DNA of 64,000 nt from positions 34,474,001 through 34,538,000 of the forward strand of contig NC_087245.1 in NCBI RefSeq assembly GCF_037042905.1, in the 5' to 3' direction. Shown here piece by piece: positions 1 to 64,000 of the stretch (the first letter of the stretch is position 1; each line of letters begins with the position of its first letter). The position numbers and the translations under genes are program-made. Under the pieces are notes generated by a model. The model worked only from the letters and a program-made list of their open reading frames with translations. It had not been told where the DNA came from and did no database searches. The stretch is from Lytechinus pictus (taxonomy: Eukaryota).

Positions 1-182
1 ATAAATATTTTCAGCCCAAACCATCCCTTTTACATGTAATGTGATAAAGTCATTTGATGTCCACAGCCTCATTCATGAACTCCAAATTACCATGACAAAC
101 CATCATAACCAGCAGGGGTTTTTGTTTTTTATCTGAGATTTCAGCGCAAGAATGTACATGTATGTAATGTACTTTCAACAAC

Positions 183-459
183 AACAAGCTGGGGTGAGCA
201 CATAATATGCCCACCTGTAACATAGAAAATGGAGTTATTGGTCAAGCAAGAAAAGTGGAAGGTGGCGACTTGCCTTTTTTTTTACCTCAATCAAAGGGCT
301 TCCTGGGATCCATGCTAGTATCATACACACCAAATTATATGACCCTTGGTTATAAAGTTAAACTGAAGTTATCGCATTTACTAATTAAAGAAAAGTTAAC
401 GGACAGACAGACACCAAAAGATACCATAATAAGTCCCGTAAGGACGGGCGTATAAAAAA
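183..459 (+). mobile_element. DINE-1/Helentron-like non-autonomous element
   Basis: Starts in an A-rich 'aacaag' context. Has an (ACGG/ACAG)n microsatellite at ~399-412 and a 3' hairpin CCCGT-aagg-ACGGG followed by an A-run. Confidence 0.5.
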
Positions 460-2084
460 TGTTAAAATCTATCTTCAAAAGATAAAGCTCGTCGAAAATG
501 CTCACAAAGCGATTTGCTTGAACATATTATTTTTGGACTGAAAAACAATTATCATGAGACCTAAGAATAGAAGACTTGAGATGTAATTTGTGAAACATCA
601 AGAGAAGTGAACCAACTCAACTCAATTACATGAGCTGCTTTCATTCCATGGGTTTACTTTTGATTTAGCCAATATTAGTCCACTAACTCAATACACTGTA
701 CATAGCAGAAATTTGTACATTTACAGTTTACCCCATGCTACGTTGCCTCGGATGCTCTCACAGAGGAGCTATCTCTTTTTTAATAAAAAGCAAACATGCA
801 AGCGAGCCTCTTCCATAAACCTCTTCTGACAAGCATCTAATGATTTTGTTTGCTAAACAATCTCAATGTCTGTGGTAACTGGTAAAGCACAGAAAAAATC
901 TTTATTTCTCTTTCGTTATTACATGTAGGGCCGATACACTTGCAATGTACACAGTCCTAAAAGCTGCACAGCGATTGCGGGTGAACATTTTGTTTCATAC
1001 TATGTAGTTGTATGTTTGTAATACTAAAAATGATATAAAAATAATCTTAGATATTTTTATAGAACATTTTCTAAAATAAGATTTAAGAAAAACATCAGAG
1101 GGCAGTGGTAGAAAGGATTTCCAGGTGTATCTATTGAACATTGGGACCAAATATTTCATGATGGTCTGTCTATTAGTATTAAAGAGCAACAAGTACATGG
1201 AAGAATTTATATTTAATGTACAACAGATTTATTGACTTTACTTCAATCAGCTCTACATGTATATATAAACTTAAGCCGTCCAAAAATGATACTCGATTAT
1301 TCTCTGATCAGACCATCAGGCAAGCTCCTGTGCTATAAAAGTTTTGAAAGATTATTCAGTAGACCTACAACTTAACATTTTTCAAATCAGAGTTGCAATT
1401 GAATGTTACCAAAGGCCTAAAATGGGAAATCCATCAAAATATTGGGATGTTGTTTCATCTTCCATGATTGCATCTGTCCATCTGTTTCCCCCTGGTCTAA
1501 GGTCAAGAGTTGAATCTGTGCTACCAACTTGTCTATGGCAGGGATTCCTTTCGTTCTCCCCTGCGAGCCTCTTTCTACATCATCGGTTGCCATCTTGTTT
1601 TTCATTCACCTGGATGCGAGCCATGTCTGTGTTAGTCTTGCTTTCTACACTTTCTAAGGAGGTCTTCGGTACATACAGTACCAGTACAAAAGAGCCCAAA
1701 TAAAACCTTTTGTAAAAGAACGTACACTAAACATTATAAACAATGTACACTTGTACAAGGCTACATGTGCAATGTTCACGTACAAAGACAGCCAACAGGC
1801 AACAGGAATATGCGGTGCTTTTAATACCTTTTTAAAGCCAAAATGGGTGTCACTTTGTACGTAGGTTATGGCTATTACAGAGTTTTCATTGAACATTGCC
1901 CTTCCTCTTGGCACAATTAATGCAAGCCTCTACAGTACGTTGTACATGGACATAATTATCAAAAAAAAGTTAGCTTTCCTATTCTTATCATTATTTTATT
2001 GTACTGCCCTCATTTTCCCCTACAATGTATTTCTATCATAGATAATTTTATGCACCTGTATGAAAATGTACAGTATACATCGAA

Positions 2085-2495
2085 AGGCCGTGCTGCACAA
2101 GTTTGCTCAATCTCGAGATTTTACCCTATCGGCCCTCTTCGTGATTAATCTCAAGACTCAAGAAACCCCATCTCCACCAGCGCAAGAAGAGCAATTCGTG
2201 CTCGAGTAAGGCTTTGATTTATCATGTTCTGACACCGTGAATAAATAATCCAGAGTCGAATCTTGAGTGCGTCTGCACCTGCTAATTACTTTGAATTAGT
2301 GGGACAATTTTTAAAAAGAGTGCTATTTTGCAAATAATCCTATAAAGTTGGCTTAGGATTGCAATCTCGAGATTAATCCAGTCAACTATCGCGATGATTG
2401 CATCTCCATTACAAATAATCTCGGGATTAAGATCCGACAAATTTGCCAGATCAGAAATAGTGCGATTTGAAAACTCGGGCTGGTGCAGACGGCCC
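2085..2495. mobile_element. MITE with GGCCGT(G)CTGCAC termini (Harbinger-like)
   Basis: Imperfect TIRs aggccgtgctgcac / gtgcagacggccct, with repeated internal palindrome AATCTCGAGATT and variants. Confidence 0.55.
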
Positions 2496-5400
2496 TCAAA
2501 AGTAGGCCTACATGTACACGTCCCTAGAGCAAATGCAGTGCTCCATATTAAATGGAGTATTGAAATATTGGATGAAAACCATGCCCCAATATCAAAGCTT
2601 GTGCATTCCCGTTGTCGAGACTAACACACATGTATATACATTTAAGTATGTACATGTAAATATAAAAAAAAGATTCCCCTAAAAGGGTCTGTATTTCAAG
2701 ACTAAAGTATAACTGGCTTGAAAAGGGACTTGCATTCAGCACACAAATCTAAAGTGGAATATTACACTGCATTTGTCAGGAATCTCCCCGTTCTTCTTTT
2801 CCCTTTGCACTTCAGCTATTGGAGTATGCAATACCAAGCCTGCTCTACATGTACCTGTGCATTTCCATGTACAGCAATACCACAGACATGTACATATGTA
2901 CTGTACTGTACAAATGTACATGTAGGACCTGATGAGTAGGGCATACATTTTGAGATTGGTCAGCAAACACAGAAATGACAACATATCATGTACACATATA
3001 CATGTACAATGTACCTGTAGGCCTAAATTAAATCCAATACATGATAGGCCTACAGATGCATGTCCATTGATCACCTGCATATAATGGGGGTGTACATATG
3101 CATACAAATGTACATGTAGAAAAGCATTTTTATTTCTCCCAGTCATTTTGCAGCATACATATACGGTATTCAGCGACACATTGCAAAAAAAGTATTGATC
3201 AGTTTTCTTTTTTAATGTGTACTTTTATTCTTTATTTTTTTTATATTGCATACATGTAGCTGTACGATAGTAAAAACTAAAGGACCCCCCCCCCCAAAAA
3301 AAAAGGTTCATGTAAAGCACTGTGCATTACTGTTTTTCCAGTTCACTGTCAAGTAGCTCCATGTATGATGTTCATTTTACAGCTTTTTTTAATTAAAAAA
3401 TGATTGATTAGACCATCCCTGTCCTACTTTAGCCTACATCACTGCATGTTAAATTCCAGTATATATGCAGTAATTTGGTTTACTACGTGTAGATCTACAG
3501 TACATGTACTGCACATGTACATTCACATTTTAGCAACATTTAGTCAAGAATCAGACATCATATCGAGCATATCTACAGATATTCTACGCACACACCTTTG
3601 AACATAAAAATACAGTGTAGGGTTTTTTATCATTATTGTTGGTATTGGACACTTTCCTATCTGAAACTAAACTACCCTGCCACTACAGTATACATGTACA
3701 GCAATGTAACTGTCCCCTTTGTACACTATCTTACATGTAGGCCCACATGTATATTGTTTTTCTTCATGAAAACACTTGAAGAGGTTTCATGAAAAATTGT
3801 TTTATAACGATAAAAAAGTTGCATGTTATCCCTCTAAATTACTGCAATTTTATTGAATATTGCAAGGGGGTATGACATACATGTAGATCTTCAGCATTAA
3901 ACACAACTACTCCGATTTCATACTGAAAGCTACTTCTCCCAAACAGGCAATATCGTTCTTGTTCTTGTTTGGTTGGTTGTTTGTTTTGGGGGTAAAAGTG
4001 AAATCAAGTAATAAAGCCTACATGTACATGTACACGTACAAGCTTTACCAACTGCACATGTACCAAATCTAGGCCATAAAATTAAAATCTAAGCATTCCA
4101 GAAGGCAGATAGATTCTAAATTTCTTTGCAATCTATCAACAATCTGCATAGAGTACATCAGATTTGCGTCTTTGTCATGGCGACCCTCCTACTATCAAGA
4201 TGACTGGATTTCAGGATGTATTTTAATGAGCAGCCAGACAAGATGGAATTCACAACACACAACACCCCTACTCACAAGCAGCGATTCATTATTCAATTCA
4301 CTGTGCACTTGAACCTATATATAGTATAGTGCAAGGTAACAGCCTGAATGCGGGATTTCAAAGATTTTCATGAATGATGCAAACTTTTCATTACAGGTGC
4401 ATGTTTTACTAGGATTTTTTTCTCTCAATCTGTTGTACAGTGACCAATTTTATAAAAATTCCCCAACATCGCATTTCAGAAAGACATCCAGAAAACAAGA
4501 ACTAGATAATGACATCATCATACCCCCCCCCCCCACACACACACACACAAAGACACTTTCAGACAAAATTGTATCCATTATATTTTAAGTACATCTAGTG
4601 ATACATGGAGGATTTGTTTTCATGAAGCTACAAATACTACATGTATGTAAATGTATGTAGTGGCTATGGTGTGGAGCAAAAATAGTTTTATGTTCTATCA
4701 TTGAATAACTGAATAAATTTCAAAAGTTTTTGTCCTGGTGCTATTGAAAACCGGAAGGGGTCAAAATCTACCTGTAAGACAATCCCTTTTCTTTTTCTAA
4801 TACAAACCATTCTCAGGTCAACCAAACCACTCATATCCTTTTAACTTCCTGCCATTCAGGAATCAACTGTTCCTTCCTGACAGAAAACAAAAAAGTTACA
4901 ATTCACACCAGATGTTCAAAGTCACAAAACTTGAAGATAACAATCCATTGTAATTCCAAGCACTAACCAATATATAATGATAAGGGTTACACATTTTAGT
5001 TGCCCAATCCCCAATGCACTATTGTTTCTCTCTTATTTTCACTATGATTGTAATTTCGTCAAAGGAAAAGATAAGCAAGATGAAGATATGATTGGCACTA
5101 CTATCCCCCCCCCCTTTTTTTTTTGGGGGGGGGGGGTAGGAGGTTCAAGCTAATGGATATTTTATCATTAACTGCATGTACAGTCGTAATTTGAAGTTTT
5201 TATAAATATGCTAGATGAAATTACTTAATCCATTATTTGTCATGGTAAAAAAAAATGTTGCATTCATGTACAGTGAATGAATGAAATGTTGTGTTTCATG
5301 CATGTACATGATTGAATTTATGAAATTCAAAGTTTTTTTTTATTGGATACACTTCCCCCCCCCCCCCCACCAAAAAAAATGAAGAAATCAACTTGAAGGC

Positions 5401-6269
5401 TTACATGTACATACATGTATCATCTACATAATTGTGAATGTTTTAAAAAATGAATTTGAACACCCTTTTGTGGTTTGAATTCTTCATCAATGTGTGCAAC
5501 AAAGTTTTTTTTTTCTCTTATTTGCAAATGTTGGACAGGACCTACATGTACACGTACGACAATAGCAGTCTCTAGGATTCTTGGTAGTACATGTCGACAC
5601 ATTCTACAAGTACCTCAGCTGTCAAATGTTTTTGTTGACAAGAATCAAACCAAACTTTTGACAATACATGTATAATCTACCCTGAAAAAATTTATCATGT
5701 ATGGGTTTGACATTTACTTTTAAAGTTGAAGTTAAATGTATGGTTTGGTGCCCCTTGTCTGTGCACTGGTGCCCAAGTCTATTGCAATACTGCATGATTC
5801 TACTCATCACAAAAAAATTAATTTATAAAATGAACACAACCATCTTCACATCACTTTCAGGGATAACTGAAAAATGAGGAAAAGTAGGGGGAATATTTAT
5901 TTTATACATGTACATGTAACTATTTCATGTGTCAATGCCTTTTTCATGAAAAAAAGACTCGGAATACCTAGAACTACAACTACATACAAGTGCACCTGAA
6001 CTAAAAACTAAGACTCCTTCCTTCCTCTCTTCTCTTATTTTTTGTACAAAATTGGCCTCACTGGTCATCACTTTCTTTCTGTTCAGGTTGTGTAGATTTT
6101 GAGAATTGAAATGCAGTCAGCTTGAATGATTGATAAACACAAATGGCCCTACACTACAGTTATAATGGAAAAGTGTGTTATTGTCAATTTCACATGAATA
6201 GACCCAAGTCTAATTAAATTAGCAGCAGACAGCATGAAAATCATTTGTCTTTCTTACTTAGTCTCTTAT

Positions 6270-6741
6270 AGTGAGTGATTGTATTACCGACCGGCCTTGT
6301 ATTACTGAACGCGCGCATCGTACGCGTCAAAAAAAAATTTCATACGCTCAAAACTTTGCAACATCCTTCCAAAGGGAACTTGAATAGAAAGATGATGAAA
6401 ATGGTCAAAAACACATTTTCAATGTCTTAATATTCTAATAAAAATAAAATATGGTCAAAATAGCTCATCGGTGATGTTGTTTTCTCAATTTTTCCCATTG
6501 GAAACACACGTTCAGTAATACGATACCTTGTTCAAGTGACCAAAATATTTCACATGCGAAGAGAGATCTGATTGGAAGCTAATATTGTAAAAAAGAAAAA
6601 CAATTTCGGCAACATTTTTACATATTTATATTTTGTAATAATTGTGTATTTATGGTGAAAGTTTGATGAATTTTATGAGAATAATGTGTTTGATATGATT
6701 GAATTGATGAAAAGTGTTCGGTAATACGATCCACTACCATA
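6270..6741. mobile_element. Degenerate MITE
   Basis: Ends gattgtattaccgac / gttcggtaatacgatc are inverted. An internal copy gttcagtaatacgata is also present. Confidence 0.45.
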
Positions 6742-7108
6742 CATACAGTAGGGCCAAGACTTAACATTGAGTAATTTACTTCTGACTTTCTTTTGTCTTT
6801 TTAACAACCCATCATCATTCATGCCATCAAATGTACATGTATTTTTAATACTGAGTCCTTAAATCATATTACATGTAGGTAAACGTTATACAGTTCAGTG
6901 CAACATGCAAATCAGCATGCTCAGTAATTTATCACACAGTCACAATCACCAGTCTCAGTCGGAGCAGACACACAGTCACAGACACCGCACCACGAACATC
7001 ACAAAAATTCTATGTGATACAGCCTATGTACGCGGCTAGCTCGGGCGAATCATCAGCGAAAGAATACCCCACGACATCCGACCGCTCATTCTCTCTCAAA
7101 AAACTCAC

Positions 7109-7174
7109 CAAATCTCCGCTACACGTCCCGAAAATGGCAACCAAAAATGCCCCACAAAGCAAAAGTACTCTCAT
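7109..7174 (-). CDS. First coding exon (signal peptide) of an unidentified secreted or membrane protein gene extending off the left edge
   Basis: AAAATG context. Encodes MRVLLLCGAFLVAIFGTCSGDL: basic N-region, hydrophobic core and a C-S-G cleavage-type site. Strong donor TTG|GTGAGT, CpG-rich flanks. No in-frame downstream exon was found in the window. Confidence 0.7.
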
Positions 7175-7890
7175 TTTTCTTCCTGTGTGTTGGTTTACTC
7201 GAGTTTTACTCCAATTCTTGTACTTTTTAGTACAAATGGCACAGTTCTAAAACGCGAAGGAAGGACTCTTCCAATCCTCAGCTTTCCAAATAAACGATAG
7301 CACACCGCGCGATATTGCGTTTATAGCATTCAGTTTATTCGATAGTTAGTGCAGTGTTGCGTGCACTAGTTTTTGCAATGTAAATGGGCATTATTGGGGA
7401 GTCTATGGTTTCTTTTATCAATGCAACAAAAGAAATAAAATATGGGGGACGGGGCAAAGGAAAGACGGCCTAACTAGCAGGATCAGACCTCTCAATCGAA
7501 ATCGTGGGCGGAATTGGTGAGACTATTCTTTTAGGACAAAAGAAAAAAATGGGGGGGGGGGGCACAACGACCTTGTAGCTGGAGTTAAACGACTCGGACC
7601 GCTTTTATACTCTTATTTCTTTCTTCTTCCACTACCCCCCCCCCTCTCTTTATTTTCTCCTTTTTTAACTTAAAACAAGTCATACAGGGCTGGCACCCTG
7701 CTTTGGTGCCGCCCCTGCATGTATATAGCATTATGCAAATATTACCATTGATAATAGGTGAATTATTGGGGGAGTGGACAACCATGTGGATTAAAAGGCA
7801 CGGAAAATACGGGTTAACTTGACACTAAGAGAGAAGGAAAGTGGAAAAACTATTAAAATGCGAATCACATATTTTAGGGGTAGTTGTCAA

Positions 7891-8037
7891 CAGGGGCCGC
7901 GGAACTGGGGGGGGGGGGCTTCAGTCCCCCACTTTTTCAAATCCGTGTACAAAAATGCAAAAATGACCATACGATTGTGATTTTTTGCATGGTCAGCCCC
8001 CCCCCCCCCCACTTTGAAAACCATTCCGCTGCCCCTG
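7891..8037. mobile_element. Small GC-ended MITE (CAGGGGC...GCCCCTG)
   Basis: TIRs caggggccgcggaa / ttccgctgcccctg with poly-G/C subtermini. No clear TSD. Confidence 0.55.
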
Positions 8038-8957
8038 GCCAAAACTATAGGCCTACAAGTTTAGAAGATGATTGAGTACTAATTTTCGTTATACAATCAA
8101 AAGGTGTTTATCGGCGAGGATTGTGACTCAACTTACCCAAACGGATGGGCCTGTTGAATGAAACAAATTCAGTTTAGTTTGTGGTTACCCACAGAATATA
8201 ATTGCGAGTTAAAGGGTCTTGCTATACAGACATAATAGACATCATGTTCGATTGAAAATTAATCTATGGAATTTATATGACATTAATAGGGTAGCTGCTC
8301 GCATATGACGTCAAAAATCAAAAACTTTAAAATTTCATAACTTTCTTATTTTTGATGGATTTTCATCAAACCTTCACCAATATCATTTGGTCAATTTTCT
8401 CACTTTTGTTAAAACCAATATATCGCCAGTGTGATGAACTCCTAAGTGGCCCGGGGGGGGGGGGCACTCACATACATTGGTGGTACGGTGACGCGCCACT
8501 TTGATGACCCCCTTTTCAAACTTTGATTTCAGTTCTATAGATATTCCGTATGACAAAAGTTTCGTTCAGAAGCGACCCCACCCCGCTCACAAGACCCCCG
8601 GGGTGAACTACGCCTTTAATGATTCCAATTGAATATAGATACATGTATATCCTCGAGCCTTTTATTTTCTGGGGGGTAGCACTTTGGCATATATGCAAAA
8701 CACCCCCCCCCCCCCTCCATATATTGATAATCTGTTAATTATCAATAAATAAATACGCCTAAATTCTGCTAATATGAATATTTCAACAAATAAAGAAAGA
8801 AAGTTATCAGAAAGGATACTAATTGGTAAAGGACTGATTTAATTACTAAAAATAGGCCTACATGATTGTTTTGTCTTGCGATATTAAGCGAAAGTTTGAC
8901 GGTGTTTATCCATGCAGAATGTAAACTTTGTTAGTTCAGAAGTTACGGCCATTTTGA

Positions 8958-9217
8958 CATAGGCGGCGGAAGCGGGGGGATGTGTCCCCCCCCCCCCCGT
9001 GTCCCCCCCCCCTCCCCTAAATTTTAGGTGGGGGGACGATCCCCCTAAACAAAATTTTCGATTACTTTTTTTTTTTTTTTTTTTTTTATTGCTTGTCAAT
9101 TGTTTTCCTGCGTCCCCCCTAAAATTTTTGGTTGATAACCTTTTTTCTTTTCTTTTTTTTTTGCTTGTCAAAATATTTTGTGGTCCCCCCTAAAATTTTT
9201 GGCTTCCGCCGCCAATG
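8958..9217. mobile_element. hAT-like MITE
   Basis: TIRs cataggcggcggaagc / gcttccgccgccaatg. 8-bp flanks CATTTTGA / CATTTGGA match at 7/8. Confidence 0.75.
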
Positions 9218-9732
9218 CATTTGGAGCAGAATTTGCGATCATGTTAGTTCTATTTTAATTTTGAACGATTATTGTATTTACCCTTGTATGAAAATAAATA
9301 TTGCATTTTGATTAATATTAAGTCAGTGCATTGTTGTATTGCATGTGCTATGGTATAGAAAAAAAAATTAATCTTCAATGCTGATTGCATTTAATTTACT
9401 ATAAAAAGGGCATTCATAAATAGTTTTTTTTTAATCTAATGACGAAAAATTGGCAAATTGCAATGCATTTTGTAATTTGTAATCATTAATTAGTTTTGCA
9501 ATGGGGTCCCAGGTTACCTCACACTTCGAGGAGAGTTCGGGCGTCGAATTACCCCCCCCCCCCCCCTCAATCTGAATTAGTGTCTCAATAAGTGAGGGAG
9601 CAAAGTCGTGTTACTGGTTTGGTTTGTTTGTTTTATAATTTTCGGAATAGGCTTTTTGGCACACTTTGACCTGCATTTCTGTTGAAAATTATGCAATAAC
9701 AATTAAAGAGTATGTTTAAATACATTTTGAAG

Positions 9733-10110
9733 CAGTGGCGTACCGTGGGTCACGGCATGGGGGGGGGGGCACCAGCACTGAAAATTGGAGTAACTTTATT
9801 GGGCGTGCGAAGCGCGGTCAATAGGTATACTGACCTATATTATAATAGAGACATTTTAGGGACTCTGCCATATTAAATGGATATGTATCAAAAATATATG
9901 ATCAAATAATGCGAGCTGAAAATTGTTGATATTCAAACCTAAAAAAGGAATTAAAGCAAAATTTTGTAATCATGATGCGTACCTGTCTCACTAAACAAAC
10001 AGTGCGAGCTGAAATTATATTGACCCCAAATTTAAGGATTATTTTTTTTGGAATTTTGATTTTTTGATTTTTATTATAAAAATCTAGAATTTCTTTATCG
10101 TTCGCTTCGC
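9733..10110 (+). mobile_element. Truncated copy of the hAT-like element at 10518-11947
   Basis: Same left end (cagtggcgtaccgtgggtcacggcat-Gn-caccagca) and diverged internal sequence. The right end is missing. Confidence 0.7.
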
Positions 10111-10517
10111 CCACTAGCAGCTGTTTGAGAAATAAATTTTGCCCAACATGAATTATGTGACCCCTATAAACCCCTCAAAATGTTTGGCTCAGTGCGCCTC
10201 TGCTTTCAATATATACCCCTTGAACCGGTCAATCAAAAATATGAAGAGGGGGTTAACATCCAGAAAGTCATAATTAGATGGTGATTGAACGGAAAACCCC
10301 CGAATTAGTCTACCCATATTATAGAGGTGGATCACCCCCCATGGGCACATTCCGTGGTCACAGTACAGCCACGGAATTAGCCCATCGTCCTTTTGAGGAT
10401 TCCATCCTAGCATCATAGAGATATCTCTATGCCTGGCATTCACTGTCTGATACCAACAGAGGGAGACAAAGCCCTTTCCACACGATGTTACATTCAATTC
10501 CTGATTATATTGAAGCA

Positions 10518-11947
10518 CAGTGGCGTACCGTGGGTCACGGCATTGGGGGGGCACCAGCAAAAAAATTGACTCACTTAAAGAGCGCGCGAAGCGCGCTCAG
10601 TTGCCAGGTATACTGACATAATAGAGACATTTTTAGGACAGTGCCATTAAACGGTTATGTATCTCACTGATCACATAATGCGAGCGCGAAGCGCGAGCTG
10701 AATTTTTTTGAAATTCAGGCCTTAAAAGGACATTATAAGCAAATTTTTGTAATCATAATACATACCTGTCCATCCAAACAAACAATGCGAGCGCGAAGCG
10801 CGAGCTGAAATTTTTGTATATATTGACCCCAAACAGGGACATTTTAAGGACTATATCTTAGTAATCCATTAAGAGTATACATATCTCACCATAGTCATCT
10901 ATTGTGAGTGCCAATCTCTTGCTGATTTTGTTAGAATTATATACATCTAAACACATGAAGCACTTTTTGTAGTCATTGTAATCATGGTTAACATACGCAC
11001 CTCACTAATCAAATATTGCGAGCGCGAAGCGCGAGCTGAAAATTTAGGAAATTCAGACCTGAAGAGGGACATTTTAAGGCTTGTTTGTAGGAATTCACGA
11101 AGATCATACGTATTTCACTAACAAAAATATGCGAGCGCGAAGCGCAAGCTTAAATTTTTGCATATATTGACCCCAAACAGGGATATAAGGACTATTTTTT
11201 TAAGGAATCCATTAAGAGTACATATCTCACCATAGTCATCTAAAGCGAGTACCAAGCGCATGCTGATCTTGTTAGAATTACATGTAAATGACACATGAAG
11301 CACTTTTTGTAGTCATTGTAATCATGATAATCATATACGCATCTCACTAACCAAATGATGCGAGCGCGAAGCGCAAGCTGAAAATTTTTGATATTCAGAT
11401 CAGAAAAAGGGAAATTTTAAGGACTGATTTGGGGAATTCATGAAGAACAGACATATCTCACCAATCCACGAATGCGAACGTAAGCACGGACAGGAAATGG
11501 TTTATATTAAGACCTTAAAATGGGGCAATCACTTTAAGTAGTCATGAAATAGAAGCATATGTCACTACATAAACAATAATAATTCGAAGTGCGAGGAAAT
11601 ATATTTGGTGTATATTGACTTGAAAACGGGAGGTCTTAGTACAACAGGATTATGTATCTTGTTAAACAGACAATGCGAGCACCAGGAACAATGAAGACAT
11701 AGGCCTTGCGCAAATTATGTTTCATAAAGTTATAATTTTTTTTAAATGTAATATAACATAACATAATTATAACATAATATAACATTATAATTAACAATAA
11801 TTTCTTCTTTCCCCACTACGTTTCTCTCCCTTTCTCCCTCTTTTTCTCCTTTTCCCCGTTTTTTTTTTTTTTTGGCCAGCCGATTGGGGGGGGGGGGGGG
11901 GGGCACGTGCCCCCCCATGCCCCCCCCCCCCCGTAGTTACGCCACTG
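10518..11947 (+). mobile_element. Non-autonomous hAT element, 1430 bp, with internal tandem repeats
   Basis: TIRs CAGTGGCGTA / TACGCCACTG. Perfect 8-bp TSD TTGAAGCA at 10510-10517 and 11948-11955. Internal ~110-bp units carry GCGAGCGCGAAGCGCGAGCTG. No transposase ORF. Confidence 0.9.
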
Positions 11948-12094
11948 TTGAAGCACAACTATATTTCTCCAACCAGTCATCAGACGACTAAGCGCATGTG
12001 ATATAATAGGCTACATCAATAAGTAAAACAAGAAATAGATAAATGGCAAATAAATGTATTATTACTAGTATAATTGTTACTAACATTATCATTA

Positions 12095-12172
<78 letters not shown>

Positions 12173-12272
12173 TACTACTACTACTACTAATAATAATAAT
12201 GATAATAATAATAATGAATAATAATAACAATGAATAATAATAATAATAGTAATAATAATAATAATGATAATG
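12095..12272. repeat. Compound microsatellite (TAC)n-(TAA)n
   Basis: Directly visible. It explains the poly-S/L/V/Y ORFs in the track. Confidence 0.95.
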
Positions 12273-12761
12273 ACAAAAATAATCATTATTATAATTATTT
12301 TCCGACCTGAAAACTAAATATTCCGAGCACTTTTTAAACAATAATTTGGCATGATATTCAGAAAACTTAAGTGCGAGTTTAAAAAAATTGAGATTTAGAC
12401 ACAAGAATGGGACATTCGACATATCTTTCTGAAGAAATGATGTGGATGCGGAGCACATTAGAATTTTTTTTTAATATTCCATTCTGAAAAATTGACATTT
12501 CAAGCAAATTTTGAATAACCCAACAAAACGCAAGTGCGAAGCGTGCACAGAAATGTTTGATAAACTGATGAAAGAGAGCCTTGAATGCACTGATTTCTAT
12601 TTTGTTTTTTCTTCTTTCACCTCTATGAGCCAGATCACCTTTCAGCGAAGCACTCTGGGGTATAACAGGAACAGCGCCATCTTTTGTTTTATGAGTGCCA
12701 CCGGTTTAAAAATATATATTTCGTCAAAAGTGATGGCCACAGGTCATTTGGATAATCGAGG

Positions 12762-12928
12762 CAGTAGCGAACGCAGGGGGGGGGGGTTAGGTTACAGGGG
12801 TTCAACACCCCTTTTTGTACGAAACGACCTTAAATTTTCTGGTGAAGACCTTTTTTTTTCATTGCTTGTCAACTTTTCATTTTGCACGAAACCCCCGCCC
12901 CCTTTCAAGAATCCTGCGTACGCTACTG
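12762..12928. mobile_element. hAT-like MITE
   Basis: TIRs cagtagcgaacgcagg / cctgcgtacgctactg. Perfect 8-bp TSD AATCGAGG. Confidence 0.88.
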
Positions 12929-12987
12929 AATCGAGGTACAAGTTGTATCCAAACAATGAGAGAGGTACAAACTTGGCTAAGACATAA

Positions 12988-13300
12988 TGGCCCGTATTCT
13001 GAAGTCGGGTTTAACTTAAACCCAGGTTTAAAGTTGTGTTTCAAGTATGGATAGCCAATTGTTACATAAATCACTAACGGCAGAAATATCATATTTCAGC
13101 TCATTTGGCTCTCAAATCATTCATAATTGTCTAGGAAGTATATATAGATTATTGTCTTCACCATCGATGAATCAGGAAAGAGCACGGTAAACATAAGAAA
13201 CATACAACTTAATAAAAATTTTGACACTTTTGGCTTCCCATAATTTTAGCACAGAGTTAGACCATGGTCTAAGTTAAACCTGACTTCAGAATACGGGCCA
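12988..13300. mobile_element. MITE with ~35-bp TIRs
   Basis: tggcccgtattctgaagtcgggtttaacttaaacc / ggtctaagttaaacctgacttcagaatacgggcca. Confidence 0.85.
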
Positions 13301-13335
13301 TTATTATCTTTTGACTTTCACAGAGCAGCCCATAA

Positions 13336-13793
13336 AGGACAAGTTCACCCTGACGAAAGGTTTGCTGTAGAAATACACAACAAAAATTAATATTGGTGTA
13401 CGTTTGAGGAAAATAAAGAAAGTTACTCGAATCTTGCTTTTTTTTTTAATCTTAGTTTTTGATTTGCGACGTCATAAACGAGCAGTTGCCCCATATGTTA
13501 CGTAATATAAAATGTATGAAGTTAATTTTTGAATGGTTCACGATTACTACAAATTTTCTTCTATCAGTAGCGGGTGTTAAATAATTTTTCGAATGATACT
13601 GAAGGTACATTAAAACCCATTTTCAATTTTCAGAGAAAATTAAAAGTTTATTGATTTTTTTTAAATTCACGATACATGGGAAGCTGCTCACATCTGACGT
13701 CAAATAAAAAAAAACAGCAATGTGGATTTTCATCATATATTTTATTTAATTTGTGTTATGGGCAATATACTTTTTATTAGGGTGGACTTCCCT
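13336..13793. mobile_element. Kolobok-like (TTAA-flanked) MITE, degenerate
   Basis: aggacaagttcaccc / gggtggacttccct+TTAA. Ends are related to the element at 54697-55299. Confidence 0.55.
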
Positions 13794-13799
13794 TTAAAC

Positions 13800-14226
13800 A
13801 GGGGCAAGTTGCGCCATGGTAATTCATGGTAATGTATATAAAAAAAAAAAAACCTTCAAAAGCCATCGATATGCAGGCAGAAAGGAGTAAATTCACATGA
13901 CAGTTCTTTTATTTTTAGAGGATGTTAGTAACTTAGTATTGAAAGAGAATTAGCAAGTGAAAGACTTTGAATAAAAAAAATTATATGCTGTTTTTGTTCA
14001 GAAGGTGGCTCAACTTACCCCCACAGATTGGGCAAGTTGAGCCATTTGACATCGTTTTTTTCAAAGGTGACAACGACTTTCAGTGTGGGGGTAGAAAGTT
14101 ATATATAGGTAAAAAAATATTTCCCAAGAATTTAATTTTAAGGCAAGGTACTTATTTCTACAATATTATTTTGTCATATCAATTCTAAAATGCAAAAAGT
14201 GTCACAACTTACCCCGCCTTCCCCTA
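13800..14226. mobile_element. TA-ended MITE remnant (pogo/Tc1-like)
   Basis: ggggcaagttgcgcca ... tgtcacaacttaccccgccttccccta, with internal inverted ggctcaacttacccc / gggcaagttgagcc. Confidence 0.5.
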
Positions 14227-14749
14227 TACAGAGCCTTCTTCTCTCTTCCCCTCTCTTCCCGACTATTACCGAAATGATAGTCTACCATCCACCTACCCCA
14301 CCCCTCTCTACGTTTCTCTCTTTCTGCCTCTCTCCCGCGCCTCCCTCTGTTTCTCTCAATCGGTTTGCTAAAGTTGGCCATCCATCTATTACCGACCCCC
14401 TGTCTCTGCTTGTATTTCTTTCTCATTCTCTCTCTCACATTTTTCTTTCTCCTTCCAAATACTGAACAAAATCATCTACCAGTCTGCTACTTATCTGCAC
14501 CAGTCCCCTTCTCTTCCTTCATCTGGCTCCGACCCCCCCCCCCCCCTTCACCCCCTCTCTCCATTTCTCTCTGCTTCTCTCCCACTTTTTACCCCTCCTC
14601 CACACCTTCTCCCCACAAAACATACTCACCCCTCTCTCTCTCTCTCTCTCACACATACACACATACAATTTTATTCTTTCGCATCACTTGCAGTTCCTTA
14701 AATTCTAATAAGTTGAATACGACAAAATAAATAAAATGAATAAAGTCAT

Positions 14750-17700
14750 TCTATTAATTTCATTTTACATTTTTATTGACAACTTATTTGACTTCATAAG
14801 TCACATACTGTATCACTATGTACAATGGATATACACTATAAACATTATATATTGTACACTTTACAGTCATTCACCATAATCAGGATCCCAGAAAAAAATG
14901 AAGAAGTGTTCATTTAAAAAAAAATGACATTCCAGAATACAAAGAGTTCACCAGACCCTTTCACAAACTACTTACTCTTAATTCATCTTAATTTTTAATT
15001 TCTATAATACATCAATATCCTAAATGCTTTCAGCCTTTCAATGATCTCCTTCCTTGTGCATTGAAAAAAATCGATATCCTTCTAACACACTTCATCCTTC
15101 CTTAACAACATTACTTGCTTTCATATTCAAATATACTTGCAAAGAACAATTTCATCACATAGGCTATTATATCATTAAAAAATGTCTCAATTAGTTCTCA
15201 CAATGCATAACCATGGCAACATAAAAATTAAATTCCTCACCTACATGTAAGAAATCACTTTGATATCGACTTCGTGACATTTCTTGAATAATAAAATTCC
15301 ATTTCCATAATGGAAATTCATGTGATACGATACTACATAAAGAATTGTAACATACCAAATGATAACCCATGGAATTTGTGAACTGCTATAGCTCCATGTT
15401 TAAATCATGTATATTCAATCCTGGTATGTTGTGGGGGATATGAGATTTATCAAAAACTAAAACAGAAACATGTTTCATGTGAAATATTTACTTGTTTCAT
15501 TTCAAGCAAATGCTCAACACCTATTACACGTACTAAAACTAGCATGGAATATACAAAATCGTTAATTCCCTTTAAAACTATACAATACTGCCCCAAAAGG
15601 GACAGAGATATGGAGATAAGAGACATGGATAGACTGAATATGTGGCCTTTGAAAAATTCAACTGAAATACACTTGAAATTCCAATCCGTGTTGGGGAATT
15701 ATTTCCAAAATGAGATTAAAACACAACATAAAGGAAAACTGAATACTGATAGAAAGTAAAATAAAAATCCTTTTTAAAAAATCCAGCTGAAAAAATGGAA
15801 TGTCATTTAGATCTTCTTTACTAAAATGGCACCATTTAGGCTAAAAAAAATTATAGTTACAATTGTTAACGTTTAAAAAGGATGAGAGAAGAATTTCATT
15901 AAACAACTTTGTTTTTCAGAACAAATCTAAAGGACTTTATTGTGTAATACAGAAAATCACCCAGTGGATAGAGAATTGCTTAAAAGCAATGGAAATCAAA
16001 GGAAATTCTAAATATTTCTCGTCATTTTAATCTCATTCAAGTATAATTCTGATGGTTGATTAAAGTTGGTATTATTTCAAATAATCTACATATAATTTTT
16101 TTTCGAAATAAGCATCGCAACATAAAACTCACGCAAACAGTATCATTTTGGCAAGCAAACAGGAAAGTTATTTTTATCCACTAACATTGTTTACAGCTGA
16201 AGACTTATAAGAAATAATCTATGAGGAAATCTGAATTGGCTATAGCCAGCTACCCAAGGTAAATTTGCCCCAGCCCACTTGGCTAGGAGCCAAGATGCAT
16301 CATCAAAATATCAATGTTTGTAAACTTGATCATGGAAAACCCACACTGGATAAACAAGCACTATGGCAATGCCACTGCACATTACGCAGATTATGAATTT
16401 CCTCTTGGAGAACTTTCCCCGAGATTCGGCCGCAACTGCTCGTCAGGGTTTTGTTGGGTAGTTGTGGTTTGTGTGCGTCACTGGAGGTTTCCCCCGAGCT
16501 GACACACAACTCAGGAGTGAAAGAGGAAGGCGGTTCGCTTAACAGGTGATTGGGGTTTGATTTAAGCCAGCTATTGTATCAATTACTCATTCATGACTTA
16601 CTGAATTCCCAGTAAAATAAACTCACCTGTTGCGGTTATTCATTTATCATAATCCCCTTTGAAAAATAATATCAAACTCATCTCCGGAAGCATCACTCTA
16701 AGTATCAATTTCATTGTTGTGGTTATCATATGAGTATAATAACACATGAATTTGAATAAAAGAAGGGGGTAAAGAGCCATTTAGAGCAACAACAAAAAAT
16801 ATAATGGAAATTATGATAGCTTGCCTGACAGATTTTAAAAGTGGTGAAAACCATCACATTCTTTTTTTATGATCATGTAATCAACCTTTACTCATAATAT
16901 TTCTCTTTTCTATCGATTAATATTTATAGGTTGTAGTCCAATGTATCATGTAGTACACATATAGCAAGAGAAAATATGAAAGCAGTGAGTGAGAAAGAGA
17001 GAGAGAAGGGGGAGAAAGAAAGGAGGGGGTAAATACATGAGATATATAATATATATATCAGACCACTAGCGCCTACAAATGAAAGCAACCTGTATAATAC
17101 ATTTCAAAGCAAGTTCCAGTATCTCCAAATTTTTACACGACTGACATAGCAACAGACCACTTTAAACCTTTTCCCTCTGAGTTTTGAAACACTGTGGTAC
17201 TCTAAAATATGATTACTTCTAGAAACTTGAACAAATAATCCACATTTTTGCACTGACGACACAAAAAATTTGCAGTAATCAATCCCTGCTTCAACAGTCT
17301 TTGTTCAACAAAATAAGTTCCCAGTAGTATTGAAACCACATTTCAACCAGACTTCACCCATAAACTCAACCACATCTATTTTCTTTTCTTTCAAACTAAC
17401 CAAATATCTTGACATCTCAAAATTTCACGTGATCTCCAACTCCATTCATAAAAAATAATTTTCTTTTTATAGTCCTGAGACAGTTTTGAATTTAAAAAGT
17501 TCTGCAGATAGAAAATATGTTCTTTTAATTTTGATCCAAACTGATATAGTCCCCTGAGAAACTTCACACAATGTCTCATCTCCATTAAATTTTCTTCAAT
17601 TTCTTTTCTATTTTTTTCTATCTTTATTTTTTTTTCTTTTCAAATTTCCTGCCATAAAAGACAATTCATCACAATATGGCTAAGTAAGGCACTAGCTAGT

Positions 17701-20065
17701 AGGATGATAGTAATAATAGGATTCTGAGGCATGCATCGAGTAAGAAAAAAACGTAAATAAATGAGCTCGATAGAAAACAATTTGAAAGTCCATGTGTGAA
17801 TAAAAAGAACCTGAAAACACAATTTGAACAGTAATACATTAATCAATCAATCCATACACTGCTCATGAAAAAAAATCTTCCAGTTCATTTGAAGAAATAT
17901 AACAGACTTATAAAAGTTCAGTCTCTTATTTTGATAATGGAAAATTCTGATGTTTCTATCAATTTTTTTACTGCAAGTATTCACTCATTTTATAGCAAAC
18001 AATGATTGCATTTCAACAGGTAAAGTGCATTGAACAAGGAATTCACACTAAGAATATGGATTGAACTTTTTGTTTCAATTTGTGAGAAAATTAAATGATG
18101 AAAGCAAGAATAATAATATCAGCACAGACAATAGAGCAAATATCTGATAAAGCAATACATGAAATGCTTTTTGATTATTGTACCTATTTGTTGCTTTTAA
18201 GTACATTTTACTTATCCTTAACTATTATACCATTTTTCTCCTATATTATTTGCTTTAATAGGTCTAAAAAATTACCAACATAATCATACAAGAAATGTGA
18301 AAGGAATTTTAACTACTAATCTTATTTGACAAAATATGAATGGATTTTATTTTGAAATATACATTCTATTTAAATGCACTTGTTAAGGTGTATTTTTTGT
18401 CATCATCATAACATTCAATATGAATTTGTAAGTTTGACCTGGACAATAACACTGAATGAAACTAACATACATGCTAAAGTGACTTGATGTAAAGAAATAA
18501 TTCATATAAAAAAATAACTTATAAAGAAAAGAAAAGAAAAATGCCAAGGTTTTTCTGCACATACATGTAACAGATCATTTCAAGAATATATATTTACATT
18601 ACGCCAAAAATGAGCGAAAGTACTAGCCCAGCCGTTTTTTGTTTGTTTCTTTGTTATTTTTTCCATTTCTTTATTTATTCTCTTTTGAGGGGAGGGGGGG
18701 GGTATGTATGCAATGAACCAGCCCAGCAATGAAGGTTTTGTGAATCATTGTTTTGTAAAACCCATGAATACATATGGTCGAAAATGTGAGAAAGTTAAGT
18801 TTATTTATATTCAGTTTTATCCTTATTGACAGCACAAACAGCTAGAATGGATATAAGAATCCATGGACTTAAAAAATTTTATGAAATTGATTCCATTTCT
18901 CTAAATGATTTTAGCCAGCAGTTACTTCCCTCTCCTAGCCAGTAAGTAAACTAAAATTACGATTGTTCTAATATTTGATCACTTTTATTAGGTGTAATAA
19001 TATCTCTTGATCAACAAATATCAAATAAAGCAATTATAATTTTGTTGGCAAAAAAGAAATCTTGCATGCAGTGCTGAAAAATTAAAATCAACCCGTTTCT
19101 CAAAGAGAACTACATGCCATTCTTCCAAGCTGCACAATAGGATCCAAAAAAGAATTTCAGTTAGAGGCATTGCAGCATATCACATGAATAATTACATTTT
19201 CAAATTTGTATTTCTACTTAAATGTGACATGATTTGATATGATTAAAACGGGTCATACAAATTCGAAACCAATTCACCGAAGTCATTTCAATAGACATTG
19301 ACCAACAATATCAAATCCCTTAAATATGAAAGTGTTTAGTTTTGTTTGTAAGCAGATTTATTTATGTATAGAATCATGGTAATTGATAAGCACTGGTGTA
19401 GGTGGGTATTGGTCAATCGTGAGGGTGGGTATGACGAACCTTGATGAACCTGGCACGTAGATGACTATGTGGTATCGAGGCAAAATTGGCACACCCCTGG
19501 ATAGGCGGGATCAAGCTGGACCAGAAACATCCACAACAATGTGGTATCCAGGTCATCTTTATCAACGTCACATCTTAATCAACTGTGCACACCCACATTG
19601 CCGTAGCCCTCCATTCTGACAAGGAAGCAGTATGTGTGTGACTGAAGATGACATGCCAATGCAGCATATAGGTGAACCCTCCAACAGGTTCATGGTGTCA
19701 CCTTATCAAGGAAAACCAAACAATGCACTATGTAGTTTCTGAGTGAGTTCTGCGGGGTCTCTGGATACTGTATTTAGGTGAACCCAACAGACCTCTGATG
19801 AGGCAGTATCTCAGTGAACCCCACAAGTCCACGTTGACACTGTTCTTCGGTGAACTGGACAACTGTTTCCAGAAGGTAAACCTTATAAACCCATGCTGAT
19901 GAGGTATCTACATGAACCCCACAGGGCCAAGGGGATACTGTACTGTCAACCAGACAACACACCATGTGAACCCTACAACATCATGGGGATACGTTACTTG
20001 GGCAAACCGGACAACCCATTACATGGTATCTACTTGAACTCGAAAGGGTCTTGAGGACACTGTAT
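14750..20065 (-). other. Probable long 3'UTR of the ZNF704-like gene
   Basis: AT-rich stretch nearly free of recognisable MITEs, running from the stop codon to a minus-strand AATAAA (plus tttatt 14772-14777). Repeats resume immediately to its left. The end point is inferred. Confidence 0.5.
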
Positions 20066-20233
20066 CTAGGTGAACCTGACGCACGCTTTCTTCCACCTGC
20101 ACTGGGTGCACCACATGTCTCGGTTCTCCATACCGTAAACCTTGCGGCATTTCTTCCCCTCCGATCTGATCTTGGGTTGTCCTGCTGAGCTGTGAGGGGC
20201 CGACTTGTGGCGGACTCTGTTCCCCGTGGATGG
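20066..20233 (-). CDS. ZNF704: ZNF704-like terminal coding exon 8 (C-clamp DNA-binding domain)
   Basis: Acceptor ...cacaaacag|. Encodes [55 protein letters not shown], a canonical C-clamp. TAG at 20068-20066. Confidence 0.96.
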
Positions 20234-21016
20234 CTGTTTGTGAAGGGGAAAAAAAAGGGGGGGTTAAGTTGGCCTATTGGTTTAACAAGTGTGGCGTGAA
20301 AGTTTGCTAGTGCAGTCTATGGAATTACCATTTCTAAAAACATCCAAGATTGAATGGAGAGACAGAAAAAGAGCACACAATTTTATGCTGCACTTCAGTC
20401 TAGTCGAGTAAATGAAACAAATCTATATAAAAAACTGGGAGTTGAAAATCAGTTTAATCTTCTGAAATACAAAATATGATTTTCTTTACCAATGTAGACT
20501 TTGAACAAATCCATCAACAACCCCCTCCCCCCCAAAAAAAAAACCTAGGATATTTGATTAACTTATAAATTCCGTCACACAATTTGAATGTAAAGAGAGG
20601 GAGAGTTCATTTGGTGAAGGAAACTTGATGAAAATCATGTTAAAAATACAAGACAATGATTGATCAAATTTATTTACCCTAATTACATTTATTCTATTCA
20701 TATTTCACTTTACATTCAATCATCATTCTATTTCTATTCATTTGCTTCAATTCATTATTATAATGTAAATTTTCATTTATTCATGCTTTCACTCATTTTA
20801 ATTTTTTTAATTCTTCTTTTTATTATTTTTAATACTTATTTTTAATTTACTACTTATTTCATTTTTATCTATCCATCCATGGACCTACTAGTAGGTCCAT
20901 GATCCATCTATCCGTTTATTTTATTCATCTACTTAATTTATCTAAATATTTCTTCGGGGGGGGGGGGCAAACTATCCCCCTTAACCTCCCCCGATCATAC
21001 ATTATAGATGACTTAC

Positions 21017-21130
21017 CTGGGAGGGCGGGGAGCATGAGGAGGGAAAGCTAAATGATGTCGGAGACGACGTGACTGGGCACCAAGAGAACGAAGGAGCTTG
21101 GGTGCTGGGAATACTCACTGGAGACGCAAT
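21017..21130 (-). CDS. ZNF704: ZNF704-like coding exon 7
   Basis: Long pyrimidine tract then ttccag|. Encodes IASPVSIPSTQAPSFSWCPVTSSPTSFSFPSSCSPPSQ. Donor CAG|GTAAGT, 114 nt, phase 0->0. Confidence 0.88.
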
Positions 21131-22615
21131 CTGGAAGACAGAGAGGGAGAAAGACAGAGAGGGAAAGAGTCGAGTCATAGAGAAAGATGGAGAGAGAGAA
21201 AGGGAAAGAGAGACAAAAGAAGAAAGGGAAAGAAAGAGAAATAGATGGTTGGATGATAGAAGAAAAGAATGGTAAAAATAGAAACAAAATACAAAAATAA
21301 AGAATAAGGAAAAAGAAGATAAATACTGTGTATTTTGTTACCTTATCTCTTTAATTAAGTTACAAAATTTGAATCTAACCAAATCAAATCAGAGAGAGAG
21401 AATCATAGAACATCACGCAGTGTAAGGCAATCTCAAGGTTTATGGTTTCATGACTGCTTATAAAAGCAACATTGAACAAATAACACCTTTAAACAATTAC
21501 TATTATCATGAGAAGATAAATATTGATGTAATGTCTGTTAAAAGTCCACGAGACAGACAAAACAACATCAAATGTAAACTTTAGCCCAATGCAATAGATA
21601 ATACAAACCAAATTTGAGTTGCAGAGAAAGAAAAGAAAACATGTTCCAGTTTTTTATCATAAGACCTGCTCATTACAGAGAAAGTTTGAAAACCTGTGAT
21701 TCCATTTCATCAACAATGATTATTTTAGAAATACACAACTTTAAACTGCAGAACTTTCTTTTCTATTACATCATCAACAACTTTCAAGTGAGTAGGTACA
21801 GCCCACGTCCAGACTTTAATCATCCAAAACAATATTGGGGTCTTTATTGACAGACTGCATGCCTATTCACAGTTCAGTTTTAAAACTCAAAGATGCAGCA
21901 ACATGAAAGACTGTACAGATGTAGAGGTTTCGAGTGCCAAGCTGCTTTCTAAACCAAAACAGACCCAAAGGTTAAAAAGAACAGGCGGGTTTTCCTCTCC
22001 TTCCTGAACGACATTTGAAACAGGAAACACGATGAAATCTGCTTGGCAAACTCTACCTAACTTCCTACGTCGCTTCCAGGGTACCCTTTACATTGATTCC
22101 CCTAGATCCTATTAAAGCAGAAATCTCTGCAAAACTTTTCCCTCATCTCCTATCCTTATTTTTCAGTTAGCTTTGAAAGTGGCATGCTCATTTCGTCAAA
22201 CTTTACTAAAAATACACAATATTTTCATTTAAAGAATTAAAGATTCACTTGTAACCTGAACTGTTTGACAATCCTCTTTTAATCATTCTTTAAGAAAGAA
22301 AGAATAATCTTTTGGAAGAGTGGTTCCAATATCTAGGTCAACAGTGACCGGCTTAATATACAGATGAAAATGTGTGGGTGTATACAGGGGCGTGAGAGGA
22401 CGTGTTTACAAACCAAATATTTTATCAATCAATCTGTTTAGCTCAGGCAATGCAAAGAATCAATTCGATTCAATTGAAACTGAAAACAAAAAGGTTTATC
22501 GAGATTCAAATCGAGATAAGTTTCCAATGTTGTGAATTCAAGGCCGATGAGGCGATTAGCCAATAGGCTTAAGGATGGGAGCTATAAGATATCGAGATGA
22601 CAAAAACATAGTTAC

Positions 22616-22973
22616 CATGGCGATTGCTTGGTTGGGCAGCGAGCCAACCAGAGGTGGGTTAGTCGAGTCACAGATGACGCTTGAAGAAACAATGTCACTG
22701 GACGTTGAGAGATGTCGCCCTCTCTTGGAGAGGATAGGTGAGGGAGAGGAAACCTCCATTGGTTTTGGTGTGATGTCTTGAGGGATGCTTGGGTGGGCGT
22801 TCTGAGAATGAGGGTGTGGTAGGCGGCTCTGATCAAGGATGAAGCCGGCGGATGGAGGTGGTGATGACGTGAACATGTTAGCAAGGGTATCGGAAACAGA
22901 TTCAACTGTAGTATCGATCTCGGTGTAGTAAAATTCCTCTTCATGATCACTGTATTCCTCCCCTTCCTTTTTC
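22616..22973 (-). CDS. ZNF704: ZNF704-like coding exon 6 (acidic EEEFYYTE conserved region)
   Basis: Acceptor tttatttctttgcag|. Encodes (R)KKEGEEYSDHEEEFYYTEIDTTVESVSDTLANMFTSSPPP..., matching the family EEDFYYTE motif. Donor ATG|GTAACT, phase 2->0. Confidence 0.9.
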
Positions 22974-23394
22974 CTGCAAAGAAATAAAAAAGAAAAAGAA
23001 ATAAGATTAAGATATCTATTACCTAAGTTGCCTTTAATTTTGTTTAGCAGTGTGTACTAGAACTGAAAAGACACAAAAAGATTGGAGTCAAAGCACCGTG
23101 TCCACTTGAATTTGCTTCATATAACTTCAGAAGACAATGAAAGAAACAAAGGAAGGAAAAGAAAATCAACTGTCATCTACTCAGATTTCAGCAGATATCA
23201 AGTTACAAACATTATCATTCATAACATTATAACATTTTGATCAAATTTCAGATTGTTATGCGAAAGCACTGAGATAATATGATCTTATCTTTTCATGATT
23301 CCCTTCTTCTCTTTTGTATTAATGGAATAAACGTATATCAAGGGATGCAGCCACTAAAATGATATCACACAAATCAATGTAACAAGATACCAGT

Positions 23395-23543
23395 CAGTGG
23401 CAGATCCAAGCGGGGGCACAAGGTGCGCATGCCCCCTCTATGTTGAGAAAATTCCCATATTGGACATGGACATTTATCGAGCTAAATCTAGGAAAGTTGT
23501 CATTAACATCCCCTCTCATTGCAAAATCCTGGAACTGCCACTG
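23395..23543. mobile_element. Small hAT-like MITE (degenerate)
   Basis: cagtggcagatcca / tggaactgccactg termini. Confidence 0.55.
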
Positions 23544-26500
23544 GAGGTACATTTTCCAGAAAGAAACCTGCAAAAAACAGGGATGATAATTGCTTCTCCT
23601 CAATCCATCTTCCAAGGACATTAGATTCTCAATCTAAGTGCACAAGAGCAATTTGATTATGTAAGGATTACGTAACAAGGTGGGCATTAAGTGAGATATC
23701 ATAACGTTTTCAAAATTATTTGCCAGAGCTTAAGGGGATAGAACTATCAATTATTATGGTATGACATTAAACTAAAAATATATCTTCAAATCCAAGTTTT
23801 TGGGGAGAGTTTGATGAGCCATCTTGGAAGTTATTTTCACTATAACAGCCAGATGGAAGGAATTCAGCAAAATATCGTGGGAAATGGCTTGATGAAATAA
23901 TTGAGAATCTTAAAAATTGCGCTATAAAAAAGATAAGGACACAAATCTTTCTGAATTTTTCAGAATCATAAACAAGATAAATACCTGTTACAATTTCATG
24001 TAATTATGTCAGACACCCCCTCCCCCTGCAAAAAAAAAATATGGGGCAATCCTGAAATTATATGTCTCTACTTGCTAGTTGACATGAAAAGGTGTAATCT
24101 CAAATTATTATGGCTTGAGAATTTTATCAAGGAGCTGAAGCTCCTTGATTTTATGAAGTGAAGTGAGAATATAAAAATATGAGTAGTGGGGGGTAAACAA
24201 TGTTTATTATTTAATGGAATGGCCCAAACAGTGATGATAACACGAAGGAGAGAATATATGAAATAATAAAAGGCCATGCTCTAACTGCGAAGATATTTTG
24301 AAAAAAAGATTTGCACTATTTTTTTTTGCAGTAAATGCAATGATAGTAATAATTACATTAATACATATGAAGAGATAAAAAAAAAAAAAAACAGAGAAGA
24401 TCAGAGACACATAAGAAAAAGACAGGTTTTATTCATTTGGAAGATATCCAAATAAATCATTATAACAGTACCATCACATTTCAGGTAGAAATGCAAAGGC
24501 ATAATTTATGGAAACAGCTGGGTGCCTTACCATCTACAGTACACCCATCAAGATGGCAAAATTAAAATATGCAACTAGGCCAATTTAATACAACAAATTC
24601 ATTAAAAAAAATGATTCTGTGGTACTACTCTGAATACAGATTTACACCATATATGAATGAAAAAAAAACAGTTTCACCTATCATTGCTTGCATTTCTTTA
24701 ATACTATATATTTTAGAATAATTTCTCTGACTTGCATGATAGCTCAACGTGGGGACTCGGGTGCAGAGAGCATTTTATGCATACCGCTCTGCTTGCATTA
24801 GGCCAATATATATATCATTAAAAATCAATAACAATGTGAACTACCCCTTCATCCCTTCCAAGGCCCCTTGATGGAGTATGTATGCTAACATTTATCTGCT
24901 TTCATAGCAACCATGTTCATTGTTGTAACCATATAGTGGTATATATCTCATTCTCATCCTGTGGCAATACAAACATTTTAACAGCATAAAGGGCTGAAAA
25001 CTGTATTTATGCTGTGATAACCGCATTTTCACCCTTTTCCAATGGTGTAGTAAACGATACAGGGACAGATGTATATACAATGCAATATGTATGCAAATCT
25101 GACAAATAAGATAGATATACTACAGAAAAAAGAACATTTGGAACAGTGGCATAATGCGTTAAAAAAATTAAGGGGGACAGACATGGTGTACTGGGCAAAT
25201 TTTCTAAAAAGCTGCAAGAAAGCTAGGCAAGTGAGCAAAAAATTTCACCTCCCCCTTATCTATATGAAACATCTCTCCTTGCTAACCAACTCCTTGCCGT
25301 ATCGAACGGGGGAAGATACCATACACTGCGCAAAATATAAACCAAGAAGCAGAAAATAGACCGATAAATTATTCATACACGGCCAAGGATAAACAACTGA
25401 TTTGAATCTCTGTCAGCTTTTACTGATGAACTATTGATCAAGATTTTTCAATGTGGATAGTCAATTTGGATAGGCAAGGTTGGGTAACAAAGGGTGCATG
25501 CTCTTTGAGAGGTTTGATAATTGGAAGAAAAAAATATTGACTGAATATCTATTGGGGCAATCCTTGAAATAAAGAACAGAGAGAGAGAGAAAGAAGGGGT
25601 GAGGGTAGAACTTAGAATGGGTGATAGAGAGAATAAGAATACAATGAAGGCATGAAAAAAAAAGTTGATGCAAACTTATGATAAACCAAAGGAAGAGAGA
25701 GAGAGAGAAAAGTAACGAGTGATAAATAAAGAGAAAGAGATAAGAGACCAAAAAGAAAAGGAGAGAGCAAGATAGATCATGGTGGTTACAATATAAGATG
25801 GAGAGGCTGCAAAATTTTCACATAATTTTTTTCTGCCGGAGGGGCGGGGGATACCGGTAAGTATATTTTCCAGATTTCATGAGGGAACCAAACTGCACAT
25901 GATTAACTGTGACACAAAATCATATCCAAATTGCCTGATCAGAAGAATGGAACGTATTGAGGTAGAGGTATAAAACCATACCATATGGTAGGTTTCCTGA
26001 CGTACTCCCAGGTGCTGCAAACGAAACCGATTGCTGGATTTGGAAGCGCTAGCACAGGTTCACTGTCCGACGTGATAGATAGAAACCCTGATGCTCGATG
26101 GACATCATCATTTTGAATTTAGTCTAATCACCTAGACCTGCATTGGTCAATTACCCAATCAGTTTTGTTTGAGTTACAAAACCTCAACAAAAGATATTTA
26201 TACACAGAGCGCCGGAAGTCATATTGCTGGGCATGTTTGTCTATATAAATCAAAATGAAGGGAAGAAGACAAATATGTATATAGTCAGGCTTTTGGTCAA
26301 GTATGATATTGAAGAATTCCCCCATCTTGATTCATTGTGGTAAAGTCTAAACTGATCAGCATTTTTCTTCCGAAACCTATACCATGTGTGTGTGCTTGTA
26401 TGTGCAGCAAGGACCCTGGGAAAATTGATTCAATACCATGATACCTAGTTTGATTTAACCAACCTTTTTCGTTGTTACTGTTCATGCGTTTCAATTTTTG

Positions 26501-27336
26501 TTTCCATTAGGGGCTTTCAAAAAAATAAATAGGACTACCTTTTCAAATAAGATGACAAGTATTTTAGGTAAATAATGTACCAAAAGTGAATTGATTTGGT
26601 TGGGAGCTTCATCATTACTATTTTTTTCACAGGAGTTTCAAGGGTCTGATATTACAGACTAGAGAGAAGTTCAATGACATTATTGGATGATGATGCAAAG
26701 ATGAGGAAAGAACGGCGGGAATGGACAGGCTTTAAAAAGGAAAATAGAAAGTGGGCATAATTGAGAGAAAAGGGGAATGGAATGGGCAATGAAAAATGAC
26801 ATAAAGAGAGAGAAATGAAGCTAAGAGAGAGAAAAAGAGAGAGGGGTGGGGAGGGAGAAAGATACACAAAATCAAAAGGAAAAAAAAAAAAAAAATTAAA
26901 TAAAGATAAACATATAATGGAGAATGAGGGATTTAGAAGCAAACAACAGCTTCGTTACCCCCCCCCCCCAATATCTAAGATGAAAGGGAAGGGCAAATTA
27001 AAGAAATTGTTGGAAAAAAAAAAGAAATGCATTTTTACGTCAACAAAGGGTCTAATATAAAGTAAGAGAAAAGAGAGACAAAAAAAGTAAGAAATTCTGT
27101 AGAGAAGGGAAGAGAGAAAATATAATGGGGTAACAGAGAAAGAATCAAGAGGGCTAAATAAATAGAGACATTGAGATGAAGAGGAAAAAGCTTTGACAAT
27201 ATTAAGGCCAAGGACAAAGCAAAAAAGGAGAAAACAAAGAAAGATGAGCTAATACTCTCCCGATCCCCGGAAAATCAGTATGCCACAACCACCCATTTCC
27301 ATAAATTAATCTAATACCTCTAGCAAGTGCACAGTA

Positions 27337-27821
27337 GGTGGTTTCAAACCGCCTCGATCACAAGAATCCCCGTTAAATTACGAGAACTTTTTTAGGCTGA
27401 AAAATACCCATTAATTATTCCTGCATTCACACCGCCCTGAAACATACCCTTCGGGATAAGTTCCTGAAGTAGTTCCTGAAGTTACGAGCATGCGCAGTAT
27501 GGTCTGATAAGCAAGCAAGGCGCGAGATTCAAAATCACTAGCCCAGCAGCCACCCACGGCGCCGCACCCAACGACACGCTGGGCTAAAAGTTCCCGTAAC
27601 TTGCTTTCAGACCGCCAAAATACCCACGACCTTGGAAAAATCCCCGCGAAAGTTCTCGTAATTTCGCCAAGTACCTACTATTTATCGGGTATTTTCTTTC
27701 GGGGATATTACGCGTAGTTTGCTTTCAGACCGCCAAAATACCTGGTATTTTCTGATCGGGGTAAATTTCCCGATCAGAGAATACCTGGAACTGGCGAACT
27801 TCGAGGCGGTCTGAAACCACC
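27337..27821 (+). mobile_element. TA-flanked MITE, copy A
   Basis: TIRs GGTGGTTTCAAACCGCCTCGA / TCGAGGCGGTCTGAAACCACC with TA on both sides. Near-identical to 41007-41482. Confidence 0.9.
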
Positions 27822-28774
27822 TAGTGATCTTGTACGTGCATGAAATATCTGCATTCATAAGTAATTAGGCTGATAAGCCCTCATCTAAAACCAGAGGCCA
27901 CAACAAAGAGTGGGTATGTTGGGCAAAGCAATTTCCTTGATCACGGGCACAATGCAACTACGCATGAAAAGTATTGCGAACTCGGCAAACATAATTCCCT
28001 CTTAATTTGCACACAATGCTAACAGCCACACACAGGAACTCCCATAAAATGACGAGAGTATCATTGCCCTAAGCGCTCAACCAGCAATTAGTAAGATGTT
28101 TCTGTATAAGAGATGTTATGATGTAAATCATTGCTATGACTACTCCAAATTAAATCACATGTGGAGAAAAAGTTTGCGGCCGAGGGATAATTGAATCACC
28201 GGCAACCGGCTTTCCTTGGCACTGATTCAGAGCGCTGCTCTTTCCAGGAGCATGACACGGTGTTTACATTTGGAGTCCTTTTATAATTCCAATAAAAAGA
28301 AACCATTCCTTCTCTTTATCCTAATTCTTTTGTATAATATTTTCTTTTCATGCCATGTTCATCTGGCGTAAAAATAGAGTGAGCAATAATAGAAGTCAGT
28401 CTAAGAATAGCTTTCTGATATGCAGTTGGCATGGTCGTGTATATCCTCCAAAACATCAACATGCATATCATAAAATTGAAAGGCTGACAAAAATAGATAT
28501 CTTTTCATACCATTTCTAAAGGTCTTTTGGATCATATTTCTAAATTCTATTCATGTCTTATTTATCTGGCATACAAAATGTAATGGGGGGGGGGGGGGGT
28601 TAAAGTGTTTTTTTTTTTTAGTGTTCCTTGGTGACAATCCTTAACACCATGAATCTGATTCCTCATGCTACCTAGGAACGACAGTAGAATGAGGATAGCA
28701 GTGTAAAAAGAACCGAGATGCACAGAGATGGAGATGGTGCACATATTACCATCTCCGAGGTCAAAGGTCATTAC

Positions 28775-28875
28775 CTGAGGTGAATAGTCCTGATGTGTCT
28801 CTCAATGCCTTGGACAGTAGAGAGTGTTTTTCCGCATCCCTGCCAGGTACATTTGTAGGACGTCTTCACAGATGG
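28775..28875 (-). CDS. ZNF704: ZNF704-like coding exon 5 (C2H2 zinc finger)
   Basis: Acceptor poly-T ctgcag|, donor AG|GTAATG. Translates to [33 protein letters not shown] (C-x4-C-x12-H-x4-H). Not in the ORF track; read directly from the sequence. Confidence 0.95.
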
Positions 28876-31800
28876 CTGCAGAAAAAAAAAAAATTAATGT
28901 TACATAAAATTATTGTTCACTATTTCATTGCAGAAATGTATAGGACTGCTACTTAAAAAAATAACAAATCAATATCATATGCATTATGCCAATGATCCAG
29001 GTATCATCTTAAAACCTTCTTAATTTTTTCAAACAAAACAGAATCTACAACAAATATCTCTTTCTGTGTCTAACTCAAAAATGCATGCGCTTCAATGGCA
29101 TCATGCCAATCACATAAACATTCATCCCATGACAACATTTCTACTTATCTCATATCTATTATATATTATATGAAACGGGACAGGTATGTGAGAGAGTGGT
29201 ATAAGATCTTGTAATTAATACACCATACATGCACTGGCCACTTGCCAATAACGTTTGGGTACCAGTCTTTTTCACATTCCACTCAAGAAATATTGCTTTA
29301 ATTCATGTGATCTATAGGTCTCTAGTCTCGCAAAAACAGTTTCATAACAAATCTATCATTGTGATCGAAAAACAATCAATTTGTATTGGAAACCAAGACT
29401 GAATGAAGTCCAGCTTTGAAAATATTGGCTACAAGTCCCCTTTTTCATGAAGAAATAAAGTCAAATTTGGAGCTAATAAACATTCTCAATTCAATATGTT
29501 TTTTATGTTTCGATGGTGTCAAGTGCTGGTTCAAAGTTTGAAGGGAAAAAATATAAAGATTATTTTTCAGTATTCACTATGTGAAAAAAAAGAACCCCTC
29601 CTCCTCCCATTTTCTCTTCTTCCTAACATACCCCTTCGCTTTCTGGATTCTATCAAATTTCCCCTATCATCACCCAAATATGGACAAGCAATTTGCCACA
29701 TCTTCTCATAAAAACAACATAGTTCTTGGGGAGAGAGATCATCTTTCCATTTTCCCCACTTGCTGAGGTTTTCTTCCTATTTTTGGCAACCACGTTCTAC
29801 TTATGTGTCAAGACCCCCATGTCATCCCACTGCGTGCCTTAATGTATCTCCTTACCGGGCTATTCCAACGATCCTTCTCACCCCTTTTGGAAACACAATT
29901 TTGGTGTTCTGCACAGCTCAGGAACTGGAGCCTGTTTCACAAAGACTTACAATTATTGTAACCTCGCCATTCTGTAAAAATCTAACGAAAACCTTGATTG
30001 TGATTGGCTGCTGAGCCAAATTTCCATGGAAGTTGGCATAATGGCACAGAGTTTAAATAGTTGTAATTCTCCAAGAAACAGGCCCCAGAACATGACTGTA
30101 ATGAATTAGCATTGCTAACTAAAAAAAGACTGGTAATCATTTGCTGGTATCCATACAATTTTATCACCAAGCCTGCCAGAAAAACCAACAATTTCCAAAA
30201 AACATCTAATTATAGATTTTATCACTTTGTTTGTAATCAGAGCAATAAGGATTTGTCACATAAAGAGGTGCAATTAAATGCACCTCTAAGAATCAATTGC
30301 AACTGCATTTTCAACCAATCAAAAGCCTGCATTCGGGATTTGCACTTGATTTTTCAAAGGTTTGTTTTTAAAACTCAACCCTTTCTTTAACAGGCCTTTG
30401 ATACAGATCTGTCTGTACAAAAGGAAACAAAAATCCATCCAAGGATTATTATTTTTTTTTTTACTTCAACCAAGCATTTACTTATCTCACCATGAAAGTA
30501 TTACTTTATTGATCTTGTGCATCATTTGACTTTTCAAAATTGGGTTACTAAAGCACAAATAGTTGCGATTGATCCAATTAATCACAACTATGGAAAGCCA
30601 GGAATGTCAACATCTGAAATGCATGTTTGTTCAAAAATATTTTCTAACTATGATGTATTCATAAATCCATGGTTTTCTTGAAAATTCAGTGTGCTTCTTT
30701 TTGTTTACAAAGGGCATTTTTAAAATTTCTTGTAGAAAATATTATGACAATACTGGATTTCCATAGAATTGCGATTGATCGGATCAATCGTAACTCTTTA
30801 AGACGGGGCCCTGATGATAGGCCTACCTAACATACTGCACTGAATTGCATACTTCAACTATGAATACTATACAACGTATGAGATCTTTTATATTGACAAT
30901 TAAAAAAACACATCTGTACAAATAAACAGAGACATAAAGAATTAGAGATCAAATTACACTTGACTGTGATACACAGAGCCCTACTAATTCGTTATTCAGA
31001 GAACAATAATTGTTTCATAGGAAAGAAGGTCAGTTGATGAACTCTTATTTAATAATAGAACATAGATCAATAAAGAGAAAGAGAGAGAGAGAGATAAATA
31101 ACGAGGGAAGAATACTGTTTTTTCGAATTGAAAGTGAAGGTGAAACATTTCTTTTCTAATGACACAATTTTACACACCATCTGTTTAAACAAAACATAGT
31201 GATTGATTTCTACACAACTGCGACATGCTGAGCACTAATACATGATTACCAAGCTACCAAGCACAGTACATTGTTTCAGAGAGAAGTAGGTCGGTCTGCT
31301 GAACTTTCGATCGCCAATAGGACATGGATCGAAAGAGTGCAAGAGGATGAGAGCGAGAGAAATATGGGAGGAAATAAACAGTTATTCAAATCGAAGGTGA
31401 AAAAATATGCAGTTGTTTGAATAAAAAATGAAGTCCATCCCGAGTTCCTGACATTATATCAGTTGTAATAAAAGCAGACAAAATGAGGAACATTACACCA
31501 TATGGATTTTACAAAAGTGCAGGTAAAATAACCAAAAAACTGTATTGTTAGATTTTACAAGTTACAACCTCTCTCAACACTGTTTAAGGATATTTGATTA
31601 AAAAATAAAGTAAATGGAATGAAAAGAGAAAATCAATCTGCTTAAATTTACATTGAAGAAAACAGCTCAATCTGCAGGTATGTAATCAAGCATTTTGACT
31701 GTGAAGAATGGAAAATGACACATTTATATTTCCATATGTGATATTAGAATATTATAACAGTCATTATTCTAAGTCATCTTCATATTTCATTGACTTTGAA

Positions 31801-33886
31801 TCAAGCATTTAGGGAAGTGAAAATATTATTACCCTATCACATAGCAGATACCATGATCCATTGTGATAAAGAAATACATATGAATGAAAAATGAAACTTG
31901 AAATACAGAGATATCTCTGCATTTGACTGGCTGCTTAGTTGATGTTGCCAAAGAAATTAAGCTTTATATGCTGAAGATTTTTGTCGAATGAAAATCAGAC
32001 CCTGGATACGCAATAGAGGGGGACCTAATTATGATGTGGAAGTCTGTTTATATTCAGCGCCATGTTTGAAAATAATCGCACCCTGGTTTTATCAGTCGCT
32101 AAACTCTTCTCTATGCATTTTAATTCGCTCCATCAGCAGACCAGAACGCACCTGGAGTTATGAGCTTAAATCATTGTGATCAATTTATCGTCATTCTTCT
32201 CTTCTCATTTTCTCTGATCCTTATAAACTTCAGGTTTTCATTATTTCACATAATAAATTAACTACATGTAGTAGGGCCTACTGGTTTGTGAATTCGGCAT
32301 CCTGTACAAATTTTGGTTTCGAGAGTTTTAGTAGATATATTTATATTCTGTCCAATATAATTTCACTGATCGTGATATGGATTAAGCTCAAAATGAAAAG
32401 TGTTTATTTTTTTCTCAAGTACACAAAGCAACCCCTTACATTTGATTCAAAGGAAACTACTCAATTTCATTGATCACAATACATTTATGTACTTTAATGA
32501 TGCCTTCTTCTCTATTACATATTTGGATCAGTAAAAATTCATTAGTTAGTACTCATGGGCATAGTGTTGAAATCTCACATGGTTAATTGCATATTAGAAA
32601 TAGGTTTAACAAAATACTTGTCTCATAATTGTGTGACAGTTTAGGATATCAGACCACAGACATGACCAAATTGGTGATTCCAAGTACCCTTCCCCATTAT
32701 AGCTTTTGTACCCCTCCCCTGAAACGAAATAAACACCTTGTTAGTCTACCACTCTGTAAAAAAAACAGTTTAAATTAAATCTAAAACCACAGAATCATGT
32801 AATTTCAATTTCTGTATGATATAAATGCAATTCAATGTGCATTAAGGGACTATTTTGGCTATATCAGTTAATGGGAGAGACTCGCAAAAATGATATATAT
32901 GTAGTATAAGATAGAGAGTAATGCCCCCTCCCCCCCATCATTGTCACCTCTATCATCTCAACAATCAAAACATAATGACCCAGGCCATCATCACTTCTTC
33001 ATTGTCCCAAGAAGAAAAGAAAAGAAAAAAAGTCTATATTTGGGCTCATCAAATTCAAGAAGAATGAAAACCTGGATCTGTTTTTCCAATCTCTTTCTTT
33101 GATCTCCTCTCAAATATGACAAAGCCCAGATGGTCCTAATACCATAAATGTAGGCAGGGAATTCATACAGGACTGTTCTTTTAGACTGGTAGTGTACACA
33201 GTAACACACACACAACCAACACACACTCAATAGAGGGAGAAGATCAACTGAACAAGTGCCTGGGAAGTAGTAGTTGCAGATATCAGACATACGTATATTC
33301 CGCTCTTGACAGAAATACTAAATCAACAGACTTATCAAGATGTATTTGATAAGGATAATAAAGGTTTTCCTTCATTTTCTTGAACACTTTATTTTCATTT
33401 TTGAAAAAAAAAGTCAAATTGGAGATACAACGCTATTCAATTTGTTGATCTATATGCGTCTGATGAAATAGACTAATACACCTGCCTCTTGTGGGCAATG
33501 CAGGGGTGTGGCAGCTAAACCTATGTTTCCTGAATGTTGATTGGCTGTGCTGTTTAAAGGTCATTCTATTGGGTCAGTGTAATCAATCATAGTCTACTAT
33601 TTCAGACTACAGTGGTGTAAATGTTGTGCCATCCCCCCCTTGCTAAAAACCCTGGTATCTGCCTTTCTGGGTTATATCTCTTCTTCAGTAACCATTGAAG
33701 CTATAGTACTCTCTCATAATCGAATCAGAAATTAAATTTTGAAAAAAAAAGACACCAAATTTGTGGGAGCATGCTTCGACTGCTTTTCTATTTAAAAATG
33801 CACATTCTGTTTCAAAATCAAATTTTCATAAACCCATGATTAATTTTTCGTCCCCTGGAATTTCATCTAAACATGTAGGCCTGTTA

Positions 33887-34665
33887 GGGTGCGTTTATCC
33901 GCCACTTTTTCACCCTAGAATCATGATCTGAATCATGATTCTGCAGAATCACGATTGCGTTTAGTCGAAATTGAATATAATCATGATTAGAATCACAAAC
34001 ATGAAACACGAAAAAAGGGGCGTTTGGAAAGACGTTTCTGTAGAATCACGTACGAAAATGTTCGAATAAACGATATCGTGATTTGAATCATGATTATATG
34101 ACCTCACTGTGTCGGGCTACTTTCGGTTTGACTCTTGCCAAGCTCAAGGCTCTCTATATGCTCATTGTATATACATGATTACTCTGCATGCATTTCTTGT
34201 CATGTTCAAGTTCTGTGTTGGTCATCGCATCGTCCACTACTTTTCATTTTTTGGTCATGTCTTCAACTTCAAGTTCTAGTAAATGAATTAACTGGACAGA
34301 CAATGATCTCAGTTGTTGTTGAGTATAGAGTGTCAATATTGAATTGGATCTACGCTGAAATTCACTTCCGAACACTATTTTGGATAAACTAACAAGATGA
34401 ATAGAAGCATATGGACCCTATATGATAGAATTAAACAAAATTAGGTATAGACTGAATTCTGGAAGCAAAAGATTTTTCGAGAGCCGAAACACGTGCGAAA
34501 AACTTCCTCTGTCAAACTGCGCACTAGTGATGCGCACTGGATTGGCCCGAATCTGAGGAGAAACAGCATTGGAATGAAGGTCGTCTAAACGCTGATTCTG
34601 TGATATCGTGATTCATGTTTGTGTTTTGAATCATGATTCTGGATTGAGGTCGCATAAACGCAGCC
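33887..34665. mobile_element. PIF/Harbinger-type MITE
   Basis: TIRs gggtgcgtttatccg / cgcataaacgcagcc. 3-bp TSD TTA on both sides. Repeated subterminal palindrome GAATCATGATTC. Confidence 0.8.
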
Positions 34666-34775
34666 TTATACTGTTAGATGGGGGGAAGGCTTGAAATTCA
34701 TCAGTTTAGGAGGGGGGGGGGGACATACAATGTAAACAAACTTTTGACAAGGCCAATAATATACAAATAATGAAT

Positions 34776-35190
34776 GTTTATGAGTGCAATGGACAAAATA
34801 CTTCAGGAGGTGAAAGATGAAAAGATCCATTCAACGAGGCATAGCCGAGTTGAATGGATCATTCATTTCATCTTTCATCGAATGAAGTATTCTGTCCATT
34901 GCACGAATGAAGGAACGTTCATTATTTGGTTTATATGACACTTAAAACTAGATTATTTTTCATAGGAAATTTATCAATTTTGATGCAATGTATGATCATG
35001 CAGTGCAAGCTCAGTCTGTTGATTGTCTCGTACAATGCGCGCGTGCAATGGACAAATTTGTAAGGATAAAAAATTGCACGATGAATGGATCCTAAATTGC
35101 ACGGACGATGACGTCATTGTAAAATGGTCTGAATGATCGATATCAAACAACTAATCAAATGCCAAGGATCTATCTAGGTGTCATATAAAC
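34776..35190. mobile_element. Non-autonomous element with internal hairpin (possibly Crypton-like)
   Basis: Inverted gtttatatgacac (34930) / gtgtcatataaac (35178-35190). Hairpin gatccattcaac-gaggcatagccga-gttgaatggatc at ~34825-34860. Confidence 0.45.
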
Positions 35191-36106
35191 CAGAATGGTA
35201 GTTTTTTGCTCTAAAATAGTAAAAATCTTAACAGCCATACCAGTCCAGTAATGCACTAGAACTTATTCAATTTCATAGTTACATGCATGTCTCCCCCATT
35301 CCTGCTTTAAATCCCAACTCCCTGCTTACATTTCGGAACTAATATTTGCTGAAAGCAAAATAAAATTTCGAACCAGTCACCAGTAATATGGGATTACGTG
35401 AAATATAGTCTCCTAATCAACTGGGATTTTACAAACTTGAGAAGGGCAAGGGCAAACGGGTACATTGCAGCCAACTTTAAAACCGGTTCTTTGGCTGAAA
35501 GCATGGATGCAAAGTTTGTTGAACCTGTGAAGAATAAAACCTGGCACCCCTAAAGATGAAAAATGGAGCATTCCATTTTTTTTAATGTTCCCATACTGAG
35601 TGAATGGGACAAGTTCTGGAAAATTTATGACGAGGTGCAATGATTATCCTGGGGTGTCATTGAGATAAAATACTTTACAGGGAATCAAGAAATTGATGCA
35701 AACATGCATATGATAAATCTGGGAAAATTCAGATAATAATTTTATGAGAAAAGTAAACTTACAGTATCATCAGCTCACATATTGACAATTTGACATGAAT
35801 TCTTGCTTCATTTAAACTAAGGGAAAATGCTCAAAATGTATAGTCTCTATTACAATTTACATTGGAGGACCCTAAAGGAATTTCTGGGGCTCTTTTATAC
35901 AATTTTCAGGGATTTTGGGAACATTTTGGGGGCAAATTTGCCGCGAGCTGCCATTTTCCCCAATAAGTTAATGCACGAATAGTGATCTTTTTGGTGTTAA
36001 ATCAAATTCTCAATCATTCAGTTTACCAATCAGCTACGGTTGAAATCTGATCTCTCTAGATTCAATTTTTTGTTCACAGCGAGCATTTGAATGCAAACTT
36101 TGTTAA

Positions 36107-36899
36107 AGGTAAATGCTAGTTTTGGTAACGATACCAAAATGAGTTCGTACAGAATCCAATGAAATGACCACCAAAGTGTCTGTTTGCATAAATAAAACGC
36201 ATGTGCCAAAGGATTCTGGAAGAAATTGTGTAATTGCTGAGAAATCAGCAAATAAGCACAGGATTCGGGTAGAGCGTCGGGCCCGACGCTCAAAGCAATA
36301 ATTATACACAGTCCCACGTGCGCTTATCTGTGTTGGGGAAGTTCAGTCTGAACATTTTTCAGCGTAGATTTCAAGATTTCACAAAGTTCAGTTTATGTAA
36401 CTGTACCAGATCTAGATCCTCGATGATATACTGACAATTAAAGATAAATTCCAGTTTTGGTAACGATCTTAAAATGACTTTTTACAGAATCTAATATTAT
36501 GACCACCCAAGTGTCTGTTTGTATGAATAAAAAATATGTGCCAAAGGATTCTGGAAGAAATTGTGTAATTGCTGAGAAATAAGCAAAATAAGCGCGGATT
36601 CGGTCACTTCCGTCGGGTCTTTATTTTAGCAATAATAATACACTGTCCCACGTGTGCCTATCTGTGTTGGTGATCTTCAGTGTGAACATTTTTCAGCGTA
36701 GATTTCAAGATTTCACAAAGTTCAGTTTATGTAACTGTACCAGATCTAGATCCTCGATGATATACTGACAATTAAGCCTTGTTTTAGAGACTTTCTCTTG
36801 AAATCAGTGTTTACTGCAAATACTGGAATTTCTCTTTAAGCCTGGTTTTACAGACTTTCTCATGAAATCAGTGTTTACTGCAACTACTGGAATTTCTCT
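36107..36899. mobile_element. Kolobok-like TTAA-flanked element with internal tandem duplication
   Basis: TTAA at both ends. A ~330-bp interior is present twice (~36113-36440 and ~36445-36775), and the right ~65 bp is duplicated. A related inverted copy lies at 63294-63681. Confidence 0.7.
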
Positions 36900-37063
36900 T
36901 TAATCATCAAAATTTGATTGGGTCATATAGATATATAGTTCATTAATGTTAAAACTTGGGGTGTCTGATTTAGCACACAAAATGGTCGCCAGTTATGGAT
37001 CAAGCCATGCATTACCAAAACGGCCCCTTGATGTCATAGAATAACGCTTCGATCCCAACTTAC

Positions 37064-37236
37064 CTTGAATTTTTTGGTTGGACTGTCACTGTGTAAATTG
37101 TCTTCCATTGAGAAGGGCAATCCCCCGCCACTGATGTCGATTCCTTCGTCAACCGACGAGCTGAATAGAGCTGAGGATGATGGGATAGAACCCTGGGCGG
37201 TATTGAAAGGAGGGCACGGCATGCTTTCCATATCAC
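37064..37236 (-). CDS. ZNF704: ZNF704-like coding exon 4
   Basis: Acceptor ctatcag|, donor AAG|GTAAGT. Encodes SDMESMP...SSSVDEGID...PTKKFK. Phase 1->0. Confidence 0.85.
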
Positions 37237-37727
37237 CTGATAGATTACATCAAAACGTTTAATCAATCATCTTTTAATAATATTCAGCTTTTGACTGTTA
37301 TTTCACTTCATTTCATACCCTTGAAAAGTATTTTTTGTCATATATGGCGGAAATCTATTAATATTTAATCTTATACCCTGTAAGCACTGAGTCAAGCCAT
37401 AGACATTCATGGATCATTCAAAATTACATTTAAGAATTGTTTTACAAATCATGGATAAATTAAGTTATAAATACAAATTCATATTTGAACTAAAATTATA
37501 TGAATCTAAAAAAAATTAATCATTTTTTTATTCCTGATGCCTTTTTTTGCCCTTCTGAATTATCACAAGAAAACACAGATAAATGCAATAAACATAATCA
37601 AGAATAAATATGGTTTCAAACAAAAATCAAGACAATGTGTAAGAAATAATAGATATGAGGGACAAATAAAGTGGTAGCTCAAAGATGGGGGATCAATATT
37701 GAATATAAAAAAATAATGACTACTTAC

Positions 37728-37874
37728 TATTATTTGAGGATGAAGGGCTTGGCGTACTTCTCGATAGGTCCCACGTGAAGTGAGCATTGATTGACGGCGA
37801 TGGACTCGGTGATATACCAGAGCTGAAGGAACTAGCCGGTGACATTGGACCTCCTCCACTCAATACACTGTCAC
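37728..37874 (-). CDS. ZNF704: ZNF704-like coding exon 3 (Ser/Pro-rich)
   Basis: Acceptor ttctttctgaaattag|, donor A|GTAAGT. 147 nt, phase 1->1. Encodes GDSVLSGGGPMSP...WDLSRSTPSPSS. Confidence 0.85.
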
Positions 37875-38399
37875 CTAATTTCAGAAAGAAACGAAGATTG
37901 GAAAAAAAGAAATTAGATATCATTTTATATGCATATATTCTTAATTGTATAAAACTATATGCATCTGTAAAGCTAATAAAGTTTAAATATTATTCACTGA
38001 TGATAGAATAATCCAATCGCATTGCTTGATCAACACTTGATTCAACCCCCCCCCCTAAAAAAATTAAATTAAACAAACAAGAAAAAATATAAGTACCTAT
38101 TCTAAATTATGTAATACCTGCATCTGGAATGCTAATAAATTGAGAAATTCAGCATAATTCTATGCTTTAAAAAATAACCAAATAAAATTGATAAATCGAT
38201 CCTGGTGAAACTAGTTTTTTAAAACTCTAGTATACTAAAAAGAAATTCAGATGTTAACTACTTCCAACCTTAGATTTAAATTGAATAAAAAAATTGGCAA
38301 ACGTCATTTTAACGGCAGGAAGAAAATAATCAAGTGAAATATGATAATAAATCATTGTTAATGAAACTGAAGAGATTAAGTATTTATGAGTGACAAGGA

Positions 38400-38585
38400 A
38401 ATGTCATTATAACCGTCATCAAAAACACTTCAATTATCATTCGATATGTAATTAAGGCAAAGAAGCTCTCTCAATACCATTCCTGAAATACACATGTCAT
38501 TACAACCATCATTTAAAACACTTCAGTTATTATTCAATGTGTAAGGTAAAGAAGAAGCTCTCTCAATACCATTCCTGAATACACA
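38400..38585. repeat. ~95-bp tandem duplication
   Basis: atgtcatta...agaagctctctcaataccattcctgaa occurs twice. Confidence 0.8.
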
Positions 38586-38766
38586 TTTAAAATGTATTTC
38601 CTCCACTCAACAAACGGCAATCATCAAGATATGAATCACTGAAAAGTAATTGATATTTGATCACTGCACCTCATACTCACATTATAGTGAAAGTGTGATT
38701 TTAATATCATTCAAAAAAAGAACTAGAAAAAAAACCCATATACATATATATATATATATATATACA

Positions 38767-38976
38767 CACAGTAAAAAAATTATACAACGCTGTTTAATAT
38801 ATGAACCTGACATTAATTGTTTAAACAGTTTAAACAATTGTTTAAATCTTAAACAACAAAGTTTAATATCTAATCTTCAATAAATTAAACATGATTGTTT
38901 AAACGGTTAAACAAATACTGTAAGGTTCATATAGTAAACAGCGTTGTATAAAATCTTAAACAGTGTTTTTACTGTG
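38767..38976. mobile_element. Palindromic MITE inserted in (TA)n
   Basis: CACAGTAAAAA / TTTTTACTGTG ends. Inner inverted ttatacaacgctgttt / aaacagcgttgtataa. Flanked by TA repeats. Confidence 0.8.
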
Positions 38977-41006
38977 TATATATATATATAAGTAGGTCTA
39001 TAACATATCACAGCAAATCTTGTTCTCTTGTGTTACTGCATGAACAAACTCTCTCTATTTATGAGGATACTGTGATATGGTTGTGATTTCAACAGTAGAA
39101 ACCATAAAATGAATATATACTCGCAACAGTACATTTTGCAAACAAAATATTCTACTTTACTTCTTCAAGAAAGGACATTCACAAGAACATTTTTCACAGT
39201 TTCATTTCATCTCTTGATGTGATACAAATTATAAACAGCAATATTTTTGTTGAATATTGTCTTCAAAATCTTAGCTGCAGAAATATCCTTAAAATGTGTT
39301 ATTTATTTGAAAAAAAAATACTGATATTCATCATAACGCCCTCTTACACCAGAGGGGTGTTTCATCAACATTTCTTGTCTGACAAGTAGTCAGATAAGAC
39401 AACTTTCATTGATTTTTCCTGGGTAAAAGCACCGATACTATGCTGTCAGATAAAACATGCAACAAGTCTTTTCATGCAACACTCCCCAGTATAAATTAGA
39501 TTCAGATTGAGAAATAGTTTTGAACAAAAATTAAATAATCATCATCATGAAATAGTGTGGACATAAAGCGGAGGTATAGGGGCGAGAAGGAAAAAGATTA
39601 AAAGAAGGCTAATATGAACTACCATTGATTGATTTCGCAGCATTGATTGATTCATAAGAACTTTCCTTTCAATAATCACTGTCCAAAAGAATGGTCACAA
39701 TGAAAGCAATTAAAGCAAATGAGGTTAAAAGGGACTGAGTGGAATATTGATCGCTTCAGGGAACAATCAGATAATACGCCTGAAACCTATAGTGAGAACT
39801 GGATCAATACATAGTTTGAAATCAATTTCTCGGGATGCTTTTGTTCGTGACCTCATCGGGCTCGTCCGGTTATTCTTGCATGGGCAATAAATAGATGTGT
39901 GTGGTTTTCATATAGTCTGTCAAGGCTGAGTATACCACTTCCATGACTTTGTTCCAACAGAAATATTGAATGACAAGTTGGAAAGGAATTAATGATCCTC
40001 TCTAGAAAGATGAAATTACATAACTCTTTGTTAACATTATAATGTTAATAAAATCATGACTCATCTTTCAACCAGGGATTTCATCTTCTAACTTTTCTGT
40101 TCAATATTCTAACAATGTTCTTTTTTTATTTTCTTATTTGGGTCTGGAGACTGGACATGTTTTGGGTTCCTCCACAACAATAGGCACAAATAAAGCAAAT
40201 ATGATGTGTGTTTTCTTCATGCTGTGGCAAGTTTTTGTTTATTTGCTTTCAAGTTCTGAGAAAGTTGAATGGTGAAGAGGTGTATTCACCCGTAGCCCCA
40301 TTACGTCAGCACGGAGACACCATCAATAGAGGGACAAAAGAAAAGGGATAGCTTGATCTGGAAGCGCCACAATATTGTCACCTGATCCGGTCAGAACAGG
40401 AAAACTGACAAAACAATAACTGCAAAAGGTCTGATCATGTGATTGTCATCGATAGCATTTGAAAGGCCTAAATATACTTTATTCTTAGGCATTTTGGCAT
40501 GCTTTGGATATGTTTCTAAGGATTGGAGTCTTTTTCCGGAACCCAGAGACAGGTGTGAACGGTCAGCAATAGACTGCTTGATAAAACATTAAGTATCAGA
40601 TATATTGTCTCCCCCCCACCCCCTCCCCCCCCCCCCCCCGTCATAATAAATGTGAATCCAATGAAGGACCCATAGGCCTATCTATGTACATATATCTTTC
40701 ACTCTTTCTCGTTTATTTTTCTTTCTCTTCCCCTAACTATACCTCCGTGATCATCTCCCATTTTCAGAAACCTTATCTGCATTTCAGCACCTCTCTCTAA
40801 CCTGTCACATACACATATGCCCTAAATTTCCCTTGACTGGATGCAGTGGTAAAGAAATAAAAATAATCACTTTGACAAGTTTATTCTGATTTATCGCTCT
40901 TCAAAAATAATCTGAGGTGACTAGAATCTCATCATTCCACCAGCGTGATCCTTCATGGCCAAATAGCTGTAACTTTCAATTTCAGTTATTGAACAGATAT
41001 ACATTA

Positions 41007-41482
41007 GGCGGTTTCAAACCGCCTCGATCACAAGAATCCCCGTTAAATTACGAGAACTTTTTTAGGCTGAAAAATACCCATTAATTATTCCTGCATTCAC
41101 ACCGCCCTGAAACATACCCTTCGGGATAAGTTCCTGGAGTTACGAGCATGCGCAGTATGGTCTGATAAGCAGCAAGGCGCGAAATTCAAAATCACTAGCC
41201 CAGCAGCAACCCATGCACGGCGCCGCACCCAACGACACGCTGGGCTAAAAGTTCCAGTAATTTGCTTTCAGACCGCCAAAATACCCACGACCTTGGAAAA
41301 ATCCCCGCGAAAGTTCTCGTAATTTCGACAAGTACCTACTATTTATCGGTTATTTTCTTTCAGGGATATTACGCGTAGTTTGCTTTCACACCGCCAAAAT
41401 ACCTGGTATTTTCTGATCGGGGTAAATTTCCCGATCAGAGAATACCTGGAACTGGCGAACTTCGAGGCGTTCTGAAACCACC
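41007..41482 (+). mobile_element. TA-flanked MITE, copy B
   Basis: Same TIRs and interior as 27337-27821, but lacks the ~12-bp AGTTCCTGAAGT duplication seen in copy A. Confidence 0.9.
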
Positions 41483-41792
41483 TAAAGAGTCAGGCCTATA
41501 TTCATGGCACACCGCTATCATTACAAGCTGAAATATCTCCAAACACTGTAAAGCTCATGGATATGATGTGGGAAATACTGTCTAGGTAAATAATGGATTT
41601 CAACATTTGATATCCCTTGCCTTTCACAAAATTGCTACCTTCATTTTTCATTTGACAAATTATTTGTTTGATCACCTTTGTGGGTAATATGGTATTGAGG
41701 CAAATGAGGGATAATAAAGATGTCATAAAATGATTGTCATTAAATACTTCTAGCCTTAACGCTAGTCGTATGCTCTTAACTTTAAAAAAAAA

Positions 41793-41922
41793 ATTATCCT
41801 GAAAGGGTCTGCTTCGGGTCGGTGTAAATGTGAAGTAAAAATCATCATCCGGTATTTTCAGGCCTGAACAATTTCTCGTAATTTGATTGGTATTCTCGTG
41901 ATGAAGGCGTTCTGAATACACC
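41793..41922 (-). mobile_element. Old diverged fragment of the same MITE family, inverted
   Basis: Matches the reverse complement of the first ~130 bp of copies A/B (…ttctcgtaatttgattggtattctcgtgatgaaggcgttctgaatacacc). Confidence 0.7.
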
Positions 41923-44900
41923 TAATAATACCCCTCTCAGTAATCCTTCCGTTTTCGGTACCCTCCATTTTCAGTACCCATCCACAAGGCGGTAAAATAT
42001 GCTTTTATTAATTCACAACAGAACAATCGCCTTGTGATCCTAAGGCAAGCGACCCAACTATTTTTACCAAAATCATTCTGAAAATCCAAATTGTGCAAGT
42101 TGGCATGCACTGGCCACACCAGCAATTCATTAGAAGGGGTACAGACCCAACTGTTGCAAACAAATAATCATTACAATTTGAAAATTTAAAATAAACTGGA
42201 AAATATCTTTGTAAACAAAATTATAGGTGCCTACTTTTTTCTGCAGAGTTGCAGTATGAAATAGGTGAAAACACTTTTTAAAGTGTTTAGGTGTATTATC
42301 ATATCATAATCTCCACTCGGTACCACTCCCTAAACCTCCTGCGTAGATCGAGGTATATGTAACCGAAGAGGTTTCTGGCACAGCCTCAGAACAGACTTTA
42401 AGGTAGATCTGACATGTGCAGTATAGGGTTTTACAAGATGAAATAAAAACTTCTATATGCAGTCCTGAAGCAAATTGATGATTGGACATCAGACTGCACG
42501 CTTTTTAACCATTGGTACAAATATAGCCTTCACAAAATGCATCAACATCTGAGTATCACTATCTATATAATCCCCATCCCCCACACTTCCCAAATTTGTT
42601 CAATTAATCCCCAACATTTTTTTCCTCGAACATACAGTACATATGTTACATTGATTATGGGTGCATTGATGAAAAAATGTAGCCTTTAACCTGTTTCTAC
42701 CCCCCCCCCCCCCACACTATATGATCATTCAGACACCATTTAATTGATCCCACCCCCTATCTTTGCAAAGTTGCAACTACCTTACCACCCCTTCACATCA
42801 TTCCAAAAATACATCTGGGGAGAAAGAAAAAAAAAGTTTTTCATCTCTTATTTCTGTCCCTGGAAGGAATATTTAGCCCATTTCAAGATGGAAACTTGCT
42901 GGGGTCAAATTGATGCATGACCCCCATCGCTATTCTGTTAGTTTCAATAAACAGACCCTGATCACAAACAGCCACTTCACCCCCCCCCCCCCCCATGGAT
43001 TACTCTGTTTTCTTGTAACGACAAATCCATTGAACCGGTAGGTAAGCCGTGCTTCCATTCATAATCATAATTTACACCATAAGTCTGCCCCTTCTCCACT
43101 CCCTGGTGAATATTTCAGCCAGTCACAGAGGTACTCACATTGCTTGGCAGACCACAAACAATGCCATTTGCATCTACCGGGTCCTATTCAATCCACACCT
43201 GGGTGGAGAGGGGCAAGTACGAATTGATGTCTTGCTTTTGCAATTTTGAACTCCAACAGGCGAATCAGAACCACTAGGCTCCAAACCATAATGATGCACT
43301 TATAAACATCTTCCATCAACATCTATAGTTCTTGGAGGTTTTTAACAATTGGATATTGTGTCATGGAATATATATTCACTCTGTTATGGACATTGTACAT
43401 ATAGCCCCCCCCCCCCTAAAAAAAGTTAAGGGCATACAATACTGGCATGAAGAGTTAAACTAACGGGAAAATGCTCCTTCAAACACCAGCATGTCCTTAT
43501 ACTCAGAGAAAAACAAAATCTTCCAGATCACACAAGGGTCTGAATACATAGCCTAGATTTGGCTCAAAAGGGATTGGTTTCCTGCCTTTGAAAACACGAA
43601 AACAACACAGGGAAGCCGGTAGGAATACCAACGAACCGGCCGGCTTTCAACAACTAAAAACTTGGCAACAGTCGAGTAGGCCTATAATACATGTATGCAT
43701 GCAGCATATAATCTGGTAGATGTTTTGTAGCAGGCTTTATACACTGACTCCTGTCATCAACATTTTGGTGACTGATTATCCCGGTGATTATCACAGACCT
43801 TTTATCAAAATACTTGCAAACGAAACAATCAAAAGAAAGTGAAAACATCAATTTAACTGACCTCGGATAATACAAAAATAATGAATAAGTCCTGCCTTCT
43901 AATGTAATCCATTTTGAGGGCAAGGGAACATACATCTCGACCATTTTTTTTTTTGCAATGAAAAAAATACAACTGTAATGCCAAATGAGCTTGTCACCTT
44001 GCAATCTCCACTCCCCTGCCCCTCCCCCTCCCCTACCCCAAGGTAAACCACACCACTTGCTCCATCCAAGTTGATGGACCCTCTGGATATGGTGCAGGGC
44101 ACCGACTTAAATCCGCACAGCTGGAATCTTCCACAGAAATATCCAGTTACCCCCAACCTGCATTCCAAAACTGCTACTTCTACTTCTTAAAGAAATATGG
44201 TGAAAAGAATATATAACCTCATAAAATATCATAAAACCTAAATAATATTCCTTTCAAAATAAGCTGTAAGAACACAACCTCAAAATTAGCATGAAGTAAA
44301 TTGACATACATGACATTGGAATTAATACTTGTAGTAAGCCTAAATCTAGAAACCTAATTTACCTGAAGCAAATATAGGCATGTACCTAGAATTGGAATGT
44401 AAAATGGAAGTTATAAAAACCTCTAGAATTTGAGAAAAAACAATTCATTATAAGGAATAAAAGGAATGAAGTAGGCTTATGTACAGTGAAACACTTTCAA
44501 ATATACAATTCTGTAAACAATCCATTTATTTTAATCATTTATTATTAGACATATATGCATCTAGGCTTACTCAGTAGAATGCACAGTTGTAAAATGATTA
44601 AATAATTTATTTTCATTATTGGTAGGAGCATAAGGTTACCATGGTACAAACAAGAAGCTTCATGGTAGAATTTATGAAGAAATGCTTCCAAGATGCAAGA
44701 TACCATTATGACATCTTTCCATTTCCAGGGCATTTTGCATTTTAGGTCACATTGGAATCAGCCCTCACAATGATTACTGTTATCATTCCTTTGTTGTTGT
44801 GTGATTTACCTCAGTTCACAATGCAATAAAGGGCCTTTTCACATGTGTATCTTGAATCATCATTGTAATGATTGCAATCCGTCTTTAGAATCATCGGACC

Positions 44901-46566
44901 TTTCTCACAGAAAACTTGTACCATTTGAGTGAAACTTAAATGAAATTCACCTCCAGAGTAGAATTTGAATTCATGATTGTGATTAGCATTTGTGACTCTA
45001 GTTTGGTTTCACACACGTGCTAAAAATGTGTCATTAGCCTTGTTTTTCACTGGAATCATCATTCAAATTTCAATTTTTTTCCCATGTGAAAGAGCGGAAA
45101 TTGATCAGTGGGGAAAAACACATACAGCAATGCCTACTGCATATTTAGCTAGCCCTGTGGCAGCATGCAACCATAGTTATTTGTAAAGAATAATACTTGA
45201 CAATATTGATAAGCTTTCATTGCGTAGCAACACAACTTTCAGTTTTGGATCATCAAGCACCCATTACAAGGTCAGCCTTCAAGCATCAAGCTCTAGTAGA
45301 AAGGCCAATTGCTTGCTTCGGTGGTCGACCATCATTGGTCAAGCAGCAATGACCATGGCATGGCCATCAAACAAAGAGATTCGATGAGGTCAACTAGCTG
45401 GGAAACTGGACAAGCAAAGATGAGGTCAGTTTAGACCTTGAAGTAAACATGGTGTATGTGGGGTGTAAGATAAAGGTGGTGGTGGGGGGGGGGGGGGGAC
45501 ATACAAACCATAGTGCAATAGGTTAATGGTTTGGTAAGGGAGGGGCGAGAATGTTTCTGACTTTGCATCATTTCAAATGCAGAACATTGAAGAGAGGGGG
45601 ACACAATTCCCAAAACAGTATATTTCTCATTTTAAATAGATATCTAAGTTTCTTGTCATTGAAATTTCCTTACTATGGTGCATTGGCGGTGATCAGGGGG
45701 AGGGGGGGTGGAGGGGGATTTGCAAAGCAGCAAATGGCAGAGGGTGGTCTCGTTGTCCCCCCCCCCCCCATGAACCAAAAATATCACAATATTGCCATGC
45801 CTGGTTATAACAAACTTGTCAATACTGACTTGACTACATGATTTATTTATACTATAGGCCTATGATGTAATGTTTACCCATAATGTGGCTTGCAAAACAT
45901 TCTGTCCCTGATTTGTAATGTGTTTCAATGCCAGAAAATATTTTCTCCCCGATAGTATAACGGGTGTCTCTTTAATGAGTGTGTGGTCAATACTTGCAAG
46001 GTCAATGGTTACTTGATGGTCATTTATATGGCAATATTCATAGCTGCAATCTGTTCCTGAAAGCTTGGAGGATAAACATTAATAGTCTTTGCAAAATAGA
46101 CCCAAATTATTATACAAACACATTGGGTATATTAAATATCAATAAGGAAAGCCCTTACGAGGAACTACTGATGATTTATAGCCTATATATGTTACTGCAT
46201 GTGATTTTGGCAATCCTCTTACTTTCATGCATATAAACATAGGCCCATACGACAAAACAGAAACTACAATATCATCATATTGAACCGTCAATTAAATTTC
46301 ATGGTACCTGTATTTATTCCATAATTTTCTTCTATTTTATTTTATCATTTGTTTTGTCCCAAGTTTTCGTAAGTACTTGGTACTATTTGTACTAAAATGT
46401 TTTGAAGATAATGTGGTCCCTGGGAAGGGGGATATGTAGTCCCATCTCTTTTTTTTTAAAGGATTTAGTCCATTATTCATATTCATTACAGTATTGTTTG
46501 GCTGAATGTAACAACAAAAACCTTGCTGTTGTACTACCAGCTCCCCCCCCCCCTTTCCTTGTCACA

Positions 46567-46833
46567 TAATAATAATAATAATAGGCATTTATATAGCGCC
46601 ATCTATCTAGAAATATTATATTCCGAGACGCGTTGTTATTATTATTATCACCCCCGCTTTAGCTCGAGCTGCCTTTCAGAGCTCACGCATTCAAGGAATT
46701 AATCCTACCGGGATTACCACCTCACCTGGGTTGAGTGCAGCACAATATGGATAAATTTCGCCATGGCTGGGATTCGAACCCATGGCCCTCTCTTTCAAAG
46801 TCAGAAGATTAATCCACTGGGCCACAACGCTCC
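46567..46833 (-). mobile_element. tRNA-derived SINE
   Basis: The minus-strand head has A-box TGGCCCAGTGG and B-box GGTTCGAATCC, followed by a body and an (ATT)n tail. A related body remnant (acctgggtggagagggg) lies at ~43170-43240. Confidence 0.8.
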
Positions 46834-47704
46834 ACATGAAACCCAAAAGGGTCTGTAGTGCAAGTCTATATCCCACCGCTCATACCAAGTCATGTGATGT
46901 TTTTCACCCAGGTCTCTTCATCATTTTTCTCAGCATTTGTGCAGCTGGCCCAATTCCACCAGAGGTCATCCACTGCTGAACACATAAATTGCCTTGAGCT
47001 TGACATACTTGCATTCAGACCTCGCCACCACAATTGTCCGCAAATGATCCGTAATTCAAACATGAACCTCATCACTCGCTGCAATCTCGCCATTGCACTT
47101 CCATTCCACAATACATCAGATTATATTTAGCATGATTACTGTAATCATTGCATACTGCAATTCATAAACATGATGTTATGTTCACAACTTTACATCTTCT
47201 CATGACAAATAGTCTGAAAATAAAGACTAGGCATCAAGAGCAAGGTCAACATGAATGCTGAGAAGGTTGTGCTCGAGATAAATCGCTGCACCATCTAGCT
47301 TAGGTTTTAATAAGCGTTACACCAGCAATTCATAGGTTTGCTGTGATAATTGAATATCTTACATTAATAATTTCCAATGATTTCTTTAGTCTACTATCGA
47401 CCCAGAAGACACAATATCATCTCCATACATACAAACACATTAATTTGTCCATATCATGCATGATTATGTATGTTTTTCCATTCAATTATATTAAAAAAAT
47501 GGTCTATTAAAACATGCCTCATAGCCAAAGGCTGAGTAAGAACATGTGTACAATTCACAATAAAACAATGACACTTAAAGTACAAACATGAAGTCATATA
47601 AGTGGATTATAATTACTTTAATTTGTTTAATTAAGGCTTTTTGCCCTGATCAATAATCTGATGTTATTCCAATGTTTGCCAAGTATCAAGAGAAGACTGC
47701 TCAC

Positions 47705-47820
47705 CTGAAAGATTCCTCTCTCTGTCAACTTTAGGACTACCAAAGAGACTAGTTAACACCATGGCTGCCATCACGTCATCCATCGCTGGCTCAGCCTCAT
47801 GGGTCTTCTGCGTTTTGGCA
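47705..47820 (-). CDS. ZNF704: ZNF704-like coding exon 2 (MDDVMAAMVLTSL motif)
   Basis: Acceptor ttttaacccttgtag|, donor AG|GTGAGC. Encodes (S)AKTQKTHEAEPAMDDVMAAMVLTSLFGSPK, matching the family AAMVLTSL motif. Phase 2->1 is consistent. Confidence 0.92.
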
Positions 47821-48107
47821 CTACAAGGGTTAAAAATGAGAATAGAAATCTGTGTCATCAAGGTTTTTTTCTTAAAGTTACATACAAAGTTCTGGACTAG
47901 GCATCCATGCATGTGGAGTCACAATTAATGAATTTCACCAATAGGCCAAGGGAAGGGTGGCAATTCTTGTCTTATTGTTTAGCGATTTTTAAAAATATTT
48001 TTATAAATGGGGGGGGGGGCTATCTGCCTTACCCCATCAACGTGTATAGTATCATGGTGAACATTAGTTTCCTTTAACTCTTAGCATGCCAGAAAAATTC
48101 CATGTTT

Positions 48108-48371
48108 TATGGGATTCCTGTATTATTTGGTGCATATGTGCAATAGCAGCATGTACATGTAAAGACTTGATTTGTTCGTTCATCATCCCACCGCTGCCAC
48201 CAGTTGTGGAGAACAAACTAAACCAAATGTTAAAAACCAAAATATGGGATTCATGTATTATTTGGTGCATATGTGCAATAGCAGCATGCAAAGACTTAAT
48301 TCGTTCGTTCATCATCCCACTGCTGCCACCAGTTGTGGGGAAAAAAAAAAATGTTAAAAACCAAAATAGGG
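48108..48371. repeat. 135-bp tandem duplication
   Basis: Two copies begin tatgggattc at 48108 and 48243. Confidence 0.9.
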
Positions 48372-48831
48372 AAAAATTAGACTCAATAACACTCAACGAT
48401 CAAACAGAACACAACAGGAGCAAATTCTAAAATCATAGTCCAAAGACAGAGGAAAATAAAGAAATAATCTTGTTCTGTGCTGCTCTCGTCAAAAGCGAAT
48501 CATGAGTTTTTTTATCATGTTGCACATAATCCTTTATTCTAATGGAATCATTATCCAATTCTTAGGTTTACACTCGCCCCCCCCCTCCCATTCTTCCAAG
48601 TTCGTTGATAAATCAAATGTGTCTGGTGATTCTTACAATGCCTTCATCACTGAACATTTGAACTTGGGTTTCAGAGATTCCAAAGATAACGAGAAATGTC
48701 ATCAACAAGCAAATTGGTTGAAATATCTAGCCCATGGATGACTTGTTGGTCCCCCTTCACATCATTCATCTTGTATGTCACTGGGGTGGTGAGGGAACTC
48801 TTGACAGACACATCCGGAATTTGGGATACAA

Positions 48832-49210
48832 TGGGAGAGAAATAGAGATGAGGGGAGGGGAGGGGAGGGAAATAGAGATGAGGGGAGGGGAGGGGGTAGA
48901 CTAAGAGAGGGGGGAATGGAGGGATGGGAAGGGGAGGGGTAAAATGGAAAGAGTAGAAGGGTAAGATGGATTAAGAGAAAGAAGTGATAGGAGCAAGGAA
49001 GGGTGAGGGGTGACATAGGAAAGCTTTGGGAGAAGGGGATAGCGGGTAGAGAGAAGGGGGGAGTAGGAAGGGTAGGAATGGTAGGAGTTAGGATGGGGCT
49101 GAGGGAGGGGGTAAGACCAACCGATGGAGGGGGCGGGATGGGAACCAGGACTGGAAAAAATACCAATGAAGACGGGGAAGAAACCATGAGAAAGATGAAA
49201 AGAGAAGGGA
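48832..49210. repeat. Purine-rich (GA/G-run) low-complexity tract
   Basis: Directly visible. Similar tracts occur at ~14230-14660 (CT) and ~21135-21320. Confidence 0.85.
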
Positions 49211-52054
49211 TAGGTCTCTTTTAATGATGCCATGGCCAGGTCTTATATCTGCAATGATTGATATAGCAGAACCTTGCCCCGTCCAAGTTCAACCAGCGTG
49301 CAGGTTGGTATTGCTAATAACATCCCAATGTCACTTCTGCTCACAATCAGCAGTTCAGCGACCTCGTTGAGGCTGGGTGACAATCCCGTGTGATCAAGGA
49401 GACTAGAGTGATATCTCCTTGGTGTGATTAAGCCGTATCATGGCTGCCCATCAAAATAGCAGGGGTAGGCTTATAAATACATTTCTTGGGGCTAATATGA
49501 CACAATCATTCCTCACAATTTGACAATTTGTTTAATCATATGAAGACATTAAAAAAATCATTTCAAAGATAGCACCTCAACTTTAGTGTGGCATGTGAAT
49601 AAAAAAAAAACATGACTTGAGACTGAGGTTATTAGTTTTCTTGTAATATTATTGACACAGAGATAGATGTAAATGCATTTCAGAATGTTTACAAATTTAC
49701 CAAAACAAAAGACGTTTCATTTATCCATATAGTGAATGCTATAATAAATAAGGCAAGAAGATAATGAAATATATATAATATAACATAATTTATTAATAAT
49801 ATAATTCATATCGAAATGACTTTGGAAATTCAGTGATTAACATTTCATCAACAATCAAAATAGCAACATTCTCAAATAACCTACATATTGGGCACTACTG
49901 AATTTAGTGGGGACAATAAGTGCTCATAATCACTGCCAGCTCTAGAATGTTCTATACACTTGAACTTCTACTTCACCAAATACTAAATTATGATATCAAC
50001 CCATATTTACCAAGTTCCAGTCAAACAATCATGACCACCAATAAAAGTGTGCAATAAGGGGTTTACCAACTTGGCATGATTCCAATAAATTTTGCTGCAA
50101 AATAAAGATCTTGTATATACCGGTATTTCTCTCTTCCGTTCCGATACAGGGTGTCGGGTTTTCAGAAGGAAAAAAAGCACAATAGCTCGCACATAATTAT
50201 GACGTATTTTGCTTCCTTTCTTTGGGAGTTACCGATCTCTCCTCCGATGTTTATCAACAATACACGCCGGTAAACACGATAAGAACAAAACTCGGCGGAT
50301 TATGAATGCGACCTTGTTCACATATTGAGATCTGAACAGGTCATTTTGATGTTTTCGTGGGCAAGGCCGCCTTTTAAAAGGGTGCACTTTTATGAAATGG
50401 GGGAGGGGTGGGAGGAGGAGGCACAGCCCGAGGCTTAGTATGATATACAAGGCCACGGCCTTGTAATTCAACCCATGGGATAGGAGGAACCACTTACAAT
50501 AAAAGAAAACGCGAAAAGCCAAAAGACATTCCCCTCAGTTTTCTTCAAAGTGTAAACTAAAGGGGGCACTTCACTATCTAAACCCCACCCGCTCCCTTTC
50601 AAACATTTTGTTTTTCAAGTTTTGTACACCGCTTCTCTCCACGTTCAGAGCGCTCCGACGGTTCAACCTACCAATGTTCAAAGAAAATGGCCGCCTACGC
50701 AAATGCGATCTTTAGCTGCCGAAGAGCTGGTCTTTACTCTTTACCTTCAAAGTTACTTATTATTTACATTTGACGCTGACGTCAGATCATTGAGGAGGCT
50801 GAGATGGATAACAAGAGCAAACAATGGTCTGTTCAGGTTTTGTTGAGAGATGGACAAGGTTACGAATATCTAGATCACCAACGCTTCAAATATTTATGTT
50901 TATTGGAAAAGTCAGATCATATCATGGTCAAATAACTTCTCTTGAGATACACTGAGTGAGTAGTTTAAGTCCATGAACTTCAACCAATATTTCATAAAAA
51001 TATAGAACAGAAATGATAGAAGTATACTAAAGAAAACCATCGGCACTATCTCCTATCTTATGATTACAATGCCATTTCATTTACCTTTCCAACTTACGAG
51101 GTCAAACAAACCGATTTTCGATTCTGGATTGGCCTTGAAGCCTGTTTGAAAAAAGGATTTATAATCCTAGTAAGAACGCCACGCGTACCGGCTTATTAGT
51201 CTGCAAAATTAGTCCTTTATCTGACTGTTAGTTAACCAATGCAAACATGATTGAATGGGGGTAATAACATAATGAAATACAACTACCGATTGAAAAATTA
51301 ATTATAGCATACGCTAACGAATTTGAAATTCGAACTTTTTTTTTTTTACATTGGTGAAATTACAAGCTCGAAATAACCTAGGGTGGGTTCTCTGTGTAGT
51401 ATGTGGTATCACAATATAGTAACTCATTTTAATGAGTACGAATGACTATTGGAAAATGGAGCTTACATAACTATTTATGACATTATACAGACATACCAGG
51501 CAGTGCCAACGTCCCCCACATTTACACGTCAACGTTACATTTTTATTTACTGAAAATAAAGTGTGATGTTCCAGACTAGAAGTTTAAATCCCCGGCACCC
51601 TTGATGTTTGAAAGAGACGTGTGCAAAGTTGATAGCTCTCCATCCAACTCCAGCGAATTCATTACACTCTATCGTTTTACTGATTAAAGTGTCCACCAGG
51701 CAATTAACAATAATGATATCAATCGGCAATCCAGGGACTGAAAATGGCAGCGGCACGAAGAATGCCATCAATAAGAATTAATGAGTTGATGTGAATGTGA
51801 AAATGATGCATTGGATTGTTTTTATATGGATTCGATGGGATGGTGGCGAGGGGGGGGGGGGGCAGAGATGCACACGAGAGCGCATCAGTTGTTTCTCCAA
51901 ATTGCCGAATAAACACACGTATGAATTTAGATGTATACTATATAGGCCTAGATTGTGAGAGTGAGACCCTTTAGCCCTATATTGGAAAAGGGAGTTAGGG
52001 GTATAAAAAAAAAATGATCATGATGAAGTGATGGAAGAACAAAATAAATCTTAC

Positions 52055-52596
52055 CTTCTTGGGCTTGGATTTGGAACTTCAATGGTGGTTGATACGGGTC
52101 GCTTCTTTGGTTCTGGGCAAATTTCACCGAGCCTGTCGTGCCTGTTAGAGTCTGTGAGGTTATGATGATGATGGTGGTGGTGATGGTCAGTGAGTTTAAC
52201 GCTCTTGCGACTTTCCAACAGCCGGACATCGTCGAGTTTCCTCTTGAAATTCGTCTCGGAGGCATCGGCACTTTTGAGCAAAACCTCGTTCGTCTGCTTC
52301 CGATGCTTCTGAACGATGGCTTTTACTTCACGGCCGTCAAGGATGGTGTACACGGGTTGGTTGAATTTGAGATGAGTATGAGAAACTGGTAAGAATCCCG
52401 GGCCAACCATCATGTCCGCTAGGCACTCACTCGCGACACCGTCTTCCCGAACGACCTCGTACACGAATTCGCCGTTCGGTGTTCGGGCCCTGATGCCTCG
52501 TATCAACACGGGGTAAAAGATTCCATCCGAATACATGGCGCTGGCAAGTGTACCGATAATGGATCGCTTCGGTGTTCGCTTCGGATTTGAGAGCAT
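52055..52596 (-). CDS. ZNF704: ZNF704/ZNF395/SLC2A4RG-family transcription factor, coding exon 1 (Tudor-like/DUF4772-type N-terminus, His8 tract)
   Basis: ATG at 52596. Encodes MLSNPKRTPKRSIIGT...DGIFYP...VGPGF...QPVYTILDGREV...DDVRLLESRKS, resembling the N-terminus of ZNF395/Glut4EF. Donor AG|GTAAGA after 52055, phase 2. Confidence 0.9.
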
Positions 52597-52799
52597 GATT
52601 ACATCAGCAAACTCCTTCTGAAGGAATAAATCTCACAAAATAATCTTCCAGTTCTAGCTCATCAGAAAAATGTAATAACTATCGGCAAAAGTCTAACGCA
52701 CGGCGAACACGTACACAACATAAGTGAATTGTTTTGAAGCGAACATGCGGAGATTGTTTTGATCTCGAGCGGTGAAAGAGATGGGCGTGACTCTAACCG

Positions 52800-53040
52800 G
52801 TTTAGTGAATCGGCAGCCGCTCCACTAACGAGCGCTGATTGGCTAAAGATGACGCACCCCTCCTGTGATTGGCGAGTGGCTTGAGTGACGTGTATGTATT
52901 AGCTCATGTGAAGCCGGGGTATTTTGTTTACAATCGGAGCCCGGCTTATTCGCCCTCTCTTCAGCATCTTTTTATCGTTACAAATGCCAATCCTCGATGG
53001 AAAATGGTGGTAGCCATATTGGAAAGCACGTGGTCCTGAA
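52800..53040 (-). promoter_or_regulatory. Proximal promoter of the ZNF704-like gene
   Basis: CpG-rich region. Two ATTGG (CCAAT) boxes at 52838 and 52868, 30 bp apart. CRE-like TGACGCA (52850) and TGACGTG (52886), CCAAT at 52987, E-box CACGTG at 53027. Lies 200-440 bp upstream of the ATG. Confidence 0.65.
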
Positions 53041-54696
53041 ATTTTGTGCAGTCGATATTGGGCTGGGTTTGGGGTTGCTGCAGCGTTTGCTATGCCAATG
53101 AATTATTGAATATGATTTGTTTGTTAATACTTTGATAAGCTTTTCAGTCCATCTCTGTAGTAGTTGTTGGCAATATCATCAGTGGAAACTCAGCTCCATT
53201 GCTTTATGAAAAGAAATAGATTTCAATATGCCTTCAGAAAATTACTACTCAAAGGACCCCCAACACCTCAGCACATGCACATACCCACCCTCAAAATAAA
53301 CTTTGTTTCACCATGGACCTGTAATAGGTCCATGGTTTCACCAAGATGACACTCCCCCCCCCCCCCCCCCCTCTTACCATTTCTTGAAAATTTTAAAAAT
53401 ATGTACTTTTGTTTCTCCTTGATCATGACATGACAACATATTTATTAAGAACATGAAGCATAATCTGATTTTCTTCTCTTGGACATTTAGGCCTAGTTCT
53501 TCTACGTGTCTTTTTCCTCTTGTAATTACATTAATAGGAAATTCATAAATTGTATTTCTAAACGTGGATTTTGTTTTTCCACTCCTGATTTTGCGAATAA
53601 AAATATGACCTGCCACACGTACGCCAAATCGAGGTCCCTCTCCAGCTCTTGCGTTGAGGTGCAAGTATTGAACGTGCTCCCTCTGGTAGCCGGTGGAAAC
53701 GCCGGGTCAATGTAAAGCGCCCTCAAAAAATAAAGAGACGAATGCTGGGCGACGCGAATGCTAAAATCAGAGGGAGTATAAACGGTAATTGTAACTCCTC
53801 AAACAGAAAGAAGAAAAACCCCTCTGTAGTGAGTGCGGTTTGTTTATGTCGAAACTTGGGGTCGAGCCAAAAAGCAAATGACCGATGCCTTTCCCTAGTC
53901 TAAATATCAGACGCATATGAGCTGTAATTACAAAATACCAATAAAAAATTTAATAAAGCATCAAATGGACTTTTAAAACTAGCTGAAAATAATAATTTTC
54001 AAAAAAAAATTATGAAGGTAGAGATTAGTTCCGTTATATGACAATTTCAAAGATACAAGTTATTTTCATTTGGAGAAAACCATGTATGATTATGAAAGAC
54101 TATTCAGTGAGCGCAGTGAGCTCTGCTACCTATTTGATGTGTTATGATGGCCGTAAATCAACTGAGGGGCCCCGCAGAATGAACAAGGTATCTAAAAAAA
54201 TATTACATAATCTTTTCTCTGAACTGATTTTATACAAAGCAATCGAATAGATTAACATGCCGTATTTAGATTATTTCTGTCTTTTCAATAGCAAATTCAT
54301 TGGATGGAAAGAAGATACTCCTTGCAGTCTGCAGATACATAAGATTCATCTCACCATGGAGTTTCTTTCTACCTCCATGATCTCACACAGTGCTTGAGAA
54401 GGACTCTTCACAAATATATGTAATACACTTTTGTTGTCATTAATTATATAATTATTGTCACAAAGTAGGCACTGTAAACCAAATCCTCCACTTTCAATTT
54501 CAATTACCCCCCCCCCAAAAAAAAAAAAATCTCCACGTCAGCTCTGTTGCTTCGCTCACTTATTGCATGGTATTCTTGCCCCTCCCCCCCCCCAAAAAAA
54601 AAAAGATCTACAACAACAAATGGCTTATATAGCGGCCCAATCACCACCAACACGGTTCTCCATTACAAACACGTTTGCAGATTCGATAAAGATTAA

Positions 54697-55299
54697 AGGT
54701 CAAGTCCACCCCAGAAAAAATGTTAATTTGAATAAATAGAGAAAAATCTAACAAGCACAACACTGAAAACTTCATCAAAATCCGATGTAAAATAAGAAAG
54801 TTATGACATTTTAAAGTTTTGCATATTTTTCTCAAACAGTTATATGCACAACTCAGTGATATGCAAATGCGAGAGTATATGATGTCCAACACTCACTATT
54901 TCTTTTGTTTTTTATTGTATGAATTATATAATATTTCAATTTATACAGAATTGACAGTAATGTAAAACTTGACTGAACTACATAATGTTAAACAATGTTA
55001 ATTCCACAAGTTCAGGGAGGAATAAAGCTCGATTTCAAATGACATGGGTGAGAAAATCAGAATATTTCATATTTCAGATAATGAAATACAAAAGAAATAG
55101 TGAGTGCATGATGTCATCAGTCCCCTCATTTGCATACTGGCCTGGATGTGCATATAACTTTTTTGTGAAATTAAGCAAAACTTTAAAATGTCATAACTTT
55201 CTTATTTTACATTCGATTTTCATGAAATTTTCAGTGTTATGATTGTTGGATTTTTATCTTTTTATTCAAATCAACTTTTTGTCGGGGTGGACTTGTCCT
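54697..55299. mobile_element. Kolobok-like MITE with long inverted arms
   Basis: TTAA|aggtcaagtccacccc ... ggggtggacttgtcct|TTAA. Inverted similarity extends more than 150 bp (aaataagaaagttatgacatttt / aaaatgtcataactttcttattt). Confidence 0.85.
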
Positions 55300-57251
55300 T
55301 TAACAGAATTATAATCATGTTTGATCCCTAATTGATTTTACCAAATGTATACTTCATGTGGGAGATCATAAACGGTGTTTCATTCTTGAAAGTCATGTAA
55401 AGGCTGTAAAAATAATTGGATTTAATTCTTAAAGATGAAAAAATAAATGAACACCGCATACATACACTGAACAAAACACGGCGCGTGCATATTTTGGCCA
55501 TTTTCAAACTTGATATATAATAATGATAATTACCTTAATTAATGAAAGCGACATTATAAAATATAAAATGCGGCAAGTGACAAAATAGTCGAAAATGATC
55601 ATTCTAACCAAATAACAAGAAATAGGAGTATAGGCCTACTGAGGGCCTCGATTCTATGAGCTGATCTTTACTTTGATATATCATATAACATTCCGTGCTG
55701 GACATTTTTCTGTATCATAAATTCCTTTTTATCACAAATTTTGATAAATCAACCAGCATGTTCTGGATAATCTGATATTCGTAAGATTTACGTGGCTTTG
55801 TATAAAGGCAGCTATCAATCTTCAAATTTTAAACACTCGCGTTTAATATGACGTCATAATGGAAGTGATGGAGCAGTGTTTACCTTTCATGTTGTACAGT
55901 TTTCTCACACCATGCCAGTCACGCCCACTATTGTCGAGGGGAATCCCCAAATGTCATTACCGATGTTGCTGCTGACTGATGCATGAATGGAAAAGTTTAT
56001 GATGTTATTTGACATCCCGTGAAGCCTTACTGAACCAAAATAGCAGAGGAACGGAAATCTGTTTATTTTTTATATTCGCTTGAGGAAAAATAGTGTTTGT
56101 ACTTGGCCTATTCAAGAGAAATTATTATTTTTAAATCAATAATTCAATATTGCACGCATCCCCGTATTTCATTAGTGCTGTTAACATACTCATTGTTTTG
56201 CGTTTTATTGTTAAAACGGAAATGCCAAAGGCGAAGTGGAATGTTTAGCTCAATAAGCAATTAGTTTTTCGTAATGGAAACTTCCACATAATCTTTTTTG
56301 TCTAAATAATATAGGTATAAATGAAATCACGTGGCATTTCGGCCGGGGGGGGGGGGGTTGTTTGCTTTATTTTTCTTTTGCATTCATAAAATAATGTTCC
56401 CATGTGGAGTCCAGTTAAGGTAATTTAAAGGAGGGCATAAAAGTGACTTGATTTGTTTATTATGATTTATCAAAGAAATGCAAGCTAATTGTAGTTAAAC
56501 AATAAATTCATCTTTTTTCACATGCTATATTTCTTTATTTGTTCCGTTTCCTTCTCCCCCATCTTTTTTTTTATCTCTTGAAAGTCGCCCATTGGCTTCC
56601 CTTCGGACTCCCACCCCCCCCCCCCCCCCCCCCACCCCTTCCATCCCATGCAGTAGCCCTTCACCGGATACAGCGAAACATAGTAGGGAAACATTATAGT
56701 CTTCAGATTTCAGATTTCTATTTTAAAAAAAAATTGAACAGGTGGTATTATAACACCGTTTTTAAAAGACATTGTAGCACATTTTTTTTAATGCATGCAT
56801 GGACCCTACAAAATGCCTATTTCCCCCCAAAAAATAGGGGAAATAAATAACTTTGCAGTGATAACATATTCACAACATCTTCTTGTTTTTCCATGAAATT
56901 TCGCTCTACTTCCATTCCTTTGTTTCCTATTTTCTTCTTTCACTTCTTTTTTAAACGAATCCAATCGATTTCAACGTTGAATTCCTTCGTTGATATTCAT
57001 GATCCTGACATACACATACATGCAGACAATGGATTATTTCTGGAATCGGGGATTTTGAAGGAAAGCAAAAGGCATTATGTCGCAATCGCAAAGGCAAACT
57101 GCATCGAGTTGAGCAACGTAAGATACATCGGTATGTAACTTTCAATTTAAGAAAAACAATGAGAGAGAGAGAGAGATGAGAAAAGAAGAGATAACAATGA
57201 CATTGTCAAAGATAATGATTTCACATAGTTGTTTATATGAGTTCCGTTTAA

Positions 57252-57629
57252 AGTGATTGGTTAACATTGGTTTGACTTTTAAAAAATCTGAGCTAGAAGG
57301 TCACACTTGTCACCTGTGTCTGTGATATGTTACAAAAATGAAGCCCAGACAAAATTGCGTTCGAAAATAATTATTTAGTGCTTCAAAAATTGAAATATAA
57401 AGTGACCGAAAACACCATCTTAATTTCATCCCATACACTTATGTGTACTATTTAGGCGTCTATAAGACGCCTATTTACAAAATCGGGGTTTGCCTTGTAG
57501 TTTTAGCTTTTCATTCTCAATAATGGTTGTTTTCAGGGTTTATTAGTTCTAATACATGCACTTGTACACATGTTTCATCTTGGTTTGATAATTTTTTTAA
57601 TCGGCTGCTCACAAAGTTACACAATACCT
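57252..57629. mobile_element. TTAA-flanked element (Kolobok-like)
   Basis: TTAA on both sides. Weak TIRs agtgattggttaac / gttacacaatacct. Internal palindrome taggcgtc..gacgccta. Confidence 0.45.
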
Positions 57630-57876
57630 TTAAAGTTTACCAAACTCCGTTGTTGATTTGCTTCTTTCATTTTTTTTTTAGTTAATCGTTAGTGCTTGTT
57701 CGCCTTTGGCGCATGGTGGATTTGAGTATGTATGCTCGACTGACAAAAATTACAACCCAACTAAATATTGATAATATTATTATACCCGTGCTTTTTAATA
57801 ATATTGAAGTATGTGGATGATTTGATATTATATATTGCGTGCATTCTAGTCGTGATACTGGTACGGATAATAATGA

Positions 57877-58031
57877 TCGTGTTTACACTAACCTTGATCG
57901 GCTTTTGGTTCAGAACCAAAAACCGATGCAGAATCGGCTTTTGGTTTATCTTGCACTGCGTTTACACGCTGTAACAGCTCGCGGTTCAGAACCGAGAGCC
58001 GATGCAGAAGCCGATTAAGTGTAAACACGGT
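57877..58031. mobile_element. Short MITE
   Basis: cgtgtttacact / agtgtaaacacg termini. Internal repeats of ggttcagaacc and ccgatgcaga. Confidence 0.6.
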
Positions 58032-58972
58032 ATATATGTAAGTCCTACTTCTTTTGTTGGACAAAAGACATGTTAAAAACAGTTATACGCAATGAATCCC
58101 CATCTTTTCTTAAATGTTCCGAATTACGCAACCAGTTTCATTTGCAGTTAGCCTACTTTCTCGTGTTTTTTAACAATGGGGTGTTTATCAAAAACCTTTA
58201 ATCTTGTAATAGACTTGTATACATTCCATCAAATAGGTTAATGTATGCAATCTGAATGAATGCCTGTATCTTGTCCGTATTCATTGGTCCATTGATAACT
58301 TGCCGTAAACATGGTAAAGATGATTGTCCTATATAGGCCTATTCGATTTGAATTGAAAAGGGCTCAGGCAGATGCTAATTCCTGTAACTTTATGAAAAAA
58401 ACTACTGGGCCTATTTGCAATTATAAAATTCCACTATACATTCAAAGTATTCTTGCCAAGAAATTGCTCAGTCGCTTAAAAATACAAATTCTATAAGGGA
58501 ACACAACACTTAAAGTATTCGTGTCAAGAATTTGGTCAAAATATGGTGAAGGGCATGTTATTAAAGGGCAAATTAAAACTGTTCTTTTTGGAGGAAAAAG
58601 AAAAATCAGACAAATCGATAGCAGGGCCCTGCATGGGGGTTTTTGTACAGGTGGTTGGCGTAAGAAAAAAAAAGACAAGCAAAAAGCAAGGGGGGGGGGG
58701 TTATTGCTCTCAAATCTCCGTCATTTCGGAGCAATACACCTTTTTTTTTGCCTATAACATACGCCGCACCTCCTGAAAAATCTTGGGGGTGTTTAGCCCC
58801 CGCTTCTCAGGGCCATTGTCGATAGGTGAAAATTTGAAGGAAAAAAACATCGGACAAATAATAAGAGTCATAATGAATGAAAATAATGATTTTTTAAAAG
58901 TGGTAAAAATTGGTAATCACTATACATACGGAGACATAAAATTGAAACATGGAATATCACGTAACTGCACCC

Positions 58973-59225
58973 CACTGGCGTAGTGAGCAAAATTTTGAGG
59001 GGGCTTGATATCTCGTATAATGTAAAATTAATGAAATTCGCTAGCTCGCAATTTCGAAATTTTATTACAAAAATCCAAGTTTGTGATAGATTTTGACATA
59101 ATATTCATAAAACGATATCATATTTAATCCTTATTCCTTTCCTTTTCTCTTTTTTTTTCTTGGTCATGTAAAATTGGGGGGGGGGCGCCCAAGCCCCCCC
59201 CCCCCCCCCCATCTGTACGCCAGCG
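58973..59225. mobile_element. hAT-like MITE
   Basis: cactggcgta / tacgccagcg termini. Flanks CTGCACCC / CTGTACCC match at 7/8. Same family as 60156-60401. Confidence 0.75.
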
Positions 59226-60155
59226 CTGTACCCATAGAAAGAAATATTCATTAATTAAATCACTTGGTAAACATGCCTATTGGTGAAGTATAGGCTAATA
59301 TATAATATATATTCGTGTCAAGAATTTGCTCTATTATCATTATTGTAAAAACAAATGCAAATTCAAAGGGAGACTGAAAAGTATTCGTGCATGTATAGCA
59401 GTTGGTCAATTATTGTGTAGAGGTCAGAATAAGAGAAAAGTTCACACTGACAGTAAATTAGTTACATAACAATCTCACAAATATCAACAATTTGGTGCTT
59501 CGTAATTGACTATGATAATGAATAACAAATGATAATTACACAAGGGGTGCCGAATGAGAATCTCAAACAGTGCTTTAATTTTTGCGCATTGCCCTGCTTC
59601 GAGTGAAGCGAACCGAGAGACTCAAAATTGTTAATTTTACATTTTGTAATAAGCCGGGGACATGGGGGATCGGCCAGATATCAAAGGATATTAAAACTTG
59701 GCTTGTTGAATATCATGATAATGGCACAATAAAAAACCTTTAAGTATATTCCCGCCCTAATATACTTTTTTATGGGGGGTGGTAATTTGCTGTGTTCTCG
59801 TTTTATTGAACAAAGAAAAACAACCGGGTGTACATTCTTCTCCTTTAAATATCCCTTTTTGTCCTCTTTAAATTACAATCTTAGTGAGGACAGTGCCTTT
59901 AAAATAGAAAATCACATTTAAAGGGATGGGCCATTATTTCAATGGAGCATGTTACTACATGTTTTTAACCACTATAAATTTGTAAACACCCGTGTCACAG
60001 TGAGTGAGCAATATAGGCCTATAACAATGTGGATTATTCATGAATGGGTAGATGGAGGTTGAACAAAAAAAGAAACAAACTAAAAGAATTATAAACAAAG
60101 CGGTTGACTACTTTTGATAAAAGAATAAATAGGCTGTATATATTATCGTTCATGC

Positions 60156-60401
60156 CAGTGGCGTAATTAGCCAAAAATTTTGAGAGGGCCAGTTAGACCT
60201 ATGGCGTATTGCGTAAAGTTTATAAAAAGTTGCGATTGAGCGAAGCTAAACAATATTATGATAGATTTTCACATAATATTCAGAAAATAATATCATAAGT
60301 CACCCTTCTCTAATTCCTTTTCTCTTTTTTTTCTTGGTCGTGAAAAGTCTAGGGGGCAAGGACCCCCCCCCCCCCCCCAGTTCCCCTTCTGTATGCCAGT
60401 G
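60156..60401. mobile_element. hAT-like MITE
   Basis: cagtggcgta / tatgccagtg termini. Flanks GTTCATGC / GCTCATGC match at 7/8. Confidence 0.75.
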
Positions 60402-60598
60402 GCTCATGCCTTTATGTTAATCCTAAAGTATTAGGATTTCATATAAAAAACAAGCTCTCAACTCCGACCCCAACGGAGGAGGAGGGGCAAGGGGGAAAAC
60501 CACCGGACCCCTATCATGGTTTTCAAGTGAAGTAAAAAGAGAAAGAGAGCAATAAGAAAGAAAGGGGTGAAAAGGGGAAAATAGAATAAGGGTATGAT

Positions 60599-61072
60599 CA
60601 GTGGCGGATCCAGGGGAGGGGGGCATTTCCAGTCCGCCCCCCCCCCCTTTAAGAGTCACAGTCAATATTTTTAATTCAAATATGTCGTTCATACACAAGT
60701 GTGCCCTCCCGTTTGAGAGTCACAGCAATCATTCTTAGTGGAAATAGTCGTGCATACACAAGTGAGGACCTTTTTTTTTTTTTTTGCTTGTCAAATTTTA
60801 TATGGGATAAAATGGCCTTAATTTTTTTAATGGCAATATTTTTTTTATACAATTTTGCGCGATACAAAACGACCTTCATTTTTTAATGACAACCGTTCCC
60901 TTTATTTATTTTTTTGCTTGTCAAATTTTAAGCGGGACAAAACGACCTCAATTTTTTTAATGACAACCTCTTTTTTAGTGACTATTTTTTTTCCCCTTTT
61001 TTTTTTGCTTGTCAAATTTTCCTATATGGAAAATGTGCCCCCCCCCTTTGGAAAATCTTGTATCCGCCCCTG
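60599..61072. mobile_element. GC-ended MITE with internal repeats
   Basis: cagtggcggatcca / tgtatccgcccctg termini. Repeated tttttgcttgtcaaattt units, shared with 8958-9217 and 12762-12928. Confidence 0.65.
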
Positions 61073-63293
61073 TATTATAGGATCTTCTTGAACCCCCTCC
61101 CATCAAATACCCTGGAGCCGCCCCTGTATGACCGACGTTGACCATCACCTTGAAAAGCGGACAGTTACCCGGTTCCGGCCTTCTTTTTCTAAAATCATAA
61201 TTCCCCCCCCCCCCCCCTTAGTAGAAAATTCTGGAATATCGATTCGAAGAAGACAAGAATTATGATTGTTTATAGAGAAATATGAAATCACCCTAAATTT
61301 GGGAAGGGTTGTGGATGAACATTATACACTAGAATAAATTCAAACGGAGAATTTAGTGCAAAATTTGGAGTGAAATTTTCATTTTACTCTTTATTATCTC
61401 TCAATCTCGATCATCAATCGAATTCGTCGGTTTAAGCATTTAACTATCAAACACTAAAAAAAAGTATGGGAATCAAACTTTTTACTCAAAATAGACTTTG
61501 TAGACTGCATATTTTATAATTCATTTTAAGGAAATGACACATTGATTTGATATGTTTAGATTTTTTTTCAGTATGGAGAGTGTGGGTGGGGCATGGACTA
61601 AATAAGAGATGGGGTAAGATTGAGGGCGGCGGCGGGGGGGGGAGGTAATATTCGAGACAAAGCAGCACAGGATAAGGAAGAGAAATCTTGAATTTTCTCG
61701 ACAGATTCATCCTCATTGTGCAGAGTGAAGTTATGAAGAAACAAAACTCTCGATGGTTTAATTTCTCAATTTCCATGTCTGAGTTTCATGAAGCCTGGAT
61801 ATGACCACGGACAACTATTCAATGTTAATGAACCCAAATTTAAGACCTTCAATTCCATGACCGTGTTTCAACAAGTGAGTCAGCCGGGCGCATCACAACG
61901 CCCTGCGAGTACGTGTGAGTCATTCCATTCCAAAATAGAAAATGACGTAATATCGAGGATGCCCCTATCCCAGACAAGGTAGAAAATAATTATTTAGAAA
62001 ATCCTCAATCATTGATTGGGACAATGAATGATGACGTCATCATTAGTGATGGATTTACATCAATAATGAAAAAATATAAAACCTATTTTTATTGAATCAT
62101 TAAAAAAATGATTTATCTTATGTAAGCCACACCACTTGTATCATTTCTTCAATCGTGTTTCACATTATGAATAATTTACTTAAAAATTAATGAATGATAA
62201 CATAAATTTAATCCCAAATTTGTTTTAGACAATATTGAGTTTTGGTAAGAATCTTAATTTTAAAGGTTTGCATTTATTTTCCAGATGATTATAATGGAAC
62301 GGCTCGGAGGATGCGATCCAAAGTATGATATTTTTAGTAGAAATTTCGAATAAAAGTATTACATTTTTTTTAATCTGCGAAATAAACATAGGCAAAACCG
62401 GGGTGATTTCATCGTGAACACGATCAAAGCATCACTACTGTTTCGTGTTTTTTTTTTGCACATTTTATTTTTCTCCCTCTTCACCTCACAAATAAAGTTC
62501 AAAGATACATTTTCTTCAGCTTTCCTTTTAATCTGTGTGAGAAGACACAAGCCTCCCCTCCCCCACCCCCGGGATCATAAGATTTGGTTCGGAAGGGGTT
62601 TGCAGCTGAAACCTTCAAACCTATACCTATTTTAAGGGCATTTTGAAGGTCCAAGGCCCCCTAGCCGCCCCATATAATTATGATCGGTATATTTTAGACA
62701 TGGAGCGAGGCAATGGCGGCGTCATGGCTGACAGCTGTTAGCGATTGGTGGGGATCGTCCTATAAACTAGAGGCCCTATATGAAATGATTTGCGTTATGA
62801 ATTAAAAGAAATAAATAGCTTACATTCCTTTTTTTCTTCAAATAATTTTGTCTTTATCCTTCACTTTTCTATTTCGTTCCAGTCCAATTAATATTGAGTT
62901 TTCGTTTCTCAAAAAAAAAATAGAAGAATGGTAAACATGGCAAAGTTAAAATGACATCACTGAGAAAAGGGGAACAGATAATTCCTTTTACCAACGAAAT
63001 ATCGATCTAAAATTGTGATGAATGACGAATCGAAAATTGTCAACCGTTTTAAGAAATCAATCTAATTGACTATAGAAACGTCCTTAAATTTCATGAATAT
63101 CTGGATAACAACATCATAGAGATCTAAGCGTTCTTGATTTTGTTTATCTCGATATAACTCGCTAAATAAAATTAATTATATCTTAAGTTAAAGTTTCATC
63201 ATTAAGTTTTAATACCATAATGTATTAGTATATGAAACATCACATATTACCTATCTGAAATCGGACTAAAGCAGATTCGCGGATTCGCTTTAA

Positions 63294-63681
63294 AGGTATA
63301 TGACGGAAGCTACAGCAAACAATTATTTCATGAGAAAGTCTTTTAGATCATGCATGGTTTATTGTCAAAATATATTTATCATACATCTAGATCTGGTACA
63401 TGTAAACTTATCTTTGTAAAATGTTGAAGTCTTTTTCGATAATTCTGATGATCATTAGCACGGAAAAGCATATGTTGGACAGTGTATGAATATTGCTTCG
63501 AAAAATACCCGACATTTGATGGAATTCCGTGCTTATTTTGCTCATTTTTCAGCAATTATGCATTTTCTTCTAGAGCTATGTGGCACATATTTTTTTTTAT
63601 TTATCCATACAAACACTTTGGTGGTAATTTCATTGGATTCTGTTCGAACTCATTTTAAAATCGTTACCACAACTGGTATCT
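63294..63681 (-). mobile_element. Diverged inverted relative of the 36107-36899 element
   Basis: TTAA flanks. Shares atctagatctggtaca, ttcattggattctg and atcgttacca in reverse orientation. Confidence 0.7.
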
Positions 63682-64000
63682 TTAAATCTGTATGTAGAGC
63701 TAAGCTTCATGTAAAACGTCACGTAGACTCGTGGGTGTGTGATAATAACGATTGACTATTCAAGCAAACTTAACTCGAATATGAAATGAATTTGGTCCCG
63801 TTATTTCTCATATAAGCTATTGTTTGCTACTGAATTGTTCCATTTGCCCGACATCACTTTCAATAGATGTTTTGATGGAATCTCTCTTTTCAGCAGTTGG
63901 TTTTTCATGCTGTATAAAGACCTTTGAAAAGGGTGTATACCGGGTGTATAATTAGCAGGTTATATTCATAATAGGGGTTTGTAATGTACCCTATGGGGGG

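Follow-up and report, generated by a model that had tools for sequence, protein, structure and literature searches.

The short palindromic insertion at 20871-20908 of the Lytechinus pictus DNA analysed here (a stretch of 64 kb, hereafter the window) is probably an inert scar left by a cut-and-paste DNA transposon, with the P superfamily as the likeliest source. Read directly and recovered by our scan, the site consists of two exact 7-bp direct repeats that enclose a perfect palindrome of 24 bp (20878-20901, arm 12), just as the first-pass annotation had described it, and it is without sign of function. The site and its immediate surroundings comprise the following features:

20066-20233, minus strand: last exon, cysteine-rich (translation)
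20234..21016, minus strand: host context, the last intron (GT..AG) of a ZNF395/ZNF704-like gene, containing the 20871 site (splice signals)
20871..20877, no strand: target-site duplication, left copy, 7 bp (sequence, palindrome/repeat scan)
20878..20901, no strand: 24-bp perfect palindrome, apparently two 14-nt transposon-end stubs with a central CTAG overlap, a putative microhomology junction (sequence and junction analysis)
20902..20908, no strand: target-site duplication, right copy, 7 bp (sequence, palindrome/repeat scan)

The host gene is a spliced minus-strand gene at 20066-52632, which we take to belong to the ZNF395/ZNF704 family on the strength of its last exon and of a DUF4772 domain in its upstream exon at 52054-52632 (Pfam, E 1.9e-11). 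Of the scars described here, three fall within its introns and two a short way upstream of the exon that encodes DUF4772. The window DNA around the site is animal non-coding sequence. Rfam returned no matches within 19000-26000, and Pfam detected neither THAP nor transposase domains in the 150 longest of the 314 open frames of the window (the remaining 164 being 55-68 aa long). Predicted hairpin folding of the inserts repeats the information already held in the palindromes.

The first-pass annotation had counted four sites of this kind. The same architecture does recur in the window, and the number proved too low: a scan that used no end motif (perfect arm of at least 7 bp, exact 7-bp direct repeat, insert of up to 45 bp) returned five firm sites, at 20871, 24121, 49388, 53305 and 54348, with inserts of 24, 20, 27, 23 and 25 bp, respectively, and a relaxed scan added a candidate sixth. 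Besides the 20871 site, these are:

10406..10439, no strand: candidate sixth scar, 18-bp perfect palindrome, CATAG ends, 8-bp duplication with 1 mismatch (relaxed scan)
24121..24154, no strand: sibling scar, 20-bp insert, CAAGGAG ends, arm 9, exact 7-bp duplication (window scan)
49388..49428, no strand: sibling scar, 27-bp insert, CAAGGAG ends, arm 8, inner ends dissimilar, exact 7-bp duplication (window scan)
53305..53341, no strand: sibling scar, 23-bp insert, 9-bp ends identical to those of the 20871 site, exact 7-bp duplication (window scan)
54348..54386, no strand: sibling scar, 25-bp insert, CATGGAG ends, arm 7, exact 7-bp duplication (window scan)

CAWGGAS ends and an exact 7-bp duplication were found at 5/5 firm sites, and all window sites start with CAT or CAA. 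Perfect palindromes are confined to the 20871 site and 10414, the rest having arms of 7-9 bp and dissimilar middles; the five firm sites probably come from several families. Their targets follow a loosely palindromic RT-nnn-AY motif, with nine of the ten half-sites reading RT (p about 4e-7). The enrichment over randomised sequence that the first-pass annotation had anticipated was evident: the same scan gave a mean of 0.0 sites on Markov-1 controls and 0.07 (maximum 1) on Markov-5 controls, with 60 simulations each and no control site starting with CA, and the CATGGAS pattern matched three times in the window, each time within an exact 7-bp repeat, versus 0 in 100 dinucleotide shuffles. When the arm was shortened to at least 6 bp, repeats of 5, 6, 7, 8 and 9 bp gave 8, 3, 5, 1 and 0 sites, respectively. 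The relaxed scan, which allowed inserts of up to 60 bp, found seven sites (Markov-4 mean 0.1, maximum 1, 40 simulations), the additions being the good candidate at 10414-10431 and a weak one at 35100, and the insert lengths it returned were 18-27 bp only. The five firm sites, or six with the good candidate, amount to about one scar per 11-13 kb of the window, and the scars are shorter than annotated repeats.

Low-complexity intron DNA could offer a simpler origin, by chance, slippage or templated insertion, and the flanks of the 20871 site are indeed AT-rich, with ATCC/ATCT-like units. Against this, the ends are independent of the flank, the duplication length is fixed and the controls lie at about 0. 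Scars of hairpin opening (hAT/RAG-type), in which palindromes derive from flanking DNA, were ruled out, since the ends here do not depend on the flank.

Some other features of the window were recorded alongside these scans. In GAAT-rich DNA at 5253-5291, exact 8-bp repeats enclose an insert of 23 bp that reads CAT...ATG and has a 7-bp arm; its ends are not CAWGGAS, and it may belong to a different family or be due to chance. The interval 54710-55287 (about 580 bp) contains a MITE-like foldback element whose 141-nt arms are 86% complementary. The sequence TACATGTA occurs in 34 copies versus 3.4 expected (Markov-3, 30 simulations), mainly within 1-9000, with 27 of the copies before 9 kb.

The first-pass annotation had also looked to larger elements with the same termini, and the 64-kb window holds none, nor any longer element that combines these ends with a duplication. 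Eight long pairs with relaxed ends were found in the window; their arms are only 2-7 bp, and we took them as chance.

We then turned to public sequencing runs, four of eight of which (X2, X4, X6 and X8) were compared over 20050-24400. In three of the four, the organism is about 94-95% identical in introns, and in one it is closer. Depth at 20887 reached 195, 275, 460 and 38, versus neighbouring single-contig depths of 17.6, 77.9, 45 and 2, and loose contig ends fell at 20872-20877 and 20911 in the four runs; the palindrome is therefore present at other loci with other flanks. A 28-bp variant, with CTAG added behind 20887, appeared in X2 (two contigs) and X6 (one contig, depth 155). The 24-bp form would represent 14 and 14 nt overlapping in CTAG, and the 28-bp form either two 14-nt stubs joined blunt or the product of 15-18-nt tails that annealed over 2-8 nt. 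Both forms would be derivable from one self-complementary tail of 15-18 nt; the 28-bp form, like the 20871 site, would need tails of at least 14 nt, and 15-18 nt fit.

One X6 contig at single-copy depth (record 17) aligned over 20874-21135, beginning with its first letter and with 10 gaps, and the insert is thus present at the orthologous site of a relative that is about 94% identical. This differs from the empty orthologous target that had been hoped for: the relative's single-copy contig holds the insert, and no empty site was seen among 12 of the 133 indel rows. The insert at the orthologous site dates the scar without refuting excision. A search among the loci collected likewise found no empty paralogue of the target. 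At the 24121 site, the insert is apparently present in X8 and X2, and contigs of X4 and X6 show net losses without a placeable position; loose X6 ends at 24122 and 24154 imply copies of this scar at other loci. Between the two sites, at 23433-23516, 70 bp with 5-bp inverted ends lie inside exact 7-bp repeats next to a short repeat, and loose ends of several runs fall at 23395-23441.

The same ends were found far outside the window. We searched metagenome contigs for the 9-bp ends of the 20871 site separated by 3-14 nt, a pattern that itself sets the ceiling of 32 bp on the inserts it can return. The exact 24-bp and 28-bp forms were absent from these contigs. At least 120 loci matched the pattern, and 37 of the 120 listed, representing 32 distinct non-coding sites from few data sets, carry exact 7-bp or 8-bp duplications. 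Among the loci listed, 22 of the 119 scorable ones have an exact 7-bp duplication and 15 an 8-bp one; duplications of 5, 6 and 9-12 bp did not occur, and two loci have one of 4 bp. Control shifts of -2, +2 and +3 gave 0, the +1 and -1 shifts being excluded because the duplications themselves contaminate them. Prokaryote genomes searched with the same pattern served as a matched control and yielded 0/120 loci with a duplication of any length from 4 to 12, and viral contigs yielded 0/5. The duplications at the metagenome sites are bounded by G..C (counts symmetrised).

Duplication-bearing loci also differ from the others in coding content. When duplications were counted with at most one mismatch and loci under 500 bp were dropped, an open frame covered over 90% of the locus in 0/42 duplication-bearing loci versus 26/65 others, and Pfam gave no matches for 128 frames of duplication-bearing loci. 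The 22 seven-bp loci derive from 8 assemblies, and 13 of the 15 eight-bp loci from another 10. The loci probably trace to a small number of host animals whose microbes were sequenced along with them, and the rows are not independent of one another. Several loci are moreover repeats of single sites (L008/L076/L102, L015/L018, L036/L077 and L040/L089), and we therefore make no claim that both orientations occur. That these 9-bp ends recur in unrelated DNA, itself non-coding, suggests that the lineage is widespread or that the ends are strongly constrained. The same ends and duplications in unrelated DNA also count against chance or slippage; the Markov controls, the metagenome duplications and the prokaryote 0/120 together refute that reading, which we regard as scarcely credible.

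The metagenome inserts comprise 35 distinct sequences at 41 sites and measure 21-32 bp, the upper bound being that of the pattern, and their junctions provide a view of how the two ends were joined. Heterogeneous junctions between two end stubs, with microhomology or filler, are present in this set. In the 8-bp family, the two ends are identical to each other for only 12 bp, and one 17-nt end is common to seven distinct inserts, after which all four letters follow; this branch was counted with no length cut imposed. Recurring joins were 17+17-2, 17+17-4 and 17+11-4, in a decomposition that by design cut candidate ends at 17 nt. The common end of one 7-bp family measures 19 nt, not 17. A 51-bp member (L049:193-243) consists of 17 nt, a filler and 16 nt; the 18-nt filler shows partial similarity to the flank read in reverse complement, as a templated insertion would. 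At L030:250-385, a single 7-bp target carries three serial scars of different sequence (32, 32 and 36 bp), and this suggests that elements entered and left a hot spot repeatedly. Loci L047 and L086 are one site, with flanks 94% alike and inserts of 26 and 29 bp that have a 17-nt end in common, as would result from independent repair or later deletion. Given this pair, part of the ladder of insert lengths may reflect later deletion. At 18-27 bp, the window inserts fall short of the combined length of two 17-nt tails.

Such lengths could also arise if the inserts were extreme internal-deletion remnants, left by aborted gap repair or by a later hairpin collapse between inverted MITE ends. On this account, which we consider unlikely, insert length would say nothing on cut depth, and no long stagger would be required of the enzyme. 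The 36-bp and 51-bp members, the two insert lengths at the L047/L086 site, the family with 19 nt in common and the fact that our own pattern imposed the 32-bp limit all agree with deletion remnants. The window scan, however, returned only 18-27 bp where 60 bp was allowed, no longer end pair with a duplication exists within 64 kb, and the abrupt divergence of the 8-bp family into all four letters behind nt 17 would be unexpected under random deletion.

A different possibility is that palindromes of 20-32 bp are mobile micro-elements, moved as units by a transposase acting in trans; if still mobile, they would lie far below the size of any non-autonomous transposon described so far. Inserts of identical sequence do occur at separate sites with different duplications (24-mers and 32-mers at 2-4 sites, including one 24-mer at 4 and one 32-mer at 3), the depth in the public runs is multi-copy, and no parent is seen in the 64-kb window. 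Yet the 35 distinct sequences at 41 sites and the five different inserts at five window sites, with their junction-like middles and fillers, speak against units that move intact, and the same diversity led us to reject a MITE, whose copies would be uniform in length and sequence. A 24-bp unit under a 17-nt stagger would presumably be left with neither a paired core nor room for internal transposase-binding sites. Identical products also recur in P excision through favoured microhomologies, in up to 14 isolates in the experiments described (PMC2895639). We thus hold the micro-element reading to be very doubtful.

End-joining scars of P-superfamily elements are the best reading of these sequences, and one in which we have fair confidence. 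In the pathway that we propose, an element with CATGGACC-type ends would insert into a loosely palindromic RT-nnn-AY target and duplicate 7 bp; the duplication and the motif are seen directly, and the insertion event is presumed from them. Excision would then cut the non-transferred strands deep within the element ends and leave long single-stranded 3' element tails on the flanks, a staggered cut that is established for Drosophila P (17 nt) and that we extend to these families by analogy. Germline end joining would trim the tails and anneal them over a short microhomology, so that the product reads duplication, stub, stub, duplication. We infer the enzyme, the excision events and the tail length of the window families from their products. 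The reading as excision scars is well supported, and the inserts belong to the class of products obtained in P excision experiments (PMC2895639). In that work, P transposase leaves 17-nt 3' element tails on the donor flanks, and end joining proceeds through short microhomology, blunt or filler joins (PMC2895639).

The first-pass annotation had read the site as a probable P-superfamily excision scar. The scar is upheld by the fixed ends, the fixed 7/8-bp duplications and the variable junctions; the superfamily is a weaker part of that reading, for the window showed neither a parent element with these ends nor, among its 150 longest open frames, a transposase. Four features point to it, namely the ends, the duplication length, the target motif and the stub length, and the sites share with the P superfamily a 7/8-bp duplication, CA-starting inverted ends and a loosely palindromic target. 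CA-starting ends are not P-specific on their own: hAT elements likewise have CA...TG ends, with 8-bp duplications. This, together with the lack of a transposase among the window frames scanned, would fit the same scar mechanism carried out by a non-P or undescribed transposase with a deep cut and 7/8-bp duplications. To our knowledge, however, hAT excision leaves no element-end stubs, and the duplication is 7 bp at 5/5 firm window sites, where hAT would give 8. A long stagger, moreover, distinguishes P transposase in the passages concerned, which give 17 nt for the Drosophila enzyme only (PMC7776569, PMC10983969), and the 7-bp duplication and RT..AY target agree with Galileo and 1360 as described (PMC4168063, PMC3698922). 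A non-P enzyme is, in our estimation, quite improbable. We lean slightly away from the further proposition that the scars display a P stagger of about 17 nt and a 9-bp end kept across distantly related animals, which is nevertheless likelier, and less radical, than palindromes that still move.

The mechanism itself is already known from the laboratory. A search by title, with few subscription journals covered, found no literature on natural, abundant scars of P type. If these are natural P scars, any assembly could be read without experiment for past P-like sites, for the cut depth of each family and for germline repair. With five to six in 64 kb, they would commonly give rise to small insertions that go unannotated, both within introns and close to promoters, and they may preserve a record of how such enzymes cut.

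Several known systems resemble these scars in part. P-superfamily MITEs such as BuT5 are likewise non-coding, with short inverted ends and a target duplication; as described, BuT5 is about 1 kb long, of fairly uniform size and with putative THAP-binding sites, whereas the inserts here span 18-36 bp, with one of 51 bp, and differ from one another at the central junction (PMC3698922). The zebrafish element Pdre2/THAP9 is a P-like system from outside the insects whose inverted ends are likewise short (13 bp) and start with CAT and whose duplication is 8 bp; it differs in the sequence after CAT and in being a full-length element (PMC10983969). Target duplications are given as 8 bp for P and 7 bp for 1360 and Galileo (PMC3698922), and Galileo prefers GTATTAC or GTAGTAC (PMC4168063, PMC2775673). 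Galileo and 1360/Hoppel are accordingly close to our sites in duplication length (7 bp, sometimes 8) and in a palindromic target that can be set beside RT-nnn-AY; the word 'footprint' has 0 occurrences in the main texts of the three sources (PMC4168063, PMC2775673, PMC3698922). The inverted ends of Galileo are long, and the element carries a transposase gene (PMC4168063, PMC2775673, PMC3698922); in several families here, inverted identity spans only 7-12 bp.

The excision junctions of Drosophila P, as reported by Chan, Yu and McVey 2010 (PMC2895639), are like the inserts in their order of parts, with a duplication, a stub starting with CATG, a second stub and a duplication. They are also alike in their joins, which show microhomology of 1-3 nt, blunt ends or filler and favour products that recur (PMC2895639). 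The window scars, at 18-27 bp, are shorter than those junctions (PMC2895639), and their parent and tail length are deduced from the scars themselves. Finally, the Drosophila junctions were generated in the laboratory from one family, whose duplication is 8 bp (PMC2895639), whereas the inserts described here would be natural, inherited scars of several families, mostly with a 7-bp duplication.
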